A DNA stretch of 64,000 nucleotides. Source: Patescibacteria group bacterium (GTDB lineage: Bacteria; Patescibacteriota; Patescibacteriia; Patescibacteriales; GWC2-42-12). The notes under the pieces are model-generated. The model was not told where the DNA came from. It ran no database searches and saw nothing but the letters and a program-made list of their open reading frames with translations. The stretch covers positions 56,791-120,790 of the forward strand of contig JAQVNC010000001.1 of assembly GCA_028703305.1 (NCBI GenBank), written 5' to 3'. Both the position numbers and the translations under genes were made by a program. Shown in pieces: positions 1-64,000 of this stretch. Position 1 is the stretch's first letter, and the number at the start of each line of letters is the position of its first letter.

Positions 1-593
1 TGATTTTACTGCCATTATCCAAGCAATCTATAAAATCGCAAAAATCTTTGCAGGAATTACAGCCGAAAATAGATGAAATCAAGAAAAAATTCGCGGATAA
101 TAAAGAAGAGCAAGGCCGGGCCATGATGCAACTATACAAAGAAGAAAAAGTTAATCCATTTTCTTCTTGTTTGCCCTTATTAATCCAATTGCCCTTTTTA
201 TGGGCGGTTTTTATGGTTTTTAGAGCCGGGCTGAGCGGCCAATCGCTTAATCTGGTCTACTCTTTTATTTATCGGCCGGAATTTATTAATACCATGTCTT
301 TAGGCTTTATTGATTTGGCAAAGTCTAATATAATTTTGGCTGTTTTAGCCGGTTTGGCCCAATTTTGGCAGGCGAAAATGATGATTACCAAGCGGCCGGA
401 AGTTCGCGGCAACGGGGCTAAAGATGAAGATATGATGGCAATTATGAATAAGCAGATGCTTTATATCATGCCGGCCTTAACCGTTTTTATCGGCCTGTCT
501 TTCCCGGGCGGCCTAGCGCTTTATTGGCTGATTACCACTCTTTTAACCGCCCTGCAACAGCTGTATCTGTTTAAGCAGAAAGAGAAAATATAA
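1..593 (+). CDS. yidC: Membrane protein insertase YidC, C-terminal part; the reading frame is open to the window start, so the CDS is 5'-truncated
   Basis: Translation (…LLPLSKQSIKSQKSLQELQPKIDEIKKKF…, C-terminal TM helices) matches the YidC/Oxa1 conserved region; there is no stop between nt 3 and 47. Confidence 0.85.
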   Translation, partial: ILLPLSKQSIKSQKSLQELQPKIDEIKKKFADNKEEQGRAMMQLYKEEKVNPFSSCLPLLIQLPFLWAVFMVFRAGLSGQSLNLVYSFIYRPEFINTMSLGFIDLAKSNIILAVLAGLAQFWQAKMMITKRPEVRGNGAKDEDMMAIMNKQMLYIMPALTVFIGLSFPGGLALYWLITTLLTALQQLYLFKQKEKI

Positions 594-613
594 AAAATTT
601 AAGATATAAAAAA

Positions 614-643
614 TAGCTCCTTGTAGTAAGGGGCTATTTTTTA
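614..643 (+). terminator. Rho-independent terminator downstream of yidC
   Basis: Hairpin atagctcctt/aaggggctat followed by a T-run. Confidence 0.55.
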
Positions 644-1070
644 TATAAAACAGTTTATTTTCCGCTCCGCTCGGGACCGCTTTTTTAATAAAGCGGTGCA
701 AAAATCGCGAGCTGGAGAAAATTTAGGGAATTTTTAGGCTACGCTCGGGATAATTTATAACTCGCCTAGACGGCTCAAACATATAAATTATCTAATCTCG
801 CTTTCGCCTAAAAATTCCACTAAATTTTCTAGGCTCGCCTTTAAAATACAATTAAAAATCACCCGGGGGTTCGGGGGTTGGAGTTGGCGCCAAGGCTTAC
901 AGAGATTAGATAAATCTACGTGATAGCCAATCGGAAACCCCCCGAGACTTTTTGCTTACTTTTTAGTCATAAAAAGTAAGTCCTAGCGAAGCGTCACGAA
1001 TGCCTATCAGTTTAAAAAAGTTTGCTATATAAAAACAACCCCTATTTTAGAAGTTGTTTTTATGTTTATT

Positions 1071-1823
1071 TTAAAATTTTCTATTTTTCCCTATGATCAC
1101 GTTTAAATGTTTTTTAATAACCGTAATTTCGGCCGGCGCGCTTAACGGAATGGAACCGTCTAAAAGCAATTGATGCTTTAAATTATGAATTATAATTTTT
1201 TTAATTTTAAAAATTGATAAATGATGGTTTTGCTTGGCAAAAAATTTTTTATTGCCGCTGGTATTAATGACTAATTCTAAAAGCCCGTCGTCGGGCATAA
1301 ATTTTACTTTGGGCGGCAGCTTGATTTGTTCACCGATTAAATTAAAAATATAAATTAAGCCCTTTTCCGCGGTTTCAATAGTATAATTTTTATTCATGTC
1401 AATCACAGTGCCTTGATTATCAATGCTAATGTTAGATAAAAAATACGTTTGATTGGCTAAGCCCAAATCAAGCTTGGTTAGCAGTCTGGCTGATAAAATA
1501 TCACAAGCCTCTTCAATTGATTTAATGCCTAAGCTGGCGGCGATATCATTATTGTCTTCGCCGATCGGGATAATACCTAAAGGGACTTGGCTGCCGGCCA
1601 AAGAGTTCACAATTTGATTGATGGTTTTATTGTTGCCGACCGCGATAATGGTTTTTGCCCCCCTTCTAAGCTCATTGTCAATGGTCTCCGGAATATTTCT
1701 GGTTGGACTAAGCCTGGAGATTTTGCCGTTTAATCCTAAATCGGTGATTCTGGTCTCAATGCGCGCCAGCAAACGATCGTATTTTTTTTGATTCAAGAAA
1801 GAATCATAAATAAAAATGTTCAT
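1071..1823 (-). CDS. Diacylglycerol/lipid kinase catalytic-domain protein (YegS/DagK family)
   Basis: N-terminal MNIFIYDSFLNQKK…RGAKTIIAVGNNKTINQIVNSLAGSQVPLGIIPIGEDNNDIAASLGI matches the DAGK_cat signature. Confidence 0.75.
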   Translation of the reverse strand: MNIFIYDSFLNQKKYDRLLARIETRITDLGLNGKISRLSPTRNIPETIDNELRRGAKTIIAVGNNKTINQIVNSLAGSQVPLGIIPIGEDNNDIAASLGIKSIEEACDILSARLLTKLDLGLANQTYFLSNISIDNQGTVIDMNKNYTIETAEKGLIYIFNLIGEQIKLPPKVKFMPDDGLLELVINTSGNKKFFAKQNHHLSIFKIKKIIIHNLKHQLLLDGSIPLSAPAEITVIKKHLNVIIGKNRKF

Positions 1824-1853
1824 GGTAAAAAAATTATACCAAATTACTTGAGT

Positions 1854-2243
1854 TTATTTTTCTTTATTGTTTATTTTTTTTATTTCTTCAAGTCCGGTTG
1901 CCATAAGGCAGTTGCCGTTAAAAACAGCGCCGCGTTCAATTGATAAGCCGGAGGTTTCAATATCGCCGGAGATTTTGGCTGTTGCCGTAATTTCAAGAAA
2001 GCCTTTGATTTTTACATTGCCGGCAACCTGGCCGCCGATTTTTGCTTCTTTAGCTTCTACATTGGCGGTTATTTTGGCAGTCTTGCCCACTTCCAAATTG
2101 CCATTGGTTTTTAAACTGCCGTCAACCATGCCTTCCACGATAATATTGCCTTGGCCGTTAAAATCACCCTTAACCTTTACTGACGGTCCGATAACGGTTT
2201 CAAAATCATTAAAAACTTCTCCTTGGTCTTGTTTGTTGAACAT
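1854..2243 (-). CDS. Bactofilin (CcmA-like polymer-forming cytoskeletal protein)
   Basis: Repetitive beta-helical GDxxG/NVxAKEAKIGGQVAGNVKIKG pattern typical of the bactofilin domain. Confidence 0.8.
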   Translation of the reverse strand: MFNKQDQGEVFNDFETVIGPSVKVKGDFNGQGNIIVEGMVDGSLKTNGNLEVGKTAKITANVEAKEAKIGGQVAGNVKIKGFLEITATAKISGDIETSGLSIERGAVFNGNCLMATGLEEIKKINNKEK

Positions 2244-2482
2244 AAAGTGTATGTAAATTATAAGTTATTAAATAGACCGGTTTTATTAAATTAACTATAC
2301 TAATTCTAGGCAAGTCTGGCCGGTTTGTCAAAATAAAATATTTAAGTTATTATGATAAGAGTAAAATAGAACGCCGATAGCTGGTGTTATTTTTTTAGTG
2401 ATATATTATAATAAGTCCTGGGGGCAGCTTTAAAGCTTAGGAGAAAGCTGTCTATAGGGTTAAATAGTCCCGATTACTTACC

Positions 2483-2554
2483 GCCCTCGTAGTTCAATGG
2501 ATAGAACAAGGGACTCCTAAGCCCTAGATAGAGGTTCGATTCCTCTCGAGGGCA
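2483..2554 (+). tRNA. tRNA-Arg (anticodon CCT)
   Basis: Manual cloverleaf: acceptor gccctcg/cgagggc, D arm gttc/gaac, anticodon loop cuCCUaa, T arm agagg-ttcgatt-cctct; there is one A:G mismatch at the base of the anticodon stem. Confidence 0.7.
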
Positions 2555-2673
2555 CATTGTTTGAAATTTTAGCTAAAATTAGCATAAATATAGATATTTT
2601 GGCTAATATTAGTAGTTTTATAAAATTATTTTGCTAATATTAAAGTAAATATGTAATTATAATTTAATATTAT

Positions 2674-2746
2674 GGGCCATTAGCTCAGCTGGTAGAGCGC
2701 TTCCATGGCATGGAAGAGGTCAAGGGTTCAAGTCCCTTATGGTCCA
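2674..2746 (+). tRNA. tRNA-Ala (anticodon GGC)
   Basis: Cloverleaf gggccat…atggtcc with a G3:U70 wobble (the Ala identity element), anticodon loop atGGCat, T arm aggg-ttcaagt-ccct. Confidence 0.85.
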
Positions 2747-2793
2747 CTAACATTGAACGATTTTTCGTTCTATCAAAAACTCTACTTAAATAT

Positions 2794-3108
2794 ATGATAT
2801 TTAATAAAGATAATTTTAAGACAGAGGTTGAAGGCTTTGCCGGCCTAGTATTGGTTGATTTTTTCGCTCCATGGTGCGGCCCATGCCAAATGATGTCACC
2901 ACTAATAGATGAGCTAATTGCGGAGAATAAAGATAAAGATATTAAAATTGGAAAACTTGATATAGATGAAAGCCCGGAGATCGCTATTCAATATGGTATT
3001 ATGGGTGTCCCGACTTTTATAGTTTTTAAAAATGGCAAAGCAGTAGATAAAAAAACAAATTATTGCGACAAGGAAGAATTGAAACAACTAATCGCCAAAA
3101 ATAAATAG
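2794..3108 (+). CDS. trxA: Thioredoxin
   Basis: WCGPC active site with a thioredoxin fold; the ORF-track start at 2710 overlaps tRNA-Ala, so the internal ATG at 2794 (MIFNKDNF…) was chosen. Confidence 0.85.
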   Translation: MIFNKDNFKTEVEGFAGLVLVDFFAPWCGPCQMMSPLIDELIAENKDKDIKIGKLDIDESPEIAIQYGIMGVPTFIVFKNGKAVDKKTNYCDKEELKQLIAKNK

Positions 3109-3117
3109 TATATAATT

Positions 3118-3143
3118 TTAAGTCCACAAATTTGTGGACTTAA
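3118..3143. promoter_or_regulatory. Perfect 26-bp palindrome (copy 1) followed by a T-run; candidate trxA terminator and/or operator
   Basis: ttaagtccacaaatttgtggacttaa then tttttt. Confidence 0.5.
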
Positions 3144-3163
3144 GTTTTTTATAGCTAACGGGG

Positions 3164-3189
3164 ATAAGTCCACAAATTTGTGGACTTAA
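3164..3189. promoter_or_regulatory. Second identical palindrome (taagtccacaaatttgtggactta) 46 bp downstream of copy 1, upstream of trxB
   Basis: Exact repeat of the copy-1 palindrome core, with no T-run after it. Confidence 0.45.
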
Positions 3190-3275
3190 GTTTAATGAGA
3201 TAGCTAATATTAGCTAAATTTAATTAAGTGGATAAGTTGGGGGTAAATATTAATAATTTGTTAATTTTTAAATAT

Positions 3276-4193
3276 ATGTTTGATACAATAATCATTGGCG
3301 CCGGTCCGACAGGGATGTCGGCAGCTATATATGCCGCCAGAAGAATGATGAAAACATTGGTAATCTCTAAAAATATAGGCGGCCAGGTTATCTGGGCTTC
3401 TGATATAAAAAATTATCCTGGCATAGAGTTTATTAAAGGCTTTGATTTGATAACTAAAATGAGCCGACAGGTGAAAGATCTTGGGGTTGAGATTAAAGCT
3501 GATGAAGTAAAAAAGATCAGCAAAAATAGTGATAATAGCTTTTTAATTGAAGGCAATAAGGCCAGTTATACGGCTAAAACAATAATTATTGCCATGGGGC
3601 TGGCGCCCAGACAGCTTAATTTGGACAAAGAAAATGAGTTAACCGGCAGGGGAATAAGCTACTGCGCCAATTGTGATGGACCATTGTTCAAGGGTAAAAC
3701 TGTGGCTGTGGCTGGGGGCGGCAACGCGGCCTTGGACGCGGCTGAAGTTATGTCTAAAATTGCCAACAAGGTTTATTTGATTTATCGCAAGCCGCAACTA
3801 AAAGCTTTTGAAAGCTTGGTTTCAGCAGTTAAAGATAAAAGTAATGTGGAGATAATTTTAAGCAGTGAAATTTGCCAGATAATTGGCAGTGAAAAATTGG
3901 AAAAATTGAAAATAATTTCTAATATTAGCCAAGAATCAAGAGAATTAGCTGTGGATGGGCTGTTTGTTGAAATTGGCCATCAACCCAAAACAGAGGTGTT
4001 GGAAGGATTAGTGGAAAGAGATAGTTTAGGGCAGGTTGTTGTGGACTTAAGTGGTAAAACCAGCTGTGATGGAGTTTTCGCGGCCGGCGATGTTACTCAA
4101 AGCGAATTTAAGCAGATTGTTATAGGCTGCGGCCAAGGCGCGGTAGCCGCGTTGTCGGCTTATCAATACTTGCAGACAAGCAAACAAAGTTAA
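3276..4193 (+). CDS. trxB: Thioredoxin-disulfide reductase
   Basis: GAGPTG FAD motif, redox CANCDG, GGGNAA NADPH motif, C-terminal GVFAAGDV; an alternative GTG start lies at 3228. Confidence 0.85.
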   Translation: MFDTIIIGAGPTGMSAAIYAARRMMKTLVISKNIGGQVIWASDIKNYPGIEFIKGFDLITKMSRQVKDLGVEIKADEVKKISKNSDNSFLIEGNKASYTAKTIIIAMGLAPRQLNLDKENELTGRGISYCANCDGPLFKGKTVAVAGGGNAALDAAEVMSKIANKVYLIYRKPQLKAFESLVSAVKDKSNVEIILSSEICQIIGSEKLEKLKIISNISQESRELAVDGLFVEIGHQPKTEVLEGLVERDSLGQVVVDLSGKTSCDGVFAAGDVTQSEFKQIVIGCGQGAVAALSAYQYLQTSKQS

Positions 4194-4211
4194 GATAGAA
4201 ATTGCAGATGA

Positions 4212-4318
4212 AGATTGGGCTAAATTTATAAAATTTTCTACTGCGGAACTCGCCCCAACTTAGCGTCGGGGCTCAAACAGTCCTCGCACGAAAATTTTAC
4301 AAGATTTAGCCCAATCTT
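4212..4318 (+). repeat. About 107-nt long-hairpin palindromic element (copy 1; second copy at 9150..9249), possibly a structured RNA
   Basis: Arms gattgggctaaatttataaaatttt…aaaattttacaagatttagcccaatc with a central GC hairpin cccc…gggg; the copy at 9150 has compensatory changes in both outer and central stems. Confidence 0.6.
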
Positions 4319-4328
4319 ATTGCATTAT

Positions 4329-4937
4329 ATGCTAGATTTAACAGAAGAGAAAAAATTATTTTCTCAAGGCTATAAGATAATAGGCGCTTTAGATGAGGCT
4401 GGGCGCGGGCCTTTAGCCGGGCCGGTAGTGGCCGCCTGCGTTATTTTTAATGCTAATATTAGCATAAATAACGACTTAATCAAAGTTAATGACTCAAAAA
4501 AATTAAGCGAAAAAACCAGAGAGGATTTATTTGAGTTAATTAGAAAAAATTTTCTTGAAGTTGGCGTAGGTATATGCGACCATAAAACCATAGACAGAAT
4601 TAATATATTGCAAGCCACGTTTTTGGCCATGAAGAAGGCGATTAGCTCTGTAAAAATCAAGCCGGATTTTATTATAATTGACGGGTCAGCCAACTTACCT
4701 AATTATTCAACTCCGCAGCAAGCTTATATTAAAGGCGATGAAAGGCTTTTTACTGTCGCCGCGGCTTCAATTATCGCCAAAGTGACCAGAGACAGAATAA
4801 TGCGAGAAATGGATAAATTATATCCGGACTACGGTTTTAGCCGGCATAAAGGCTATGGCACTAAATTTCATCTGGAAAAATTAAGGCAATACGGCCCGTG
4901 CGCGATTCACCGTTTAAGTTTTAATAAGGTTAAATAA
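4329..4937 (+). CDS. rnhB: Ribonuclease HII
   Basis: GxDEAGRGPLAGPVVAA active-site region and RNase HII fold; a TTG alternative start lies at 4320. Confidence 0.85.
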   Translation: MLDLTEEKKLFSQGYKIIGALDEAGRGPLAGPVVAACVIFNANISINNDLIKVNDSKKLSEKTREDLFELIRKNFLEVGVGICDHKTIDRINILQATFLAMKKAISSVKIKPDFIIIDGSANLPNYSTPQQAYIKGDERLFTVAAASIIAKVTRDRIMREMDKLYPDYGFSRHKGYGTKFHLEKLRQYGPCAIHRLSFNKVK

Positions 4938-5017
4938 CGGATAGTATTTTAAAGCTTGTTTAAAAACAAAAATTATTTTATAATGAAAGATATAATCAGG
5001 AAATAATAATTTTTTAT

Positions 5018-5572
5018 ATGCCAGTATCAACAGGAGGCAACACGTTAATTGATGTTAATTTGCTTTTTAGCAAAGCTCAAATTGAAGAAAAAATGAAAGT
5101 CGCCGATTTAGGCTGCGGTTCTTCCGGTCATTTTGTTTTTCCCGCGGCTAAGTTAATCGGCAAAAAAGGAACTATGTACGCGGTTGATATTTTAAGAACT
5201 TCCTTGGAAACGATTAGCAAACGTGCTCGTGTTGAAAATTTGGCTAACATTAAAACAATTTGGAGTAATCTGGAAATATTCGGCGCTACTAAAATTGAAG
5301 CCGGCAGCTTGGACGTTGGCTTGTTAATCAATACTTTGTATCAATCTCATAAGCGAGCTGAAATTTTAAGAGAATCAATCAGGTTGTTGAAAAAAAATGG
5401 CAGGTTGGTTATTGTTGAATGGAAAAACGTTGCCGCGCCGTTCGGCCCGCCGGCGGAAGAAAGAGTAAAAAAAGCATTGGTTGATAACGCGGCTAAAAAA
5501 CTCGGGCTAAGGCCGGAGGATGAATTTGAAGCCGGGCCTTATCATTACGGGCTGATTTACGTAAAGTCATAA
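5018..5572 (+). CDS. Class I SAM-dependent methyltransferase
   Basis: DLGCGSSG motif I and Rossmann-like downstream motifs. Confidence 0.6.
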   Translation: MPVSTGGNTLIDVNLLFSKAQIEEKMKVADLGCGSSGHFVFPAAKLIGKKGTMYAVDILRTSLETISKRARVENLANIKTIWSNLEIFGATKIEAGSLDVGLLINTLYQSHKRAEILRESIRLLKKNGRLVIVEWKNVAAPFGPPAEERVKKALVDNAAKKLGLRPEDEFEAGPYHYGLIYVKS

Positions 5573-5589
5573 AAATTAATTTATTCATT

Positions 5590-5979
5590 ATGGGAAATTT
5601 TTTAACTTGGAATTTTTGGTTTAGCGCCAGGCCTGGCGCATTTACCGACCTTTCTCTTAAAATGGTTTTGGGCTTTATTTTTTTATTGATTATTTTGTCC
5701 ATTGCCAGCGGGGTTATTAAAAAAAGATGGCTTAAAAGTTTATATTTTTCTTTTTGGAGCGGTTTATACACTTTTTTTATTACCAATGCCATTATCGGCT
5801 TAGTGCTAACGTTTTTTAATTATGAAATGGTGCCGTTTTTATCCGCCCGGTTTTGGTTTCTGTTTTGGGCTATAGGCATGTTGGTTTGGCTGGTCTTTAT
5901 TTGCAGGCTTGCCATAAAAATACCGGAGAAAAAGGCGCAAATGGAAAAAGAAAAGGAGTTCAAAAAATATATTCCATAG
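5590..5979 (+). CDS. Hypothetical integral membrane protein (4 predicted TM segments)
   Basis: Hydrophobic segments; function unknown. Confidence 0.45.
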   Translation: MGNFLTWNFWFSARPGAFTDLSLKMVLGFIFLLIILSIASGVIKKRWLKSLYFSFWSGLYTFFITNAIIGLVLTFFNYEMVPFLSARFWFLFWAIGMLVWLVFICRLAIKIPEKKAQMEKEKEFKKYIP

Positions 5980-6031
5980 ATTGAAAATGATAATTTAAAT
6001 TTAGGGCTGTTCATCGGCCCTTTTTTGTTAT

Positions 6032-6391
6032 ATGACTCATAATCAAAGAATTGGAGAATTTGGTGAAACCTTAGCCAAAAATTATTTAATTAAACATGGC
6101 TATAAAATTATTGACGCTAATGTTAAATTAAGCTATCAAGAGCTTGATATTATAGCTTCGCGAGACGGCCAAATCGTTTTTGTGGAAGTAAAAACCAGAA
6201 TCAGCCAGTTTTATGGGCCGGCGGAAAATGCTTTTCAGTTTACTAAGCTTGAAAGATTTAGGCGGGGCATGGAAATGTATATTGGCAATAAAAATTTATA
6301 TGCCGAGGAGGTCAGGGCAGACTTAATTACTGTGGATATTGATCATATTAAAAAAACAGCCAAGATAAAGCATTATAAAGACGTAGTCTAA
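6032..6391 (+). CDS. yraN: YraN family (UPF0102) endonuclease
   Basis: GExGExLA…GYxIxxxNxRxxxGEIDIIA…VFVEVKTR pattern. Confidence 0.8.
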   Translation: MTHNQRIGEFGETLAKNYLIKHGYKIIDANVKLSYQELDIIASRDGQIVFVEVKTRISQFYGPAENAFQFTKLERFRRGMEMYIGNKNLYAEEVRADLITVDIDHIKKTAKIKHYKDVV

Positions 6392-6692
6392 ATTATTTTA
6401 ATGGTTTTTTGCAAAATGCTTTCAGTTTGTGCACTTGTTTATTAACAATTTATCAGCCTTTAATAACATTTTATCAACTCTTGGTGCACTTGACGCTCTT
6501 TAGCTCAGGCAGTTAAACTGAAGTCACCGCTAATATTTTTGTTTAAGTACGCGAGCGGTAATTTTTAAAAATTTTCTTATTAGGGCTAGAAGGACAAGTC
6601 GGCTTAGCTGATTTAATCCCTTTAGCCCTATAATAGAAAAATATTTTTTAGTATTTTAAGCAAGGGGGCTATAATAATAAATTTTCAACACC

Positions 6693-7886
6693 ATGAAAGC
6701 ATTAAAAAGTTTGTTAATTGTTAGCCTCGTTTTATTTTTTTCCGTAATTTTTTCAAATTATGCCTTGGCCGAAGAAACAGCGCCTATTTTAATTTCACCG
6801 GCGCCGTCCGCTGAAGTTAAAGTCGAGATTAAGCCATCACCGGCGCCGACATTAATCGCGCCTAACCAAACAACCATTACCGCTAAAGTAAAGCCGCTGA
6901 TTATCGGCTTAACTAAAAGCGGCAGCTTAGTTAAAATTTTTATTGACGGGGTTTATAACGGCAAGACGGAAATTTTAAACCATGAAAGCGGCACGGCCAA
7001 TTTTTCTTATACGCCATTTTTAAATTTAAGCCGCGGCTGGCACGAAGTTTATGCTATGGCCGAGAATAAAACCGGCGGAGCCAGCAAAAAATCGGCGGTT
7101 TTACGTTTTAATATTGAACTGCCCATGCCGGCGCCGACTATTTTCAAGCCGGTAGTTAATAAAGACACTTCTTCAAACCGGCCTTTTATCGTCGGTTTGG
7201 CGAAAAATGATTCTAAAATTAAAGTTTATATTGATAAAAAGCTAAACGGAGAATTTGAGGTTAAAAATCATCCGAGCGGCATTGCCAATTTTGCTTACAA
7301 GCCGGTTAAGCTATTGGAGCGAGGCAGCCATTTAGTTCACGCCGTGGCTGTAGATAAGCGCGGCAAACAAAGCAGTTGGTCAAATCCGGTTTATTTTTCA
7401 GTTAAGAATTCCGCTATCGCCCAATCAGCCGTTGAAGAAAAAAGTGATACGGTTGCCAGCATCAAAGAACCGGAAGCGACAGTTAAAGTAAATTCCGAAA
7501 CGCCGATTATTTCTAAGAGCTCCGGCGAGGTTGAAAAAAAATCAGATGAACTAACAGAGATTAAAACGGAGGCGGATAAGGCTATTAATAAATTAATCCG
7601 GCAGGATCAGGCCGGTTTGGATGAAATAAAAAGTTTAATTAGAGGCGATAAAGCGGAAAAAACTAGCGCCGGGCAAGGCATGATCAATGAAGGCAAATCA
7701 AACCAAGGGAAATTAAAATTAAGCCTGGTCTTGTTTATTCTCTTTTTGGTCGGCGTGGTGGCTTGGCTGTTATGGGTTAATCGCGAGCTGGTTAAAGAGC
7801 GCCGAGCGCAAAATGAAGCTGAAGAAAAAACCGATAAAGAAAAAGAGGATTTGACAAGCGGCGGACAAAAAGATAAGTTATTATAA
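6693..7886 (+). CDS. Cell-surface protein with a signal peptide, two tandem Ig-like repeats and a C-terminal TM anchor
   Basis: N-terminal signal peptide, an internal duplication (IFIDGVYNGKTEILNHESGTANFSY… / KVYIDKKLNGEFEVKNHPSGIANFAY…), and a C-terminal hydrophobic helix plus charged tail. Confidence 0.6.
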   Translation: MKALKSLLIVSLVLFFSVIFSNYALAEETAPILISPAPSAEVKVEIKPSPAPTLIAPNQTTITAKVKPLIIGLTKSGSLVKIFIDGVYNGKTEILNHESGTANFSYTPFLNLSRGWHEVYAMAENKTGGASKKSAVLRFNIELPMPAPTIFKPVVNKDTSSNRPFIVGLAKNDSKIKVYIDKKLNGEFEVKNHPSGIANFAYKPVKLLERGSHLVHAVAVDKRGKQSSWSNPVYFSVKNSAIAQSAVEEKSDTVASIKEPEATVKVNSETPIISKSSGEVEKKSDELTEIKTEADKAINKLIRQDQAGLDEIKSLIRGDKAEKTSAGQGMINEGKSNQGKLKLSLVLFILFLVGVVAWLLWVNRELVKERRAQNEAEEKTDKEKEDLTSGGQKDKLL

Positions 7887-7948
7887 TCAGACAGTTGTTG
7901 ATTAAGTTAAATATAATAGATGAATTTGTTCCCGGAACGGGCCCCTTC

Positions 7949-7990
7949 TACACCCCTCCCAGTTTAACTGGAGAGGGGTGTTGCCTTTAA
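7949..7990 (+). terminator. GC-rich hairpin terminator after the surface-protein gene
   Basis: acacccctcccag-tttaa-ctggagaggggtgt. Confidence 0.5.
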
Positions 7991-8068
7991 TTAGCGCCTG
8001 CCCGGCTTGACAAAAATAACAGGTATGGTATAATTTAGATAGTTGTCTAAATATCTAAATATTTTTAT

Positions 8069-8335
8069 ATGACTTTAAATATCACCCTGCAAGCTTTATC
8101 CGATCCGACCAGGCGCAAAATTTTAGAAATTTTAAAGAAAAAAGACCTGGCGGCCGGAGAGCTTGGCAAAAATTTTGATATGACTCTGCCCTCGCTGTCG
8201 CACCACTTAAATGTTTTAAAGCAGGCGGATTTAGTAACTAGCCGGCGCCGTGGCCAAGAAATTATTTATTCTTTAAATTTAAGCGTTTTTGAGGAAATCG
8301 CGGAAAAATTAATTAAATTTTTTAAAAAACTTTAA
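8069..8335 (+). CDS. ArsR/SmtB-family HTH transcriptional regulator (SdpR-like by context)
   Basis: LSDPTRRKILEIL…ELGKNFDMTLPSLSHHLNVLKQADLV winged-HTH; it lies upstream of an SdpI-family gene. Confidence 0.8.
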   Translation: MTLNITLQALSDPTRRKILEILKKKDLAAGELGKNFDMTLPSLSHHLNVLKQADLVTSRRRGQEIIYSLNLSVFEEIAEKLIKFFKKL

Positions 8336-8398
8336 AAACCTTTTTAGAAAAGGTTTTCCCTCAAGAGGATAAATAATATTTTCCAAAAATATAATGTA

Positions 8399-8453
8399 TC
8401 AAGTAAGAATTTAATAGCGGGCAAAGCCCTACGGCCATTAAATTCTTACTTGA
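8399..8453. promoter_or_regulatory. Perfect 17-bp inverted repeat with a 21-nt GC loop, immediately downstream of a TATAAT box and upstream of the sdpI-like gene; candidate operator or RNA hairpin
   Basis: tcaagtaagaatttaat-[agcgggcaaagccctacggcc]-attaaattcttacttga. Confidence 0.4.
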
Positions 8454-8463
8454 TGAAAAATCT

Positions 8464-9138
8464 ATGGCTAATCCAATCAAGCCAACAATTAAAACCGAAT
8501 TTATTCCCTTGCTTTTAATAATTTTAACCGCGGCCGCTTCGGTGTTTTTTTATAATAATCTGCCTGAACGCATCGCTACCCATTGGAATTTCGCCGGCCA
8601 GGTTGACGCTTATGGGTCGGGCAAAGCGCAAGCGGTTGCTTTGCCGTCAATGATTATTGGCATGTATTTGCTTTTTTTGGTATTCCCTTATCTGGATCCC
8701 AAAAAAGAGCGATACGAGCAGTTTAGCAAGGTATATCATATTTTTAAGGCCATAATTTTGGGACTTTTGGTTATTGTATATTTTATTGTCGGACTAAACG
8801 GTTTAGGCTATAATTTGCCCGTTGGCGTAATTATACCGTTTCTGATTGGTTTGTTATTCATCATCATCGGCAACTACATGGCTAAGATAAAAATGAATTG
8901 GTTTATGGGCATTCGCACGCCCTGGACGCTGTCTAGCGAAGAAATTTGGAATAAAACCCATCGTTTTGGTGGTAAAATATTTGTCTTGGCCGGCCTATTG
9001 ATGATGGCGGAGACTATTTTGCCATTGAGCTGGAAATTGCCGGTTTTTGTGTTTATGATAGCGGCTTTATTGTTCGGCACTATAGGTTATTCTTATATTA
9101 TTTTTCTTCTGGAAAAAAAGAAAAAAAAATTTAATTAA
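8464..9138 (+). CDS. SdpI/YhfL-family membrane protein (DUF1648 + SdpI immunity domain)
   Basis: IATHWNFAGQVDAYGSG (DUF1648) and NYMAKIKMNWFMGIRTPWTLSSEEIWNKTHRFGGK (SdpI motif), with 5-6 TM helices. Confidence 0.75.
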   Translation: MANPIKPTIKTEFIPLLLIILTAAASVFFYNNLPERIATHWNFAGQVDAYGSGKAQAVALPSMIIGMYLLFLVFPYLDPKKERYEQFSKVYHIFKAIILGLLVIVYFIVGLNGLGYNLPVGVIIPFLIGLLFIIIGNYMAKIKMNWFMGIRTPWTLSSEEIWNKTHRFGGKIFVLAGLLMMAETILPLSWKLPVFVFMIAALLFGTIGYSYIIFLLEKKKKKFN

Positions 9139-9149
9139 AACTACATTAA

Positions 9150-9249
9150 GCTTGGCCTAAATTTATAAAATTTTCTACTGCGGAACTCGGCCGCCTGCTG
9201 GCGGCCTCAAACAGTCCTCGCACGAAAATTTTACAAATTCAGCCCAAGC
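9150..9249 (+). repeat. Second copy of the long-hairpin element (see 4212..4318), with covarying stems
   Basis: gcttggcctaaatttataaaattttctactgcggaactcg-GCCGCCtgctGGCGGC-ctcaaacagtcctcgcacgaaaattttacaaattcagcccaagc. Confidence 0.6.
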
Positions 9250-9251
9250 AT

Positions 9252-10043
9252 TTGTTCTATATGTTAAGAAACATTGAAAGCCAGCATAATCCATTGATTA
9301 AAAATTTAATAAAGTTGCGCGAAGCCGGCCGGGAAAGAAAGCGACAAGGCTTGTTTTTAATTGAGGGTTGGCGTGAAATAAATTTGGCGCTAAAGGGCGG
9401 AGTGGAAATTGTTAATTTGTTTTATTGCCGAGATTATATTAAGCAAGAATTGGAATTTGATGAAGAAAAATTAATTGAAGTCTCAAAAAAAGTTTTTGCT
9501 AAAATATCTTATCGGGAAAATCCTGACGGTTTTTTGGCGGTAGCAAAGTTTAGGGAAATAAAATTAGAAAACATAGAATTAAGCCCCAAGCCGTTAATAA
9601 TTATTTTGGAAGCGGTGGAAAAACCGGGAAATTTAGGCGCGATTTTGCGCACGGCCGACGCGGCCGGAGCGGACGCCGTTATAATTAATGATCCTAAAAC
9701 CGATATTTATAATCCGAACGTAATCCGCGCCAGCCAAGGCACGGTTTTTACTGTGCCGGTAGTTTTAAATTCAATTGACGAAACAATTAATTTTTGCAAA
9801 AGCAAAAAAATAAAAATTTTAGCCACTACGCCGGACACGAAGAAAGAATATATTGAAGTTGATTATAATGGCGGCTGTGCTATAGTAATGGGCGCGGAAG
9901 ACAAGGGTTTAAGCGATGAATGGCTGGCATCGGCTAATGAAAAAATTAAAATAAAAATGAGGGGGATAATAGATTCATTAAACGTTTCGGTCAGTACAGC
10001 CATAATTTTGTTTGAAGCCGTAAGGCAGAGAAATAATAAATAA
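9252..10043 (+). CDS. TrmH/SpoU-family RNA 2'-O-methyltransferase (RlmB-like)
   Basis: SPOUT motifs LIIILEAVEKPGNLGAILRTADAAGADAVII…IVMGAEDKGLS; the start may be the ATG at 9261. Confidence 0.8.
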   Translation: MFYMLRNIESQHNPLIKNLIKLREAGRERKRQGLFLIEGWREINLALKGGVEIVNLFYCRDYIKQELEFDEEKLIEVSKKVFAKISYRENPDGFLAVAKFREIKLENIELSPKPLIIILEAVEKPGNLGAILRTADAAGADAVIINDPKTDIYNPNVIRASQGTVFTVPVVLNSIDETINFCKSKKIKILATTPDTKKEYIEVDYNGGCAIVMGAEDKGLSDEWLASANEKIKIKMRGIIDSLNVSVSTAIILFEAVRQRNNK

Positions 10044-10102
10044 AAAAGCGGAGAGTGTTCATTAAAATATATATTTTTGCCCAATAGGCGTGAAGGAGAT
10101 TT

Positions 10103-10897
10103 ATGAAGGAGAATAGAGAAGTGGTTGTAGAAGCGTTTGATGTTGCCGGCAGTTTTAATCTTGTGCTTTTGCGTTCCCAAATTGATGGGCGAGGAAGTGT
10201 ATTAGGGAGAAATCCTTTGATTTTGGGGTTTGCTGAAGAGCGCTATATGGCCGTATTTGATTATGGCTCGGTAGTTTTTTTTAATTTTTCCATTGAGGAG
10301 GCTAGAGTTTGGCTGAAAGAGCTAAAGGAGCTTTCATTCAGTCTTAACCGCAAGGAGTTCACCGACAGCTTCGCTCTTTATATTGGTGAAAATGGCCAGG
10401 AGCAAGCCACAACTGAACAGCTTTTGGTTAAGGAGTTAACCCGGGACGTAGTGAAGCTGGTGGCAATTGTTTTGTCCCGGTCAGTTGCCTTGGAGTATTA
10501 TGAGGATATGATTGAAGACAAGATGGATCATTTAGAAGGGCCGATAAGCTTATTGGCTAATAAAGGCAGGCTATATTGGAGTTCAGGCAAGTTCACTAAA
10601 AAGTTCGGCTCGGTATTAAGTATTAACTTGGAGTTAGTGCATAGTTTGCACCTTTTGGACGAGCCGGATATTGCCTGGGAGTCTGCGGAGATGCAGCGCA
10701 TTTATCGGCAATTAAACGAGGTATTTGATTTGGACAACCGCTCTCGGGCGGTTGGACAAAAGCTTAAGGTTATTAAGGAGTCATGCCAGTTTATTTTGGG
10801 GCTGCAGCATTTTCGTACCGACAGCGTTCTGGAGCTGGCGATCATAATTTTGTTTATCATTGATATTATTCTTCTGTTCTTCCCATTCAAGCTATAA
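10103..10897 (+). CDS. DUF155/RMD1-family protein with a C-terminal TM helix (tentative); noticeably GC-richer than its neighbours
   Basis: Overall architecture with the C-terminal helix LAIIILFIIDIILLFF, and a codon composition shift. Confidence 0.45.
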   Translation: MKENREVVVEAFDVAGSFNLVLLRSQIDGRGSVLGRNPLILGFAEERYMAVFDYGSVVFFNFSIEEARVWLKELKELSFSLNRKEFTDSFALYIGENGQEQATTEQLLVKELTRDVVKLVAIVLSRSVALEYYEDMIEDKMDHLEGPISLLANKGRLYWSSGKFTKKFGSVLSINLELVHSLHLLDEPDIAWESAEMQRIYRQLNEVFDLDNRSRAVGQKLKVIKESCQFILGLQHFRTDSVLELAIIILFIIDIILLFFPFKL

Positions 10898-10918
10898 AGG
10901 GAAGTTCGCGAGATATAA

Positions 10919-10949
10919 CCAACCCATCTTTTTCGGATGGGTTTTTTTA
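10919..10949 (+). terminator. Rho-independent terminator
   Basis: aacccatc-tttttcg-gatgggtt followed by tttttt. Confidence 0.65.
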
Positions 10950-10956
10950 TAATAAA

Positions 10957-10984
10957 TAAAACAATCCGGTTCTTGGATTGTTTT
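10957..10984 (-). terminator. Hairpin terminator for tRNA-Asp (minus strand)
   Basis: aaaacaatcc-ggttcttg-ggattgtttt followed by an A/T run on the minus strand. Confidence 0.5.
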
Positions 10985-10991
10985 ATTTTTG

Positions 10992-11065
10992 CGGGACGGA
11001 CGGGACTCGGACCCGCGACCTCTGCCGTGACAGGGCAGCGCTCTAACCAACTGAGCTACCGTCCC
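10992..11065 (-). tRNA. tRNA-Asp (anticodon GTC)
   Basis: The reverse complement folds into a cloverleaf: gggacgg…ccgtccc acceptor, D arm gctc/gagc, anticodon loop cuGUCac, T arm gcggg-tccgagt-cccgt, discriminator G. Confidence 0.85.
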
Positions 11066-11171
11066 AATGATAAACAAAAAGTCTCTGGCGAGACTAAAAT
11101 TATACTAACAAAAAAAGAGAAGTTAGTCAATTCCGGAATTATTTGTAAAATTATTAAATCTCTGCTAAATT

Positions 11172-11300
11172 CAAGATAGTTTAGCAAGGTAATGGATTCC
11201 CGCTTTCCCGCCAGAGGCGGACAAGCGCGGGAATGACAAATAGATTCAAGGTAGTTTATTAAGGTAATGGATTGCGGCTCGTAGGCCGCAATGACAAAAT
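11172..11300 (+). repeat. Tandem pair of short hairpin repeats (aaggtaatggattcccgc…gcgggaatgacaa and aaggtaatggattgcggc…gccgcaatgacaa) immediately upstream of the ychF start
   Basis: About 70-bp unit duplicated (tcaagRtagtttaNNaaggtaatggatt…aatgacaaa); both units end in the AATGACAA motif shared with other copies. Confidence 0.65.
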
Positions 11301-11308
11301 AAAAAATT

Positions 11309-12367
11309 ATGTCTTTATCAATCGGAATTGTCGGTTTGCCTAATGTCGGCAAATCAACTTTATTTAACGCTTTAACCAAGAAAAAAGTTGAAGCCTCCAA
11401 TTATCCGTTCTGCACCATTGATCCGAATGTGGGCGTGGTTAAAGTTCCGGACGAAAGGCTGGAAAAATTGGCGACTATTTCCAAGCCTAAAAAAATCATA
11501 CCGGCCTATATTGAATTTGTTGATATCGCCGGCCTGGTTAAGGGCGCGTCCCAAGGCGAAGGGCTGGGCAACCAGTTTTTGTCCCATATTAGAGAGTGCG
11601 ACGCTATTTTAGAAGTGGTGCGCGAATTTAAGGACGATAATATTATTCATGTTAACGGTAAAATTGATCCGGAGGGCGATAAGGAAACCATAAACCTTGA
11701 ATTAATTTTTGCCGACTTGGCCACGGTTGAAAAAAGATTGGATAAAGTCGCACGAGAAGCTAAAAGCGGCAATAAAGAGATGATTGCCTTAAAAGCGCTT
11801 TTGGAAAAATTAAAAATACAGCTTGAGGCCGGCAAGGCTGCGCGCGAGCTTGAGTTAACAGATGATGAAAGAAAAGAAATAAAAAATTTGGGATTGTTAA
11901 CGGTTAAGCCGATAATTTACGTCCTAAACTCCGAGGATAACGCCACTGAAAAATTAGATTGGGGCAGCGAGGTTATTAAAATTAACGCCAAGCTGGAAGA
12001 AGAAATTGCCAGCCTGTCGGAAGATGAGCAGATAGAATATATTAAAGAATTAGGCTTAGACCAAAGCGGTTTGGATAAATTAATTAAAGCTTCATATAAT
12101 GTTTTAGGTCTAATTACTTTTTTAACTACCGGAGCTGACGAAACTCGGGCTTGGACAGTTAAACAAAGCTCTAAAGCGCCGCAAGCGGCCGGCGTCATCC
12201 ATACGGATTTTACCAAAGGCTTTATCCGCGCTGAAATTATTAACTGGCAGAAATTCATTGAAGCCGGATCCGAGGCTAAAGCGCGCGAGCTGGGTTGGAT
12301 TAAAACCGAGGGCAAAGAATATATAATACAAGACGGAGACGTTTGCAATTTTTTAATAAATAATTGA
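11309..12367 (+). CDS. ychF: Ribosome-binding ATPase YchF
   Basis: GIVGLPNVGKSTLFNALT G1 motif, DIAGLVKGASQGEGLGNQFL, and a TGS C-terminal domain. Confidence 0.9.
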   Translation: MSLSIGIVGLPNVGKSTLFNALTKKKVEASNYPFCTIDPNVGVVKVPDERLEKLATISKPKKIIPAYIEFVDIAGLVKGASQGEGLGNQFLSHIRECDAILEVVREFKDDNIIHVNGKIDPEGDKETINLELIFADLATVEKRLDKVAREAKSGNKEMIALKALLEKLKIQLEAGKAARELELTDDERKEIKNLGLLTVKPIIYVLNSEDNATEKLDWGSEVIKINAKLEEEIASLSEDEQIEYIKELGLDQSGLDKLIKASYNVLGLITFLTTGADETRAWTVKQSSKAPQAAGVIHTDFTKGFIRAEIINWQKFIEAGSEAKARELGWIKTEGKEYIIQDGDVCNFLINN

Positions 12368-12390
12368 CAAAGTTTATAAAATTGCTATAT
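12363..12390 (+). promoter_or_regulatory. Near-consensus sigma70 promoter (TTGACA-16-TATATT) overlapping the ychF stop codon
   Basis: tTGAca contains the ychF TGA stop; spacer aagtttataaaattgc; -10 tatatt. Confidence 0.6.
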
Positions 12391-12396
12391 TAAAGG

Positions 12397-12645
12397 GCTA
12401 CATCACAGTTGCTCTTTTTTAATACGCGGGATTCATTGGCCTGCCGGGGCTAATGATGAAATTTTTGCTTAAGCCTTTAAAACCAGTCCGCTGGCCGAGG
12501 CCACCTCCTCCTACCGCAACGGACGGGGTTTTCGCAAAAGTTTGATTTCCCGCTTTAGGGGTTGGTCTGCTGTGCGGCGGAGTTGCCAACGACTGCTCCG
12601 CTTGACTAATGCATGCCACGGACCGCCCCTTTTTCTCTTTTTAAA
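12397..12645 (+). ncRNA. Candidate GC-rich structured ncRNA of unknown class, about 250 nt, bounded by a promoter and a terminator
   Basis: About 55% GC in a roughly 35% GC genome with no credible ORF in any frame; long-range stem aggggttggtc/gaccgcccct followed by ttttctcttttt; an internal gcggag…ctccgc hairpin. Confidence 0.4.
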
Positions 12646-12883
12646 AAGCATCAATTAAGATGCTTCTTTTTTTATAAAATTTGCCCAGATTATTTAATCT
12701 AAAATTTCATATTCCCAGCCCGGTTGCCAACCGGTCGCCAGGTCATTCTCATTATCAATCGTCGTGCCATGCACGAAGTAGGTTATTTTTACGGGCATAA
12801 TTAAGAGTAGATATTTTATTTAGTACAAAGTGTAAAAGAATTAGGGTATAAATGCTCCGGAGACAAGGCTTATTATTACATGA

Positions 12884-14137
12884 CTATGCGGCAAAAGCAA
12901 ACAATTGTTGCTGAATGCACACAGGCGTTTCCTCTTTTTCTTCTTCAATTTCACCGTTAAGCATTTTAATTATCATGTCGCCGATGTGATATCCGAGGTT
13001 TGCAGGTACAGCATTTCCTATTTGTTTATATTGTTGCGAAACGGATCCTGAAAATTTCCAACTATCTGGAAATGTTTGAATTCGCGCGTATTCGCGCACA
13101 GACAAAGGGCGCGTTTCATCTGGATGGCAACGTTCAGTTTGTTTTTGAGCCGGACTGCAAGTTAAGGTTAAAGATGGTTCGTCCCATGACAATCGTCTCG
13201 CCATGCCAGTTTTGCCGCCACCCATAAAATAACTTGCTCCCATGTATTCTTTTTGAAGATTTTCCGGAAGATCTCTCCAGTACCCGCCAGGAGGAATTAG
13301 TTCTAATATTTTTTTCTTTTTTTCGGGATATTCTTGGCCTTCAGATTTTGGGCATCTGTTGAATGCTTCACGCAGGGGAACGATATAATCTTTTTCCCTT
13401 GGAAATGAAATTGGAATATTTAAATCTTTTCTAACGCCAATAATTATAAGACGTTCTCTTTTTTGCGGAACATCCAAATATTGTGATCGTAGAATTTTAT
13501 ATTTAACTCGGTATCCAATTTCTTCTAAAACAGACACCATCGTTTTAATCGTTCTGCCATCGTTATGGTTTAGTAATCCTTTGACATTTTCTCCAATTGC
13601 AATTTTAGGCCTAACTTCCTTAACACATCTCGCGAACTCAAAAAATAATGTACCCCGTATATCTTCAAACCCCATTTTTCGACCAGCTTGCGAAAAAGTC
13701 TGGCAAGGGAAACCTCCTTGAACAATATCAGCCTGCCCTTTAAAAAATTTAAGCTCTCTTATATCTTTTTCCACAACATTCCAATTTGGCTTGTTGATTC
13801 GAAGTGTTTCACAGGCGTGTTTGTCATACTCGTTTAATAACACATGTTCAATTCCCGCGTTTTCCATCCCTAAAGCAGTGCCCCCTGCGCCAGCAAATAA
13901 CTCGATTGCTGTGTAGTTGGACATTCGATTATTCTTTAAAATTTTAAATTTGCTTTTTTTATCCCCATGAGTTTTATTTTGTATTCTCTTTATTTCTTCT
14001 AAACTAAATATACGATCGTTTTTTCCATCTCTAAAAGATTTAATTAATCCTTTTTTATCCCACCTCCTGATAGTATCAATTGAAATACCTAATTGACGAG
14101 CCGCCTCTCCAGCGGTTATGAATTGATTTTTTTTCAT
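12884..14137 (-). CDS. DNA (cytosine-5) methyltransferase with an N-terminal MerR/excisionase-type HTH domain
   Basis: N-terminal FITAGEAARQLGISIDTIRRWDKKGLI (HTH); ELFAGAGG (motif I); GFPCQTFSQAGRKMG (PC motif IV); ENV; and a C-terminal QIGNAVP. Confidence 0.85.
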   Translation of the reverse strand: MKKNQFITAGEAARQLGISIDTIRRWDKKGLIKSFRDGKNDRIFSLEEIKRIQNKTHGDKKSKFKILKNNRMSNYTAIELFAGAGGTALGMENAGIEHVLLNEYDKHACETLRINKPNWNVVEKDIRELKFFKGQADIVQGGFPCQTFSQAGRKMGFEDIRGTLFFEFARCVKEVRPKIAIGENVKGLLNHNDGRTIKTMVSVLEEIGYRVKYKILRSQYLDVPQKRERLIIIGVRKDLNIPISFPREKDYIVPLREAFNRCPKSEGQEYPEKKKKILELIPPGGYWRDLPENLQKEYMGASYFMGGGKTGMARRLSWDEPSLTLTCSPAQKQTERCHPDETRPLSVREYARIQTFPDSWKFSGSVSQQYKQIGNAVPANLGYHIGDMIIKMLNGEIEEEKEETPVCIQQQLFAFAA

Positions 14138-14198
14138 AAAAAATGATAGATTAATAATCTATCATAATTATATCAAATAACCTTTGCCTAGGCAATGG

Positions 14199-14906
14199 TT
14201 ATTTAGTGAGAAAAGCTAATTTAAATAATTCAAAATATTTCTTAGCTTCTTCTTTGCTTAATTTAAACTTGTATTTGTCTACTAAAATATGAGATAGTGC
14301 TTCAAATAGTTCCTGCAGGGCATATTTTCGTCCGGTTGCAAGAGCATAAAAGCTTATGCCATCAATTATTCTGATATTTTTTGCGCTCGGTCTTCTTTTT
14401 TGAGTCTTATTGTCTGATGGGGTAAAAGGTTTGTCGTATATGTTTTTTGCTTGAGGTATTATTTCTACATAATATCCAGTAAAGCGATGAAATTTTTCTG
14501 ATTTAAGTTTTGATTTTATAGCATCATATATTTCAACCTTATGATTTCCTTTTGTTGTATTGAATTTATTTTTTACTTCCGCGATAATTTTCATTTTATC
14601 ATTTGCAACATCCAAACCTCCACCAACGCCGAGATTTTTCCAGCCAGGGATTGCACCCAATACTTCTTGATGAAAATCACCAATGGCATTTTGCATTGTT
14701 TTTTGTGATTGTCTGGCCTTTTCTTGTTTTATCCATTCTTTATATGTTATCGCATGGGTGACCCCATGAAACAAGGCTGAAAAAGGATCAATAACATTTT
14801 TATGGAGATTACTACTGGCCTCACGTTCGGTCGTTTTGATTATTCTGACCACTTTTCCAACGGCAGAAATTAGGTTTTTGTCGGATATAAATTTTAGATA
14901 TGGCAT
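14199..14906 (-). CDS. Putative type II restriction endonuclease partnering the C5-MTase (tentatively Eco47II-like)
   Basis: Adjacent and co-directional with the C5-MTase, 235 aa, no housekeeping similarity; the family assignment is from memory only. Confidence 0.45.
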   Translation of the reverse strand: MPYLKFISDKNLISAVGKVVRIIKTTEREASSNLHKNVIDPFSALFHGVTHAITYKEWIKQEKARQSQKTMQNAIGDFHQEVLGAIPGWKNLGVGGGLDVANDKMKIIAEVKNKFNTTKGNHKVEIYDAIKSKLKSEKFHRFTGYYVEIIPQAKNIYDKPFTPSDNKTQKRRPSAKNIRIIDGISFYALATGRKYALQELFEALSHILVDKYKFKLSKEEAKKYFELFKLAFLTK

Positions 14907-14927
14907 AAATATTTTTAATAATTAATT

Positions 14928-15110
14928 AAATCGTTTTCGCGGCGGAGCGGTTTTGCTCAACGTCGGCGCATATAAGAAGAAATGCGAAACGAGTTGAGGT
15001 GGTACAATTTGTGCGGAGCACTACCACCGAAAACGAGTGTAGCATTTTTTGCGTGAACGAGCCATGCGAGTGAGCCTTATATGCGCTGTTATATGCTGTG
15101 CCAGCCTTAT
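14928..15110. repeat. GC-rich repeat A: the 3' half of the 66-bp core plus a variable hairpin module (gcgcatataag…cttatatgcgc)
   Basis: cgcggcggagcggttttgctcaacg matches the right half of the cores at 15731 and 18911; long-range cgttttcg/cgaaaacg pairing. Confidence 0.6.
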
Positions 15111-15111
15111 A

Positions 15112-15570
15112 CTAAAGCTGTTTTTTCATTAGTGTCATTGAACCTACATCACCAACAATTTCCTTTATTTTTTTATATCCTAACTTCTTATAAAAATTTA
15201 CTGCAAAGGGGCTTGCTTTAAGGGAGACGGAGCGAAAACCCCATTTTTTTGCGTCACTTTCTAAACGATTCATGAGCTCTCTACCAATGCCCTTACCATG
15301 ATAATTCGGATTAACAAACACAGCACGACCCCAATTATCGTTCAGTGTTAAATCTAAAGTAGCAGTACCAACAACTTTTCCATTTAATTCAGCAACATAG
15401 ATATTGAATCGTTTAGAATCCTTAATAAACTGACCAGGTGTAAAATGCTTGTAGAGGATCACAGTTTGCTTTTTAGTTATATCTTTACTGTTAATTAAAA
15501 CGATACATTTTCTGCTTAAATAAGAAAGTTTTCGCTCGTCTCCCTTTTTAAATTTTCGAATTTTAATCAT
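15112..15570 (-). CDS. GNAT-family N-acetyltransferase
   Basis: Acetyl-CoA motif VGTATL…RAVFVNPNYHGKGIGRELM; start taken at MIKIRKF (15570), because the ORF-track N-extension runs into the GC repeat. Confidence 0.75.
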   Translation of the reverse strand: MIKIRKFKKGDERKLSYLSRKCIVLINSKDITKKQTVILYKHFTPGQFIKDSKRFNIYVAELNGKVVGTATLDLTLNDNWGRAVFVNPNYHGKGIGRELMNRLESDAKKWGFRSVSLKASPFAVNFYKKLGYKKIKEIVGDVGSMTLMKKQL

Positions 15571-15574
15571 AAGT

Positions 15575-15900
15575 TTAAGGCTGACATGGCATATAACGCG
15601 CGCGGGATATGCGATGCGCCTGGAGGCCAGTACTCTGGCCGCAAGGCGTTTCGCATATCCCGAGTTGGGCGATGCCGCTCCGCCTTGCCCGTAGGGCGGG
15701 CGAGCGGCGAGTCCAACGAGGGCCTGCCCGCGCGCGTTGAGCAAAACCGCGAGCACCGAGCGTTAGCGAGGGCGGAGCGGTTTTGCTCAACGTATCGGCA
15801 TATCTGATGTTTGCCGTAGCGTAGCGGAGGCAAATATGGGTGGAGGCTTTTGTATAAAAGCCGTAACCAGATATGCCGTGTTATGTGATGTGCATGTTTT
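15575..15900. repeat. GC-rich repeat B: hairpin cgggatatgcga…tcgcatatcccg, then the 66-bp core (15731..15796), then a variable hairpin module (ggcatatctg…cagatatgcc)
   Basis: The core cgcgcGTTGAGCaaaaccgc…gcggttttGCTCAACgtatc is identical to 18911..18976. Confidence 0.7.
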
Positions 15901-16016
15901 ACTTTAATCCCGATAGCAATCGGGATTGCTCTAAAAAAGAATTTTAATTTTGTTTTTTTTGTTTTGAAAAAATGAAAGAGGGGTTAGGGGTGAATTCCAT
16001 TTTTCAAAACTCCTTA

Positions 16017-16754
16017 TTATTTACTACGTTGTTTTTTATAAGCCTCAATAATTTTATTTGCCAATTCATTAGATTTAGATTCGTATTTTACAAATTCATC
16101 AATATTATCTTGTTTAACATGTAGCTGCCCTTCTCCGGTGTTGCCTCTGTGCTGTCCTTTTGAATAGTATTTATTTTGCTCAACTTCTTTTGAAGCAAGT
16201 ACCCAATATTTAATCGTGTCTCGCCAAACTCCAACCCAAACAAAAACATCGCAACATTTAGGCTTTACTTGTTGAAAATTCATATCAAATGGTAGTCCTG
16301 ATTCCCATGCTAACGCTTTAACATAAAGTGCTTCTTGACTGTTAAAATCGACAGCTCTTGAGGCTTTAACTTCTATTTTAATCATTTCTCCATTCGTTAG
16401 CGGATATAAAAAGTCGTATTCTCCAGAATAATTTTCTTCAAGTTTCTTTGTTGGCTTAATAAGTTCAGGAGCAAGCTCTTTTAGGTGTCCCTGTGCCCAT
16501 TGTTCTCCAAACCCACGTGGTGCAGAAATTTCAAATATGTAGAGATACATATTTCTAGCAATATACTCATCTCTAATTTCTAGATAATCGTCTAAAGTGA
16601 TTTTATCTAGACCTAACAAAGTTGAAATTATGTATTCATATTCATTAAATGGATACACCGAAATTAAATTTTCGAGCCTTGTTTTAAGTCCGTCGCCCTC
16701 TTGTTTTGAAAGAGAGTCTATCATCTTTTCGAGTTTTTTCTTTAGAATTTCCAT
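16017..16754 (-). CDS. Hypothetical protein with a PD-(D/E)xK-like motif; putative restriction endonuclease of the second R-M module
   Basis: …EYDFLYPLTNGEMIKIEVKASRA… (D…ExK arrangement); 4 bp downstream of and co-directional with the N6A-MTase. Confidence 0.4.
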   Translation of the reverse strand: MEILKKKLEKMIDSLSKQEGDGLKTRLENLISVYPFNEYEYIISTLLGLDKITLDDYLEIRDEYIARNMYLYIFEISAPRGFGEQWAQGHLKELAPELIKPTKKLEENYSGEYDFLYPLTNGEMIKIEVKASRAVDFNSQEALYVKALAWESGLPFDMNFQQVKPKCCDVFVWVGVWRDTIKYWVLASKEVEQNKYYSKGQHRGNTGEGQLHVKQDNIDEFVKYESKSNELANKIIEAYKKQRSK

Positions 16755-16758
16755 AGGA

Positions 16759-18723
16759 TTATTTAATGTTAAAATTTTTAATATGTTTTTTTTCTTTTTC
16801 TGTAAGACTAAATTGATCCATTATATAATTATCCAATTCTTCATATTTGTCTTTTTTGGCTATTATATCATCTACTAATTTCATAATTATTTCAAAAATT
16901 TCTTTATTCCATAAAGGTAAAGGCATTTGTTCAATATGATTTCTCAAAACTTTTATACTCGAAAACTTTTTTTGAAAAATAAACTGATAAGGAGATGAGT
17001 TTAATAAAGCAACGATAACCTTAATTGGATAGTTTGGGATTTTGGGAATTACAATATTTGCACTATTTAAAGTTAATTTTTGCTTGTCATCATATGCAAA
17101 TATCAAATACTTTGAAATGAAGCGATAAATTAATTTTTCTTTAGCTCTATATTTTTCGATAGGAGCAACTTGTTGAAATTTTTCGGGAGTAAATTGTATG
17201 TAATTTGACGGATTACTTAAAATAAATTTATCAACTTCTTTTCCTTTATATATTTCTTCAAGTCCTTCTTTTTTTTCGCTCGTTATATATGCTTTGTTAT
17301 TGCCAGTAACAATACCAAGTGCCCAATCTGCTTGATTTGATAATGTTGTGTGCTGAATATCAAAAATTTTATCAATTATGCTTGTATCAAAGCCATTTGC
17401 ATGTATGTCAAAAACAAAGTCAATATTATTTTTCCACTTAGATTGTTCAATGAAATATTTTTCATTTTCTTTAAAAATTTCAATCTGTGTGTTTTCTATT
17501 CTGTTTTTTTCTAAATCAAGTCTGATAACTGGAGTAAATACATTTTTAAACACACGATTCAAACAAGAGACTTTTTTTATATGAGTATTTTTCAAAATAA
17601 TTTCTCGTATATCTTTGTGTGTTTTTACATTCAAAATTGATTCAGGCAAGATAAATGAAATAAATCCTCCGTCTTTTAGCAAATCAATACTCTTTTTTAA
17701 GAAATAAGAGAAAGATTCTAAAGATGTTATTTCAGGATAGGTTGTTTTTAATTTTTCTGTATCTAATTTTGAAAAATGAACACCCCAAGGTGGATTTGTC
17801 GCAATTACATCAAAATCTCTAATATTCTCGTCATTCAAACTAAATAAATCATAACTTCCAATTTCAAAAAGTGTATTTTTACAAACAATATTTGGTGCGA
17901 AGTTTTGATCTTTATATTTCATCAAGATATTTAATCTTGCGATTCTCACAGCTATTTCGTCTATATCAACTCCGTAAATATTTTTTGGATTTTCAACTGT
18001 ATCAGCAAATGCTAATAAAAATTGACCTGTTCCACAACAAGGGTCTAAAACTTTAGAATCTGTTTTTACATAATCCTTAATTATTTCATTAACGATTGTT
18101 TCTGGCGTATAATAAGAGCCTCCTTGTGATTTTTCCCCCTCAAGTAATAGTGATTGATAAAAAAATCCCAAAGTATCACGTTGTCTGGGGATAGAACAAT
18201 TTAACAAAAAGGAATATTCATCTTTAACATTATCAACACCAATATCTGATAACCATGCTTTGATTTCTTCTGAGATTTGTTTGTTGGTGGAAGATAAATT
18301 TTGTGTGATTAAATTTTGAATTGTAATATTTGAAAATATTTTTTCTTTTTGAAGTAAGTTAAGACTTAATAATAATAAAGAAAGTGAAGTATTAATATTA
18401 TTTTTTGAAACAAAGTCTAAAATTTTATTTATGTCATCAATACTAATCCCATCTTTTAAATATTCATCTGGAATAAAAGTCCTCTCTGCTTTAGATTTAT
18501 TTGCCCTTCCATTTAATTTGTCAAAATCACCATTTACTATGTTAGATTTGATATTTTCAATATCGGATAAACTAAAAGAATATCGTCTTTCATTGTTATA
18601 TGTTTTTAGATGACCGCATTTAACCCAATTTCTTACGGTCGCAGTTGAAATACCTAAAAAAGACGACGCTTTTTCAATGTCTATGATATTTTTTGCCTTA
18701 TTTGTAATAGTTAATTCCTGCAT
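16759..18723 (-). CDS. Gamma-class N6-adenine DNA methyltransferase with an N-terminal HTH and a C-terminal target-recognition domain
   Basis: N-terminal ASSFLGISTATVRNWVKCGHL (HTH); VLDPCCGTGQFLL (motif I) precedes DVIATNPPWG (motif IV); start taken at MQELTIT (18723), so the ORF-track N-extension is untranslated leader. Confidence 0.8.
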   Translation of the reverse strand: MQELTITNKAKNIIDIEKASSFLGISTATVRNWVKCGHLKTYNNERRYSFSLSDIENIKSNIVNGDFDKLNGRANKSKAERTFIPDEYLKDGISIDDINKILDFVSKNNINTSLSLLLLSLNLLQKEKIFSNITIQNLITQNLSSTNKQISEEIKAWLSDIGVDNVKDEYSFLLNCSIPRQRDTLGFFYQSLLLEGEKSQGGSYYTPETIVNEIIKDYVKTDSKVLDPCCGTGQFLLAFADTVENPKNIYGVDIDEIAVRIARLNILMKYKDQNFAPNIVCKNTLFEIGSYDLFSLNDENIRDFDVIATNPPWGVHFSKLDTEKLKTTYPEITSLESFSYFLKKSIDLLKDGGFISFILPESILNVKTHKDIREIILKNTHIKKVSCLNRVFKNVFTPVIRLDLEKNRIENTQIEIFKENEKYFIEQSKWKNNIDFVFDIHANGFDTSIIDKIFDIQHTTLSNQADWALGIVTGNNKAYITSEKKEGLEEIYKGKEVDKFILSNPSNYIQFTPEKFQQVAPIEKYRAKEKLIYRFISKYLIFAYDDKQKLTLNSANIVIPKIPNYPIKVIVALLNSSPYQFIFQKKFSSIKVLRNHIEQMPLPLWNKEIFEIIMKLVDDIIAKKDKYEELDNYIMDQFSLTEKEKKHIKNFNIK

Positions 18724-18771
18724 GGTAATTTGTCTTTTATAGTGTAATTGTATCTTGTTTTCAAAAATATT

Positions 18772-18806
18772 AAAATCGTTTTCGGAGCGATAGCGGAGAA
18801 AACACC
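18772..18806. repeat. Degenerate partial copy (D) of the GC-rich repeat in the 5' leader of the N6A-MTase
   Basis: aaaatcgttttcggagcgatagcggagaaaacacc versus repeat A aaatcgttttcgcggcggagcgg. Confidence 0.45.
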
Positions 18807-18879
18807 TTATACCCCCCTCTTTAAAAATTAAAAAAATCAAATTCCTTGTTTCTTAAAGCCCACCAAAAACATTTAAAAA

Positions 18880-19140
18880 AACAAATTTTTCAAAAATATG
18901 TCGCCTAACGCGCGCGTTGAGCAAAACCGCGAGCACCGAGCGTTAGCGAGGGCGGAGCGGTTTTGCTCAACGTATCCGAATATACGAAGTTCTAATTTTT
19001 TTCTGTGTTATAATTGTGCGGACACGCCAACGCAGAAAAAAATTAGAATTTAGGCGGAGATAAAATTCAACTCATTAATGTAATGTAAAAAGGAATTTTA
19101 TCGGAGCCGTATATTCGGTGTTATCGGATGTAAAATTTAT
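18880..19140. repeat. GC-rich repeat C: GCCTAAC-gcgcgc then the 66-bp core (18911..18976) then a variable module (cgaatatacg…cgtatattcg, with a nested ttctaatttttttctg…cagaaaaaaattagaa hairpin)
   Basis: 66-bp perfect identity with 15731..15796; the flanking stems covary around a central ATAT. Confidence 0.7.
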
Positions 19141-19152
19141 TAGCGGGCTTAT

Positions 19153-19482
19153 TTAAACGAAAATTTGAATAATATAATAATAAATGACACTTAAAACAAG
19201 TATTAAACTTGTTGCTTTGATAAATTGATTTTTTATTAATATCGAAAATTTGATTAAAAAGAACGTTAATGCCAAAAATATTATTAGCGGATAAATGCTC
19301 ATTATAACAAAAGCAGTGCCTCCAAAAACGGCTTGAATGCTTTCGTTGAAATCAGAAGGGTAGCCGTTTATTTTTGGAATTATAAATAAGTAACATGCTG
19401 ATAAAAATAATGAGCTTACAAAAAGAAGCGGAATTAATAAAAAATCAAATTTTTGGGGTCTTAAGATTTGTAGTGGTTTCAT
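19153..19482 (-). CDS. Hypothetical small membrane protein (3 TM segments)
   Basis: Hydrophobic profile only. Confidence 0.45.
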   Translation of the reverse strand: MKPLQILRPQKFDFLLIPLLFVSSLFLSACYLFIIPKINGYPSDFNESIQAVFGGTAFVIMSIYPLIIFLALTFFLIKFSILIKNQFIKATSLILVLSVIYYYIIQIFV

Positions 19483-19597
19483 TGTTATATTGTTAAAAAT
19501 TAGAAAGCTAATAAATTTTATTTCCGATAACTAGTTATATATGAACTTAATTATATTTTATTTAATTTTACAATAAAAATCAAATAAGGTTTTGGGT

Positions 19598-19634
19598 TTT
19601 TTTCTGGATTCCCGCCTGTGCGGGAATGACAAGC
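19598..19634 (+). repeat. Short hairpin repeat ttttctggattcccgcctgtgcgggaatgacaa (S2)
   Basis: Same consensus as the copies at 20845, 50640, 11187 and 62333. Confidence 0.65.
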
Positions 19635-19638
19635 GGGA

Positions 19639-20814
19639 TTATTTTTCCAATATAACTATCTCCCGCCAAACCTTTTGCCCGTCGCGGCCGTAGATAATAC
19701 TGTCGCGGTTGGTTATTTTTAGAAAAATATTTTTTTTCAGGTTGGCCGGTATAGAGCCAATAATTTTATAACCATCTATGTTAGGGTAGATAAAAGTTGA
19801 AAGTTTTCCCTGAAACACGGGCCAAATCATCACGATTTTACCACCGGGTTTTAAAATTTTTTTAAATTCTCTTAAACTTTCGGAATATAATTTTTCCAGT
19901 TCAGTTTTTATTTTATTAATCGGCGTATTGCCTCTTTGCGGGCCTAAATACGGTTCGGTAATAATAAAATCTATTGAATTCGGCGCAATGTGTTTTGAAA
20001 TTTGCGCGGCGTCAGAATGAAAAAGCTTAAAATTTAAAGCTTCAAGTTTAAAATTAGATTGAACCCAGGCGAGATTATTTTTTGTGTCTCCGAGAGCCCT
20101 GTCGGATATATCAGAACCGGTTATTTTTTTATAGCCCATTAAAGCCGCTTCGGTAATAATCGTGCCAGAACCGCAAAATGGATCTAAAATAGCCGCGCCT
20201 AAATCCGCGCCAGCTAAATTTATCATAATCTGCGCCAGCTTGGGCGGCAACATGCCGGAATAATCGTCGCGCGCCGGCCGGCCGTAATCTCTAAATGACA
20301 ATTCTTTAAACGGCTGGACGGCCAGGGTTTTTCCTAAAAGTAATTTTTTATTAAATTCAATAATAACGATTTCCACGCCTTTGTCCGTAACTAATTTGTT
20401 CTGCTCCACCACTACGCTTGATAAAGTCGGTTCCCGGCTTATAACCCAGCGGCTATTTATGCCTGACTCTTTAAGTAATTTTTTAAATTCCATGCCTAAA
20501 ACTTTTAAGTTAATTTTACTTTTACCATAATAAGAAATGCCAAAATTAAATTTTGAATCACTTTTTTCCGGTTTGGCGAAGCTGGTAGCTGATTTTAAAA
20601 TGTCTTTAACAGCAATTGAAGCTGGCTCGCCATGAATTAGGCCGAATTTAACGGTGCCGCCGATTTTTTTAATAATATTAGCCTTTATTTCTTCGTTAGT
20701 TTCTAAAATCGCGATATTTTTTTGAATTAAAGAAAATTGGCCATGATTAAAAACGGCCGTTAGTTCGGCTAAGGATAAAGTCGGGTTGGTGCCCAGAATG
20801 AAGAAATAACGCAT
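19639..20814 (-). CDS. THUMP-domain RNA methyltransferase (RlmL/Trm-G10-like, UPF0020)
   Basis: N-terminal THUMP-like region plus DPFCGSGTIITEAALMGYKKITGSDIS…, a SAM-binding methylase core. Confidence 0.7.
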   Translation of the reverse strand: MRYFFILGTNPTLSLAELTAVFNHGQFSLIQKNIAILETNEEIKANIIKKIGGTVKFGLIHGEPASIAVKDILKSATSFAKPEKSDSKFNFGISYYGKSKINLKVLGMEFKKLLKESGINSRWVISREPTLSSVVVEQNKLVTDKGVEIVIIEFNKKLLLGKTLAVQPFKELSFRDYGRPARDDYSGMLPPKLAQIMINLAGADLGAAILDPFCGSGTIITEAALMGYKKITGSDISDRALGDTKNNLAWVQSNFKLEALNFKLFHSDAAQISKHIAPNSIDFIITEPYLGPQRGNTPINKIKTELEKLYSESLREFKKILKPGGKIVMIWPVFQGKLSTFIYPNIDGYKIIGSIPANLKKNIFLKITNRDSIIYGRDGQKVWREIVILEK

Positions 20815-20844
20815 ATTTTTAGTAAATTGATTTTGCTGATGATT

Positions 20845-20877
20845 TTTTCTGGATTCCCGCTTTCGCGGGAATGACGA
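20845..20877 (+). repeat. Short hairpin repeat ttttctggattcccgctttcgcgggaatgacgaa (S3)
   Basis: Consensus family member; lies in the THUMP-MTase upstream region. Confidence 0.6.
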
Positions 20878-21114
20878 AGGTAATTTAATTAAACCTTAGC
20901 ATAAGAATATGGCTCTTGCAATTTATTTTTGGCTGTGGTAATGTATGAATACAATTTAATTTAACCTTTCCCATATTTAACTGCTAGTGCTGTTAAATAG
21001 CCTGGCGCAAAGCCAGACTAAAGGTATTCTCAAGTAATCCCATGATTGGCAATTCAAGCCGCGAGAATATCTTGGGATTTTTGTTAATAAGGCAAAAATT
21101 AACCAATTAAAATT

Positions 21115-21606
21115 ATGTCCAGAACAAAATCCAGCGAAATTCCCCATTACGAATTGCTTTACTTAATCTCCAATAAGTTCAGCGAAGATGAGGTAAAACC
21201 AATCGTGGAAAAAGTAAATTCTTTGATTGTAAGCAATCAGGGTAAAATAACCTTGGCCGAAGATTTAGGCAAAAAGAGGTTGGCTTATCCGATAAAAGGC
21301 TTTCGTTACGGCTATTATGATTTAGCCGAGTTTGATATGCCGGGAGAAAATTTAATCAATCTTGATCGCGCTTTGCGCATGATGAATGAAGTTTTAAGGC
21401 ATCAAATCGTTACCAAAATCGTAAAAACCGCCGAGCAGATAGCCGAAGACAAAAAAATCGCCGAGAAAATCGCGGCTCGCAACGACAAAGCGGAAAAAGA
21501 AGAAGAGAAAAAAGAAAAAGCCAAAGAAGCCGATAAAGAAAAAGTTGATTTAAAAGATTTGGACGAAAAGCTAGATAAAATTTTAGAAACCAACGATTTG
21601 CTATAA
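21115..21606 (+). CDS. rpsF: 30S ribosomal protein S6 with a Lys/Glu-rich C-terminal tail
   Basis: HYELLYLISNKFSEDEVKPIVEKV… is an S6-like N-terminus; part of the conserved rpsF-ssb-rpsR gene order. Confidence 0.85.
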   Translation: MSRTKSSEIPHYELLYLISNKFSEDEVKPIVEKVNSLIVSNQGKITLAEDLGKKRLAYPIKGFRYGYYDLAEFDMPGENLINLDRALRMMNEVLRHQIVTKIVKTAEQIAEDKKIAEKIAARNDKAEKEEEKKEKAKEADKEKVDLKDLDEKLDKILETNDLL

Positions 21607-21643
21607 TTATTATAAAATTTAATTTATAAATAAACTCAAATTT

Positions 21644-22114
21644 ATGAATTTGAACAAAGCCATGATCATTGGCAATTTGACTCGAGACCCGGAAATAAGG
21701 ACTACGCCAACCGGGCAGACAGTAGCTTCATTCTCGGTCGCGACCAATTACGTTTGGACCGACCAATCAGGCCAGAAAAGAGACAAAGCTGAATTCCATA
21801 ACATTGTCGCTTGGAGGCGGTTAGCGGAAATTTGCGGCCAATACTTAAAGAAGGGGTCAAAAATTTATATTGAAGGCAGGATGCAGACTCGCGACTGGGT
21901 CGGCCAGGACGGAGTCAAGCGCTATCGCACGGAAATTATCGCTGAAAATATGATCATGTTAGATCGCGCCGGCGCCGGTACAGGCGGGTCATTTAGCCGC
22001 CCGGAAGAGCCGCCGATGCCAAGCGAACCGGTGATTGACGTTGAAGAAGCGGTCGGTATGGGCGATGGCGGCGTGAGCGAAGAAGAAATCAGAGTTGAAA
22101 ATATACCATTTTAA
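21644..22114 (+). CDS. ssb: Single-stranded DNA-binding protein
   Basis: MNLNKAMIIGNLTRDPEIRTTPTGQTVASFSVATN OB-fold N-terminus and an acidic C-terminal tip (EEEIRVENIPF). Confidence 0.9.
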   Translation: MNLNKAMIIGNLTRDPEIRTTPTGQTVASFSVATNYVWTDQSGQKRDKAEFHNIVAWRRLAEICGQYLKKGSKIYIEGRMQTRDWVGQDGVKRYRTEIIAENMIMLDRAGAGTGGSFSRPEEPPMPSEPVIDVEEAVGMGDGGVSEEEIRVENIPF

Positions 22115-22121
22115 ATACTTA

Positions 22122-22234
22122 GTCATTGCGAGCGAACGGAGTGAGCGAAGCAATCTCACGTATGAGAAGTTTAAATTATAATTTTTACTTCGTGGGATTG
22201 CTTCGTCGCCTATTACGGCTCCTCGCAATAACAA
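22122..22234. repeat. Nested palindromic repeat L1 (gtcattgcgag…gaagcaatctcac…gtgggattgcttc…ctcgcaataacaa), intercistronic between ssb and rpsR
   Basis: Outer and inner inverted blocks shared with five other copies. Confidence 0.75.
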
Positions 22235-22245
22235 TTCATATTACT

Positions 22246-22467
22246 ATGGAAGAAACAATTAAAAAAGAAAAACGATGCCATTTTTGCGTTGAGAACTTAA
22301 AAGACATTGATTACAAAGACGCTAATTTACTGCGCCGGTTTATAAATTCTTACGGCAAGATTTTACCCAAGAAAAGAACCGGCACCTGCGCGAAACATCA
22401 GCGCAAGCTGGCGGCTTCAATTAAGCGCGCTCGAGTGATGGCTATTTTGCCGTTCACCAATAAATAA
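22246..22467 (+). CDS. rpsR: 30S ribosomal protein S18
   Basis: Translation from the ATG at 22246 ([70 protein letters not shown]); the ORF-track N-extension is repeat-derived. Confidence 0.85.
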
Positions 22468-22487
22468 TCTTCATAAGCAAATATAAT

Positions 22488-23045
22488 ATGTTAAGTTTAA
22501 GCGAAATTAAAATTGGCGCTTTGTTAAAAATTGCCGGCGAACCTTACGCGGTGATTAAAGCCGACCATCATAAAATGGGGCGCGGCGGAGCGGTTCTAAA
22601 AACCAAATTAAAAAATTTAATTAACGGCAATATTTTGGAGCAAACTTTCCAGGGTTCTGATAAAGCCGAAGAAGCCGAAACCGATACCCAGAAAGCCAAT
22701 TATTTATATAAGACTGACAGCGAGGCCAGTTTTATGAATAATGAAAGCTATGAGCAATTTAGCTTGCCTTTAGAGCAGATCGGCGATATGTTGAAATTTT
22801 TAAAAGAAGGCACGGATATAGATGTTTTATATTTTCAAGGCAATCCGGTAGCCTTAAAATTGCCGATTAAAATCGCTTTAAAAGTTGTTAGCGCCCCCCC
22901 TGGAGTTAAAGGCAACTCGGCCGGCAATGTTACCAAGGCGGTTGAGCTGGAAACCGGAACGCAATTAAATGTGCCCATGTTTATTAACGAAGGCGATATA
23001 GTAATCGTCAATACCGATACGGGTGAATATGTCAGCCGGGCGTAG
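22488..23045 (+). CDS. efp: Elongation factor P
   Basis: KIGALLKIAGEPYAVIKADHHKMGRGGAVLKTKLKNL (KOW) with OB domains II and III. Confidence 0.9.
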   Translation: MLSLSEIKIGALLKIAGEPYAVIKADHHKMGRGGAVLKTKLKNLINGNILEQTFQGSDKAEEAETDTQKANYLYKTDSEASFMNNESYEQFSLPLEQIGDMLKFLKEGTDIDVLYFQGNPVALKLPIKIALKVVSAPPGVKGNSAGNVTKAVELETGTQLNVPMFINEGDIVIVNTDTGEYVSRA

Positions 23046-23107
23046 ATAAAAAATAAATTTGCATAAATAAAAAACAGAGGCTAAATTGCCTCTGTTTTTT
23101 TTAAATT

Positions 23108-23245
23108 GTCATTGCGAGCGTTAGCGAAGCAATCTCACGAACAATTTAAATAGAATAAATTTTTATTGCAGTGATAATCTATGATTTTAATAAATAGTAT
23201 GTGAGATTGCTTCGTCGCACGAGTACGTACTCCTCGCAATGACAA
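23108..23245. repeat. Nested palindromic repeat L2, between the efp and recA 3' ends
   Basis: gtcattgcgagcgttagcgaagcaatctcac…gtgagattgcttcgtcgcacgagtacgtactcctcgcaatgacaa. Confidence 0.75.
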
Positions 23246-23252
23246 ACCGAGA

Positions 23253-24290
23253 TTAGGCTTCAACTTCCTTTGCTTCCACTTCCGAGAGAATCCTTTTTCT
23301 GATTTCTTTCATTAATTTTTTATCGGCGCGCAGAAATCTTTTGGCGTTTTCCCGGCCTACGCCCAATTTTATATCGCCGAAGCTATAGGAGTTGCCGGAT
23401 TTGCTGACCACGCCATTAGCTACACCGGTATCTAATAAATCGCCGGAGATAGAAATGCCTTCATTATACATAATATCAAACTCGCAAGCCCGAAACGGCG
23501 CTGCCACTTTATTCTTAACCACTTTGGCTTTAACGCGGTTGCCGATAATTTTGTCGCCTTGTTTAATTTGGGCTGCTCTTCTCACTTCAATTCTGACCGA
23601 AGCATAAAATTTCAAGGCTGTGCCGCCGGTAGTGGTTTCCGGGTTGCCGAAGAAGACACCGATTTTCATCCTAATCTGATTTATGAAAATAACCACGGTT
23701 TTAGTTTTGGCAATAGTGCCGGTTAGCTTTCTTAAGGCTTGGCTCATGAGCCGCGCCTGGAGCCCCATATGAGAATCTCCCATGTCGCCTTCAATTTCTT
23801 TTTGCGGCACCAGCGCGGCTACCGAGTCAACCACCACCACATCAACCGCGTTGGAACGGACCAAAGTTTCCAATATTTCCAAGGCTTGCTCGCCGGTGTC
23901 AGGCTGGCTGATCAGCATTTCTTTGACGTTAATGCCTATTTTTTCCGCGTATTCAGGATCTAAAGCATGTTCGGCGTCAATAAAAGCGGCAATACCTCCC
24001 ATTTTTTGCACCTCGCTGATAATATGCTGGGCCAAGGTGGTTTTACCGCTGGCTTCCGGGCCGAAAATTTCTATAATGCGGCCGCGCGGCACGCCGTTTA
24101 TGCCTAAAGCGATATCTAAGGATAAGCAGCCGGTCGGCACGGCGTCAACGTCTGATTTCTTAGCATCGCCGAACCTCATAATCGCGCCTTCGCCGTATTT
24201 TTCCTTAATTTGTTCTATGGCCGATTGAGCCGCCTGCATTTTTTCGTCGGATTCGCTTCTCTCTTTATTAGCCTTTATTTTAGTGTCCAT
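23253..24290 (-). CDS. recA: Recombinase RecA
   Basis: [13 protein letters not shown] Walker A, L1/L2 loops and overall RecA length. Confidence 0.95.
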
Positions 24291-24388
24291 ATTATATAAT
24301 TTAATAAATTAAAAAAGGGTATAACAACCCCCTTGTTATTTATATAATAGACTATTTTAAAATTATTGGCAATTAAACAATATAACCT

Positions 24389-25063
24389 TTATTCTTTAAC
24401 TAAAATTTGTCTAACGACCGTATTGCCGCGGCTATGCTTTTTATTGGCGGTTATGGTTATGATATTTATGCCGTTTTTAAGGCTGATAGTCTGGGAAAAA
24501 TCGCCGTTTTTATCGGTTAAAACGGTTTGGCCGTTAATTATCAAGCTGGCTTCGGCTTCAGTATGCCCGCTTACTTCCAAAGAAGTCTGGCTGGTAGTTA
24601 AGTTGGCGGCCGGGCTGTTTATAATCAGTAGTGGCGGCGAAATTATTTTATTGACGCGATAGCCTAGATATATAAAACAGACGCAGATAATTAAAAAAAT
24701 TATGACATTTTTTAAAATTTTCGGCATGGCTAAAAGGTAGCGTTTTTTTACAACTTGTTTGGAAAATATTTCTTTATTTCTTTTAGGCTCCAAGACATTA
24801 ATTTCGGCTTCAAAATCAGCGGCCAGTTTTTTATAGTCCAAACCTAAAAAAAGCGCGTATTCGCGCAAAAAGTTTTTTCCGTAGACTCCATGGGGCAGTT
24901 TTTCGTATTCGCCTTTTTCCAAAGCTATTAAGTATTTTTCGTTGATGTTTAGTTTTTTGGCGATTTGAGAAAGCTTTAGTTTTTTCTCTTGCCTTCTGCT
25001 CCTAAGTTGCTCGGAAACCGTCTCGGAGTCTAAATAAATTTTATTGGATTTAAATAAATTCAT
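24389..25063 (-). CDS. RodZ-like cytoskeleton protein (XRE-type HTH + TM + C-terminal domain)
   Basis: N-terminal LRSRRQEKKLKLSQIAKKLNINEKYLIALEKGEYEKLP (HTH), a single TM helix and an extracytoplasmic C-terminus. Confidence 0.6.
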   Translation of the reverse strand: MNLFKSNKIYLDSETVSEQLRSRRQEKKLKLSQIAKKLNINEKYLIALEKGEYEKLPHGVYGKNFLREYALFLGLDYKKLAADFEAEINVLEPKRNKEIFSKQVVKKRYLLAMPKILKNVIIFLIICVCFIYLGYRVNKIISPPLLIINSPAANLTTSQTSLEVSGHTEAEASLIINGQTVLTDKNGDFSQTISLKNGINIITITANKKHSRGNTVVRQILVKE

Positions 25064-25066
25064 TGA

Positions 25067-25501
25067 TTATTTATTAAACCAAGTTGAGGTTGCCCAATTG
25101 CCGCTAATGCCTAAAGAAGTAAAGACTAATTGGATTATCATGTAGCTGGTAAAAACAATAACCAAGCCGACAACCGCGCCGATTAAAGTTTGCTTGCCGC
25201 GTGTTACCCATTCCGGATTGCCGGCCGACAGCATCATCATTAAGCCGCCGGCCACGAAAGCCAATAAGGCTAAGGAGCCGACAATGCCGAGAATAATTTT
25301 AGTGGCATTAATAGCTATCCTGGTAAAATCATTTAATTCGCATGTGCCGGTAGTCATGCAGGCGCTTTTAGCATTTAATGCCATATCGCTGTTTTCTGTG
25401 GGGTCATTAAGCAATGGAGCCGCCTTTACCGTCAAAATACCAATAGCAAAAACATTAATCAAGAGAAAAAGTATGATTGAAAATTTTATAATGTTTTTCA
25501 T
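25067..25501 (-). CDS. TrbC/VirB2-family pilin-like protein
   Basis: Signal peptide plus two hydrophobic helices around GGLMMMLSAGNPEWVTRGKQTLIGAVVGLVIVF. Confidence 0.5.
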   Translation of the reverse strand: MKNIIKFSIILFLLINVFAIGILTVKAAPLLNDPTENSDMALNAKSACMTTGTCELNDFTRIAINATKIILGIVGSLALLAFVAGGLMMMLSAGNPEWVTRGKQTLIGAVVGLVIVFTSYMIIQLVFTSLGISGNWATSTWFNK

Positions 25502-25514
25502 TTGATTTATTTTA

Positions 25515-26921
25515 TTACTGGTTTAAATTAACCGTCTGCTGGACTTTTTGCGCCGCTAAATTAATGACGCTTTCCATTTTATCTTGGGCTAAAATCGCGC
25601 TATCAATCATTTCGGCGAATATTTTTTCCATAGCGTTTGAATCCGCGCCATGGTACCAGCTTTTAGCCGTTAAAACCTGGCTGGCGAAAACGCCAATGTC
25701 TAGATCATCAATTTGTTCGTTAACCAAAGAACGCAGAGCCGTCGGCCTTTTGGATTTTGCTAAATAAGTTTTAGCTTGATCGGCTTTAGTTTCAAATTGG
25801 ATAAAATCCCAAGCCTCATTGGCATATTTGCTTTTGTTGGAAACGGTTTCCAGCCAATAATTGGCGAAATTAATCGGCGTGTTGCCTTCAATCTGCGGCA
25901 TTTTCGTTATGCCGAAATTAAGCTTGGGCGCTTGCGCTTTGATAACCGGTAAATGATAGGCGTAGCCGAACATAACGCCTAATTTCCCTTGAGCGAACAT
26001 ATTTGAAGAAATTTCCAGATCTTTATTCCAGGCATAAACTTCTTTGGCCGGGTTGGCGAAATCAGAATAAAAGCGCAAGGCTTCCAGGCCGGGATTATAT
26101 TTTTGATCTTGGAAAGCCGCCGGGATCCTATTAAATAAAACTTGGCCGTTGTCGTCCATCATGACCGAGCCGTTTTGCATCATTAAAGCCGACAAAATAT
26201 CGCTATAACGTTCAATGTTGGTAGTGCCGCCAAGAGCCGCGCCTGATTGGATAATTTCGCCTTTGTCGTTTTGCTTGGTCATTTTTTTTACGTCTTGTTG
26301 GAATTCAGCATTCCAGTAAGCCGGCGGCTGGGCGATGCCGGCGTTGTTAAACAGATCTTTGTTATAATACATGGCTAGAGTGTCAACCGATAAGGGCAGG
26401 CCGTAGACTTTATCCTCATATTGCTTGGTTTTTTCATTAAAAGTCGGGATAATCACGTCTTGATAAACCGCATCAACGAAATTATTTTTTATGTCATTCA
26501 AGCTCAGGCTTTTAGCAGTTCTTAATTCAGGGATGACTTCTTTTTTAATGGTGCCTTTGGTTATCGGATAAGCCATGGTAATAGTCGCGGGCATAGGCGT
26601 TATTTTGCTCGCGTATTTTTTTGTCCAAGTATTATGGATGGAAAAAATATCCGGTCCGCGATCCTCGGCCAAGGCGTTTATCAGTTCGCTTTCATATTCA
26701 CTATATCGCAATTTACGGTAATTTATGGTAATAAAAGGGTGCAGCGCTTTATAGGCGGCTAAAATTTCTTCAAAAGCGTCTTCGCCGTCATAAACTCGCC
26801 AATAAGTAAGCGTAATCGGCTTCATGGCGTCTTGGGTTTTTTTGTCAACCAGCTTGCAGCCGAAGCCGGAGGTCAGAATGATAATAAAGAGTAGTGATAA
26901 GATTATTATGCGGTTTTTCAT
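25515..26921 (-). CDS. ABC transporter extracellular solute-binding protein (family 1, sugar type), a lipoprotein
   Basis: Lipobox …LTSGFGC and the SBP_bac_1 fold pattern. Confidence 0.75.
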   Translation of the reverse strand: MKNRIIILSLLFIIILTSGFGCKLVDKKTQDAMKPITLTYWRVYDGEDAFEEILAAYKALHPFITINYRKLRYSEYESELINALAEDRGPDIFSIHNTWTKKYASKITPMPATITMAYPITKGTIKKEVIPELRTAKSLSLNDIKNNFVDAVYQDVIIPTFNEKTKQYEDKVYGLPLSVDTLAMYYNKDLFNNAGIAQPPAYWNAEFQQDVKKMTKQNDKGEIIQSGAALGGTTNIERYSDILSALMMQNGSVMMDDNGQVLFNRIPAAFQDQKYNPGLEALRFYSDFANPAKEVYAWNKDLEISSNMFAQGKLGVMFGYAYHLPVIKAQAPKLNFGITKMPQIEGNTPINFANYWLETVSNKSKYANEAWDFIQFETKADQAKTYLAKSKRPTALRSLVNEQIDDLDIGVFASQVLTAKSWYHGADSNAMEKIFAEMIDSAILAQDKMESVINLAAQKVQQTVNLNQ

Positions 26922-27083
26922 AGATAATTAATTTTTGAATTTTTAATTTTGCCCCCATCCGGGGATAAATAATTTTTAAATAATGACTAAATTTTTAATG
27001 TTTAAAAATTGGAAATTAAAAATTGTTAGGTTATTACCTGATAATATTATAACATAAATTAAAAGGTAATAAAAATCGGTGTC

Positions 27084-28601
27084 TTATTCTATCCTCGGCC
27101 GATACTGTAGGGCTTCGGCGATATGAGGCGTTAAAATAGCTTCTTCGCCGGCCAAGTCAGCGATAGTGCGAGCCAGTTTAAGGATGCGAAAATAGCCTCT
27201 GGCCGATAGATGCATTTGATCCACGGCTTGATGCAGTAAATTAGTTGAGATATTGTCAACGCGGCAGAAACGTTTAATGGCTTCAGGCGACATTTCCGAG
27301 TTGGTTATAAAATTAGTGCCGATGAAACGTTCGGTTTGCCTGCTTCTGGCGCTTTCCACCCGTTTTTTTATTTCTTCTGATTTTTCACTATTCGCGGTCG
27401 CGGCCAGTTTATCAAATTTTATTCTCGGCACTTCAATATGCAGGTCAATCCGATCTAAAATCGGGCCGGAGATTTTTTTCTTGTAATTCATAATTTGCGT
27501 TGAAGAACAAACGCAATTTTTTTCCCGATCGCCCAAGTAGCCGCAAGGGCAGGGGTTGGAGGCGGCCACTAAAATGAATTTGGCTGGAAAGCTTAAATTG
27601 CTGGCGGCTCGGCTGATATGAATTACGCCGTCCTCTAAAGGCTGTCTTAAGTTTTCCAGAACCTGGCGTGTGAATTCAGCGAATTCATCCAAAAATAAAA
27701 CACCGCGATGGGCCAAAGAAATTTCTCCGGGCTTTGGCCAGGTGCCGCCGCCGACTAAAGACACGCCAGAGGCTGTATGATGGGGCGACCTAAAGGGACG
27801 CGAAGTCATTAATGGCGTCTCGGCCGGCAATTCTCCGGCCACGCTGTAAATTTTGGTTATTTCCAAAGCTTCTTTTAAAGATAAATTAGGTAAAATTGAC
27901 GGCATAGTGCGGGCAATCAAAGTTTTACCTGATCCTGGCGGGCCGCTCATTAAAACATTATGGGCGCCGGCGGCCGCGATTTCCATGGCTCGCTTAACAT
28001 GCTCTTGGCCTTTAATATAGGCCATGTCAAATTCAACAGTGGCGTTGGTGAAATTAAATTCCGTGTAAGGCGCGCCGGCTATGATTTGGCGGTTTTCCAG
28101 GTGAGCGACCAGTTCAACTAAATTATTAACCGGTATGACTTCAAGGTCATTAACCAGTTTAGCTTCGCAAGCATTGGCCGCCGGCACGAAGATGGCGGTT
28201 AAGCCTTTATTTTTAGCTTTGATGGCAATAGGCAGAACGCCGTTAACCGGCCTAAGTTCGCCGTTTAGAGCCAGTTCGCCGACGAATAAAAAGCGGGAAA
28301 AATCTTCGCAGTTTATTTTTTTAGTCGCGGCTAAAATACTGATGGCGATCGGCAGGTCGTAGCTTGGGCCTTGCTTTCTTAAATCAGCCGGCGCCAGATT
28401 AACCGTGACTTTTCTTTTGGGAAAATAAAGTCCGGAATTTTTTACCGCGCTTCTGACCCGTTCCCTTGATTCCGAAACCGCGGCATCAGGCAGGCCGACA
28501 ATAATAAAAGCGCCTAGAGGGTTATTGGAGATATCAGCTTCAACCTGAACCAGCTCGGCATCCAGCCCGACTACGGCGGCGGAGATAATTTTTGAAGACA
28601 T
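27084..28601 (-). CDS. comM: YifB/ComM-family Mg-chelatase-like AAA+ ATPase
   Basis: N-terminal Lon-like SSKIISAAVVGLDAELVQVEADIS, Walker A GPPGSGKT and a C-terminal Mg-chelatase region. Confidence 0.85.
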   Translation of the reverse strand: MSSKIISAAVVGLDAELVQVEADISNNPLGAFIIVGLPDAAVSESRERVRSAVKNSGLYFPKRKVTVNLAPADLRKQGPSYDLPIAISILAATKKINCEDFSRFLFVGELALNGELRPVNGVLPIAIKAKNKGLTAIFVPAANACEAKLVNDLEVIPVNNLVELVAHLENRQIIAGAPYTEFNFTNATVEFDMAYIKGQEHVKRAMEIAAAGAHNVLMSGPPGSGKTLIARTMPSILPNLSLKEALEITKIYSVAGELPAETPLMTSRPFRSPHHTASGVSLVGGGTWPKPGEISLAHRGVLFLDEFAEFTRQVLENLRQPLEDGVIHISRAASNLSFPAKFILVAASNPCPCGYLGDREKNCVCSSTQIMNYKKKISGPILDRIDLHIEVPRIKFDKLAATANSEKSEEIKKRVESARSRQTERFIGTNFITNSEMSPEAIKRFCRVDNISTNLLHQAVDQMHLSARGYFRILKLARTIADLAGEEAILTPHIAEALQYRPRIE

Positions 28602-28631
28602 AAATTATAATGTCATGGCGATAATAAAAGA

Positions 28632-31286
28632 CTAACTTCTTACCACCTTGGCGGCTTCATCCAATTTGATGCTTAAGAGTTTGGAAACGCCGCTTTCTTC
28701 CATGGTAACGCCGTAAAGAATATTGGCGCGGCGCATGGAGGCGCGGTTATGAGTAATGACAATAAATTGAGTTTTATGCGATAGATCGTCTAAAATTTTT
28801 GCCAGGCGCTCGGAATTGGCTTCGTCTAGCGAAGCGTCAACTTCGTCTAAAACCACGAACGGCGAAGGATTACAGCTAATAATAGCGCAAATTAGCCCAA
28901 TAGCGGTTAAAGCTCTTTCGCCGCCGGAGAGCATGGTGATGGCTTTTATTTTTTTACCCGGGGGCGTAGCTAAAATTTCAATGCCGGCCAAGCCGGTGGC
29001 ATTATATTTTTGCAAGTATTTTATCCGTTTTAAGTTAGCCGCGAATTTATCTTCCAGCGCCTGGTCTTCAGCCGCCGGTTTAATTATGTCAGTTTCATTT
29101 TTTTCCTCTTTTTTGTTTTCAGGCAATTCTTCAGTTAAAACTTTAACGATTTTGGCCGAGCCGCCGTTAAATAAAATTTTAAAATACTCTTCAAACTTAA
29201 GGGAAATATTTTTAAATTCTTTATCAAACCTTTCCTTGATTATGGCATCAAGCTCTTTAATTATTTTTTCCAGGGATCCAACGGCTTCATTTAAATCATG
29301 AGTTTGATTTTCAAGGTAATCAAAGCGCTCTTTAGTTTCAAAATATTCTTTTTCAATTTCCGGATCAATGCCGCCAATTTGATCAATTTGCCGCTTCAGC
29401 GAATTAATTTTTTCCAAAGCCGCTTCCGCGTCAATCGGCTCTTCCACAATTTTATCCATGACTTCTTTTAGGTTGCCATAGTTATTTCTGATTTCAATTT
29501 CCAAATCTTCCAGCCTGGTTTCAAATCTGGTGGAATTTATTTTTAATTCATTTAATTCGCGGCTTAAATCGTTTATTTCGCTTTGCAGAGAAGAGAGATT
29601 TTTTTGCAGAGAAAAAAGTTTGGCTCTTTGCTCATTTTCTTTGGCGTTAAACGAATTTAATTTTTCTTTAATAGCGCTGATTTTCAGATTAAATTCTTCA
29701 ATTTTACTTTTTATATCAGTTTGCTCTTTTTTGTTGCCATTTAAATCGGCCATCCCCTTATTAGCCTTCAGTTTATTAGCAATATTGTTAAGCTCTGTTT
29801 CTAGCTGTTCTTTTCTTTCTTTAATCAATTTAACTCTTTCCGATCTGGCGGAAATGCGGAAACTGCTTTCGTTAATTTTTGCCATAATCGCCTCTTTTTC
29901 ATAAGTTAGAGCCATTAAATTTTTTTGCGCCTGTTCTAAATTTTCTTTTTCCAGAGCGTCGGAAGAAAGACCTAAAATTAGTTTAATTTTTTCCCTGATT
30001 TTAGCTATTATTATTTTAATTTCGGCTAAATTTTCAGTATTATCAATTTCCTCGGATAAGCTTTTCAAGTTTTTTAATTCCAGGTTGATTTTTTCCATGC
30101 CTTCGCCGCTAAGGCTTGAGCCATGCCGCAAAAGTTCGTCATTTAAGCGGCTAACTTTTAAGTTAATGGCCTCTTTATCTTTTTCCAAGTTGACTAAAAT
30201 TAGCTTTTCCTGTTCAATATTTTTTTCCAAGCCTTCAGCTTCTTCGCTTAATTTTTTAATTTCTTTTTCAATCTCCGAACTTTTATTGACGAGCCAGGAC
30301 AAATCAAATTGGCCGCTAGCCTCAAGCTTAACTTCAAGTTCTGCTTCCAATTTGGCTAATTGTTTAGTTAAAACTTCTTTTTTGCTTAAGAATTCATTTA
30401 ATTCTTTCTGCCAGCCGTTAAATTCATCGCTGTTCTGATTTTGTTTTTCAAGCTGACCCAGTTCACGGCTTAAAAGAGCGCTTTTCTTTTCTTTTTCCAG
30501 CTTAACGCGCTCTAAATTTAAAAATTTTTTATTAAAATCAGTGAATTTACCGTTAATTTCGTGCCAAATTTTACTATAATAATTTTTCTGCAAATCTTTT
30601 AATTCGGCTTCAACCTCGCCGCGTTTTTTTAATTTATTTACCTGCCTGGTTAAGCTTTTTAAGCGTGGCTCAATTTCCGTTAACAGCATTGAAGCCTGGT
30701 TTAAGTTTTCGTAACTCCTAATTAATTTATTAAGCGAGTCGTCGCGTTTGATTTGAAATTGCTTAACGCCGGTGGCCTCATCAAAAAATTCTTTTCTTTC
30801 GGAAAGCGTGGTGTTTAAAAAACCTTCAACCATGCCCTGGCCGATGACGCTATAGGTTTTTTGGCCGAAATTTGATTTGGCTAAGAGTATCTGCACATCG
30901 CTTAAGCGGACGCGGTTTTGATTGATTAAATATTCGCTTTCGCCGTCGCGGTAGATGCGGCGGGTTAAGATTACCTGTGAATAATCAATGGCGGCTTTAT
31001 GGTCTTCGTTATTTAAGTAAAGCGAAACTTCGGCCATACTTAGCTTTCCCTTCTTATCCGAGCCGGAAAAGATAATATCTTCGCTTTTTTTGCCGCGCAA
31101 GGTTTTCATGCTTTGCTCGCCCAAAGCCCAGCGCACGGCGTCGGCGATATTGGACTTGCCCGAACCGTTAGGGCCGACGATAGAAGTAATGCCGCGCTGG
31201 TTGCCGGTCAGCATGCCGGGAAAAATCAAAGTATTTTTATTGGCAAAAGATTTAAAGCCTTGGATTTCCAGTTTTTCTAAATACAT
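28632..31286 (-). CDS. smc: Chromosome segregation protein SMC (short form, 884 aa)
   Basis: N-terminal FKSF…GPNGSGKSNIADAVRWALGEQS, long coiled coils, and a C-terminal LSGGERALTAIGL…DEVDASLD signature. Confidence 0.85.
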   Translation of the reverse strand: MYLEKLEIQGFKSFANKNTLIFPGMLTGNQRGITSIVGPNGSGKSNIADAVRWALGEQSMKTLRGKKSEDIIFSGSDKKGKLSMAEVSLYLNNEDHKAAIDYSQVILTRRIYRDGESEYLINQNRVRLSDVQILLAKSNFGQKTYSVIGQGMVEGFLNTTLSERKEFFDEATGVKQFQIKRDDSLNKLIRSYENLNQASMLLTEIEPRLKSLTRQVNKLKKRGEVEAELKDLQKNYYSKIWHEINGKFTDFNKKFLNLERVKLEKEKKSALLSRELGQLEKQNQNSDEFNGWQKELNEFLSKKEVLTKQLAKLEAELEVKLEASGQFDLSWLVNKSSEIEKEIKKLSEEAEGLEKNIEQEKLILVNLEKDKEAINLKVSRLNDELLRHGSSLSGEGMEKINLELKNLKSLSEEIDNTENLAEIKIIIAKIREKIKLILGLSSDALEKENLEQAQKNLMALTYEKEAIMAKINESSFRISARSERVKLIKERKEQLETELNNIANKLKANKGMADLNGNKKEQTDIKSKIEEFNLKISAIKEKLNSFNAKENEQRAKLFSLQKNLSSLQSEINDLSRELNELKINSTRFETRLEDLEIEIRNNYGNLKEVMDKIVEEPIDAEAALEKINSLKRQIDQIGGIDPEIEKEYFETKERFDYLENQTHDLNEAVGSLEKIIKELDAIIKERFDKEFKNISLKFEEYFKILFNGGSAKIVKVLTEELPENKKEEKNETDIIKPAAEDQALEDKFAANLKRIKYLQKYNATGLAGIEILATPPGKKIKAITMLSGGERALTAIGLICAIISCNPSPFVVLDEVDASLDEANSERLAKILDDLSHKTQFIVITHNRASMRRANILYGVTMEESGVSKLLSIKLDEAAKVVRS

Positions 31287-31489
31287 AATATTTTAAAGCC
31301 CTCTTTTAAAAGAGGGATGAGGTTTGTTGCTAGATTTATTATACAATATTTTGTTTAAATAAAAAAGCCGGCAGATGTTTTTGTCTCTGCCGGGTGAACA
31401 TTGTTGAAGAGCGAAGTCGCCGCGCATGGCTTAGATTTGCCTTTTAAGGGCAGGCCGGCCGCGGCCAAGGGTTTTAGGATCACCTCACT

Positions 31490-31939
31490 TTACCCATACC
31501 TTCGCCTATTCGGTTGAATCTGAAACACTTTCGATTTATTAGTGTTCATATTCACACCTCCTTTCGTCTGGCGATGGGCAGGTTCAATGCTTGGGGTATA
31601 GCTCAACCCGCCGAACTGCATAGTCAATTCAATTTTTCCGTCAATAATCATCTGGTGCGCGGCGCGTATTTCCCTGATGCGCCATTTCATCTTTTTCCCC
31701 AGAAGCAGAATTTGTAAAAATAGTATAGCTTCGCTTGGAGTTAAATTACCGAACAGCTGATGAAAGCACCAGTGAATAATGCCGTTGAAGCGTTTGAGGT
31801 TGCCAGAATTTTTGCCACCCCCTCTTTTTTCTGAAATTAGATGGTGGTCTTCGAAGTTACCCCAATTTTTCCAGGGGCGAGATTTATTTTCATGAGATTC
31901 TTTTTTTTCCACCCCTTTTTTCTTGGCTTTTCTGGACAT
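31490..31939 (-). CDS. Small HNH endonuclease-domain protein
   Basis: EDHHLISEKRGGGKNSGNLKRFNGIIHWCFHQLF follows the HH…GG…NL…H spacing of an HNH motif. Confidence 0.5.
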   Translation of the reverse strand: MSRKAKKKGVEKKESHENKSRPWKNWGNFEDHHLISEKRGGGKNSGNLKRFNGIIHWCFHQLFGNLTPSEAILFLQILLLGKKMKWRIREIRAAHQMIIDGKIELTMQFGGLSYTPSIEPAHRQTKGGVNMNTNKSKVFQIQPNRRRYG

Positions 31940-32295
31940 ATTTCCCCCTTTCCGGTTTTTGGCAAAATATTAATGAAAAGTTCTGTGTATAATAATTTTA
32001 CCATTATTTAAAAAATAATAAAAGATAAATTAAAAACACCGCCTTTGGAGTCCTGGCGGTGTTTTTTCCCATGCTCGCCTTATCATGACGATAATTGATA
32101 AAGCAGGAAAGGGAGCTGTGTTAATCAGGCAGTATTTCCGTTAACCATTTTTTTATTTTTGGTTTTTTATTGTCTTGGCTGTTTAATTAACACAGCTTCT
32201 TCATATGTTTTTATGACATATGCTAAATTTATTTTTTAGCCCTCCTTTTTACTTATTCATTTTTCAAGGTGCGATGTCCGCGGCATTTATTTGTT

Positions 32296-32589
32296 TTAAC
32301 CGCGATATATATTTATATATAATGATAAATTTATCTGGCCGGATCTTTCCAAATAATAAATATTTTCATTAACCAGCCCTTGGTTTTGCCGTCCCGCTTC
32401 TATTGAATTAAAAATAAAGCTAAGAAATAAAGCGCTGGTTATTACAATAAAAAAAGCAATGGACAAGCTTACTAAGAGTCCAGACCAGCTGAACTCCTGC
32501 TCCACTGCTTTTTTCTTTATCGTATTGTAATATTTCCAACCGATATTCCCTAAATTAAAATAATCGGCTTGATTTTTTGCTAATGACAT
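32296..32589 (-). CDS. Hypothetical small membrane protein
   Basis: Single TM helix; its start lies 95 bp downstream of the glgA stop on the same (minus) strand; weak support. Confidence 0.3.
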   Translation of the reverse strand: MSLAKNQADYFNLGNIGWKYYNTIKKKAVEQEFSWSGLLVSLSIAFFIVITSALFLSFIFNSIEAGRQNQGLVNENIYYLERSGQINLSLYINIYRG

Positions 32590-32684
32590 TTGTTTTGATT
32601 TTTGTTTTTTATAGATAATATAATTTTGTATTATCTAATATCATTTTAGCAAAAATTTTGTATTTTGTCAATGTGGATAAAAAA

Positions 32685-34097
32685 TTATTTTTTTAATTTT
32701 TTGTAAAGTTTTAAATATTCATGAGCCGGCTTATTCCAGGAAAAATCTTGCTTTAGGCCGTTAAGCTGAAGCCGGCGCCAGAATTTTTTATTTTTATAAA
32801 AAACAGTTAAAGCCTTATCTATGGTTTTATATAATTCTTGGCCGGAATATTTTTTAAAAGCAAAACCAACTTTATGGTTGACCGTATCGGCCAGTCCGCC
32901 GGTTTTTCTGACTAGCGGTACGCTGCCATAGCGCATGGCGATTATCTGGCCCAGACCGCAGGGTTCAAAACGGGACGGCATTAAGAAAATATCGGCGCCG
33001 GCGTAAATTTGATGCGCCAGTTTTTCGTCAAATTTAATTAGCGCGCTGAATTGGCGCGGAAATTTTTTAGATAAGCTTAAAAGCTGCTGCTCGTATTCTT
33101 TTTGGCCGGTGCCCAAAAAGACAAACTGGCAGTTAAGCTGGCTAAAGTTTTCCGTAATTAAATTCAGGCCCTTTTGCCAAACTAAACGAGAAATTAAACC
33201 GACCAAAGCCATATTTTTATCTAGGGGCAAGCCTAATTGCTTCTGTAAAGCCAGTTTATTGGCGGTTTTTTTCTCTAAATTTTTAAACGAATATTTTTGG
33301 CTGATTAAATTATCAGTAGCTGGGTTAAAAAAGCCGGTATCAATGCCGTTTAGTATGCCGTAAAGATCCTTTTTTCTTTTTTTAAGGATTTTTTCAAGAT
33401 TAGCGCCATATTCTTTGGTTAAAATTTCTTTAGCATAAGTCGGGCTGACCGTATTAATTAAATCGGCGTTTAAGATACCATCGGCCAGGTAATTATTGTT
33501 TTTATTTATGCCTTGGTTAGCCAAATTATGGATGGTTAGGAGAGTTTTGGTTTTAGCGAAGAAATTATCTTGTTGATTTAATGTTTTAATAAAACCGGCG
33601 ACCGGAGCCGTATGCCAATCATTTAAATGCATGACGTCAGGCTTGAAATTTAATTTTTTTGCCACGGCCAGGGCGGCGCGGCTAAAAAAGGCAAATCTTT
33701 TTAAATCATCTGGCTGTCTGGTATATTTTCCGTTTAATATTAATCGCGGGCCGGAGTAGATTTCGCTGGAGCTAAAAAATTTATGCTCAATTAAATAAAC
33801 GGGAATTTTTGTTCCCGGCAGATTAGTTTTATAGACATCAATAATTTTGTCTTTATCGCCCGTTGTCACGGCCAGGCGGCTGATAATTTTTTCAGCCGGA
33901 TATTTTCTTTTATCAATCAAGCCGTAAAAGGGCAGGCAGATTCTAATATCTATCCCTAGCCCAGCCAGAGCTTTAGGCAAGCTGCCAGCTACGTCGCCCA
34001 AGCCGCCGACTTTAGCTAAAGGCGCGACCTCGGCCGAGAGAAATAAAACTTTAATTTTAGGTTTGTTTGGCATAATTTTTATCTTTCTTTTATCCAT
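32685..34097 (-). CDS. glgA: Glycogen/starch synthase (ADP-glucose type, GT5)
   Basis: KVGGLGDVAGSLPKAL N-terminal motif and a GT-B C-terminal domain. Confidence 0.85.
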   Translation of the reverse strand: MDKRKIKIMPNKPKIKVLFLSAEVAPLAKVGGLGDVAGSLPKALAGLGIDIRICLPFYGLIDKRKYPAEKIISRLAVTTGDKDKIIDVYKTNLPGTKIPVYLIEHKFFSSSEIYSGPRLILNGKYTRQPDDLKRFAFFSRAALAVAKKLNFKPDVMHLNDWHTAPVAGFIKTLNQQDNFFAKTKTLLTIHNLANQGINKNNNYLADGILNADLINTVSPTYAKEILTKEYGANLEKILKKRKKDLYGILNGIDTGFFNPATDNLISQKYSFKNLEKKTANKLALQKQLGLPLDKNMALVGLISRLVWQKGLNLITENFSQLNCQFVFLGTGQKEYEQQLLSLSKKFPRQFSALIKFDEKLAHQIYAGADIFLMPSRFEPCGLGQIIAMRYGSVPLVRKTGGLADTVNHKVGFAFKKYSGQELYKTIDKALTVFYKNKKFWRRLQLNGLKQDFSWNKPAHEYLKLYKKLKK

Positions 34098-34651
34098 TTA
34101 AGTATTTGTTCGGTTAAATTATTATCCGGCAGTTTTTCAGTTTCAATTATTAAATAAGGCAGAGTCGTTTTTTTAATTTCTTTAAGATATTCTTGCTGTT
34201 GCTTAATATACCAATCCGGCCGGCGCAAGATTCTTTCATAATGCGGGTAAAGTTTTAGCCGGTCGTTAATTCTGGCTTGGATTATTTTTTTGTCCGGCGG
34301 TAAAGTTATTAAAATTATTTTAAAGCCCAGTTTTTTTAAATGTTGCTCCGTCTTTTTATAATTTATTTCTTTGTGGCGGTGCAGGCGGCTATAGATAATA
34401 TCGGATAAATAAAATTTTTCCACCAAGAGATTGCTGTTTTTTAATTCAGTAAAAATTTTTAAATAAGATTCTATAACCGGCCGGCCATGCTTGGTGCCGT
34501 AGACGCCGATATCACAGTTAAACCAGTGGCAGCCGTCAAGCAGATAGCCGCTTTTATTATATTTTGGCTCTAACTGGTCGTAAATTCGCGACATCAGCCA
34601 GCTTTTGCCGGCCAGCTCCGCCCCTTCAAAAATTAGATGGTGTATTTTCAT
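34079..34651 (-). CDS. P-loop nucleoside/nucleotide kinase-like protein (dNK/thymidylate-kinase fold, tentative)
   Basis: FEGAELAGKS Walker A and a DIIYSR motif. Confidence 0.4.
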   Translation of the reverse strand: MKIHHLIFEGAELAGKSWLMSRIYDQLEPKYNKSGYLLDGCHWFNCDIGVYGTKHGRPVIESYLKIFTELKNSNLLVEKFYLSDIIYSRLHRHKEINYKKTEQHLKKLGFKIILITLPPDKKIIQARINDRLKLYPHYERILRRPDWYIKQQQEYLKEIKKTTLPYLIIETEKLPDNNLTEQILKWIKER

Positions 34652-34655
34652 TTGA

Positions 34656-35519
34656 TTAGCCGATTATTTTTTTAATATCGGTTAAATAATCAGAGTCAAT
34701 TCTAAAATAATCATAGCAGTTATTTAGGCCGTCCGAGGTTGGTTCAAAACGGTGAAAATCAGAGCCGCCGGCCATAATTAATTTATATTCTCGGGCCAGG
34801 CGCCGGGTGTACATAATCGCGCCAAGGGAATGATGGGGCGAAATAACTTCCAGGCCGTCTATGCCAAGTTTTTTAAGGCTGGCGATGAATTTTTTATCAA
34901 GATGATTATGCTTGCCCGGATGGTTTAGAATCAGCTGGCCGTTAATTTTTTTCTTTAATTTTATAATTTGCTTTAGGCTAATATAGCTTTCGCTGATTTT
35001 AACAAAGGCCGGGTTTTTAAAAATTTTCATCAAGATTTCGTCTTGGCCGGGTTTGGCTGTTTTTAATTTTTTTACGATTATTTTTTTATTGGCCGGTATT
35101 TTATAAATATGGTCAATCAGATGATTAAGCGGAATATAATGGTTAAATTTATCCAACAGGCGGTTTTCGTTAATTTTAAAGCCGTGTTGCTTTAATTTAA
35201 TTAAAGCGTTTCTAATCTGGCGCCGGCGCCTGGTTTGGCTGGCCCTTAAAAGATTATGAAGTTCCGGGTCGCGCGAGTCAAAATTGTACCATAAGAGATT
35301 GAATTTTCTATGGCCGAGCTTTGCGTAAAGCTCCAAGCCGTTAATGGCTTTAATGTTTTTCTTTTGGCAGGCCAGTTTAAATTCTTCAAGCCCGCCGACC
35401 GTGTTATGGTCGGTTAGGGCGGCGATTTTTATATTACTTTCTGACAAAAAATCAGCCAATTGGCTAGGCGTTAGGTAGCCGTCGGAATAAATTGAATGAA
35501 GCTGCAAATCAATTAACAT
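34656..35519 (-). CDS. PHP-domain phosphoesterase
   Basis: DLQLHSIYSDGYLTP…ALTDHNTV PHP motifs. Confidence 0.7.
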   Translation of the reverse strand: MLIDLQLHSIYSDGYLTPSQLADFLSESNIKIAALTDHNTVGGLEEFKLACQKKNIKAINGLELYAKLGHRKFNLLWYNFDSRDPELHNLLRASQTRRRRQIRNALIKLKQHGFKINENRLLDKFNHYIPLNHLIDHIYKIPANKKIIVKKLKTAKPGQDEILMKIFKNPAFVKISESYISLKQIIKLKKKINGQLILNHPGKHNHLDKKFIASLKKLGIDGLEVISPHHSLGAIMYTRRLAREYKLIMAGGSDFHRFEPTSDGLNNCYDYFRIDSDYLTDIKKIIG

Positions 35520-35523
35520 AATT

Positions 35524-36561
35524 TTATATATTGATGTCCAATTTTAAATTTTGGCTGATTTGGATTAAGAGGCCATGCGCTCTCTCCGGCTCGGCTTTAT
35601 CTTTTAAGAGGAAAAAAATAGCGGTGCGCAGAGCTGTCCAGTTATAGTAATTATCAATTCTTTTATTTAGATTATCATCTAAAGTTATTTTGGCGTTTTT
35701 AAGGTAGCTTTTTAAAAAAAGCTGCTTTATTTTTTTTACCTCCTCTTGGTCGTTGATTTTACGAAGCATCATAAATTCCAGCTGCTGTAAAAAGGCGCCT
35801 AAATCCCGGGCGTAATCCGCCAAGCAAATATCGGTAAAATCTATGACGCCGATTTTATTTTTATCAATAATAATGACATTCTCCGGATGGGCGTCGCCAT
35901 GAATCAACCAGCGTTCTTCGGTTGAAGAGAGAAAGTTTTTTTCTTCTTGATTTATCCTTTCATAGGCGTGTCGGCAAACTTCAAAATAGCGCGGCTCGCT
36001 GTCCCGCACTTTGGTCAGGGCTTGAGCCATGCCCGGAATAACAGTTTCAATCCGGCTGTTTAAAGGGTTAAAATTTTTGGCCGTTTCGGCCACGGCGCTA
36101 AGATGATGCAATTTGGCGAACCAAGCGGCCGCTTTAACCACAACCGATTCTACGGTCTTTATGTCTCCGCGGCGGATATATTGATAAAGATTTTCGCCGC
36201 TAATGCCTTGATAAAAAAAAGCGTTAAAATCAGGCGAATAAAATAGCGGCCTGGGTATGGTCAAATTGCCTTTATTAAATCCGTTTTGCCAAAGAAAAGT
36301 TAAAGCTTCAAAAGAATTAAGGCGCGGTTCATCGCTATGAGCCGTAGCGTAAATTAATAGAGTCTGCGGTTTATTTTCCGAAGCTACAAAAGTAGTTTGA
36401 TATTCAATTACCACATGATAAGTGGAAACCCAAATATTGTCTTTTATCAAGCGAGTTTTTATCTCTTTAATATCGGAAAACTCGGGATATTCGGGCAAGA
36501 TTTCTTTTTTAAATAAAGCTAAAACGAATTTTTGGTCTAGTAAATTATTGATTTTGTTCAT
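35524..36561 (-). CDS. APH/choline-kinase-fold phosphotransferase (possibly maltokinase-like, by context)
   Basis: HGDAHPENVIII…IDFTD catalytic loop (Brenner and DFG-like motifs). Confidence 0.6.
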   Translation of the reverse strand: MNKINNLLDQKFVLALFKKEILPEYPEFSDIKEIKTRLIKDNIWVSTYHVVIEYQTTFVASENKPQTLLIYATAHSDEPRLNSFEALTFLWQNGFNKGNLTIPRPLFYSPDFNAFFYQGISGENLYQYIRRGDIKTVESVVVKAAAWFAKLHHLSAVAETAKNFNPLNSRIETVIPGMAQALTKVRDSEPRYFEVCRHAYERINQEEKNFLSSTEERWLIHGDAHPENVIIIDKNKIGVIDFTDICLADYARDLGAFLQQLEFMMLRKINDQEEVKKIKQLFLKSYLKNAKITLDDNLNKRIDNYYNWTALRTAIFFLLKDKAEPERAHGLLIQISQNLKLDINI

Positions 36562-36562
36562 A

Positions 36563-37732
36563 TTATTTCAGCCAAAAGCGATGCCAATGCTTATGCCAAA
36601 TTAGTTGTTTTATTTTTATGTATAATTTTTCCGCCTTGATTTTAGCCTGCCTGGTTTTCGGATCGGCTAAGGCGCGGATGCTTCTAATTAATTCATTTAC
36701 GCCTTTTTCCGTTTCATCCGGATTCCAGGCAATCGGCCCGTAAAGCTTAAAGTCATGGGCGCTGGCCCACCAAAAAGTGCAGCTGGCTAAGCCTTTGTCC
36801 AGATGCTGTCTGGCCCAAAAATAATTTTGGTCTTTGGCGTATTTATTAACGTTGGCGATAGCGGCGCCGGCTAATTGCCACAGCAGGGTTTGAATTTTAT
36901 TTTTTTTATTTTGCCAGAGAAAATAGGGCAAATTATTTTTTAATTCTTTTTCGGTTGATTCCCAGGATGAGGCTCGCAAGGCGATTTTTTCAGGCTGGCT
37001 TAATCCGCTTAAATATTCGCCGGCCGTCAAGGTTTTAACTTCAGGGCAATGCAACAGCTTTTCAAAAGCATAGCTAAAATCTTTATGCCTTAAGCCGTAA
37101 AGTTCGGCGTCGGTTGCCGTAACAACAATTTCATTTTTTGGTTTTTCCATCAATTTAAAAATTACTTGCGGCGCGTATTTTTTTGAATTTTGCCTTTGGC
37201 GAAAAAGTATTTTAAGGCCGGAATTTTTATCAAGGTAAAGGCGGGAAAAATTAAGCCGGCTCGGCTTTTTTGCGGCGCTTATTTCATCAAGCATAATCCA
37301 GCGATAATTTAACTTTTTTATTATTTTAGCCAGCCTAATCCCGTAAGCCGCTTCGGGAATAAAAAAGCCCGAAGCCTTAAATTTCGGGCCGAAATATTTT
37401 TTTAAAATTTCCTCGTTAAGTTTAATCTGCCTGATAATTTCTTTGTCGGGCAGTAAGGCAAGTAATGGATGAAAAGCGGCCGAGCCGGTTAGTTCTATCT
37501 GCCCGCTAGCCACTAGCGCTTTTAAGTCGTTAATTAATTCTTTGTAGCCTAAAATTTCCAGTCTTTCCAAAAGGCAGCCGGTTAGATTAAGGGTGAATTT
37601 AATTTGCCGGTTTCGTTTTAAGGCGCTAATGATTCTTTTATAGCTTTTTTCAACCGCCTCAACAATAGTTTCGCCGGCCGCGGTCGGCGGCTGATAAAAG
37701 TGAAGAAAATTAACCCAAGTGATTTTAGGCAT
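36563..37732 (-). CDS. Glycoside hydrolase family 57 protein
   Basis: N-terminal VNFLHFYQPP (the HxHQP-type GH57 signature). Confidence 0.7.
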   Translation of the reverse strand: MPKITWVNFLHFYQPPTAAGETIVEAVEKSYKRIISALKRNRQIKFTLNLTGCLLERLEILGYKELINDLKALVASGQIELTGSAAFHPLLALLPDKEIIRQIKLNEEILKKYFGPKFKASGFFIPEAAYGIRLAKIIKKLNYRWIMLDEISAAKKPSRLNFSRLYLDKNSGLKILFRQRQNSKKYAPQVIFKLMEKPKNEIVVTATDAELYGLRHKDFSYAFEKLLHCPEVKTLTAGEYLSGLSQPEKIALRASSWESTEKELKNNLPYFLWQNKKNKIQTLLWQLAGAAIANVNKYAKDQNYFWARQHLDKGLASCTFWWASAHDFKLYGPIAWNPDETEKGVNELIRSIRALADPKTRQAKIKAEKLYIKIKQLIWHKHWHRFWLK

Positions 37733-37743
37733 ACTATAATTTT

Positions 37744-37845
37744 GTCATTGCGAGGAGCCACGTACTCGTGGCGACGCGGCAATCTCTGGTTGAGCTCCGA
37801 GTATGTGAGATTGCTTCGCTTCCTTTGGTCGCTCGCAATGACAAT
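37744..37845. repeat. Nested palindromic repeat L3
   Basis: gtcattgcgaggagccacgtactcgtggcgacgcggcaatctctg…gtgagattgcttcgcttcctttggtcgctcgcaatgacaa; near-identical to L6. Confidence 0.75.
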
Positions 37846-37854
37846 CGTAAAAAG

Positions 37855-39324
37855 TTATTCGTTGTTTTTTAACGCTTTTCTATATAAAGCGACGTATTTT
37901 TTGGCCGGTATTTCCCAGCTATTGGATTCTTCCATCGCTCGCACAATCAATGCACGCCAAATATTTTTATATTGGCGGGTTTCCAAAGCTCTGATAATGG
38001 CGGCAAAAAGCGAATATTTGTCAAAACCGGTAAAGTTAAAGCCGGTGCCGCGGTTGGTTCGGGGATTATAATTAGTAACAGTATCATAAAGGCCGCCGAC
38101 TTTTCTAACCACCGGGATGCAGCCATAGCGCATGGCGATTAATTGGTTGATGCCGCAAGGCTCATGGTGCGATGGCAGAAGAAAAATATCAGCGCCGGCG
38201 TAAATTAAAGTTTCCATGGCTTGGTTTTCCTTAAATGACAGCCAGATGATTTTTTTTGGGTATTTTTTATTATATTTTTTAAGTTCGGCGATATAGCTTT
38301 TATCGCCATCGCCCATAATTATAATTTGTATATCCAATTTAGCCAATGGCTCCATTATTTCCAAGACTAAATCCATGCCTTTTTGGAAAGTAACCCTTGA
38401 AGTTAAAGCGATAATCGGCATTTCCCGGTCAACCGGCAGGCCGATTTTTTTCTGCAGATATTCTTTATTTAATTTTTTGCGGTGGATTTTTTTGTAATTA
38501 TAGTTTTTAAATAAGCCTTTGTCATTATCCGGATTGTAAGTTTTGTAGTCAATGCCGTTTATAATGCCGTAAAGCTTGTCTTGGCGGTTACCGAGGATCC
38601 GATGCAAGTCTTGGCCGAATTTTTTTGTTAAAATTTCTTCGCGGTATTGCTCGCTGACCGTATTTATAATATCGGCCGAGAGAATGGCCCGTTTGGCGAA
38701 ATTAATATTTTCCATTCTAGGGTCGTCTTGATGCGGCAGGCGGCTGCGGCCGTAGTCTTTATCTTTATTGGGTATTTCCCACCAGCTGTGGCCGAGCTGA
38801 AACACCAAATTATGGATAGTAAAAATTGTTTTGGCTTTTTTCAGGGTGTCTGAATACTGGAAATCAGTTTTTAAATAATAGGGAATTAAACCGGTATGCC
38901 AGTCATGGCAATGCACGATGTCAGCCTCAAATTTTAAAAAAGAAATGAGTTTTAACGCCGCCACGTCAAAGGCTAAAAAGCGCGCGTTTTCATGCGATGA
39001 GCCGTAAATGGTTTTTCTGGCGGAGAAATATTTTTTATTTTCAATAAAATAGACCGGCAGATTTTTCATCAAGTAGCCTCGCCAGAAATTAACTTGGATT
39101 TTATCAACCGAATTTAAATAGACGCTTGCATTTTCTTTGATTAATTTTAAATTATGCTGTTTAACATCAATGGTTTGGCCGTAAAGCGGAGTAATAATAA
39201 TGATTTCATGGCCCAATCTTTTAAGGGCCTTAGGCAGGCTTTTAGCCACGTCAGCCAGCCCGCCGGTTTTGGAAAACGGGGCGACTTCGGCCGCGATGGA
39301 AACTATTTTTAAGGGCTTAGACAT
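37855..39324 (-). CDS. Second glycogen synthase-like glycosyltransferase (GT5/GT4)
   Basis: KTGGLADVAKSLPKAL; start taken at MSKPLKIV (39324). Confidence 0.75.
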   Translation of the reverse strand: MSKPLKIVSIAAEVAPFSKTGGLADVAKSLPKALKRLGHEIIIITPLYGQTIDVKQHNLKLIKENASVYLNSVDKIQVNFWRGYLMKNLPVYFIENKKYFSARKTIYGSSHENARFLAFDVAALKLISFLKFEADIVHCHDWHTGLIPYYLKTDFQYSDTLKKAKTIFTIHNLVFQLGHSWWEIPNKDKDYGRSRLPHQDDPRMENINFAKRAILSADIINTVSEQYREEILTKKFGQDLHRILGNRQDKLYGIINGIDYKTYNPDNDKGLFKNYNYKKIHRKKLNKEYLQKKIGLPVDREMPIIALTSRVTFQKGMDLVLEIMEPLAKLDIQIIIMGDGDKSYIAELKKYNKKYPKKIIWLSFKENQAMETLIYAGADIFLLPSHHEPCGINQLIAMRYGCIPVVRKVGGLYDTVTNYNPRTNRGTGFNFTGFDKYSLFAAIIRALETRQYKNIWRALIVRAMEESNSWEIPAKKYVALYRKALKNNE

Positions 39325-39334
39325 AGAAATAAAA

Positions 39335-39811
39335 TTAAATACTATTACCGGCGCAAATCGCGATCGCCAGCGCGTCGGCCGCGTCATCAGGTCTGGGCAG
39401 TTCTTTAAGATTTAAAATAATTTTGACCATTCTTTGCACCTGGTCTTTTCTGGCGTGGCCATAAGTGGAAACGGCTTGTTTTACTTGATACGGCGTGAAT
39501 TCCACGCTGTTAATTTTATTTAGCTTGGCCGTTAAGACAACCACGCCCCTGGCTTGGCCGACGATCAGCGCGGTTTTTACGTTGTTGCCGAAAAATAATT
39601 CTTCAATGGCAATTAAATCCGGCTTATATTTTTTAATTAGTTTGGTGAGCTCTGAATTTATTATTTCCAGCCGATCGGCCAGGTTAAGCTTGGCCGAAGT
39701 TTTTATTGAGCCATAGCCAAGGCAGGTTAATTTATTGTTATCAATTTTAACAATGCCAAAGCCGGTATCGGCGATGCCCGGGTCAATGCCCAGAATCGTT
39801 TTTATAGCCAT
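39335..39811 (-). CDS. ruvC: Holliday junction resolvase RuvC
   Basis: ILGIDPGIADTGFGIV and catalytic D/E positions. Confidence 0.85.
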   Translation of the reverse strand: MAIKTILGIDPGIADTGFGIVKIDNNKLTCLGYGSIKTSAKLNLADRLEIINSELTKLIKKYKPDLIAIEELFFGNNVKTALIVGQARGVVVLTAKLNKINSVEFTPYQVKQAVSTYGHARKDQVQRMVKIILNLKELPRPDDAADALAIAICAGNSI

Positions 39812-39816
39812 TTAAT

Positions 39817-40539
39817 TTATAAATTAGCGTTTGTATAGTAATCCGAGACATCTTCATTATTATCTAGCTCTTCAATGAATTTTTCCACTTGATTTTTTTC
39901 TTCTTCGCTTAAATCGGCCGGCTCTTTGGCGACGTATTCAACTTCAGCCGACGCGGTTTTAATATTTTTATTTTCTAAAAATTGTTTGGCTTTTTGCAGA
40001 TCCGCAGGCGCGGTATAAATAGTCATGCCTTCAGCTTCTCTTTTAATATCTTCGGCGCCGGCGTCAATCAATTCCAACTCAAAATTTTCATCGGTTAATT
40101 TTTTGCTGTTAATCTCCTCGCTTTCAATCATAATTACCCCGCGCTGGGAGAAATTCCACATAACCGATCCCAAGGCGCCGCCATGCTTGGAAAATAAATG
40201 GCGGATTTCCGAAGCGGTGCGGTTTTTATTATCGCTTAAGCATTTAACGATAAATTGCGTCTTAACCGGCCCGATGCCTTCATAAGTAAGCTCTTCAATC
40301 TGCGCTCCGCCGGCTTCACCGGTGCCGCGCTTAACGGCGCGATCAATATTGTCTTTAGGCATATTAACGGCGCGCCCTTTATCCATGGCCATGCGCAAGC
40401 TAAAATTAACGTCTGGGTCGCCGCCTTTTCGCGCCGCTATAGTAATCAGCTTGGCGATTTTAGTAAAAATCGCTCCTTTTTTAGCGTCCACTACGGCTTT
40501 TTGCCTTTTAGTTGTCGCCCATTTTGAGTGTCCGGACAT
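39817..40539 (-). CDS. yebC: YebC/PmpR-family transcriptional regulator
   Basis: MSGHSKWATTKRQKAVVDAKKG N-terminus. Confidence 0.85.
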   Translation of the reverse strand: MSGHSKWATTKRQKAVVDAKKGAIFTKIAKLITIAARKGGDPDVNFSLRMAMDKGRAVNMPKDNIDRAVKRGTGEAGGAQIEELTYEGIGPVKTQFIVKCLSDNKNRTASEIRHLFSKHGGALGSVMWNFSQRGVIMIESEEINSKKLTDENFELELIDAGAEDIKREAEGMTIYTAPADLQKAKQFLENKNIKTASAEVEYVAKEPADLSEEEKNQVEKFIEELDNNEDVSDYYTNANL

Positions 40540-40662
40540 ATGATTCAATTATAAATTTTAAATTAATATATTTATTTAAAATCAGCTTATAGCTGATGGA
40601 GTAAATTTAACAGAAGTTTAGACAAAAATCAAGGTTATGATATAATAAAATTATCATAAAAT

Positions 40663-41316
40663 ATGGCGCTTAAAACCGCGCTGATTAATAATTTAACGAA
40701 TAAAATTATGAATATTGATTTTAAAAATGTTTTAAAGCATTACGCGGCGCGAACCCATGAAAAAATGAAAGAAGTTTTAATGGATCCGGCCGGAGCCGGT
40801 CCGGCTATTCATTATTATATGATTAGAGGCGGAGTTAACCAAAGGAATATTACCGTTTGGGAGCCCGGCACAATTTCAGGGGAATATATTAAAACCTACG
40901 GCCATTATCATGTGGGCGAGTTGAGCGAGACTTATGAAATTATTTATGGCCAGGGGGTGGCACTGCTGCAAAAATTAGCCGAAGATGAAAATGGAAATAT
41001 AATTGTTGATGAGGTTGAAGAATTTAAAGCCATTTCGGTTAAGGCGGGCCAGGTTGTATTTATGCCGCCTAAATGGGGCCATTTGGTAGTTAATGCCGGA
41101 AAGACATATTTTGCCACAGCTGATGACAGCCCGGTGGATTTTGAAGACCGCGACCCGGCCAGTTTTCCCGGGCATGCGGACTATGAACTGGTGAAAAAAA
41201 TGAGGGGCTTCGCTTACTATGTGGTTGAGCATGGCGGCCAGCCGGCGCTTAAGAAGAACCCGCTTTATAAAATAATTAAAAAACAAGATTTGGGCGGTTT
41301 GCCGGTAATAAAATAA
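40663..41316 (+). CDS. Cupin-type glucose-6-phosphate isomerase (cPGI), tentative
   Basis: TYGHYH…E motif region and a cupin fold. Confidence 0.5.
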   Translation: MALKTALINNLTNKIMNIDFKNVLKHYAARTHEKMKEVLMDPAGAGPAIHYYMIRGGVNQRNITVWEPGTISGEYIKTYGHYHVGELSETYEIIYGQGVALLQKLAEDENGNIIVDEVEEFKAISVKAGQVVFMPPKWGHLVVNAGKTYFATADDSPVDFEDRDPASFPGHADYELVKKMRGFAYYVVEHGGQPALKKNPLYKIIKKQDLGGLPVIK

Positions 41317-41535
41317 ATGAATTTAATTCATAAATATAAATTTATGTTCATCCCCTGGCTATTGATTATTTTAGGATTTATTTTCCTTTTGGAAAATCTT
41401 AATCTCCTGCCTTGGTTAAATTGGTCTGTGATTTGGCCGGTGATTTTAATTTTAGCCGGATTGTATATGATGAAAAAGAAAGGCGGCGATAATTGCTGCG
41501 GCTGGCTAAGCGGGAAGAAAGAAGGAGAAAAATAA
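41317..41535 (+). CDS. Small membrane protein (2 TM)
   Basis: Hydrophobicity; start adjacent to the upstream gene's stop. Confidence 0.4.
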   Translation: MNLIHKYKFMFIPWLLIILGFIFLLENLNLLPWLNWSVIWPVILILAGLYMMKKKGGDNCCGWLSGKKEGEK

Positions 41536-41564
41536 GCAGGTGATTTGCTAAATAAGTGTGTTTA

Positions 41565-41593
41565 TTGACTAAAAGTAAGTTTTAGTTTATAAT
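41565..41593 (+). promoter_or_regulatory. Consensus sigma70 promoter (TTGACT-17-TATAAT) for tRNA-Glu
   Basis: ttgact aaaagtaagttttagtt tataat, about 37 nt upstream of the tRNA. Confidence 0.6.
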
Positions 41594-41629
41594 TTTTTTA
41601 GTCTTGCGAAAGGCTATTTATTTTTACTC

Positions 41630-41701
41630 GGCCCCTTCGTCTAGTGGTTAGGACACCAGGTTTTCATCCTGGTAACAGGAGTTCGATTCTCCTAGGGGCT
41701 A
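41630..41701 (+). tRNA. tRNA-Glu (anticodon TTC)
   Basis: Cloverleaf ggcccct…aggggct, anticodon stem-loop ccagg-ttTTCat-cctgg, T arm aggag-ttcgatt-ctcct. Confidence 0.85.
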
Positions 41702-41709
41702 CAATTAAA

Positions 41710-41735
41710 AAAACCGGCAGTTGCCGGTTTTTATT
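41710..41735 (+). terminator. Rho-independent terminator after tRNA-Glu
   Basis: aaccggcag-ttgccggtt plus ttttt. Confidence 0.65.
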
Positions 41736-41754
41736 TTGTTAAATTATGTAATCT

Positions 41755-42693
41755 TTAAAAGAAAATAAATTTTTTTATGGCGCTTCTGTAAACCCGGTAA
41801 GGCTTGGGGCCGACAAAAACTTGGCCGTTTATAAAAATCGTGGGCGTGCCGTAAAGTTTGGTTTTTTGCAGTTCTTTAAATTGATTTTTAATAATATTTT
41901 TAGCGCTAGGCTCGCCTAAGCATTTATTGATGCCGGACGCGTTAAAGCCAAATTCATCTAAGGCTTGATTGATAAAAGCCGTATCGGACAATTTTGTTTT
42001 GTCGGCGGTGAATAAATAATCGTTTAAGGCCCAAAATTTTTCTTGGTCTTGGCTATAAGCGCAATAAGCGATGTCTGATAAATAACCGGTGTTGGCTACG
42101 GCCGGATAATGGGCGAAAATTAAATTAGTTTTTTCCGTTTTAGCCAGCCGGCGAATTTCCGGATAGGCCTTGCGGCTGTAATCGCATTCATAGCAGCCGA
42201 TAAAAACAATGGTATTTTTTGAATCGGCGGTTATTTTTGGAAAGCTTGATAAATCAACGCCAGAAAGCGTTAAATCTTTTTCGCTTTGCCCTTTGGCGCT
42301 GCAGCTGCCGGCCGTATTTAGCTGCGTTATTTTATTGTTTTCTCCGCTCGGGTCAAAAGCGCAAAAGCCGGATTGATTTAAGCCATTGCAGCTGCCGTAA
42401 AAATAATAATTGTAGCCGCCTTTAACTATATAAAAAGTGCTGGCCACCATTAAAATAAAGAAAATCCAGGAAAGAAGCTCAAAATGTTTATTGAACATTC
42501 GCGCGGCCAAGTCAGAGCGGTTTAACAGTTTAGCCAAGATTTTATTTTTTATCTTTTCTTTAAAGTCCATTTTACAGGGGCGGAAAGTTACTCTTCTAAA
42601 AACGCAATCCAGGGCTTCTAAGGCTAAAGCGCGGTGCGTGGCGCTAAATATGCCTAAGATTGAAAAAATGATTAAAGCGATGACACAGAACAT
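41755..42693 (-). CDS. Membrane-anchored DsbA-like thiol:disulfide oxidoreductase
   Basis: N-terminal TM helix, CYEC CxxC motif and a thioredoxin-like C-terminus. Confidence 0.55.
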   Translation of the reverse strand: MFCVIALIIFSILGIFSATHRALALEALDCVFRRVTFRPCKMDFKEKIKNKILAKLLNRSDLAARMFNKHFELLSWIFFILMVASTFYIVKGGYNYYFYGSCNGLNQSGFCAFDPSGENNKITQLNTAGSCSAKGQSEKDLTLSGVDLSSFPKITADSKNTIVFIGCYECDYSRKAYPEIRRLAKTEKTNLIFAHYPAVANTGYLSDIAYCAYSQDQEKFWALNDYLFTADKTKLSDTAFINQALDEFGFNASGINKCLGEPSAKNIIKNQFKELQKTKLYGTPTIFINGQVFVGPKPYRVYRSAIKKFIFF

Positions 42694-42696
42694 AAA

Positions 42697-43911
42697 TTAT
42701 AATATTTTAATTATTTTATTTAAACCGTTGATAAATATTTCCGCCTCGGCCATGGTGTTATAAAAATAAAGAGAGGCGCGAGCTGAAGTTTTTATATTAT
42801 GGGCATCAAACCAACTGTGAACGCAGTGCTGGCCCGAACGGATCATAATATTGGAAGTTTCATCCAGCAGCATGGCGATTTGGTTTGAATCCATGCTTTC
42901 AATATAGAATGATACAATGCCGCCTCTTAGGCTCGGGTTAATCGGACCGATTATTTTTGCTTGGGGAATTTTTAAAATTTCTTCGGTGAGATATTCATTT
43001 AACTTGTATTCCTGCTCGGCGATATTTTCATAGCCGATTTTTTTTAAATAATCAACGGCTTCACCTAAGCCGATAATGCCGGCATAATCCTGCAGTCCGG
43101 CTTCAAATTTTTCCGGCAGGGGTAATAATTTATGGCCAGAGTAAGTTGAATATTCAACCGTTTCGCCGCCGGTTAAGAACGGGTCAAGATTTTCCAGTAA
43201 ATATTTTTTGCCGTATAAGACGCCAGTACCGGTCGGCCCAAGCATTTTATGCCCGGAAAACGCCAGAAAATCAACGTCCAAATCGGTTACGTTAATTTTT
43301 TTATGCGGCGCTGATTGAGCCGCGTCTAAAAGTACCAAGGCTCCATGCTGATGCGCTATGTTAATTATTTCTTTGGCCGGAATACTGACGCCGTCAAGAT
43401 TTGAAGTCTGGACCATGGCGACTAATTTTACCTGCCCACTCATCATGCTCTCAAATTTTTCCAGGTCAAAAGTATTGTCCGGTTTTGAAGGAACGATTTT
43501 ATGAATTACGTTGATTTTTTTTGTCAGAATCTGCCAGGGTATTAGATTGGAATTATGTTCTTTGTCAGTAGTTAAAATTATGTCGCCCGGGCTTAATTTT
43601 AGGCTGTGGGCGATTAAGTTTATGCCTTCAGTGGTGTTGCGGGTAAAAATTATTTCCTCCGTATGTTTTGCATTGATAAATTCGGCTATGGTTTTCCTGG
43701 CCTCAGCCACTTTTTTAGTTACCATATCCGCCAGCTTATGTCCGCTTCGTCCGGCGCAAGCCGGGTAATCATTATAATACTCATTTATGGCTTTAATCAC
43801 GGGTAATGGCTTTAAGCTCATACAGGCATTATCAAAATAAACCGGCGGCTGGCCGTTGATTGTTTTTTGGAATAAGGCGAAATCTTGCCGGATTTTTTCC
43901 AGATTTATCAT
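42697..43911 (-). CDS. Cysteine desulfurase (class V aminotransferase, SufS/NifS-like)
   Basis: PLP lysine context AFSGHKMLGPTGTGVLYGKK and a C-terminal catalytic-Cys region. Confidence 0.8.
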   Translation of the reverse strand: MINLEKIRQDFALFQKTINGQPPVYFDNACMSLKPLPVIKAINEYYNDYPACAGRSGHKLADMVTKKVAEARKTIAEFINAKHTEEIIFTRNTTEGINLIAHSLKLSPGDIILTTDKEHNSNLIPWQILTKKINVIHKIVPSKPDNTFDLEKFESMMSGQVKLVAMVQTSNLDGVSIPAKEIINIAHQHGALVLLDAAQSAPHKKINVTDLDVDFLAFSGHKMLGPTGTGVLYGKKYLLENLDPFLTGGETVEYSTYSGHKLLPLPEKFEAGLQDYAGIIGLGEAVDYLKKIGYENIAEQEYKLNEYLTEEILKIPQAKIIGPINPSLRGGIVSFYIESMDSNQIAMLLDETSNIMIRSGQHCVHSWFDAHNIKTSARASLYFYNTMAEAEIFINGLNKIIKIL

Positions 43912-43935
43912 ATCTAGTATTATAGCTGATTAATT

Positions 43936-44889
43936 TTAATAAACAAGATTAAATAAATAACCGATAAAAATAATTCCCAGAGCCACCGTGCTAAAAAATA
44001 TCGCCAAAAGCTTCATGGTCATAACTTTTTTAAGCATGATCGCTTCAGGCAGTGACAGCCCGGCAATAGCCATCATGAAAGCCAGCGCGGTTCCCAGGGG
44101 AATACCTTGGACGGTTAGGGCAAAAATTATCGGCACTAGCATTGAACAGCCGGCATAAATCGGAATTCCGATTAAAGTGGCGATGGGAACGGCCAGAATT
44201 GAATTAACGCTAAGATATTTTTGAAAAAAATCAGTTGGAATATAGCCGTGGATTATGGCGCCGACGCCCACGCCGATAATGATAACCAGCCAAAGTTTTT
44301 TAAAAGTGATAAAGCTTTCATTTAGCGAATATTGAATTTTTCCCTCAAGGCTTTTAGGCAGATAGTTAAGGTTTAAATTCTCCCCATTATCGCCGTTAAA
44401 TTTTAAAATTATTTCTTTATCCAGTTTCATCTTTCCGATTATTAAACCGACAACAACGCCTAAAATAATACCGGTCAGAGCGTAAAGAGCGGCGATTTTC
44501 CAGCCAAAGGTTCCGCCCATTAGCACAAAAACAACTTCATTTACCAAAGGAGAGGTAATAATAAAAGAAAAAGCGACTCCCAGAGGCATCTCCGCTTTTA
44601 TAAATCCAATAAAAATTGGTATGGACGAGCAAGAACAAAAAGGCGTAACCGCTCCGAGCATTGAAGCGGAAAGATTGCCTAGGCCGAATTTTTGTTTAGA
44701 GAAGGTTTCTTTTAATTTATGGGGAGGCAGAAAGGTCCGAATAAAAGCGATAACCGCGATAATAATCAGGATTAGAAAATAAATTTTAACCGTGTCATAA
44801 ACAAAAAAGTTTAGGCTGCCGCCTATTTTTGAAGCGGAGTCAAAATTTAAAAGAGAAAAAATAAGCCAGTCGGCGAATATTTTAATCAT
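43936..44889 (-). CDS. Permease (UPF0718-type, 8-9 TM)
   Basis: Polytopic membrane protein with conserved Cys pairs (PFCSCSS). Confidence 0.6.
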   Translation of the reverse strand: MIKIFADWLIFSLLNFDSASKIGGSLNFFVYDTVKIYFLILIIIAVIAFIRTFLPPHKLKETFSKQKFGLGNLSASMLGAVTPFCSCSSIPIFIGFIKAEMPLGVAFSFIITSPLVNEVVFVLMGGTFGWKIAALYALTGIILGVVVGLIIGKMKLDKEIILKFNGDNGENLNLNYLPKSLEGKIQYSLNESFITFKKLWLVIIIGVGVGAIIHGYIPTDFFQKYLSVNSILAVPIATLIGIPIYAGCSMLVPIIFALTVQGIPLGTALAFMMAIAGLSLPEAIMLKKVMTMKLLAIFFSTVALGIIFIGYLFNLVY

Positions 44890-44908
44890 AATTTTAATTC
44901 ATTATTTT

Positions 44909-45208
44909 TTAGCCGCAGCAGCCGCAGCCATCATTTTTGCCGCTATGGCTAGTATTATTATTTTTTGTTTCGTTCACGCGGCAATCTTCGCTGCCAATAT
45001 TTTTATCGCAACAACAATCGTCGGTTTTGCCATAGGCCTTAAAGATATTTTTGATAAAATTAGCCGCGGAAAATTCCGGTCTGATATTTTTTGATCGGCA
45101 TTTTGGGCAAACGAATTTTTCGCTTTTGCCTTCTTCTTTTTCTCGGATTGCCGCTTTAATCTCAAAGGCATTGCCGCAATCAGCGCATTTATAAGCGTAA
45201 GTCGCCAT
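44909..45208 (-). CDS. Zinc-ribbon (FmdB-like) protein with a Cys-rich C-terminal tail
   Basis: CADCG…CPKC ribbon and a DDCCCD…GCGCCG tail. Confidence 0.5.
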   Translation of the reverse strand: MATYAYKCADCGNAFEIKAAIREKEEGKSEKFVCPKCRSKNIRPEFSAANFIKNIFKAYGKTDDCCCDKNIGSEDCRVNETKNNNTSHSGKNDGCGCCG

Positions 45209-45239
45209 AGATTTTAAAATTAATAAGTTAAATTATTTT

Positions 45240-45509
45240 TTAATGCAAAATTTTTTCTAAAGTTTTTTTTAATTCCGCCAGAGTTTTTTTATTTAAGGAA
45301 TAGTACACCCGTTTGCCGTCTTTACGGTCCGAGATCACTTTATTTTCTCGCAAGATTCCTAGGTGATGCGAAGTAAGATTTTGCGGTAAATTAAATTTTT
45401 TAAAAATATTACAAACGCACTTTTCTTCGGAAGCCAAATAATTAACGATATTGAAACGTATGTCATTCCCTAAAATATTAAACAGCTTGTATGTTTTTTT
45501 TATTGCCAT
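45240..45509 (-). CDS. ArsR-family metalloregulator
   Basis: ILGNDIRFNIVNYLASEEKCVCNIFKKFNLPQNLTSHHLGILRENKVI, including a CVC metal site. Confidence 0.8.
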   Translation of the reverse strand: MAIKKTYKLFNILGNDIRFNIVNYLASEEKCVCNIFKKFNLPQNLTSHHLGILRENKVISDRKDGKRVYYSLNKKTLAELKKTLEKILH

Positions 45510-45511
45510 AG

Positions 45512-45539
45512 TATCATATCAATATATATTGATATGATA
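45512..45539. promoter_or_regulatory. Perfect 28-bp palindrome immediately upstream of arsR; a probable ArsR operator
   Basis: tatcatatcaatatatattgatatgata. Confidence 0.6.
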
Positions 45540-45573
45540 ACGCATAAAAAAAATATAGTCAAACGGCTATATT

Positions 45574-46038
45574 TTATTTTAAGTTATTAAGGCAACTATT
45601 TTGCCGGTAGAGCCGGTGCATAGAGCAGCCCCGGCGAGAAAAGGCGTCGTTTAAGCCTGAGGCGTCAACCAACCAACCGGCGATGATTATGGCGGCAACG
45701 AAGCCGATGATGATTATTTTAAAATTAATTTTATAAGAAAAATCATATTGGCGGATCAGCCAAACCCCGATAATCAGGCCTGAAATTGCCAGAATTATCG
45801 CCCACCAGGGAAAGCTTTCTATGAGTTGGGCAAAACGGTACTCGCCCATAGGTCCATGGGTGCGCAAAGAAAATCTGATTAAGCCGACTAGAAAAACTGA
45901 GCTGATAACGGAAAAGACTAAACCGATTAAAATCAGGCTTGAACCAATAATAAAATAAAACCGCGGGCGCATCTTTAATTTGCTCTCATGGATTTCGCGC
46001 ATGACGCTGTCGGCGATATTTTTTATTTCTTTTGGCAT
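45574..46038 (-). CDS. Membrane protein, a probable anti-sigma factor overlapping the ECF sigma gene by 16 nt
   Basis: Overlapping arrangement with the sigma gene; 3 TM segments. Confidence 0.45.
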   Translation of the reverse strand: MPKEIKNIADSVMREIHESKLKMRPRFYFIIGSSLILIGLVFSVISSVFLVGLIRFSLRTHGPMGEYRFAQLIESFPWWAIILAISGLIIGVWLIRQYDFSYKINFKIIIIGFVAAIIIAGWLVDASGLNDAFSRRGCSMHRLYRQNSCLNNLK

Positions 46039-46565
46039 ATGTGTTTTAATAATATTTTTGCCCGGCTAATGCGGGTGGCGACCGTACCTATCGGCAATCT
46101 TAAAATGTCACTGATTTCTTCGTAAGACTGCTCGTCAATATAATGTAGCCTTAATGGCTCGGCGTAAAGCAGCGGCATTTCATTGAAACATTTTTCAATG
46201 TTTTCGGCGATTTCTTGGCGCTCAAAATTTATTTCAATATTCTCCCCGCTTTTAAAATCAACTTTATCTAAAATTGGGGTTTCTTTTTGGTATTTTTTAA
46301 TAATATTTAAGGCTTCATTATGGACAATGCGGTAGATCCAGCTGGAAAATTTCTTTTTAACGTTAAAGCCTTTTAAATTGATGAAAGCTTTAATGAAAGC
46401 GGTTTGGACGATATCGGCGGCACTGGCTTCGTTTTTAGTTAAATTAACGGCATAGCGCAAAAGTTTGTCCTGATAGCGGCTGATTATGACGGCATAAAGC
46501 TCCTGGTCTTCTGACCGGACTTTTTCAATCATGGCTTCGTCAGAAAACTCTTTATATTCTTTCAT
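46023..46565 (-). CDS. ECF-type RNA polymerase sigma-70 factor
   Basis: Region 2 (SSWIYRIVHNEALN) and region 4 HTH (LPIGTVATRISRAK). Confidence 0.85.
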   Translation of the reverse strand: MKEYKEFSDEAMIEKVRSEDQELYAVIISRYQDKLLRYAVNLTKNEASAADIVQTAFIKAFINLKGFNVKKKFSSWIYRIVHNEALNIIKKYQKETPILDKVDFKSGENIEINFERQEIAENIEKCFNEMPLLYAEPLRLHYIDEQSYEEISDILRLPIGTVATRISRAKILLKHICQKK

Positions 46566-46650
46566 AATAGAATTATATCAAATCCTTTTAAACAATACAC
46601 TAAGCCCCGAACTAGCTAGGGCTTAGTGTATTAAATAGGTTCGCGTTTAA

Positions 46651-47040
46651 TTATCGGTTTAAGCCGCGCCCCATGCCTCGGCCGCCGCCGTTTAGTCCGC
46701 AGCCCGCGCCGTTATTTAGGCCTAGGCCAAGTTCCTGGCGAAGCTTTTGCGCTTCAGCGGTTTTGCCCTGAACGGCCAAGTTATGGGCTTCGGCGAATTT
46801 AGCGAAATTATCCTGATTGATAACTTGCGTAACCCGCCCCCGTCCGGCCATCAAATTTTTCCAGGCGTTATAATCTTTATTTAAGAAAGCCTGCTCCATA
46901 GCCGCGTGGCGCTCGGCCGTATAGTTTGGCCCTTTAACCGTTGGGTCGCCCTGATAAGCGTAAACCGAACTGGCGTAGAGGCCGGCGCTGCCAAAGATGA
47001 TCAGCGCCAATAATCCCAATCCCAAAGTAATTTTTTTCAT
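46651..47040 (-). CDS. Secreted protein with a Gly-rich C-terminus (Spy/ZraP-like envelope-stress protein?)
   Basis: Signal peptide; sits next to the ECF sigma module. Confidence 0.4.
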   Translation of the reverse strand: MKKITLGLGLLALIIFGSAGLYASSVYAYQGDPTVKGPNYTAERHAAMEQAFLNKDYNAWKNLMAGRGRVTQVINQDNFAKFAEAHNLAVQGKTAEAQKLRQELGLGLNNGAGCGLNGGGRGMGRGLNR

Positions 47041-47174
47041 AAGGTTAAATTGTTAGTTTATTATTTATTCCGACCTTTGCTTCTACTACAATACTAGAGG
47101 TGGTTTTCTTTCATGGCCGGGCATTAAATTAATTTTTTTTTGACTAATTTTAGTGGGCGAATTAGAATATAGGC

Positions 47175-47954
47175 ATGAATAAGCTATTTATTAAAAATCG
47201 TAAAGGTCAGAATATGGCGGTAGTTATAGAAGAAGCTGACAACCCCAAAGGCTTGGCGTTTGTCATGCATGGCAATGCCAGCAATAAAGACTTGGTGCAG
47301 ATAAAAACTTTTGCCAGGGTATTTTTGGATAATGGCTACACGGTCGTCAGGTTTGACACCACCAATTCTTCGGGCGAAAGCGATGGCCAGCTGGAAGATG
47401 CCACACTGACTAATTATTATGAAGATTTGGAAGATGTAATTAGTTGGGCCAGCAGGCAAAGTTTTTATAAGGAACCGTTTATTTTATGCGGCCACAGTCT
47501 GGGCGGCATGGCCGTGGCGTTGTTCGCGGAAAAATATCCGGAAAAAATTAAAGCCTTGGCGCCAATTTCCGTTGTGATATCAGGAGAATTATCGGAGCAG
47601 ACCCAGGAATTTAAAGAAATAGGGCTAGCCTGGAAAGAAAAAGGTATAAGAGAGTGGCCGAGTGTCAGCATGCCAGGGATGATGAAAAGATTGAAATGGA
47701 ATCATGTAGTGGACAAAAGAAAATATGATATACTGCCCGAGGCGAATAAATTAACCATGCCAGTACTGATGATAGTAGGAGAATTAGACGACGTTACTCC
47801 GCTGGAACACCAAAAATTACTCTACGAAAAACTGCCGGGGGAAAAAGAACTTCATGTCATCAAAGGCTCCGGCCATTCTTTCATCAAGCAGGGGCATTTG
47901 GATGAAATAAAAGAGATTATGGGGAGGTGGGCGGTAAAAATTATAAATTTATGA
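47175..47954 (+). CDS. Alpha/beta-fold hydrolase
   Basis: GHSLGG nucleophile elbow with Asp/His downstream. Confidence 0.75.
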   Translation: MNKLFIKNRKGQNMAVVIEEADNPKGLAFVMHGNASNKDLVQIKTFARVFLDNGYTVVRFDTTNSSGESDGQLEDATLTNYYEDLEDVISWASRQSFYKEPFILCGHSLGGMAVALFAEKYPEKIKALAPISVVISGELSEQTQEFKEIGLAWKEKGIREWPSVSMPGMMKRLKWNHVVDKRKYDILPEANKLTMPVLMIVGELDDVTPLEHQKLLYEKLPGEKELHVIKGSGHSFIKQGHLDEIKEIMGRWAVKIINL

Positions 47955-48988
47955 TTATCTTAGGTATTGAAACATCTTGCGATGAAACCGCGGCTACGGT
48001 TTTACACGGGGCTGGTAATAAAATAAAAGTTTTATCCAACGTGGTGTCATCGCAAATTGAGATACATAAAAAATACGGCGGCGTGGTGCCGGAAGTGGCG
48101 GCTAGGGAGCATGTTTTAAATATTTTGCCGGTAGTAAATGAAGCTTTGAGAAAGGCTAAAATCCTCCTAGCCCCCTTTGTTAAAGGGGGTAAAAAAATTG
48201 ACGCCATCGCGGTAACAATTGGGCCGGGTCTAATTACTTCTTTGTTGGTGGGCGTGGAAACGGCCAAGACTTTAGCCTATGCCTGGGGCGTACCGGCGGT
48301 GGCGGTCAATCACATTGAAGGCCATATCTATGCCAATTTTATAAATAACCAGCCAAAATTTCCCGCCTTGATTTTAACCGTTAGCGGCGGGCATACCATG
48401 CTTATTTTAATGAGCGGGCATGGAAAATATAAAGTTTTGGGCGAAACGCGGGACGACGCGGCCGGTGAAGCGTTTGATAAAGCGGCGCAATTACTGGGGT
48501 TGGGATATCCGGGCGGTCCGATAATCGCCGCCGAAGCGCTTAAGGCAAAAAATAAAAATTTGAGCTTGCCTAGGCCAATGCTTAATTCTGGCGATTTTGA
48601 TTTTTCTTTTTCCGGGCTTAAAACCGCGCTATTATATGAAATACAGAAAGATAAAAATTGGCGGAAAAGAATACCGGATTATGCTTATGAATTTGAACAG
48701 GCCGTGGCGGATGTATTAGTGAGTAAAACCATTAAAGCGGCTTTAAAATATAAGGTAAAAAACATAATGTTGTCCGGTGGTGTGGCCGCGAACCTAGAGC
48801 TGAGAAGCCAACTGGATCAAGCTGTGAAAAATAAATTAACTGGCGCGAAATTAATTATTCCGGAATTTAAATATTGTACTGATAACGCGGCCATGATTGC
48901 CGTGGCCGGCTACTTTCGAGCTAAAAGAAAAGATTTTACGCCGTGGCAAAAGCTAAAAGCGGATGCGAATTTAGAATTGACAAAATAA
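47951..48988 (+). CDS. tsaD: tRNA N6-adenosine threonylcarbamoyltransferase TsaD
   Basis: MIILGIETSCDETAATV…, HxxGH metal site; ATGA overlap with the upstream gene. Confidence 0.85.
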   Translation: MIILGIETSCDETAATVLHGAGNKIKVLSNVVSSQIEIHKKYGGVVPEVAAREHVLNILPVVNEALRKAKILLAPFVKGGKKIDAIAVTIGPGLITSLLVGVETAKTLAYAWGVPAVAVNHIEGHIYANFINNQPKFPALILTVSGGHTMLILMSGHGKYKVLGETRDDAAGEAFDKAAQLLGLGYPGGPIIAAEALKAKNKNLSLPRPMLNSGDFDFSFSGLKTALLYEIQKDKNWRKRIPDYAYEFEQAVADVLVSKTIKAALKYKVKNIMLSGGVAANLELRSQLDQAVKNKLTGAKLIIPEFKYCTDNAAMIAVAGYFRAKRKDFTPWQKLKADANLELTK

Positions 48989-49004
48989 TTATATTTGCTA
49001 TACT
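48977..49004 (+). promoter_or_regulatory. Consensus sigma70 promoter (TTGACA-16-TATACT) overlapping the tsaD stop
   Basis: ttgaca aaataattatatttgc tatact. Confidence 0.6.
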
Positions 49005-49011
49005 GATTTTA

Positions 49012-49296
49012 GAACTTAACAATCATAAAACCCGTTCGGATCCCGAGTAATCGGGATTGGGTCTGAACATAAAGGGTGGTTTCTGCATTAGTGGAAACCC
49101 GGCTTCCTCCGTAACCATAGGATAATTGATGTCTTCTGCCTTTGGGCAGAGTATGAGTCAATGAGCGGAAACAAAGCGCTCAAAAGCGTTTTTTTGTTTT
49201 CGGAATAAGGGTGGCAACACGTAAAGTTAAAGGCTTTTCGTCCCTTAAGCATAGTTTGGCTATGTTTAAGAGAGGGGAAGCTTTTTTGTTTTTTTA
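49012..49296 (+). promoter_or_regulatory. Candidate T-box riboswitch leader with a Trp (UGG) specifier
   Basis: AAUAAGGGUGGCAACACG (T-box-like; AAGGG…CCCUU antiterminator with a UGGC bulge) lies about 60 nt upstream of an alternative terminator hairpin plus UUUUUUGUUUUUUU; an agUGGAaa specifier candidate in a 5' stem; a GUAA-tetraloop hairpin. Confidence 0.45.
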
Positions 49297-49329
49297 AATT
49301 GAACATTATAAATTAAGGAGGGAAAAATT

Positions 49330-49503
49330 ATGAAATGCGGTAAACATCCGGATGTGAAAATGGTAGTTAAGGAAATGGCGGTTGGCTGGGGCAATGAAAG
49401 CAAATTAGTTTGCCCAAAATGCGAAGAGGAAGCAAAAGCGTCGGCTGATAAAACAATTGGTTCTCAGGCGGTTTTTTCAGTAGGAGGGCATGGCGGCTGG
49501 TAA
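49330..49503 (+). CDS. Small (57 aa) zinc-ribbon protein; not in the ORF track because it is under 60 aa
   Basis: Strong SD (aaggaggg) 6 nt before the ATG; MKCGKH…CPKCEEE. Confidence 0.5.
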   Translation: MKCGKHPDVKMVVKEMAVGWGNESKLVCPKCEEEAKASADKTIGSQAVFSVGGHGGW

Positions 49504-49597
49504 TAGCCAAAACGCGGGGAACGAAATTATCTTTCGTTGCCCGCTCTTTTTTAAAATTAAACTTTACAAATTAACCAAATAAATATAGAATAAAACC

Positions 49598-50626
49598 ATG
49601 GAATTAAATAAAAACAACAATAAACCAACTGTTTTTTCCGGAGTTCAGCCTTCGGGCGTTTTGCATTTGGGCAATTATCTGGGTGCTTTGGCCCAATGGG
49701 TGGAAATGCAGAATCAATTTAACTGCATTTTTTGCGTGGTGGATTACCATGCCATTACGGTTAAACAGGAGGCTAAAAATTTATCTGAGAATATTTTAAA
49801 TGTGGTAAAAGCATATCTGGCTTCCGGCATCAACCCGGAAAGATCCGTAATTTTTCAGCAATCGGATATTACGGCGCATACGGAGTTGGCTTGGATTTTA
49901 AATTGCGTGGCCAGAATGTCGGATTTAAATAAGATGACGCAATTTAAGGAAAAAGGTCTGGGCAAAGAATCGGTCGGCGTGGGGCTTTTTGATTATCCGG
50001 TTTTAATGGCGGCCGATATTTTACTCTATAATACCGATGCCGTGCCGGTCGGCGAAGATCAAGTCCAGCATGTGGAATTAACCCGCACGCTGGCAAAAAG
50101 ATTTAATAATGAATATGGCAATGTGTTTAAAATTCCCGAAGTAACGGTCAGGAAACAAGGCGCGCGCATTATGGGGCTTGACGATCCAACGAAAAAAATG
50201 AGCAAAAGCGCGGCTTCGGCGGCCAATTATATTTCTTTATTAGACAGGCCGGAAGCGGCGGCCAAGAAAATTACGCGGGCGGTAACCGACTCGGGCTCGG
50301 AAATAAAATATGACGCGAAGAAAAAGCCGGCCATTGCCAATTTAATGACGATTTATTCATTGTTGTCCAATACGAGTATTAAAGAGCTGGAGGCGAAGTA
50401 TGAAGATAAAGGTCCCGCCTACGCTAAAGCTTCGGCGGGCAAGTATGGTGATTTTAAAAAAGATTTAGCTGGGGTGGTCGTAGAGTTTTTAAATGAATTT
50501 CAAATTAAATATAATAGTTTTAGCGATAAAGAAGTAAAGCAAATTCTAAAAGACGGCGCGGAAAAAGTCAGGCCGATAGCCGAAGCGACATTAAAAAATG
50601 TAAAAAATAATTTAGGCATTAACTAA
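49598..50626 (+). CDS. trpS: Tryptophan--tRNA ligase
   Basis: PSGVLHLGNYLGA (HIGH-type) and KMSKS. Confidence 0.9.
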   Translation: MELNKNNNKPTVFSGVQPSGVLHLGNYLGALAQWVEMQNQFNCIFCVVDYHAITVKQEAKNLSENILNVVKAYLASGINPERSVIFQQSDITAHTELAWILNCVARMSDLNKMTQFKEKGLGKESVGVGLFDYPVLMAADILLYNTDAVPVGEDQVQHVELTRTLAKRFNNEYGNVFKIPEVTVRKQGARIMGLDDPTKKMSKSAASAANYISLLDRPEAAAKKITRAVTDSGSEIKYDAKKKPAIANLMTIYSLLSNTSIKELEAKYEDKGPAYAKASAGKYGDFKKDLAGVVVEFLNEFQIKYNSFSDKEVKQILKDGAEKVRPIAEATLKNVKNNLGIN

Positions 50627-50629
50627 ATT

Positions 50630-50700
50630 GTTATTGCGAAAAATTTCTGGATTCCCGCCTGCGCGGGAATGACAAATTGGAGATTGGTCGCAATGACATT
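50630..50700 (+). repeat. Short hairpin repeat S4 (tttctggattcccgcctgcgcgggaatgacaa) nested inside a minimal gttattgcgaa…gtcgcaatgaca frame; it supplies ATGs upstream of gdh
   Basis: Shares the consensus of the other S copies; the flanks resemble the termini of the L family. Confidence 0.65.
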
Positions 50701-51946
50701 TAAATTTATGGCAGACCAATTTAAAGGAGTTATCAATCAGTTAAATAAAACAGCGGCTATCATGAAGATTGAACATGATGAATTGGAAATTTTAAGAAAA
50801 CCCGACCGGATAATAGAAGTCTCTTTGCCCGTGCTAATGGATGACGGCCATATCAAAGTTTTTACCGGCTACCGAGTGCAGTATAATAACATTCGCGGGC
50901 CGTATAAAGGCGGAATTCGCTATCATCCTAAAGTTAATTTAGACGAGGTCAAGACCTTGGCTTTTTGGATGACCATAAAATGCGCTGTGGCCGACATACC
51001 TTACGGCGGCGGCAAAGGCGGCGTTTCCGTTGACGTAAAAAAATTAAGTTCCGGAGAGCTTGAGCGCTTAACGCGCGCTTATACCCGGGGCTTTGCCGAT
51101 TTTATCGGTCCGACTAAAGATGTGCCGGCGCCTGACGTTTATACCAATCCGCAAATTATGGCTTGGCTGATGGACGAATATAGCCATATTAAGGGCGAAA
51201 ATACGCCGGCGGTCGTAACCGGCAAACCGGTGGAAATCGGCGGCTCGCTCGGTCGCGGCACGGCAACCAGCTTAGGCGGGTTTTATGTTTTTGAAGAGGT
51301 TCTCGCCAAAATGAAAATGCCGAAAAAGAAAATCAGCCTGGCGGTCCAGGGCTTTGGCAACGTCGGCATGAATTTCGCGGTTATCGCTTACGCGGCCGGC
51401 TATAAGATCGTGGCCGTGTCTGATTCAAGCGGGGCGATATATGATAAAAACGGCTTAAATATAGATAAGGTTTTGTCTCATAAACAGGCTACCGGCTCGG
51501 TCATTAATTTTATTGGCGCGAAAAATATTACCAATGAGCAATTATTGGAATTGCCGGTTGACGTAGTCGTGCCGGCGGCCTTGGAAAATGTCATCACTGA
51601 AAAAAACGCCGGCCGGGTAAAAGCCAAAGTAATTTTTGAGATGGGCAACGGCCCGACCACGGCCGAGGCTGAAGTCAAGCTTAATAAAAAAGGCGTGTTA
51701 ATCGTGCCGGATGTTTTAGCCAATTCCGGCGGCGTGATCGTTTCTTATTTTGAATGGGTGCAGAATTTAAGGCATTTCTATTGGGATCAAGCCAAGGTTG
51801 AATCCCATTTGAAAAGGCAGATTATCAATGCCTTTGATAAGGTTTGGCAGACCATGGAGAGCCAAGGCAACCGGGAGATGAGGACCGCGGCCTATATAGT
51901 CGCGGTGGAAAGATTGGTTAAAGCGCTTAAAGTAAGAGGAATTTAA
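50693..51946 (+). CDS. Glutamate dehydrogenase
   Basis: [14 protein letters not shown], and a Rossmann GFGNVG; start ambiguous (50669, 50693 or 50708). Confidence 0.85.
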
Positions 51947-51955
51947 GATAATATT

Positions 51956-52064
51956 GTCATTGCGAGCTTCTGAAAGAAGCGAAGCAATCTCACGAATGGC
52001 AAGTTTGGGTAAAAAATTGTTGTCCGTGAGATTGTTTCGTCGCTGAAGCTCCTCGCAATGACAG
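51956..52064. repeat. Nested palindromic repeat L4
   Basis: gtcattgcgagcttctgaaagaagcgaagcaatctcac…gtgagattgtttcgtcgctgaagctcctcgcaatgaca. Confidence 0.75.
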
Positions 52065-52070
52065 AATAAT

Positions 52071-52367
52071 ATGGATATCCAAGAACTTTTAGCTTCGGCT
52101 AAAACGCAAACCTTTGACCGGTTCGCGCAAAAGCTAAATACTTTAGTCAGAGAAAATTACCGCTTTAGCAATTTGGACGAAGCTAACAGGAAAATTGTTT
52201 TAGATATAATTAAGAAGCATTTAGGCGATATCCATCGCGGCCAGGGCATCTCTTCGGTGGTTTTAGAGCGGGAAAGTTATAATTTGTACCAAAATCGAGA
52301 GAAGCTGAAATTGACCGAAGAAGATTTGAAAGACATTAAGGAGATATTGAGATTATTTAAAAAATAG
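52071..52367 (+). CDS. Hypothetical protein (98 aa)
   Basis: An ORF with plausible start context; no recognisable family. Confidence 0.4.
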   Translation: MDIQELLASAKTQTFDRFAQKLNTLVRENYRFSNLDEANRKIVLDIIKKHLGDIHRGQGISSVVLERESYNLYQNREKLKLTEEDLKDIKEILRLFKK

Positions 52368-52423
52368 AAGACAAATAAAAAAGCCGAGGCGATAACAGCC
52401 TCGGCTTTTTTATATGAAAAATT

Positions 52424-53761
52424 TTAATTCTCTCGGATTAATTTTAATAATTCGTTTTTTTTGTTTTCCATCAATTCCTTGGTCTTTGCTTCTAAGTTAA
52501 GCCGTAGAACCGGTTCAGTATTTGATTTTCTAATATTAAACCACCATTCGGGGTACTCAACCGTTATTCCATCAAGGTTGGAAATTTTCCCATTTTTATA
52601 TTTTCTTTTTATCTCTTTTAATTTAGCGTCTTTGTTTTTAACTTCACTGTTAGTTTCTTCAATTTGGAAGTATTTAATATAATCTTTTATCATTCCCGAA
52701 AAGTTTTTTTTGCTTTCGGAAAGTATCTGGGTAATAATTACCGCCGTTATCATGGCGCTGTCGGCTCGGTAGTTATCGCGGAAATAGTAATGGCCGGACA
52801 GCTCGCCTCCAAAAACCGCCTTAGTTTGCTTCATTAATTTTTTTATAAAGCTATGGCCAACTCTGGAAATTAAAGGTTGTCCGCCGTTGGCCTTAATTAA
52901 TTCCGGAATAAGGCGGCTACAGCGCAAATCATAAATTATTTTTTCTCCTTTATGCCGGCTTAAAAAATATTTTGCCAGAATGGCAACGATAGAGGCGCCA
53001 TTTATTAGATTGCTTTTTTCATCAACAAAAAATACCCTGTCAGCGTCGCCGTCAAAAGCCATGCCGAAATCAGCTTTCGTTTGTCTAACTTTTTTTTGCA
53101 GCTGAACCATGTTTTTGCCTTCAATCGGGCTTGGCTGATGGTTAGGAAAAGAGCCGTCTAGCTTAAAATATAGAGGTATGATTTTGCAAGGAAGTTCCGC
53201 ATAAATTTTTGATAAAATTTTTCCGCCCATGCCATTGCCGGCGTCAGCAACTATTTTTAGCTTTTTTATTTTATTTTTGTCAATAAAGCTTAAGACATTC
53301 TTATTGTAATTTGGCAGGATATTATTTTTTTTTATTTTTTGTTTGGCGTTTTTTATATTTATTTTGTGTTTTATGACTGCTTGCCTAAGTTTTTTTATAT
53401 CATTTTCGCCAAAAGGAACGGCTCCTTCTTTAGTTAATTTAAAACCGTTCCATTCTTTAGGATTATGAGAAGCCGTTATCATTATGGCGGCTAAGTTTAA
53501 TTTGCCTGACGCGAAATAAGTTACATCGGTAGATACCAAGCCGATATCAATTACTTCCGAGCCGGCTTGATTTATGCCTTTAGCCAAAGCATCAAATATT
53601 GGCTTGGAAGAAAGCCGCATATCTCTGCCAACAATAATCTTTTTAGCTTGATTTAATCTGGCAAAACAAAAGCCAATCGCCTGCGCCGTTTCTTCATTTA
53701 ATTGATTCGGATAAATTCCCCGGATATCATAGGCTTTAAAGATGCTTGGATTAACTTGCAT
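52424..53761 (-). CDS. Phosphoglucosamine mutase / phosphomannomutase (alpha-D-phosphohexomutase)
   Basis: Active-site TASHNP and GDGDADR metal loop. Confidence 0.85.
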   Translation of the reverse strand: MQVNPSIFKAYDIRGIYPNQLNEETAQAIGFCFARLNQAKKIIVGRDMRLSSKPIFDALAKGINQAGSEVIDIGLVSTDVTYFASGKLNLAAIMITASHNPKEWNGFKLTKEGAVPFGENDIKKLRQAVIKHKINIKNAKQKIKKNNILPNYNKNVLSFIDKNKIKKLKIVADAGNGMGGKILSKIYAELPCKIIPLYFKLDGSFPNHQPSPIEGKNMVQLQKKVRQTKADFGMAFDGDADRVFFVDEKSNLINGASIVAILAKYFLSRHKGEKIIYDLRCSRLIPELIKANGGQPLISRVGHSFIKKLMKQTKAVFGGELSGHYYFRDNYRADSAMITAVIITQILSESKKNFSGMIKDYIKYFQIEETNSEVKNKDAKLKEIKRKYKNGKISNLDGITVEYPEWWFNIRKSNTEPVLRLNLEAKTKELMENKKNELLKLIREN

Positions 53762-53835
53762 ATTTATCGGTTATTTTATAAAAAAGGCGATAGATTTTAC
53801 CGCCTTTTTTATTCTAACAAAGTATATTATTTTTG

Positions 53836-54972
53836 TTAAGCTTTCTTAAATGACAGCATAATTCCGCCCAAGCCCCAGAGCATGGCCAGCAGCGCCACAA
53901 TCCAGCCGATAAACGGCAAAGCGAAAATCAAATAGGCTACTATAATGCCAACTACCATGGCTAAAATCAAGGAATCTTTTTGCTTGGCCCAATAATTATT
54001 TAAGAGGCTTCGGCCGATTAAAATGCCGACCAAAATTTTACTTAGGTAAATCGCGATTAGCCAGAGGCCCAGCGTAATAAAAGCCAGAGGCAAGCCGATA
54101 ATAGTAATAAGTAAAACTATAAATATTAAAGGCGTTAAGAATAAAGCTAAAACTCCCCAGCCCAAAGCCGGGCCGACTTTAGCCAGCATTAAGTCCGTGG
54201 TTTTAATTATCTGTTCGCGCCAGAAACTGATTATAACCAAGCCGATGACTAAAGCGGAAAAAATGGAAATTAATTTTCCCCACCACCAGCCCAAATTAGC
54301 CGCGTTTGATTTTTTATTAACCACGGCCGGGAAATTATGGATAGTTTCACCTTTTATTACCGCGCCGGCATCAACGGCCGCGTCTTTACCAGATTTATAG
54401 GTTACATTGCCGTTAATTTTGGCCGTGTTGGCGATTACTAATGGTTTATCATAGTTGTTCTGCGAGCCAAAATTAAGATTAAGATTTTTTCCGATTTGTC
54501 CGGCCACGTTAACTTTGCCGGCGCTGCCGTAGAAATCGCGGCCGATATTGCCCCTTAGTTCAAAAATATTGCCTAACACCAATAAGTCCCAGCCGATGGT
54601 TGAGCTGGCCGAGGTAACGACGGTTGCGCCAACGGTTATGCCGTTGCGCGCCACTTGGCCGTTAAAATTAACCGTATTGCCAACCACGCGCAGATTGCCG
54701 CCGATTTTGCCGTTAATGCTAATGGATTGTCCGGCGCAAATCACATCGCCGGCCACGTCGCCATTGATGTTGACGGATTGTCCGGCGCAAATCACATCGC
54801 CGGTAACTTTGCCTTCAATGGTTAAATTAGAACCGACCGCGTAAAGGTTGCCCTCAATTACTTCCTCTTTAGGCACATAAATAGAGTCGCCTTTTTTAAC
54901 GCTGTAAGCTGAGGCCGCTAAAGGAAGGAGCAGGACGGCCAAACAGGCCACCAGAAGAGTTGTTTTTTTCAT
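53836..54972 (-). CDS. Membrane-anchored bactofilin-like repeat protein
   Basis: Signal/TM at the N-terminus, GDVICAGQSVNINGDVAGDVICAGQSISINGKIGGNL bactofilin-like repeats, and a multi-TM C-terminus; start taken at MKKTTLL (54972). Confidence 0.55.
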   Translation of the reverse strand: MKKTTLLVACLAVLLLPLAASAYSVKKGDSIYVPKEEVIEGNLYAVGSNLTIEGKVTGDVICAGQSVNINGDVAGDVICAGQSISINGKIGGNLRVVGNTVNFNGQVARNGITVGATVVTSASSTIGWDLLVLGNIFELRGNIGRDFYGSAGKVNVAGQIGKNLNLNFGSQNNYDKPLVIANTAKINGNVTYKSGKDAAVDAGAVIKGETIHNFPAVVNKKSNAANLGWWWGKLISIFSALVIGLVIISFWREQIIKTTDLMLAKVGPALGWGVLALFLTPLIFIVLLITIIGLPLAFITLGLWLIAIYLSKILVGILIGRSLLNNYWAKQKDSLILAMVVGIIVAYLIFALPFIGWIVALLAMLWGLGGIMLSFKKA

Positions 54973-55019
54973 ATAATTGTGTTTTAATAATATATACTCT
55001 AATAATAACATTTAAGGTA

Positions 55020-56624
55020 ATGGCTATCAAGCAAAAGCAAAACAGAAAAAACGCTATCGGCGAATTATTAAACAGTAAGATTAAGTCGCGCGTTGAGTTA
55101 ATGGCGATTAAAAGAAAACTGGCTAAAAAATACGGCGAGAAAATTTTGTCGCACTCGGAAATTTTAAAAGAATATAGAAATAAGTTGAGTACAACAACGA
55201 TTAAGCGGCAAGCCGAGCTGGAAAAAGTTTTGCGCAAGCGTTCGGTCAGGACCATGTCCGGCATCGCGCCGGTAGCGGTTTTAACCAAGACCTACCCCTG
55301 CCCGGGTAAATGCGCTTATTGCCCGACTGAAAAAGATGTGCCGCAAAGTTATTTGTCCAATGAGCCGGCGGTCATGCGCGCTATCCGCTGTGGCTATGAT
55401 CCGTATAAGCAGGTTCAACTGCGCTTGCGCGCCCTAGAAGCTAATGGGCATGAACCGACCAAAATTGAATTGATTGTCATCGGCGGAACCTGGTCGGTTT
55501 TACCGGAGAATTATAAATATTGGTATATTATGGAGTGTTTTAGGGCGGCAAATGAACATGGCGTTAAAAGCCAAAAACACAGTTCAAAATTAAAAATTGC
55601 TAAATTAAAAAATAATTTAAATTTAGAGCAGAAAAAAAACGAAAGCGCTAAATATAAAATTATCGGCATAACTTTGGAAACCAGACCGGATTATATTAAT
55701 AAAAAAGAGCTGTTAGAGATGCGCGAGCTGGGCTGTACCAGGGTTGAATTAGGCGTGCAGGCGATTGACGATAAAATTTTAAAATTAAATAAGCGCGGCC
55801 ATGGCGTGGCAGAGGTGGCGCAGGCTACCAAGTTACTAAAAAATTATGGTTTTAAAGTAACTTATCATATCATGCCGGGGCTGCCCGGGGCGACGGCCAA
55901 AAAAGATTTGGCCATGTTTAAAAAATTATTTACAAACGAACGTTTTCAGCCGGATCAGCTTAAATTTTATCCGACCGTGGTAACGCGCGGCAGTTTATTA
56001 TATAAATGGTGGCGCGCCGGGAAATATAAGCCGTATTCGGATAAGGTTCTCAAAGACTTGATTATGAAATGCAAAAAAGTCGTGCCGCCATACGTGCGCA
56101 TTATCCGCCTTATCCGTGATATTCCCGGCGAATCAATTATGGCCGGAAATTTAATAACCAATCTAAGGCAGGTCATGAAAGATCAAGGCGTGGTTTGCAG
56201 GTGCATAAGATGCCGGGAAGCCAAAGAGCAAAAGTTTAAAGTTGAAAGTTTAAAGTTGAAAGTTATTAGATATAAAGCTTCCGGCGGGGTAGAATATTTT
56301 TTAAGTTATGAATCTAAAGATGGAAAAGTTTTATATGGGTTTTGCAGGTTAAGGCTTGTTAATGCAAAATCCCCCTTGCCCCCTTTGCTAAAGGGGGCTG
56401 GATTGATTCGTGAATTACATGTTTATGGCGAGTTGGTTTCGGTGGGTAAATTAAAAAAAGTCCAGCATGCGGGACTGGGAAAAATGTTAATGCAAGAAGC
56501 GGAAAAAATAACGCGCGAGCAAGGTTATAAAAAAATAGCCGTGATTGCCGGCGTGGGCGTGCGCGGCTATTATCGGAAGTTAGGATATCGCCTGGAAGAT
56601 AGTTATATGGTTAATAGCTGGTAA
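55020..56624 (+). CDS. Elp3-like radical-SAM plus GNAT acetyltransferase (tRNA wobble-uridine modification homologue)
   Basis: CPGKCAYCP radical-SAM cluster motif and a C-terminal GNAT region (GLGKMLMQEAE); start at the ATG at 55020. Confidence 0.75.
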   Translation: MAIKQKQNRKNAIGELLNSKIKSRVELMAIKRKLAKKYGEKILSHSEILKEYRNKLSTTTIKRQAELEKVLRKRSVRTMSGIAPVAVLTKTYPCPGKCAYCPTEKDVPQSYLSNEPAVMRAIRCGYDPYKQVQLRLRALEANGHEPTKIELIVIGGTWSVLPENYKYWYIMECFRAANEHGVKSQKHSSKLKIAKLKNNLNLEQKKNESAKYKIIGITLETRPDYINKKELLEMRELGCTRVELGVQAIDDKILKLNKRGHGVAEVAQATKLLKNYGFKVTYHIMPGLPGATAKKDLAMFKKLFTNERFQPDQLKFYPTVVTRGSLLYKWWRAGKYKPYSDKVLKDLIMKCKKVVPPYVRIIRLIRDIPGESIMAGNLITNLRQVMKDQGVVCRCIRCREAKEQKFKVESLKLKVIRYKASGGVEYFLSYESKDGKVLYGFCRLRLVNAKSPLPPLLKGAGLIRELHVYGELVSVGKLKKVQHAGLGKMLMQEAEKITREQGYKKIAVIAGVGVRGYYRKLGYRLEDSYMVNSW

Positions 56625-57480
56625 TTTCTTTTAGCAGTTGGTTAACATAATCCAGAGATGAATCATTTAAAATAGTAATATCAAATTTTTTCTTAAACTG
56701 TTTTAAGTTTTCTTTTTCGTCATGATTATAAAAGCCGATTTTAATTAAATGGTCGTAATTAAAGCCGGTTACCATATCAACATCGCCCAGCCGGTCGCCC
56801 AACAGGATAACATTTTTTCTTTTTTTCATTTTCCGCCAGATGACCGGAAAATTTTTTATTTTCGCTTCATCTTTATTGGCGCTATGGATAATAGGCTTTT
56901 TAAAGCCAATCATCCGCCCTTTTTTATCCCAGATTAAAGTATTGGAAATTATATAAATATTGTTTGATTGGATTTTGCTTTGGCGCAGGCTGGCCTTGAC
57001 CGACTCATCGCCCAGACCGCTGGCCGACATGATAACTAAAGGTATTTTATTAATTCTAAGAAGTTTAAAAAAATCAACGCCGCCGTCTCTTAAGCGGATA
57101 TTATCAGACTTAACTGCCCGGGCGATATCTTTTTTGGTCAGGTCGGATTCAATTAGGAGTTTGAAATGTTTAGACCACCATTCATTCATGGCGCGTTTTT
57201 TTTTGGTCGGGGAAACTTTATAGCTGTCTTCTATGGGGTGGTATTTGTAGTAAAGGGCGTAGGATTTTTCCGGGTAATCAGGGGTCAGATATTTTTCATC
57301 GCGCAATACTGAAATTAGGGAATTTACTTTTTTGCCATTAACATAGGCTTTAGTTAAAGTATTGTCAAAATCAGCCAGAACATGAATTTTGCGCGCGCCA
57401 GTGCGCGCTAAAGCGGCAATAGTTTTTTTCAGCTTTTTAGGGCTGGTAATTATTATATTTTTAGGCGTTATTTTAGACAT
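56611..57480 (-). CDS. HAD-superfamily hydrolase, pyrimidine-5'-nucleotidase (UMPH-1)-like
   Basis: HVLADFDNTLT motif I, and a downstream Lys and DD motif. Confidence 0.55.
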   Translation of the reverse strand: MSKITPKNIIITSPKKLKKTIAALARTGARKIHVLADFDNTLTKAYVNGKKVNSLISVLRDEKYLTPDYPEKSYALYYKYHPIEDSYKVSPTKKKRAMNEWWSKHFKLLIESDLTKKDIARAVKSDNIRLRDGGVDFFKLLRINKIPLVIMSASGLGDESVKASLRQSKIQSNNIYIISNTLIWDKKGRMIGFKKPIIHSANKDEAKIKNFPVIWRKMKKRKNVILLGDRLGDVDMVTGFNYDHLIKIGFYNHDEKENLKQFKKKFDITILNDSSLDYVNQLLKEITSY

Positions 57481-57620
57481 ATTTTTATGGTAGCAAGTTT
57501 ATTTATTTTTGTCATGCCAGCCGTAGCCTGCCCCCTTTCTTTTGACAAAAAGAGTGGAAAAAACTACTATTAAGATAAAGATTTTGTATTATCGTAGACA
57601 GTATTTATTAAATTATGAGT

Positions 57621-57662
57621 GTGTGAGATTGCTTCGTCGCTGGAGCTCCTCGCAATGACAAT
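57621..57662. repeat. Right half of nested palindromic repeat L5 (a possible degenerate left arm lies near 57513)
   Basis: gtgtgagattgcttcgtcgctggagctcctcgcaatgacaa. Confidence 0.6.
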
Positions 57663-57671
57663 TTTAAATAT

Positions 57672-58919
57672 ATGTTAAATTATAAAATTTTAAATGAGCA
57701 GGATGCTGAAGTTATGGCCGCGGTTAAACGGGAAATGGCCAGGCAGGCCGAGGAAATGGAATTAATCGCTTCGGAAAATTATACTTCTAAAGCCGTGCTG
57801 GAAGCCATGGCGACCGTCTTGACCAATAAATATTCCGAGGGCACGCCAGGCCACCGTTATTACGGCGGCAATAAATTCGTGGATGAAGTGGAAACTATCG
57901 CGGTAGAGCGGGCAAAAAAATTATTCTCGGCTGAGCATGTTAATGTCCAGCCTCTTTCCGGTTCGCCGGCTAACGCGGCCGTGTATATGGCATTTATTAA
58001 GCCGGGTGATAAAGTTTTAGGCTTGCGCTTAGACCATGGCGGGCATTTATCGCATGGTCATCCGGTTAATTTTTCCGGCATGCTGTATAATTTTACCCAA
58101 TATGAAGTTGACGCCGAAACCGGTAAAATTGATATGGAGAAAGTTAGGGAAGTCGCTTTGCGGGAAAAGCCGAAAATGATCGTGGCCGGCTATAGCGCTT
58201 ATTCACGGGAAATAGAATGGCAAAAATTTAAAGATATCGCGGACGAAGTAGGCGCGTTCACTTTCGCGGATATAGCTCATACGGCAGGACTGATCGCGGC
58301 CGGCGAGATGAATAATCCGGTGTTGATTTTTGACGTGGTTTCCACGACCACTCATAAAACTTTACGCGGCCCGCGCGGCGCCATGATAATGTGCAAAGAG
58401 CAGTTTGCCAAGCAGGTTGACCGGGCGGTTTTTCCCGGCATGCAGGGCGGGCCGCATGACCATATCACCGCGGCTAAAGCCGTGGCTTTCGGCGAAGCTT
58501 TGCGCCCGGAATTTAAAGAGTATGCCAAGCAAGTAACCTTGAACGCCAAACTTATGGCCGAGGAATTTATAAGGCTGGGCTATCGGGTAATTTCTAACGG
58601 CACGGACAACCATTTAATGGTGGTTGATATGACCTCTAAAGGTTTATCGGGCAAAGAAGCTGAAATTATTTTAGATAAATGCGGTATTTCGGTTTCCCGC
58701 TCCACAATTCCGAACGACCCTAATCCGCCCATGAACCCATCGGGCGTGCGCTTTGGCACTCCGGCTATTACCACCCGCGGCATGAAAGAGGAAGAAATTA
58801 AAAAAATCGTCGGCTGGATTAATGCCGCGATTGAACAAAAAGACGAGGCGGAAATGCTTGATAATATTAAGAAGCAAGTTAAAGAAATGTGCTTGGAATT
58901 TCCGATACCTTCAATATGA
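57672..58919 (+). CDS. glyA: Serine hydroxymethyltransferase
   Basis: PLP site …STTTHKTLRGPRGAMI… and overall SHMT conservation. Confidence 0.95.
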   Translation: MLNYKILNEQDAEVMAAVKREMARQAEEMELIASENYTSKAVLEAMATVLTNKYSEGTPGHRYYGGNKFVDEVETIAVERAKKLFSAEHVNVQPLSGSPANAAVYMAFIKPGDKVLGLRLDHGGHLSHGHPVNFSGMLYNFTQYEVDAETGKIDMEKVREVALREKPKMIVAGYSAYSREIEWQKFKDIADEVGAFTFADIAHTAGLIAAGEMNNPVLIFDVVSTTTHKTLRGPRGAMIMCKEQFAKQVDRAVFPGMQGGPHDHITAAKAVAFGEALRPEFKEYAKQVTLNAKLMAEEFIRLGYRVISNGTDNHLMVVDMTSKGLSGKEAEIILDKCGISVSRSTIPNDPNPPMNPSGVRFGTPAITTRGMKEEEIKKIVGWINAAIEQKDEAEMLDNIKKQVKEMCLEFPIPSI

Positions 58920-58920
58920 T

Positions 58921-59013
58921 GTCATTGCGAGGAGCGCTAGCGACGAAGCAATCTCTGGTTAATATCCGAGTACGTGAGATTGCTTCGCTCCTTTCAGTCG
59001 CTCGCAATGACAC
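58921..59013. repeat. Nested palindromic repeat L6, abutting the glyA stop
   Basis: gtcattgcgaggagcgctagcgacgaagcaatctctg…gtgagattgcttcgctcctttcagtcgctcgcaatgaca. Confidence 0.75.
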
Positions 59014-59021
59014 TATTTTTT

Positions 59022-59870
59022 ATGTCTAAAATTATTGACGGCAAAATTTTGGCGGAAAAAATCAAAGATAAAATCGCCAAAGAAATATATGATTTAAAAG
59101 GGCCAAGGCCGAATTTGGCCATTATTTTAATCGGCCAGCGTCCGGATTCGCAGTTGTATGTAAATTTAAAAGAAAGAGAGGCTAAAAAAGTCGGCATTGA
59201 TACCCATCTCTATAAATGCCCGGAGAATATCAGCGAGCTGGAAATTTTAGAAATGATAAAATGCTTAAATGAAGATAAAACCATTGACGCGATTTTAGTG
59301 CAGCTGCCCATGCCGGTAGAAATTGATACGGACACGATTATTATGGCGCTTGATCCGGTAAAAGACGTTGACGGTTTTCATCCGGATAATTTGGAAAAAA
59401 TTTTAAAAGACTGCGGTTCATCTTATTTAATGCCGCCGGTTTATGCCACGGTTTTAGAGATGCTAAACAGCATAAATTATGAAATAAAAGATAAACAAGT
59501 TTGTGTAATTTCCAATGCTGATATTTTCGGTCAGACTTTAGCCCATGTTTTAAAATGCCAAGGCGCCAAAGCGGAGATGGCTAAAGCGGATGATAAAAAT
59601 TTAGCCGAAAAAACCGGCCAAGCCGACGTTTTAATCACGGCCGCTGGCAGACCGGAATTTATCAAGAAGCGGATGATAAAACAAGGTGCCGTCATTATAG
59701 ATATTGGCATTAATCAGAAAGGCGATAAAGTCGTGGGTGATGTTGATTTTAATAATGTAAAAGACAAAGCCGGCTATATTACTCCGGTACCCGGCGGGGT
59801 CGGCCCCATGACTATCGCCATGGCGTTTAAAAATACACTGGAGATTTTTAAGAAAAGGCATAAAAAATAA
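59022..59870 (+). CDS. folD: Bifunctional methylenetetrahydrofolate dehydrogenase/cyclohydrolase
   Basis: KIIDGKILAEKIK…, YxxxK active site and a PGGVGPMT C-terminal motif; start at the ATG at 59022. Confidence 0.9.
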   Translation: MSKIIDGKILAEKIKDKIAKEIYDLKGPRPNLAIILIGQRPDSQLYVNLKEREAKKVGIDTHLYKCPENISELEILEMIKCLNEDKTIDAILVQLPMPVEIDTDTIIMALDPVKDVDGFHPDNLEKILKDCGSSYLMPPVYATVLEMLNSINYEIKDKQVCVISNADIFGQTLAHVLKCQGAKAEMAKADDKNLAEKTGQADVLITAAGRPEFIKKRMIKQGAVIIDIGINQKGDKVVGDVDFNNVKDKAGYITPVPGGVGPMTIAMAFKNTLEIFKKRHKK

Positions 59871-59970
59871 AGTGAATGATTGAATAAAAAATACCGGAGT
59901 CATTTCTGGCTCCGGTTTTTGCTTGAATTTTTCCGTTATGTTAATCTTAAGTTAGTTTATTTATTACGTC

Positions 59971-60008
59971 AAGGAAATGGATCCCGGGTCAAGTCCGCAA
60001 TGACAATA
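59971..60008 (+). repeat. Degenerate short hairpin repeat S6 (aaggaaatggatcccgggtcaagtccgcaatgacaa) overlapping the recQ start
   Basis: Matches the aaggtaatggattcccgc…gcaatgacaa family; its aATGacaa provides the recQ ATG. Confidence 0.5.
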
Positions 60009-62072
60009 CAAAATATGGAAAATAAAAAACAAGAGCTCTTAGAGCTTTTAAAAATACACTATGGTTTTAATTCGTTTCGGCCGGGCCAAGAAAAAGTTAT
60101 AGATAATATCCTGGCCGGCCGTTCTACCGTAGTTATTATGCCGACCGGCGGCGGCAAGTCTTTATGCTACCAGCTGCCGGCTTTGGTTTTGGACGGCGTT
60201 ACTTTAGTAATTTCGCCTTTAATCGCTTTAATGAAAGATCAGGTTGACGGCCTTTTAAAAATCGGTCTGCCGGCTACTTTTATTAACTCTTCTATTAGCC
60301 AGGCTGAAACTTTAAACAGAATAGAAGCGGTTAAAGCCGGCCAATATAAATTACTCTATATCGCGCCGGAAAGATTTTATAGCGCCGATTTTATGGCTGC
60401 TTTAAGCCAGATTAAAGTTAGTTTGTTCGCGGTTGACGAAGCGCATTGCATTAGCCAATGGGGGCATGATTTTCGCCCCAGCTACATAAAATTAAGAAGC
60501 GCCATTGAAGTATTGGGCAAGCCTACGGTGGTGGCCTTAACCGCTACGGCCACGTTGGAAGTCAGGGACGATATCATTAAGCAATTAGGCTTAATTGATC
60601 CAGCCTTAGTTATTACCGGTTTTGCCAGGCCTAATTTGCAGTTTGGCGTAATTAACACCCAAGATTCGCGCAAGCCGCAATTTGTTTTAGACGCGATTTC
60701 TAGCGCGCCGGACGGCACCGGCATAATTTACGTTGGCACGCGATCGCGCGCCGACGAACTCTTGCAGGTATTACTCGGCAATAATATTGAAGCGGTGAGT
60801 TATCATGCCGGCATGGATATAGAAGACCGGAAATGGGTGCAGGAAAATTTTATGAAAGGCAAAGCTAAAGTTATTGTGGCCACTAACGCCTTTGGGCTGG
60901 GCATTGATAAGCGAGACATCAGGTTTGTTATTCATTATGACATGCCGGGCACGATTGAAGCCTATTATCAGGAAGCCGGCCGAGCCGGCCGCGACGGCAA
61001 ACAAAGTTTTTGCCTGCTTTTATATAGTCCGCGCGACCGCTATCTTCAGGAATTTTTTATCAAAGGCGATAATCCGCCGCCGGAAATGATTTTGGAAATT
61101 TATGAAATTTTAAAAAATTACGAAACCGACACGATTTTAATCACTTACGCGGAAATTGCCGAAATGCTGTCCGATAAAGTTCCGGAAATGGCTATTGGTA
61201 CGGCCATAAAAGTTTTGGAACGCGAAGGCTATATCACGCGTTCGCATGACCGGGTGGGGCAGGCGTATCTCAAAGCTCATAACTCAAAACTCGCAACTCA
61301 AAACTTAAAGAGTAAAAGCCAGCGTGAAAATTTGGAGCGCCTGCTTAATAAATACGGCAGCGAGCTGGAAGCCGGCATGTACGCCGACTTAGAAGAAGTG
61401 GCGGATGTTTTAGGCATAAAAAAAGATACTTTAGCGCGCCTAATTAAAAAATTAAAAGATCTGGATTTAGTTGATTATGTGCCGCCGTTTCGGGGCACGG
61501 AATTAAAAATATTAAAACGAGTTGATGGCAATGATGTTAAGCTTGACTTCGCGGCTTTAAAATATAAATTAAAGCATGCTTACAATAAATTGGATCTAAT
61601 GGAAAATTATATTTATCATAATACTTGCAGACAAAAATATATTCTTGATTATTTTGGCGACTTGGAGTCGCAAAAATGCGCCAAGTGCGATAATTGCCTG
61701 GTCGGCAATATGGATGAGGTGGAAAAAGTTCAAGTTGAAGCCAAACATAAAAAGAAAACTTCAAGCCTGTCAACCAAGCTAACGCAGCTGGAAACTTTGG
61801 AATTATGGAATAAGGGATTTAGTTTGGAAAAAATCGCCCAGGCGCGAGAGTTGGCCGTCGGCACGATTATCGGCCATTTGTGTTTTTTAGCCGAAAAAGG
61901 CTTAGGCGTTAATATTGATAAGCTGGTTAAGCCGGAACGGCAGAAAAGAATAATGGAAGTTGTAAAGAAAATTGGCGCGGATAAGCTAACGCCGATTCGC
62001 GAGGCGCTAGGCGAGGAATTTAGCTGGGACGAGATAAAATTGGTATTGGCGAAGATGAAAAGTAAAAAATAA
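60000..62072 (+). CDS. recQ: ATP-dependent DNA helicase RecQ
   Basis: [15 protein letters not shown] (motif I), [14 protein letters not shown] (DEAH), Zn-binding and HRDC-like C-terminus. Confidence 0.85.
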
Positions 62073-62074
62073 AC

Positions 62075-62785
62075 ATGGATAAACAAACGCAGAAAAATTT
62101 ATTAGAGCTGGTAAAAAAAAATTACGAGGAAATCGCGGAGAATTTTGATATAACCAGAAAAAAACAGTTATGGCCGGAGCTTTTGAAATTGGCCGAAATG
62201 GTGAAAGATGGAGATAGAATTTTAGATGTTGGCTGTGGCAACGGTAGATTGATAGAAGCGTTTGGCGAAAAGAAAATAGAATATCTGGGAGTGGATAGTA
62301 GTGAGAAACTGGTTGAAACGGCGAAGAAGAATCTGGGCTCCCGCCTGCGCGGGCATGACAAATTGGCGGTCGGTGATATTTTAAAATTGGATAAATTGCC
62401 GGAGAAAGATTTTAATTATGTTTTTTGCATTGCCGTCTTGCACCATCTGCCGGGCGAAGATTTAAGGCTGGAAGCTTTAAAGCAGATGAAAAATAAAATA
62501 AATAGTAACGGCAAAATTATAATCACGGTTTGGAATTTATGGAGCCGGTGGAAATTTATAAAATTGATTTTTAAGTACGGTTGGTTTAAGTCAGCCGGCA
62601 AAAACCAGATGGACTTCGGCGATATTTTGTTTGATTGGAAAAATAATAAGGGCGAGCGGATTAGCCGGCGGTATTACCATGCCTTTACCAAAAATGAATT
62701 AAAAAAACTGTCTGTCCGCGCGGGGTTTAAAGCGGAGAAAATATATAAAGATAAATATAATTATTACGCGATTTTAACCAAATAG
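62075..62785 (+). CDS. Class I SAM-dependent methyltransferase carrying an in-frame repeat-derived insertion
   Basis: LDVGCGNGRL motif I; residues …LGSRLRGHDKLAVGD… are encoded by an S-type repeat. Confidence 0.65.
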   Translation: MDKQTQKNLLELVKKNYEEIAENFDITRKKQLWPELLKLAEMVKDGDRILDVGCGNGRLIEAFGEKKIEYLGVDSSEKLVETAKKNLGSRLRGHDKLAVGDILKLDKLPEKDFNYVFCIAVLHHLPGEDLRLEALKQMKNKINSNGKIIITVWNLWSRWKFIKLIFKYGWFKSAGKNQMDFGDILFDWKNNKGERISRRYYHAFTKNELKKLSVRAGFKAEKIYKDKYNYYAILTK

Positions 62786-62867
62786 CCTTGATTTATTAAA
62801 GGTGTTATGTTATTTTAAAATAGACTCCGAGCTAAGGAGTTTTTTGCTATAATATAATTAAGCATTA

Positions 62868-62941
62868 GCACCCGTAGCTCAATTGGATAGAGTACTTGGC
62901 TTCGGACCAAGGGGTTGTAGGTTCAAATCCTGCCGGGTGCA
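62868..62941 (+). tRNA. tRNA-Arg (anticodon TCG)
   Basis: Cloverleaf gcacccg…cgggtgc; anticodon stem-loop cttgg-ctTCGga-ccaag; T arm gtagg-ttcaaat-cctgc. Confidence 0.75.
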
Positions 62942-63061
62942 CAAAGTAAATTTGAAAATTTGGCTGGGTAGCTTCCGCCTACGCCAAGGCTTCGACGGAC
63001 AAGCGCATTAGAGATATGTTTATGTCTTTATGGCTTGCCCTACGAAGCTTTAGCGAAGTAG

Positions 63062-63138
63062 GGCTGGGTAGCTCAGTTGGTTAGAGCGTGGCACTCATAA
63101 CGCCAAGGTCGAGAGTTCAAGCCTCTCCCCAGCCACCA
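63062..63138 (+). tRNA. tRNA-Met/Ile2 (anticodon CAT); CCA is encoded
   Basis: Acceptor ggctggg/cccagcc, D arm gctc/gagc, anticodon loop ctCATaa, T arm gagag-ttcaagc-ctctc. Confidence 0.8.
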
Positions 63139-63146
63139 AAATTCAA

Positions 63147-63222
63147 GCGCTGTTAGCTCAGCTGGTAGAGCAGATCCCTCTTAAGGATAAGGTCACAGGT
63201 TCGAATCCTGTACAGCGCACCA
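63147..63222 (+). tRNA. tRNA-Lys (anticodon CTT); CCA is encoded
   Basis: Acceptor gcgctgt/acagcgc, anticodon loop ctCTTaa, T arm acagg-ttcgaat-cctgt. Confidence 0.8.
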
Positions 63223-63225
63223 AAT

Positions 63226-63256
63226 AAAAAAGAAGGCTTTTAGAGCCTTCTTTTGT
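63226..63256 (+). terminator. Terminator after the tRNA cluster
   Basis: agaaggct-tttag-agccttct followed by ttttg. Confidence 0.6.
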
Positions 63257-63269
63257 TGTCGGTAATTTT

Positions 63270-63551
63270 TTATTTTCCCTTTAGCGCGTCTTTCAAAGTT
63301 TTTCCGGTTTTAAATTTAGCTACCGTGACCTGCGGGATCTGGATTCTTTCTGATGGCCTTTGTGGATTAACGCCGCCTCGGGCATGGCGCGACTTTGCCA
63401 TAAATGTGCCGAAGCCGGTTATAGTAACTTCGTTGCCGGCTTTAAGCTCGGAGATAATGGTCGAGACCAAAGCTTCAACCATGTCTTCGGCCTGTTTTTT
63501 TGTTACCGCCACTTCAGCGGCGATTTTTTCTATTAAGCCTGCTTTGTTCAT
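63270..63551 (-). CDS. HU-family nucleoid-associated DNA-binding protein
   Basis: MNKAGLIEKIA…GFGTF…R..R.GRNP arm. Confidence 0.9.
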   Translation of the reverse strand: MNKAGLIEKIAAEVAVTKKQAEDMVEALVSTIISELKAGNEVTITGFGTFMAKSRHARGGVNPQRPSERIQIPQVTVAKFKTGKTLKDALKGK

Positions 63552-63561
63552 AGATTTAAAG

Positions 63562-64000
63562 TTATTTTATATTAATATATTTTATGATTGGTTTTATACT
63601 TTTGGCTTTTTTGGTTTTCGGATCAATCGTTAATAAGACGGCGCTGAAAATGGCGCGCCCGGTTTCCGGTATAATATGGGTGGTTTTAATTTGCGTTAGA
63701 AAAGTTTTAATAATGCCTGCTTTATCTACACCGATAACTCCGTCAGCCAAGCCGGTCATGCCCACGTCAGAAATCGCGGCCGTGCCTGATTCTGAAATTC
63801 GCGCGTCAGCCGTCATAATATGAGTATGCGTTCCTAAAATCGCGCTTACTCTACCGTCCAGGTAATGGGCCAAAGCGATTTTTTCCGAAGTGGCTTCAGC
63901 ATGCATATCAATTATTATAGCAGATAGGTTATTATTGGCAAGATTAGATAAAATTTCGTCGGCTTTATGGAAAGGATTATTATGATCCATGGACATAAAA
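63562..64000 (-). CDS. YmdB-like metallophosphoesterase (TIGR00282), truncated by the window edge
   Basis: DMHAEATSEKIALAHYLDGRVSAILGTHTHIMTADARI matches the C-terminal half of YmdB; the N-terminus lies beyond the window. Confidence 0.75.
   Translation of the reverse strand, partial: FMSMDHNNPFHKADEILSNLANNNLSAIIIDMHAEATSEKIALAHYLDGRVSAILGTHTHIMTADARISESGTAAISDVGMTGLADGVIGVDKAGIIKTFLTQIKTTHIIPETGRAIFSAVLLTIDPKTKKAKSIKPIIKYINIK

What the first reader, a model, noticed from the sequence alone, without database searches (positions are those of the whole stretch)
62333..62376. In-frame insertion of a repeat element inside a methyltransferase coding sequence (RPE-like)
Within CDS 62075..62785, the segment ctgggctcccgcctgcgcgggcatgacaaattggcggtcgg matches the S-repeat plus its flank at 50650..50690 (ctggattcccgcctgcgcgggaatgacaaattggagattgg). 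It is translated as …LGSRLRGHDKLAVGD… without disrupting the frame.

This parallels Rickettsia palindromic elements (RPEs), which create novel peptide insertions in proteins.
Basis: partly seen in the sequence, partly recalled or inferred. Interest (0 to 1): 0.6.

Follow-up and report, generated by a model that had tools for sequence, protein, structure and literature searches.

The report
Hairpin repeat inside a methyltransferase gene
A 30-base copy of a hairpin DNA repeat found in many bacterial phyla (the CGTC-1 REP / Neisseria dRS3-NTS / "Ssn-related motif" family, which includes Rickettsia RPE-6) sits in frame in a surface loop of a tRNA-methyltransferase-like gene of a Patescibacteria genome; this kind of event is known, but the same loop turns out to collect repeat-derived sequence throughout the gene family.

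Summary
Window 62333-62373 matches the intergenic repeat at 50647-50687 at 35/41 bases, and the 14-nt palindromic core is exact.

- **Identity.** The "S-repeat" is a known element: CGTC-1 REP = Neisseria dRS3/NTS = Ssn-related motif (SRM). One paper equates this family with Rickettsia RPE-6.
- **Extent.** Only 62333-62362 (10 codons, L87-K96) comes from the repeat. 62363-62374 are native strand codons. The net gain over minimal orthologues is about 5 residues, not 14.
- **State.** This copy is decayed. Three arm substitutions shorten the stem from 8 to 5 bp.

Syntenic orthologues show an empty site (L005), a perfect SRM (L001, L002, L208-L210), or unrelated repeats (L003, L004, L006) at the same loop. 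In 93 of 120 orthologues this loop carries extra residues; no other loop does in more than 13. Proteins 90-95% identical elsewhere carry different inserts.

The AlphaFold model (pLDDT 91) puts the insert at the end of helix 77-90 and the loop before strand 96-99.

No Ssn nuclease gene lies in the window, and how the repeat spreads is still unknown.

Verdict: a new member of a known kind, with moderate interest because of the hot spot.

The parts
62075..62785 (+). Host gene: Trm9-like class I SAM-dependent methyltransferase, 236 aa, directly downstream of recQ.
   Evidence: Pfam Methyltransf_12/31/23/25/11, E about 1e-15. Identical protein P0001 is in an NCBI Patescibacteria MAG and in an independent Logan assembly, L207. 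Best solved relative is Trm9, 5cm2_Z, by sequence profile (E 1e-18) and by fold. AF2 model mean pLDDT 91.2. Synteny SHMT-FolD-RecQ-MTase...HU-YmdB is conserved in L001, L005 and L006.
62333..62362 (-). Decayed SRM / CGTC-1 REP copy, read antisense to the gene. Minus strand, 62333-62360: TGTCATGCCCGCGCAGGCGGGAGCCCAG. On the coding strand it forms 10 codons, L87-G-S-R-L-R-G-H-D-K96.
   Evidence: Matches the published SRM pattern. 26/30 identical to the intact in-gene copy of L001. The three differences from the consensus all lie in the hairpin arms (gat->ggc, aat->cat). The DNA hairpin falls to a 5-bp stem, -6.3 kcal/mol, z -1.3; intergenic copies have 8 bp and -8.9 to -9.0 kcal/mol.
62363..62377 (+). 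Native codons L97-A-V-G-D101 (strand beta3 and the GD motif).
   Evidence: Repeat-free orthologues conserve it (KFAVGD in L135, AFLVGD in L005). The model places strand E96-99 here.
50647..50674 (-). Intact intergenic SRM (TGTCATTCCCGCGCAGGCGGGAATCCAG) between trpS and the glutamate dehydrogenase gene. A degenerate second unit ending in CGCAATGACA follows at 50675-50698.
   Evidence: 8-bp stem, -8.9 kcal/mol.
19604..19631 (-). Intact intergenic SRM, just downstream of the minus-strand gene 19639-20814.
20849..20876 (-). Intact intergenic SRM with a CGTC head, just upstream of the same minus-strand gene 19639-20814.

Best explanation
Window 62333-62362 is a decaying copy of a hairpin repeat found in many bacterial phyla. 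The repeat has a TGTC/CGTC head, an 8-bp stem starting with AT, a 4-nt loop and a CCA tail. The literature calls it CGTC-1 REP, dRS3, NTS or Ssn-related motif (SRM). Here it lies antisense and in frame in the loop between helix aB and strand beta3 of a Trm9-like methyltransferase.

**Shown.**
- The repeat belongs to that family.
- Orthologues in conserved synteny have the site empty, or filled by an intact SRM, or filled by unrelated repeats.
- The loop is the one indel hot spot of the family.
- The window copy has lost 3 of its 8 stem pairs.
- The protein keeps all invariant family residues and models confidently.

**Inferred.**
- An SRM reached this loop in an ancestor, probably next to or inside an older repeat. 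The likely ancestral form is the composite still seen in L001, L002, L209 and L210: S-hairpin, then about 15 nt, then a remnant ending CGCAATGACAAA.
- The window lineage then lost 27 nt (9 codons) by deletion between the two direct AATGACAA repeats. That gives ...GNDK|WAVGD, which is now GHDKLAVGD.
- The copy then drifted.
- It survives because 5 of the repeat's 6 reading frames are open and because the loop lies at the N-terminal end of beta3, on the side of the sheet away from the SAM pocket. The net effect is about 5 extra residues that lengthen helix aB and its loop.

How SRMs disperse is unknown. The only tested biochemistry is site-specific ssDNA cleavage by the small GIY-YIG nuclease SsnA. 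Recombination or gene conversion between copies, with or without an Ssn-type enzyme, is my working assumption.
For: **Family identity.**
- The published SRM pattern hits the site.
- The reverse complement fits the NTS consensus CGTCATTCCCGCGMAVGCGGGAATCYRG except for its first base.
- It has the CGTC-1 features listed in PMC3733652.
- The exact 25-mer occurs in more than 120 genomes across phyla, including Neisseria, Parcubacteria and a Nanoarchaeote.

**Insertion.**
- Empty site in syntenic L005 and in the more distant L131-L133 and L135.
- Trm9 also has the short loop.
- Perfect SRM at the same codons in L001, L002, L208, L209 and L210.
- Other elements at the same site: (GAATTAC)x4 in L003 and GAGATTGC...GCAATGAC-type hairpins in L004 and L006.

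**Hot spot.**
- 93 of 120 orthologues have extra residues here (mean 7.8, maximum 45), against <=13 of 120 at any other site.
- The inserts fall into at least five unrelated classes.
- Pairs 90-95% identical outside the loop carry different loop contents or none. The nearest neighbour shares the insert class in only 58 of 120 cases.

**Decay.** Fold energies are. The window copy is the only one of six with changes inside the hairpin stem.

**Deletion model.** The L001 sequence '...ggg aat gac aag gat ggg gta gtt gct cgc aat gac aaa tgg gca gtt ggt gat' collapses onto the window's '...ggg cat gac aaa ttg gcg gtc ggt gat'. The same short form appears in L208, whose protein P0010 groups with the long-form P0028.

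**Tolerance.** Model pLDDT 91.2, with helix 77-90, loop 91-95 and strand 96-99.

**Generality.**
- A 10-aa hairpin-repeat insert in TrpRS in this window.
- In-frame SRMs in a Parcubacteria TGT and in a Nanoarchaeota DNA methylase.
Against: - No Ssn/GIY-YIG gene lies in the 64-kb window or in the orthologous loci, apart from one weak GIY-YIG ORF in L129. The link to Ssn therefore rests on sequence identity with published motifs only.
- The direction and number of events are not resolved. The NJ tree is unsupported, and P0001's nearest relatives (75-78% identity) carry every insert class. Shared descent with L001/L002 and the deletion step are plausible but unproven.
- No target-site duplication or conserved target sequence is visible at the empty sites, so 'insertion' cannot be told apart from replacement by recombination.
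- In five orthologues the hairpin arms are far more conserved than the neighbouring codons. Variable columns: 2/25 against 31/60, Fisher p = 1.6e-4. Variable third positions: 2/10 against 14/19, p = 0.016. That does not fit a purely passive, neutral passenger in those lineages.
Confidence: 0.8

Rival explanations
1. The in-gene hairpin is kept for a function at the DNA or RNA level. It could be an Ssn or recombination signal that shapes uptake and integration of DNA, as NTS does in Neisseria, or a structure that affects transcription or translation of this gene. On this view the loop is a selected landing pad, not just a tolerant site.
For: - The arms of the in-gene SRM are nearly invariant in L001, L002, L208, L209 and L210, including synonymous positions, while flanking codons and the adjacent module vary (2/25 against 31/60 variable columns, p = 1.6e-4).
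- An SRM also sits 10-20 nt upstream of the start codon of this gene in L002, L003, L004 and L005.
- In the 20.7 kb of L001, the only SRMs are the ones inside this gene.
- Every insert sampled at the DNA level has the same orientation.
Against: - The window copy, which is the finding itself, has three substitutions in its arms, all of them inside the 8-bp stem, and folds no better than shuffled sequence. So it is not maintained in this genome.
- About a quarter of orthologues lack any insert, and others carry unrelated sequences.
- Arm conservation could also come from recent or repeated insertion of the consensus, or from gene conversion by other genomic copies.
- SsnA does not act on RNA or on dsDNA.
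Confidence: 0.15
2. Chance or convergence: the segment is a native GC-rich loop that merely resembles the intergenic repeat.
Against: - The 14-nt core is exact, and 0 of 100 shuffles reached the observed count.
- The SRM pattern is expected 0.08 times and was found 4 times.
- Orthologues carry the perfect element at the same codons, and others have the site empty.
Confidence: 0.02
3. Assembly or annotation artefact: a chimeric contig, or a pseudogene wrongly called as a gene.
For: The source is a metagenome-assembled genome, and repeats are a classic cause of misassembly.
Against: - An independent Logan assembly of a public read set encodes the identical 236-aa protein (L207).
- The frame stays open.
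- All 25 invariant family residues are present.
- The model is confident.
- More than a dozen independently assembled orthologues show the same architecture.
Confidence: 0.02

Closest known systems
CGTC-1 REP family (Di Nocera et al. 2013, PMC3733652) = Neisseria dRS3 / NTS = Ssn-related motif (SRM; PMC11893778)
   Same: - Head TGTC (a stated variant of CGTC), 8-bp stem opening with AT, 4-nt loop, CCA tail. The intergenic window copies fit every feature.
- The NTS consensus matches at every position except its first base, and the published SRM pattern hits all four copies.
- Intragenic copies in known proteins are already described for this family.
   Different: - The host phylum is new. The 2013 survey lists 5 phyla without Patescibacteria, and my literature searches found nothing on these repeats in CPR.
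- The in-gene window copy is degenerate (5-bp stem).
- No Ssn gene was found nearby, whereas the paper reports SRMs around 71% of the ssnA homologue genes it surveyed.
- A hot spot spanning a whole gene family with many insert classes has not been described. The nearest precedent is different REPs at about the same site in recB of two Xanthomonas species.
Rickettsia palindromic elements (RPE)
   Same: Palindromic repeats inserted in frame into housekeeping genes, adding surface peptides compatible with fold and function. PMC3733652 states that the intragenic R. conorii CGTC-1 and CGTC-4 REPs are RPE-6 and RPE-4, so the window element belongs to the same repeat family as RPE-6.
   Different: The classical RPE-1 type is about 100-150 bp and restricted to Rickettsia. 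This element is 28-30 nt and spans many phyla. I did not compare it directly with RPE sequences; the equivalence rests on the paper's statement.
REP/BIME elements mobilised by RAYT transposases (GTAG REPs)
   Same: Short GC-rich hairpins with an asymmetric head, clustered in tandem or as dimers, mostly intergenic and occasionally intragenic. An enzyme acting on the single-stranded hairpin is implicated.
   Different: The head is TGTC/CGTC, not GTAG. No RAYT is associated with this family. The associated enzyme proposed in 2025 is a GIY-YIG ssDNA nuclease, and no transposition activity has been shown for it.
MITEs that form in-frame fusions (ERIC, BOX, Coxiella QMITE1; review PMC10969869)
   Same: Non-autonomous repeats that can be read through as part of a host ORF.
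   Different: MITEs are roughly 70-300 bp with terminal inverted repeats, usually with target-site duplications. Here there is a single 28-nt hairpin and no duplication is visible.

Membership tests
Ssn-related motif (SRM) / NTS | Matches the published degenerate pattern HGTCWYN(0-2)YYVSBRHN(0-5)WNVSBRGN(0-2)RNCYNB | tested here: met
   62333-62360 (minus strand) matches, as do 19604, 20849 and 50647. Simulations expect 0.08 hits.
Ssn-related motif (SRM) / NTS | Forms a stable hairpin as single-stranded DNA | tested here: inconclusive
   the intergenic copies have an 8-bp stem (-8.9 to -9.0 kcal/mol, z -4.3 to -5.8). The in-gene copy has only a 5-bp stem (-6.3 kcal/mol, z -1.3).
Ssn-related motif (SRM) / NTS | Conserved head (GTC, the three bases before the palindrome) and the C immediately after the palindrome; these are the bases critical for SsnA cleavage and binding | tested here: met
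   The sequence TGTCAT...GGGAGC-C keeps GTC and the trailing C. The palindrome positions next to them are mutated.
Ssn-related motif (SRM) / NTS | The genome encodes an SsnA-type GIY-YIG nuclease (cd10448), often flanked by SRMs | tested here: not met
   Nothing in the 64-kb window by motif scan, by Pfam on the neighbouring ORFs, or by tblastn with two Ssn-like proteins recovered from L042 and L084. The rest of the genome was not available, so this is absence in the window only.
Ssn-related motif (SRM) / NTS | Cleaved as ssDNA by the cognate Ssn | not testable with these tools
   This needs biochemistry.
CGTC-1 REP (Di Nocera 2013) | CGTC or TGTC head, 8-bp stem with AT at the first two positions, 4-nt loop, 3-nt CCA tail | tested here: met
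   The family copies at 50647, 19604 and 20849 meet every feature. The in-gene copy keeps the head, loop and tail but has lost the outer 3 stem pairs.
dRS3 (strict definition ATTCCC-N8-GGGAAT) | Exact 20-bp palindromic frame | tested here: not met
   The in-gene copy reads ATGCCC-N8-GGGAGC. The three intergenic copies do meet the definition.
Rickettsia palindromic elements | Sequence homology to a named RPE family | not tested
   No RPE sequences were at hand. PMC3733652 states that CGTC-1 REPs correspond to RPE-6 in R. conorii.
Rickettsia palindromic elements | In-frame insertion into a conserved protein at a structurally tolerant surface site | tested here: met
MITE | 70-300 bp, terminal inverted repeats, target-site duplication | tested here: not met
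   The unit is 28-30 nt, and no duplication flanks it in the window or in L001, L002 or L208-L210.
Trm9-like class I SAM methyltransferase (the host gene) | Rossmann-type methyltransferase motifs, with Trm9 as the closest solved relative over the full length | tested here: met
   Pfam hits. 5cm2_Z at E 1e-18 over residues 27-234. Foldseek top hit 5cm2_Z, TM 0.83 normalised to the target. Substrate and activity were not tested.

The most novel reading that the evidence does not exclude
The aB-beta3 loop of this Trm9-like methyltransferase may be a preferred, orientation-specific landing or exchange site for SRM hairpins and other short repeats across Patescibacteria. On this reading the in-gene hairpins are kept intact at the DNA level, so coding sequence would double as a signal for an ssDNA-acting system (Ssn-like, or linked to transformation or recombination). 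The locus would then give a natural series of filled, empty and replaced sites from which the unknown way these repeats spread could be worked out.
Probability: 0.2. Interest if true: 0.65.

Novelty: new member of a known kind. Interest (0 to 1): 0.42.

Why it matters
- **Host range.** In-frame palindromic-repeat insertions, so far documented mainly in Rickettsia and a few Proteobacteria, also occur in ultra-small Patescibacteria and DPANN genomes. They involve the very repeat family (dRS3/NTS/SRM) that was recently tied to a site-specific ssDNA nuclease.
- **Annotation.** These inserts explain odd '[10 protein letters not shown]', 'REIASS...APRNDK' and 'VIPAQAGIQ' peptides in CPR proteins. 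They also explain length variation that could be mistaken for misassembly or for new domains.
- **Mechanism.** One loop differs between proteins that are 90-95% identical elsewhere, and hairpin arms are conserved inside a coding region. That offers a tractable comparative system for an open question: how CGTC-type REPs spread, given that they lack a known transposase.

Tried and rejected
1. **GC-peak census.** Scanning for GC-rich peaks to find every intragenic hairpin was too noisy, because ordinary coding GC peaks dominate. I dropped it in favour of motif searches.
2. **Metagenome scan.** Only L127-L135 were useful.
3. **Walking the source contig.** The look-up of P0001 returned only a 1-kb Logan contig, so the rest of the genome could not be searched for Ssn.
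4. **Ssn search.** Pfam on nine ORFs near the repeats found no nuclease (RpsR, SSB, EF-P, RecA and a UPF0020 methyltransferase; four ORFs had no hit). A GIY-YIG motif scan and tblastn with Ssn-like proteins from L042 and L084, and with the small GIY-YIG ORF of L129, were negative for the window.
5. **Automatic codon alignment.** It mis-registered the repeat by pairing the window's HDK with the second RNDK. I used only its whole-gene identity figures and aligned the repeat by hand.
6. **RecQ alignment.** In one search the window row was translated in the wrong frame and must be ignored. Only the locus rows were used.
7. **Supplementary files.** None are held for the Ssn paper.
8. **Strand bias.** All four SRMs lie on the minus strand and GC skew is positive across the window, but four copies are too few to claim a replication-strand bias.
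9. **Conserved target sequence.** I looked for one, such as AATGAC, at the empty sites. The empty sites share only 'P-x-N-x-F' and no common DNA motif, so this was not pursued.

Full report
**1. The observation**

CDS 62075-62785 (+) encodes a 236-aa protein that contains ...AKKNLGSRLRGHDKLAVGD.... The stretch 62333-62373 aligns without gaps to the intergenic stretch 50647-50687 at 35/41 bases.

The repeat finder groups 62332-62374 with 50646-50688 (86%), 19603-19645 (79%) and 20848-20890 (72%). The palindromic core CCCGCCTGCGCGGG is exact in the gene and at 50654. It occurs four times at <=2 mismatches against 0.32 expected, and no shuffle out of 100 reached four.

**2. What the repeat is**

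Read on the minus strand, the intergenic copies are TGTCATTCCCGCGCAGGCGGGAATCCAG. An exact 25-mer derived from it (GGATTCCCGCYTGYGCGGGAATGAC) turned up in more than 120 genomes before the scan reached its limit. These include Neisseria, Azospirillum, Cupriavidus, Sphingomonas, Planctomycetes, Chloroflexi, Parcubacteria and a Nanoarchaeote.

The literature identifies the element.
- It fits the 28-nt 'Neisseria Transformation Sequence' CGTCATTCCCGCGMAVGCGGGAATCYRG, which contains the dRS3 repeat ATTCCC-N8-GGGAAT, at every position except the first.
- It belongs to the 'Ssn-related motifs' (SRM). These hairpins are bound and cleaved as single-stranded DNA by the 94-aa GIY-YIG nuclease SsnA and its homologues (PMC11893778).
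- The paper's degenerate SRM pattern hits exactly four sites in the window, all on the minus strand: 19604-19631, 20849-20876, 50647-50674 and 62333-62360. Simulations expect 0.08 hits.
- An earlier survey (PMC3733652) defines the same element as the CGTC-1 REP family: CGTC or TGTC head, 8-bp stem opening with AT, 4-nt loop, CCA tail. It states that CGTC-1 units are dRS3 in Neisseria and RPE-6 in Rickettsia conorii. It also records intragenic copies in known proteins.

**3. Is it an insertion?**

The protein is a class I SAM methyltransferase. Its closest solved relative, by sequence profile and by fold, is the tRNA methyltransferase Trm9 (5cm2_Z). It has 1095 detectable homologues, and the identical sequence is present in an NCBI Patescibacteria MAG.

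I fetched orthologous loci that share the window's gene order of SHMT, FolD, RecQ, MTase and then HU, YmdB, RNase Y. At the DNA level, the site contains:
- **L005:** empty ('gcc aag ttt ccg aat aag gca ttt tta gtc ggc gat', AKFPNKAFLVGD).
- **L001, L002, L208, L209, L210:** a perfect SRM ('ctg gat tcc cgc ctg cgc ggg aat gac aa.', [10 protein letters not shown]). Except in L208, a second degenerate unit ending in cgc aat gac/aat follows.
- **L127:** the same hairpin with extra sequence in its loop.
- **L003:** four tandem copies of the heptamer GAATTAC (YELRITNYEF).
- **L004, L006:** GAGATTGC...GCAATGAC-type hairpins, a family that is abundant in the window's intergenic regions.

More distant orthologues (L131-L133, L135; 52-55% identity) and Trm9 itself have the short loop. 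The segment is therefore an acquired repeat, not an ancestral loop.

Only 62333-62362 (codons L87-K96) is repeat. The net gain over the minimal form is about 5 residues.

**4. State of the window copy**

Compared with the consensus and with the five intact in-gene copies, the window copy has three substitutions in the arms, all of them inside the 8-bp stem (gat->ggc and aat->cat, giving D->G and N->H). As ssDNA it keeps a 5-bp stem at -6.3 kcal/mol, no better than shuffles (z -1.3). The intergenic copies and the L001 copy fold with 8 bp at -8.9 to -9.0 kcal/mol.

The window lacks the second module seen in L001, L002, L209 and L210. Deleting the 27 nt between the two direct AATGACAA repeats of an L001-like sequence gives ...GNDK-WAVGD, which is one substitution each from the window's GHDK-LAVGD. 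This is an inference. L208 (P0010, the sister of long-form P0028 in the NJ tree) shows the same short form.

**5. Structure**

An AlphaFold2 model built from an 81-sequence alignment has mean pLDDT 91.2 and pTM 0.89. It shows helix 77-90, loop 91-95 and strand 96-99. The repeat-coded residues 87-96 therefore extend helix aB and form the loop before beta3. Block pLDDT there is 80-86.

From the established topology of class I methyltransferases, SAM binds at the C-terminal ends of beta1-beta3, so this connection lies on the opposite edge of the sheet. From memory, not tested here: in eukaryotic Trm9 the beta3 edge contacts Trm112, a partner that bacteria generally lack.

All 25 invariant family positions are present in the window protein. 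An independent Logan assembly gives the identical protein (L207).

**6. The hot spot**

- Across the 120 closest orthologues, 93 carry extra residues at this one junction (mean 7.8, up to 45). No other junction is expanded in more than 13.
- Only 28 have the short form. The others fall into unrelated classes: about 16 S-type SRM; about 25 'REIASS..APRNDK' hairpins; about 24-28 heptamer-type (xLxIxNxxF, which is three 7-nt units read in three frames; confirmed at DNA level in L003); about 12 'FQFSIFNFQ/QIPITN'; 6 'WKMSxSLRxGDW'; and others.
- Turnover is fast. Proteins 90-95% identical outside the loop differ completely within it, for example P0077/P0110, P0040/P0051, and P0096 against the empty P0105. 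The nearest neighbour shares the insert class in only 58 of 120 cases.
- Every insert I saw at the DNA level has the same orientation, with AATGACA at the 3' end of the coding strand.
- In the five orthologues with intact SRMs, the arms are almost invariant (2 of 25 columns vary). By contrast, 31 of 60 columns vary in the preceding helix codons and the following module (Fisher p = 1.6e-4). Third codon positions vary at 2/10 against 14/19 (p = 0.016). Background third-position identity between these genes is about 0.6.
- This pattern points to DNA-level constraint, to homogenisation by other copies, or to repeated recent insertion. I cannot tell which.
- SRMs also sit 10-20 nt upstream of this gene's start codon in L002-L005. 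In the 20.7 kb of L001, the only SRMs are those inside the gene.

**7. Generality**

- In the same window, TrpRS carries a 10-residue insert (PAYAKASAGK, 50414-50443) that is absent from solved TrpRS structures. It is encoded by a different hairpin repeat, whose second copy is intergenic at 62975-62998.
- RecQ of L003 has a 10-aa 'SARGGSAFGG' insert, and RecQ of L004 and L005 has 'LRITNYELR'.
- Two other loops of the methyltransferase carry 'PASAGSARGG' or 'PPAGEAG' in a few lineages.
- Of three CPR/DPANN loci recovered with the exact SRM, two have it in frame inside real genes: a Parcubacteria tRNA-guanine transglycosylase and a Nanoarchaeota N6/N4 DNA methylase. The third is intergenic.
- In the low-GC loci of that scan (which include the Nanoarchaeota locus), 16 of 18 copies lie outside long ORFs.
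- Five of the element's six reading frames are open, as can be read directly from the sequence. The resulting peptides ([43 protein letters not shown]) are visible.

**8. Mechanism and its limits**

The best-supported account is a passenger hairpin repeat fixed in a tolerant loop and now decaying in this genome. How it got there is not known. CGTC REPs have no dedicated transposase. The Ssn paper shows ssDNA cleavage and an effect on transformation, not mobilisation. No Ssn or GIY-YIG gene is present in the window. No target duplication or shared target motif marks the empty sites.

The conservation of arms in sister lineages keeps open a functional or targeted reading (rival 1 and the novel case).

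**9. Verdict**

Intragenic, in-frame CGTC-type REPs (RPE-6/RPE-4) and different REPs at the same site in orthologous genes (Xanthomonas recB) are already on record. The element itself is named and partly characterised. I therefore class this as a new member of a known kind in a new phylum.

The scale and turnover of the hot spot across the family, and the DNA-level conservation of hairpins inside coding sequence, were not found in my literature searches. They give the finding moderate interest.

Noticed in passing
window 50414-50443 (in trpS, 49598-50626), with a second copy at 62975-62998: A different hairpin repeat (CCGCCTACGCYAARGCTTCGRCGG) encodes a 10-residue in-frame insert, PAYAKASAGK, in tryptophanyl-tRNA synthetase. 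The insert is absent from solved TrpRS structures. The other copy is intergenic, between tRNA-Arg and tRNA-Met.
   Followed up: partly
window 19604-19631 and 20849-20876, flanking gene 19639-20814 (-): Two intact SRMs in the same orientation bracket a 391-aa UPF0020/N6_N4-type methyltransferase gene. This echoes the 'repeat-gene-repeat' layout described around ssnA. Whether the gene is a mobile cassette was not examined.
   Followed up: no
window 22122-22157, 23108-23136, 23203-23243, 37744-37786, 37807-37842, 51956-51991, 52028-52062, 57625-57659, 58921-58955, 58976-59011; also 11287-11296 and 59996-60005: A second, abundant hairpin family with the same TGTCATT head (TGTCATTGCGAGG...GCGAAGCAATCTCAC) lies between genes, often as inverted pairs. 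Its translation (REIAS..APRNDK) is the commonest long insert in the methyltransferase loop of other lineages.
   Followed up: partly
L002 10131-10150, L003 9966-9985, L004 about 9998-10025, L005 about 9968-9990: An SRM-type hairpin sits 10-20 nt upstream of the start codon of the orthologous methyltransferase in four lineages. This includes L005, whose loop is empty.
   Followed up: partly
L011 6519-7439 (-) and L018 962-2695 (-): A Parcubacteria tRNA-guanine transglycosylase and a Nanoarchaeota N6/N4 DNA methylase each carry SRM copies in frame. The peptides are VIPAKAGIQ and LDSRLRGND in the first, and VIPAQAGIQ and MDSCFRRND in the second.
   Followed up: partly
L003 RecQ (2236-4329); L004 RecQ 2009-2022; L005 RecQ 5889-5909: RecQ orthologues carry repeat-derived in-frame segments. 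L003 has a 10-aa 'SARGGSAFGG' insert. L004 and L005 have (GAATTAC)n heptamer arrays read as LRITNYELR.
   Followed up: no
P0003, P0029, P0065 (after residue 144); P0007, P0022, P0025, P0052 (after residue 177): Two other loops of the same methyltransferase carry recurrent short inserts in scattered lineages: 'PASAGSARGG' and 'PPAGEAG'.
   Followed up: no
window 15729-15811 and 18909-18991; also 14941, 15771 and 18951: An 83-nt direct repeat (94% identical) contains an internal inverted repeat, CGTTGAGCAAAACCGC...GCGGTTTTGCTCAACG. It is unrelated to the SRM family.
   Followed up: no
window 4208-4255 and 9145-9192: A 48-nt direct repeat, 92% identical (ATGAAGATTGGGCTAAATTTATAAAATTTTCTACTGCGGAACTCGCCC), of unknown nature.
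   Followed up: no
window 3113-3142 / 3165-3194: A near-perfect 30-nt inverted repeat pair (TAAGTCCACAAATTTGTGGACTTA core, itself palindromic) lies just upstream of ORF 3228-4193. It looks like an operator.
   Followed up: no
L129 4772-5023: An 83-aa GIY-YIG-like ORF lies about 1 kb downstream of a methyltransferase orthologue. It is only weakly similar to the Ssn-like proteins of L042 and L084 (tblastn E about 0.01-0.02). Whether it belongs to the Ssn family was not determined.
   Followed up: partly
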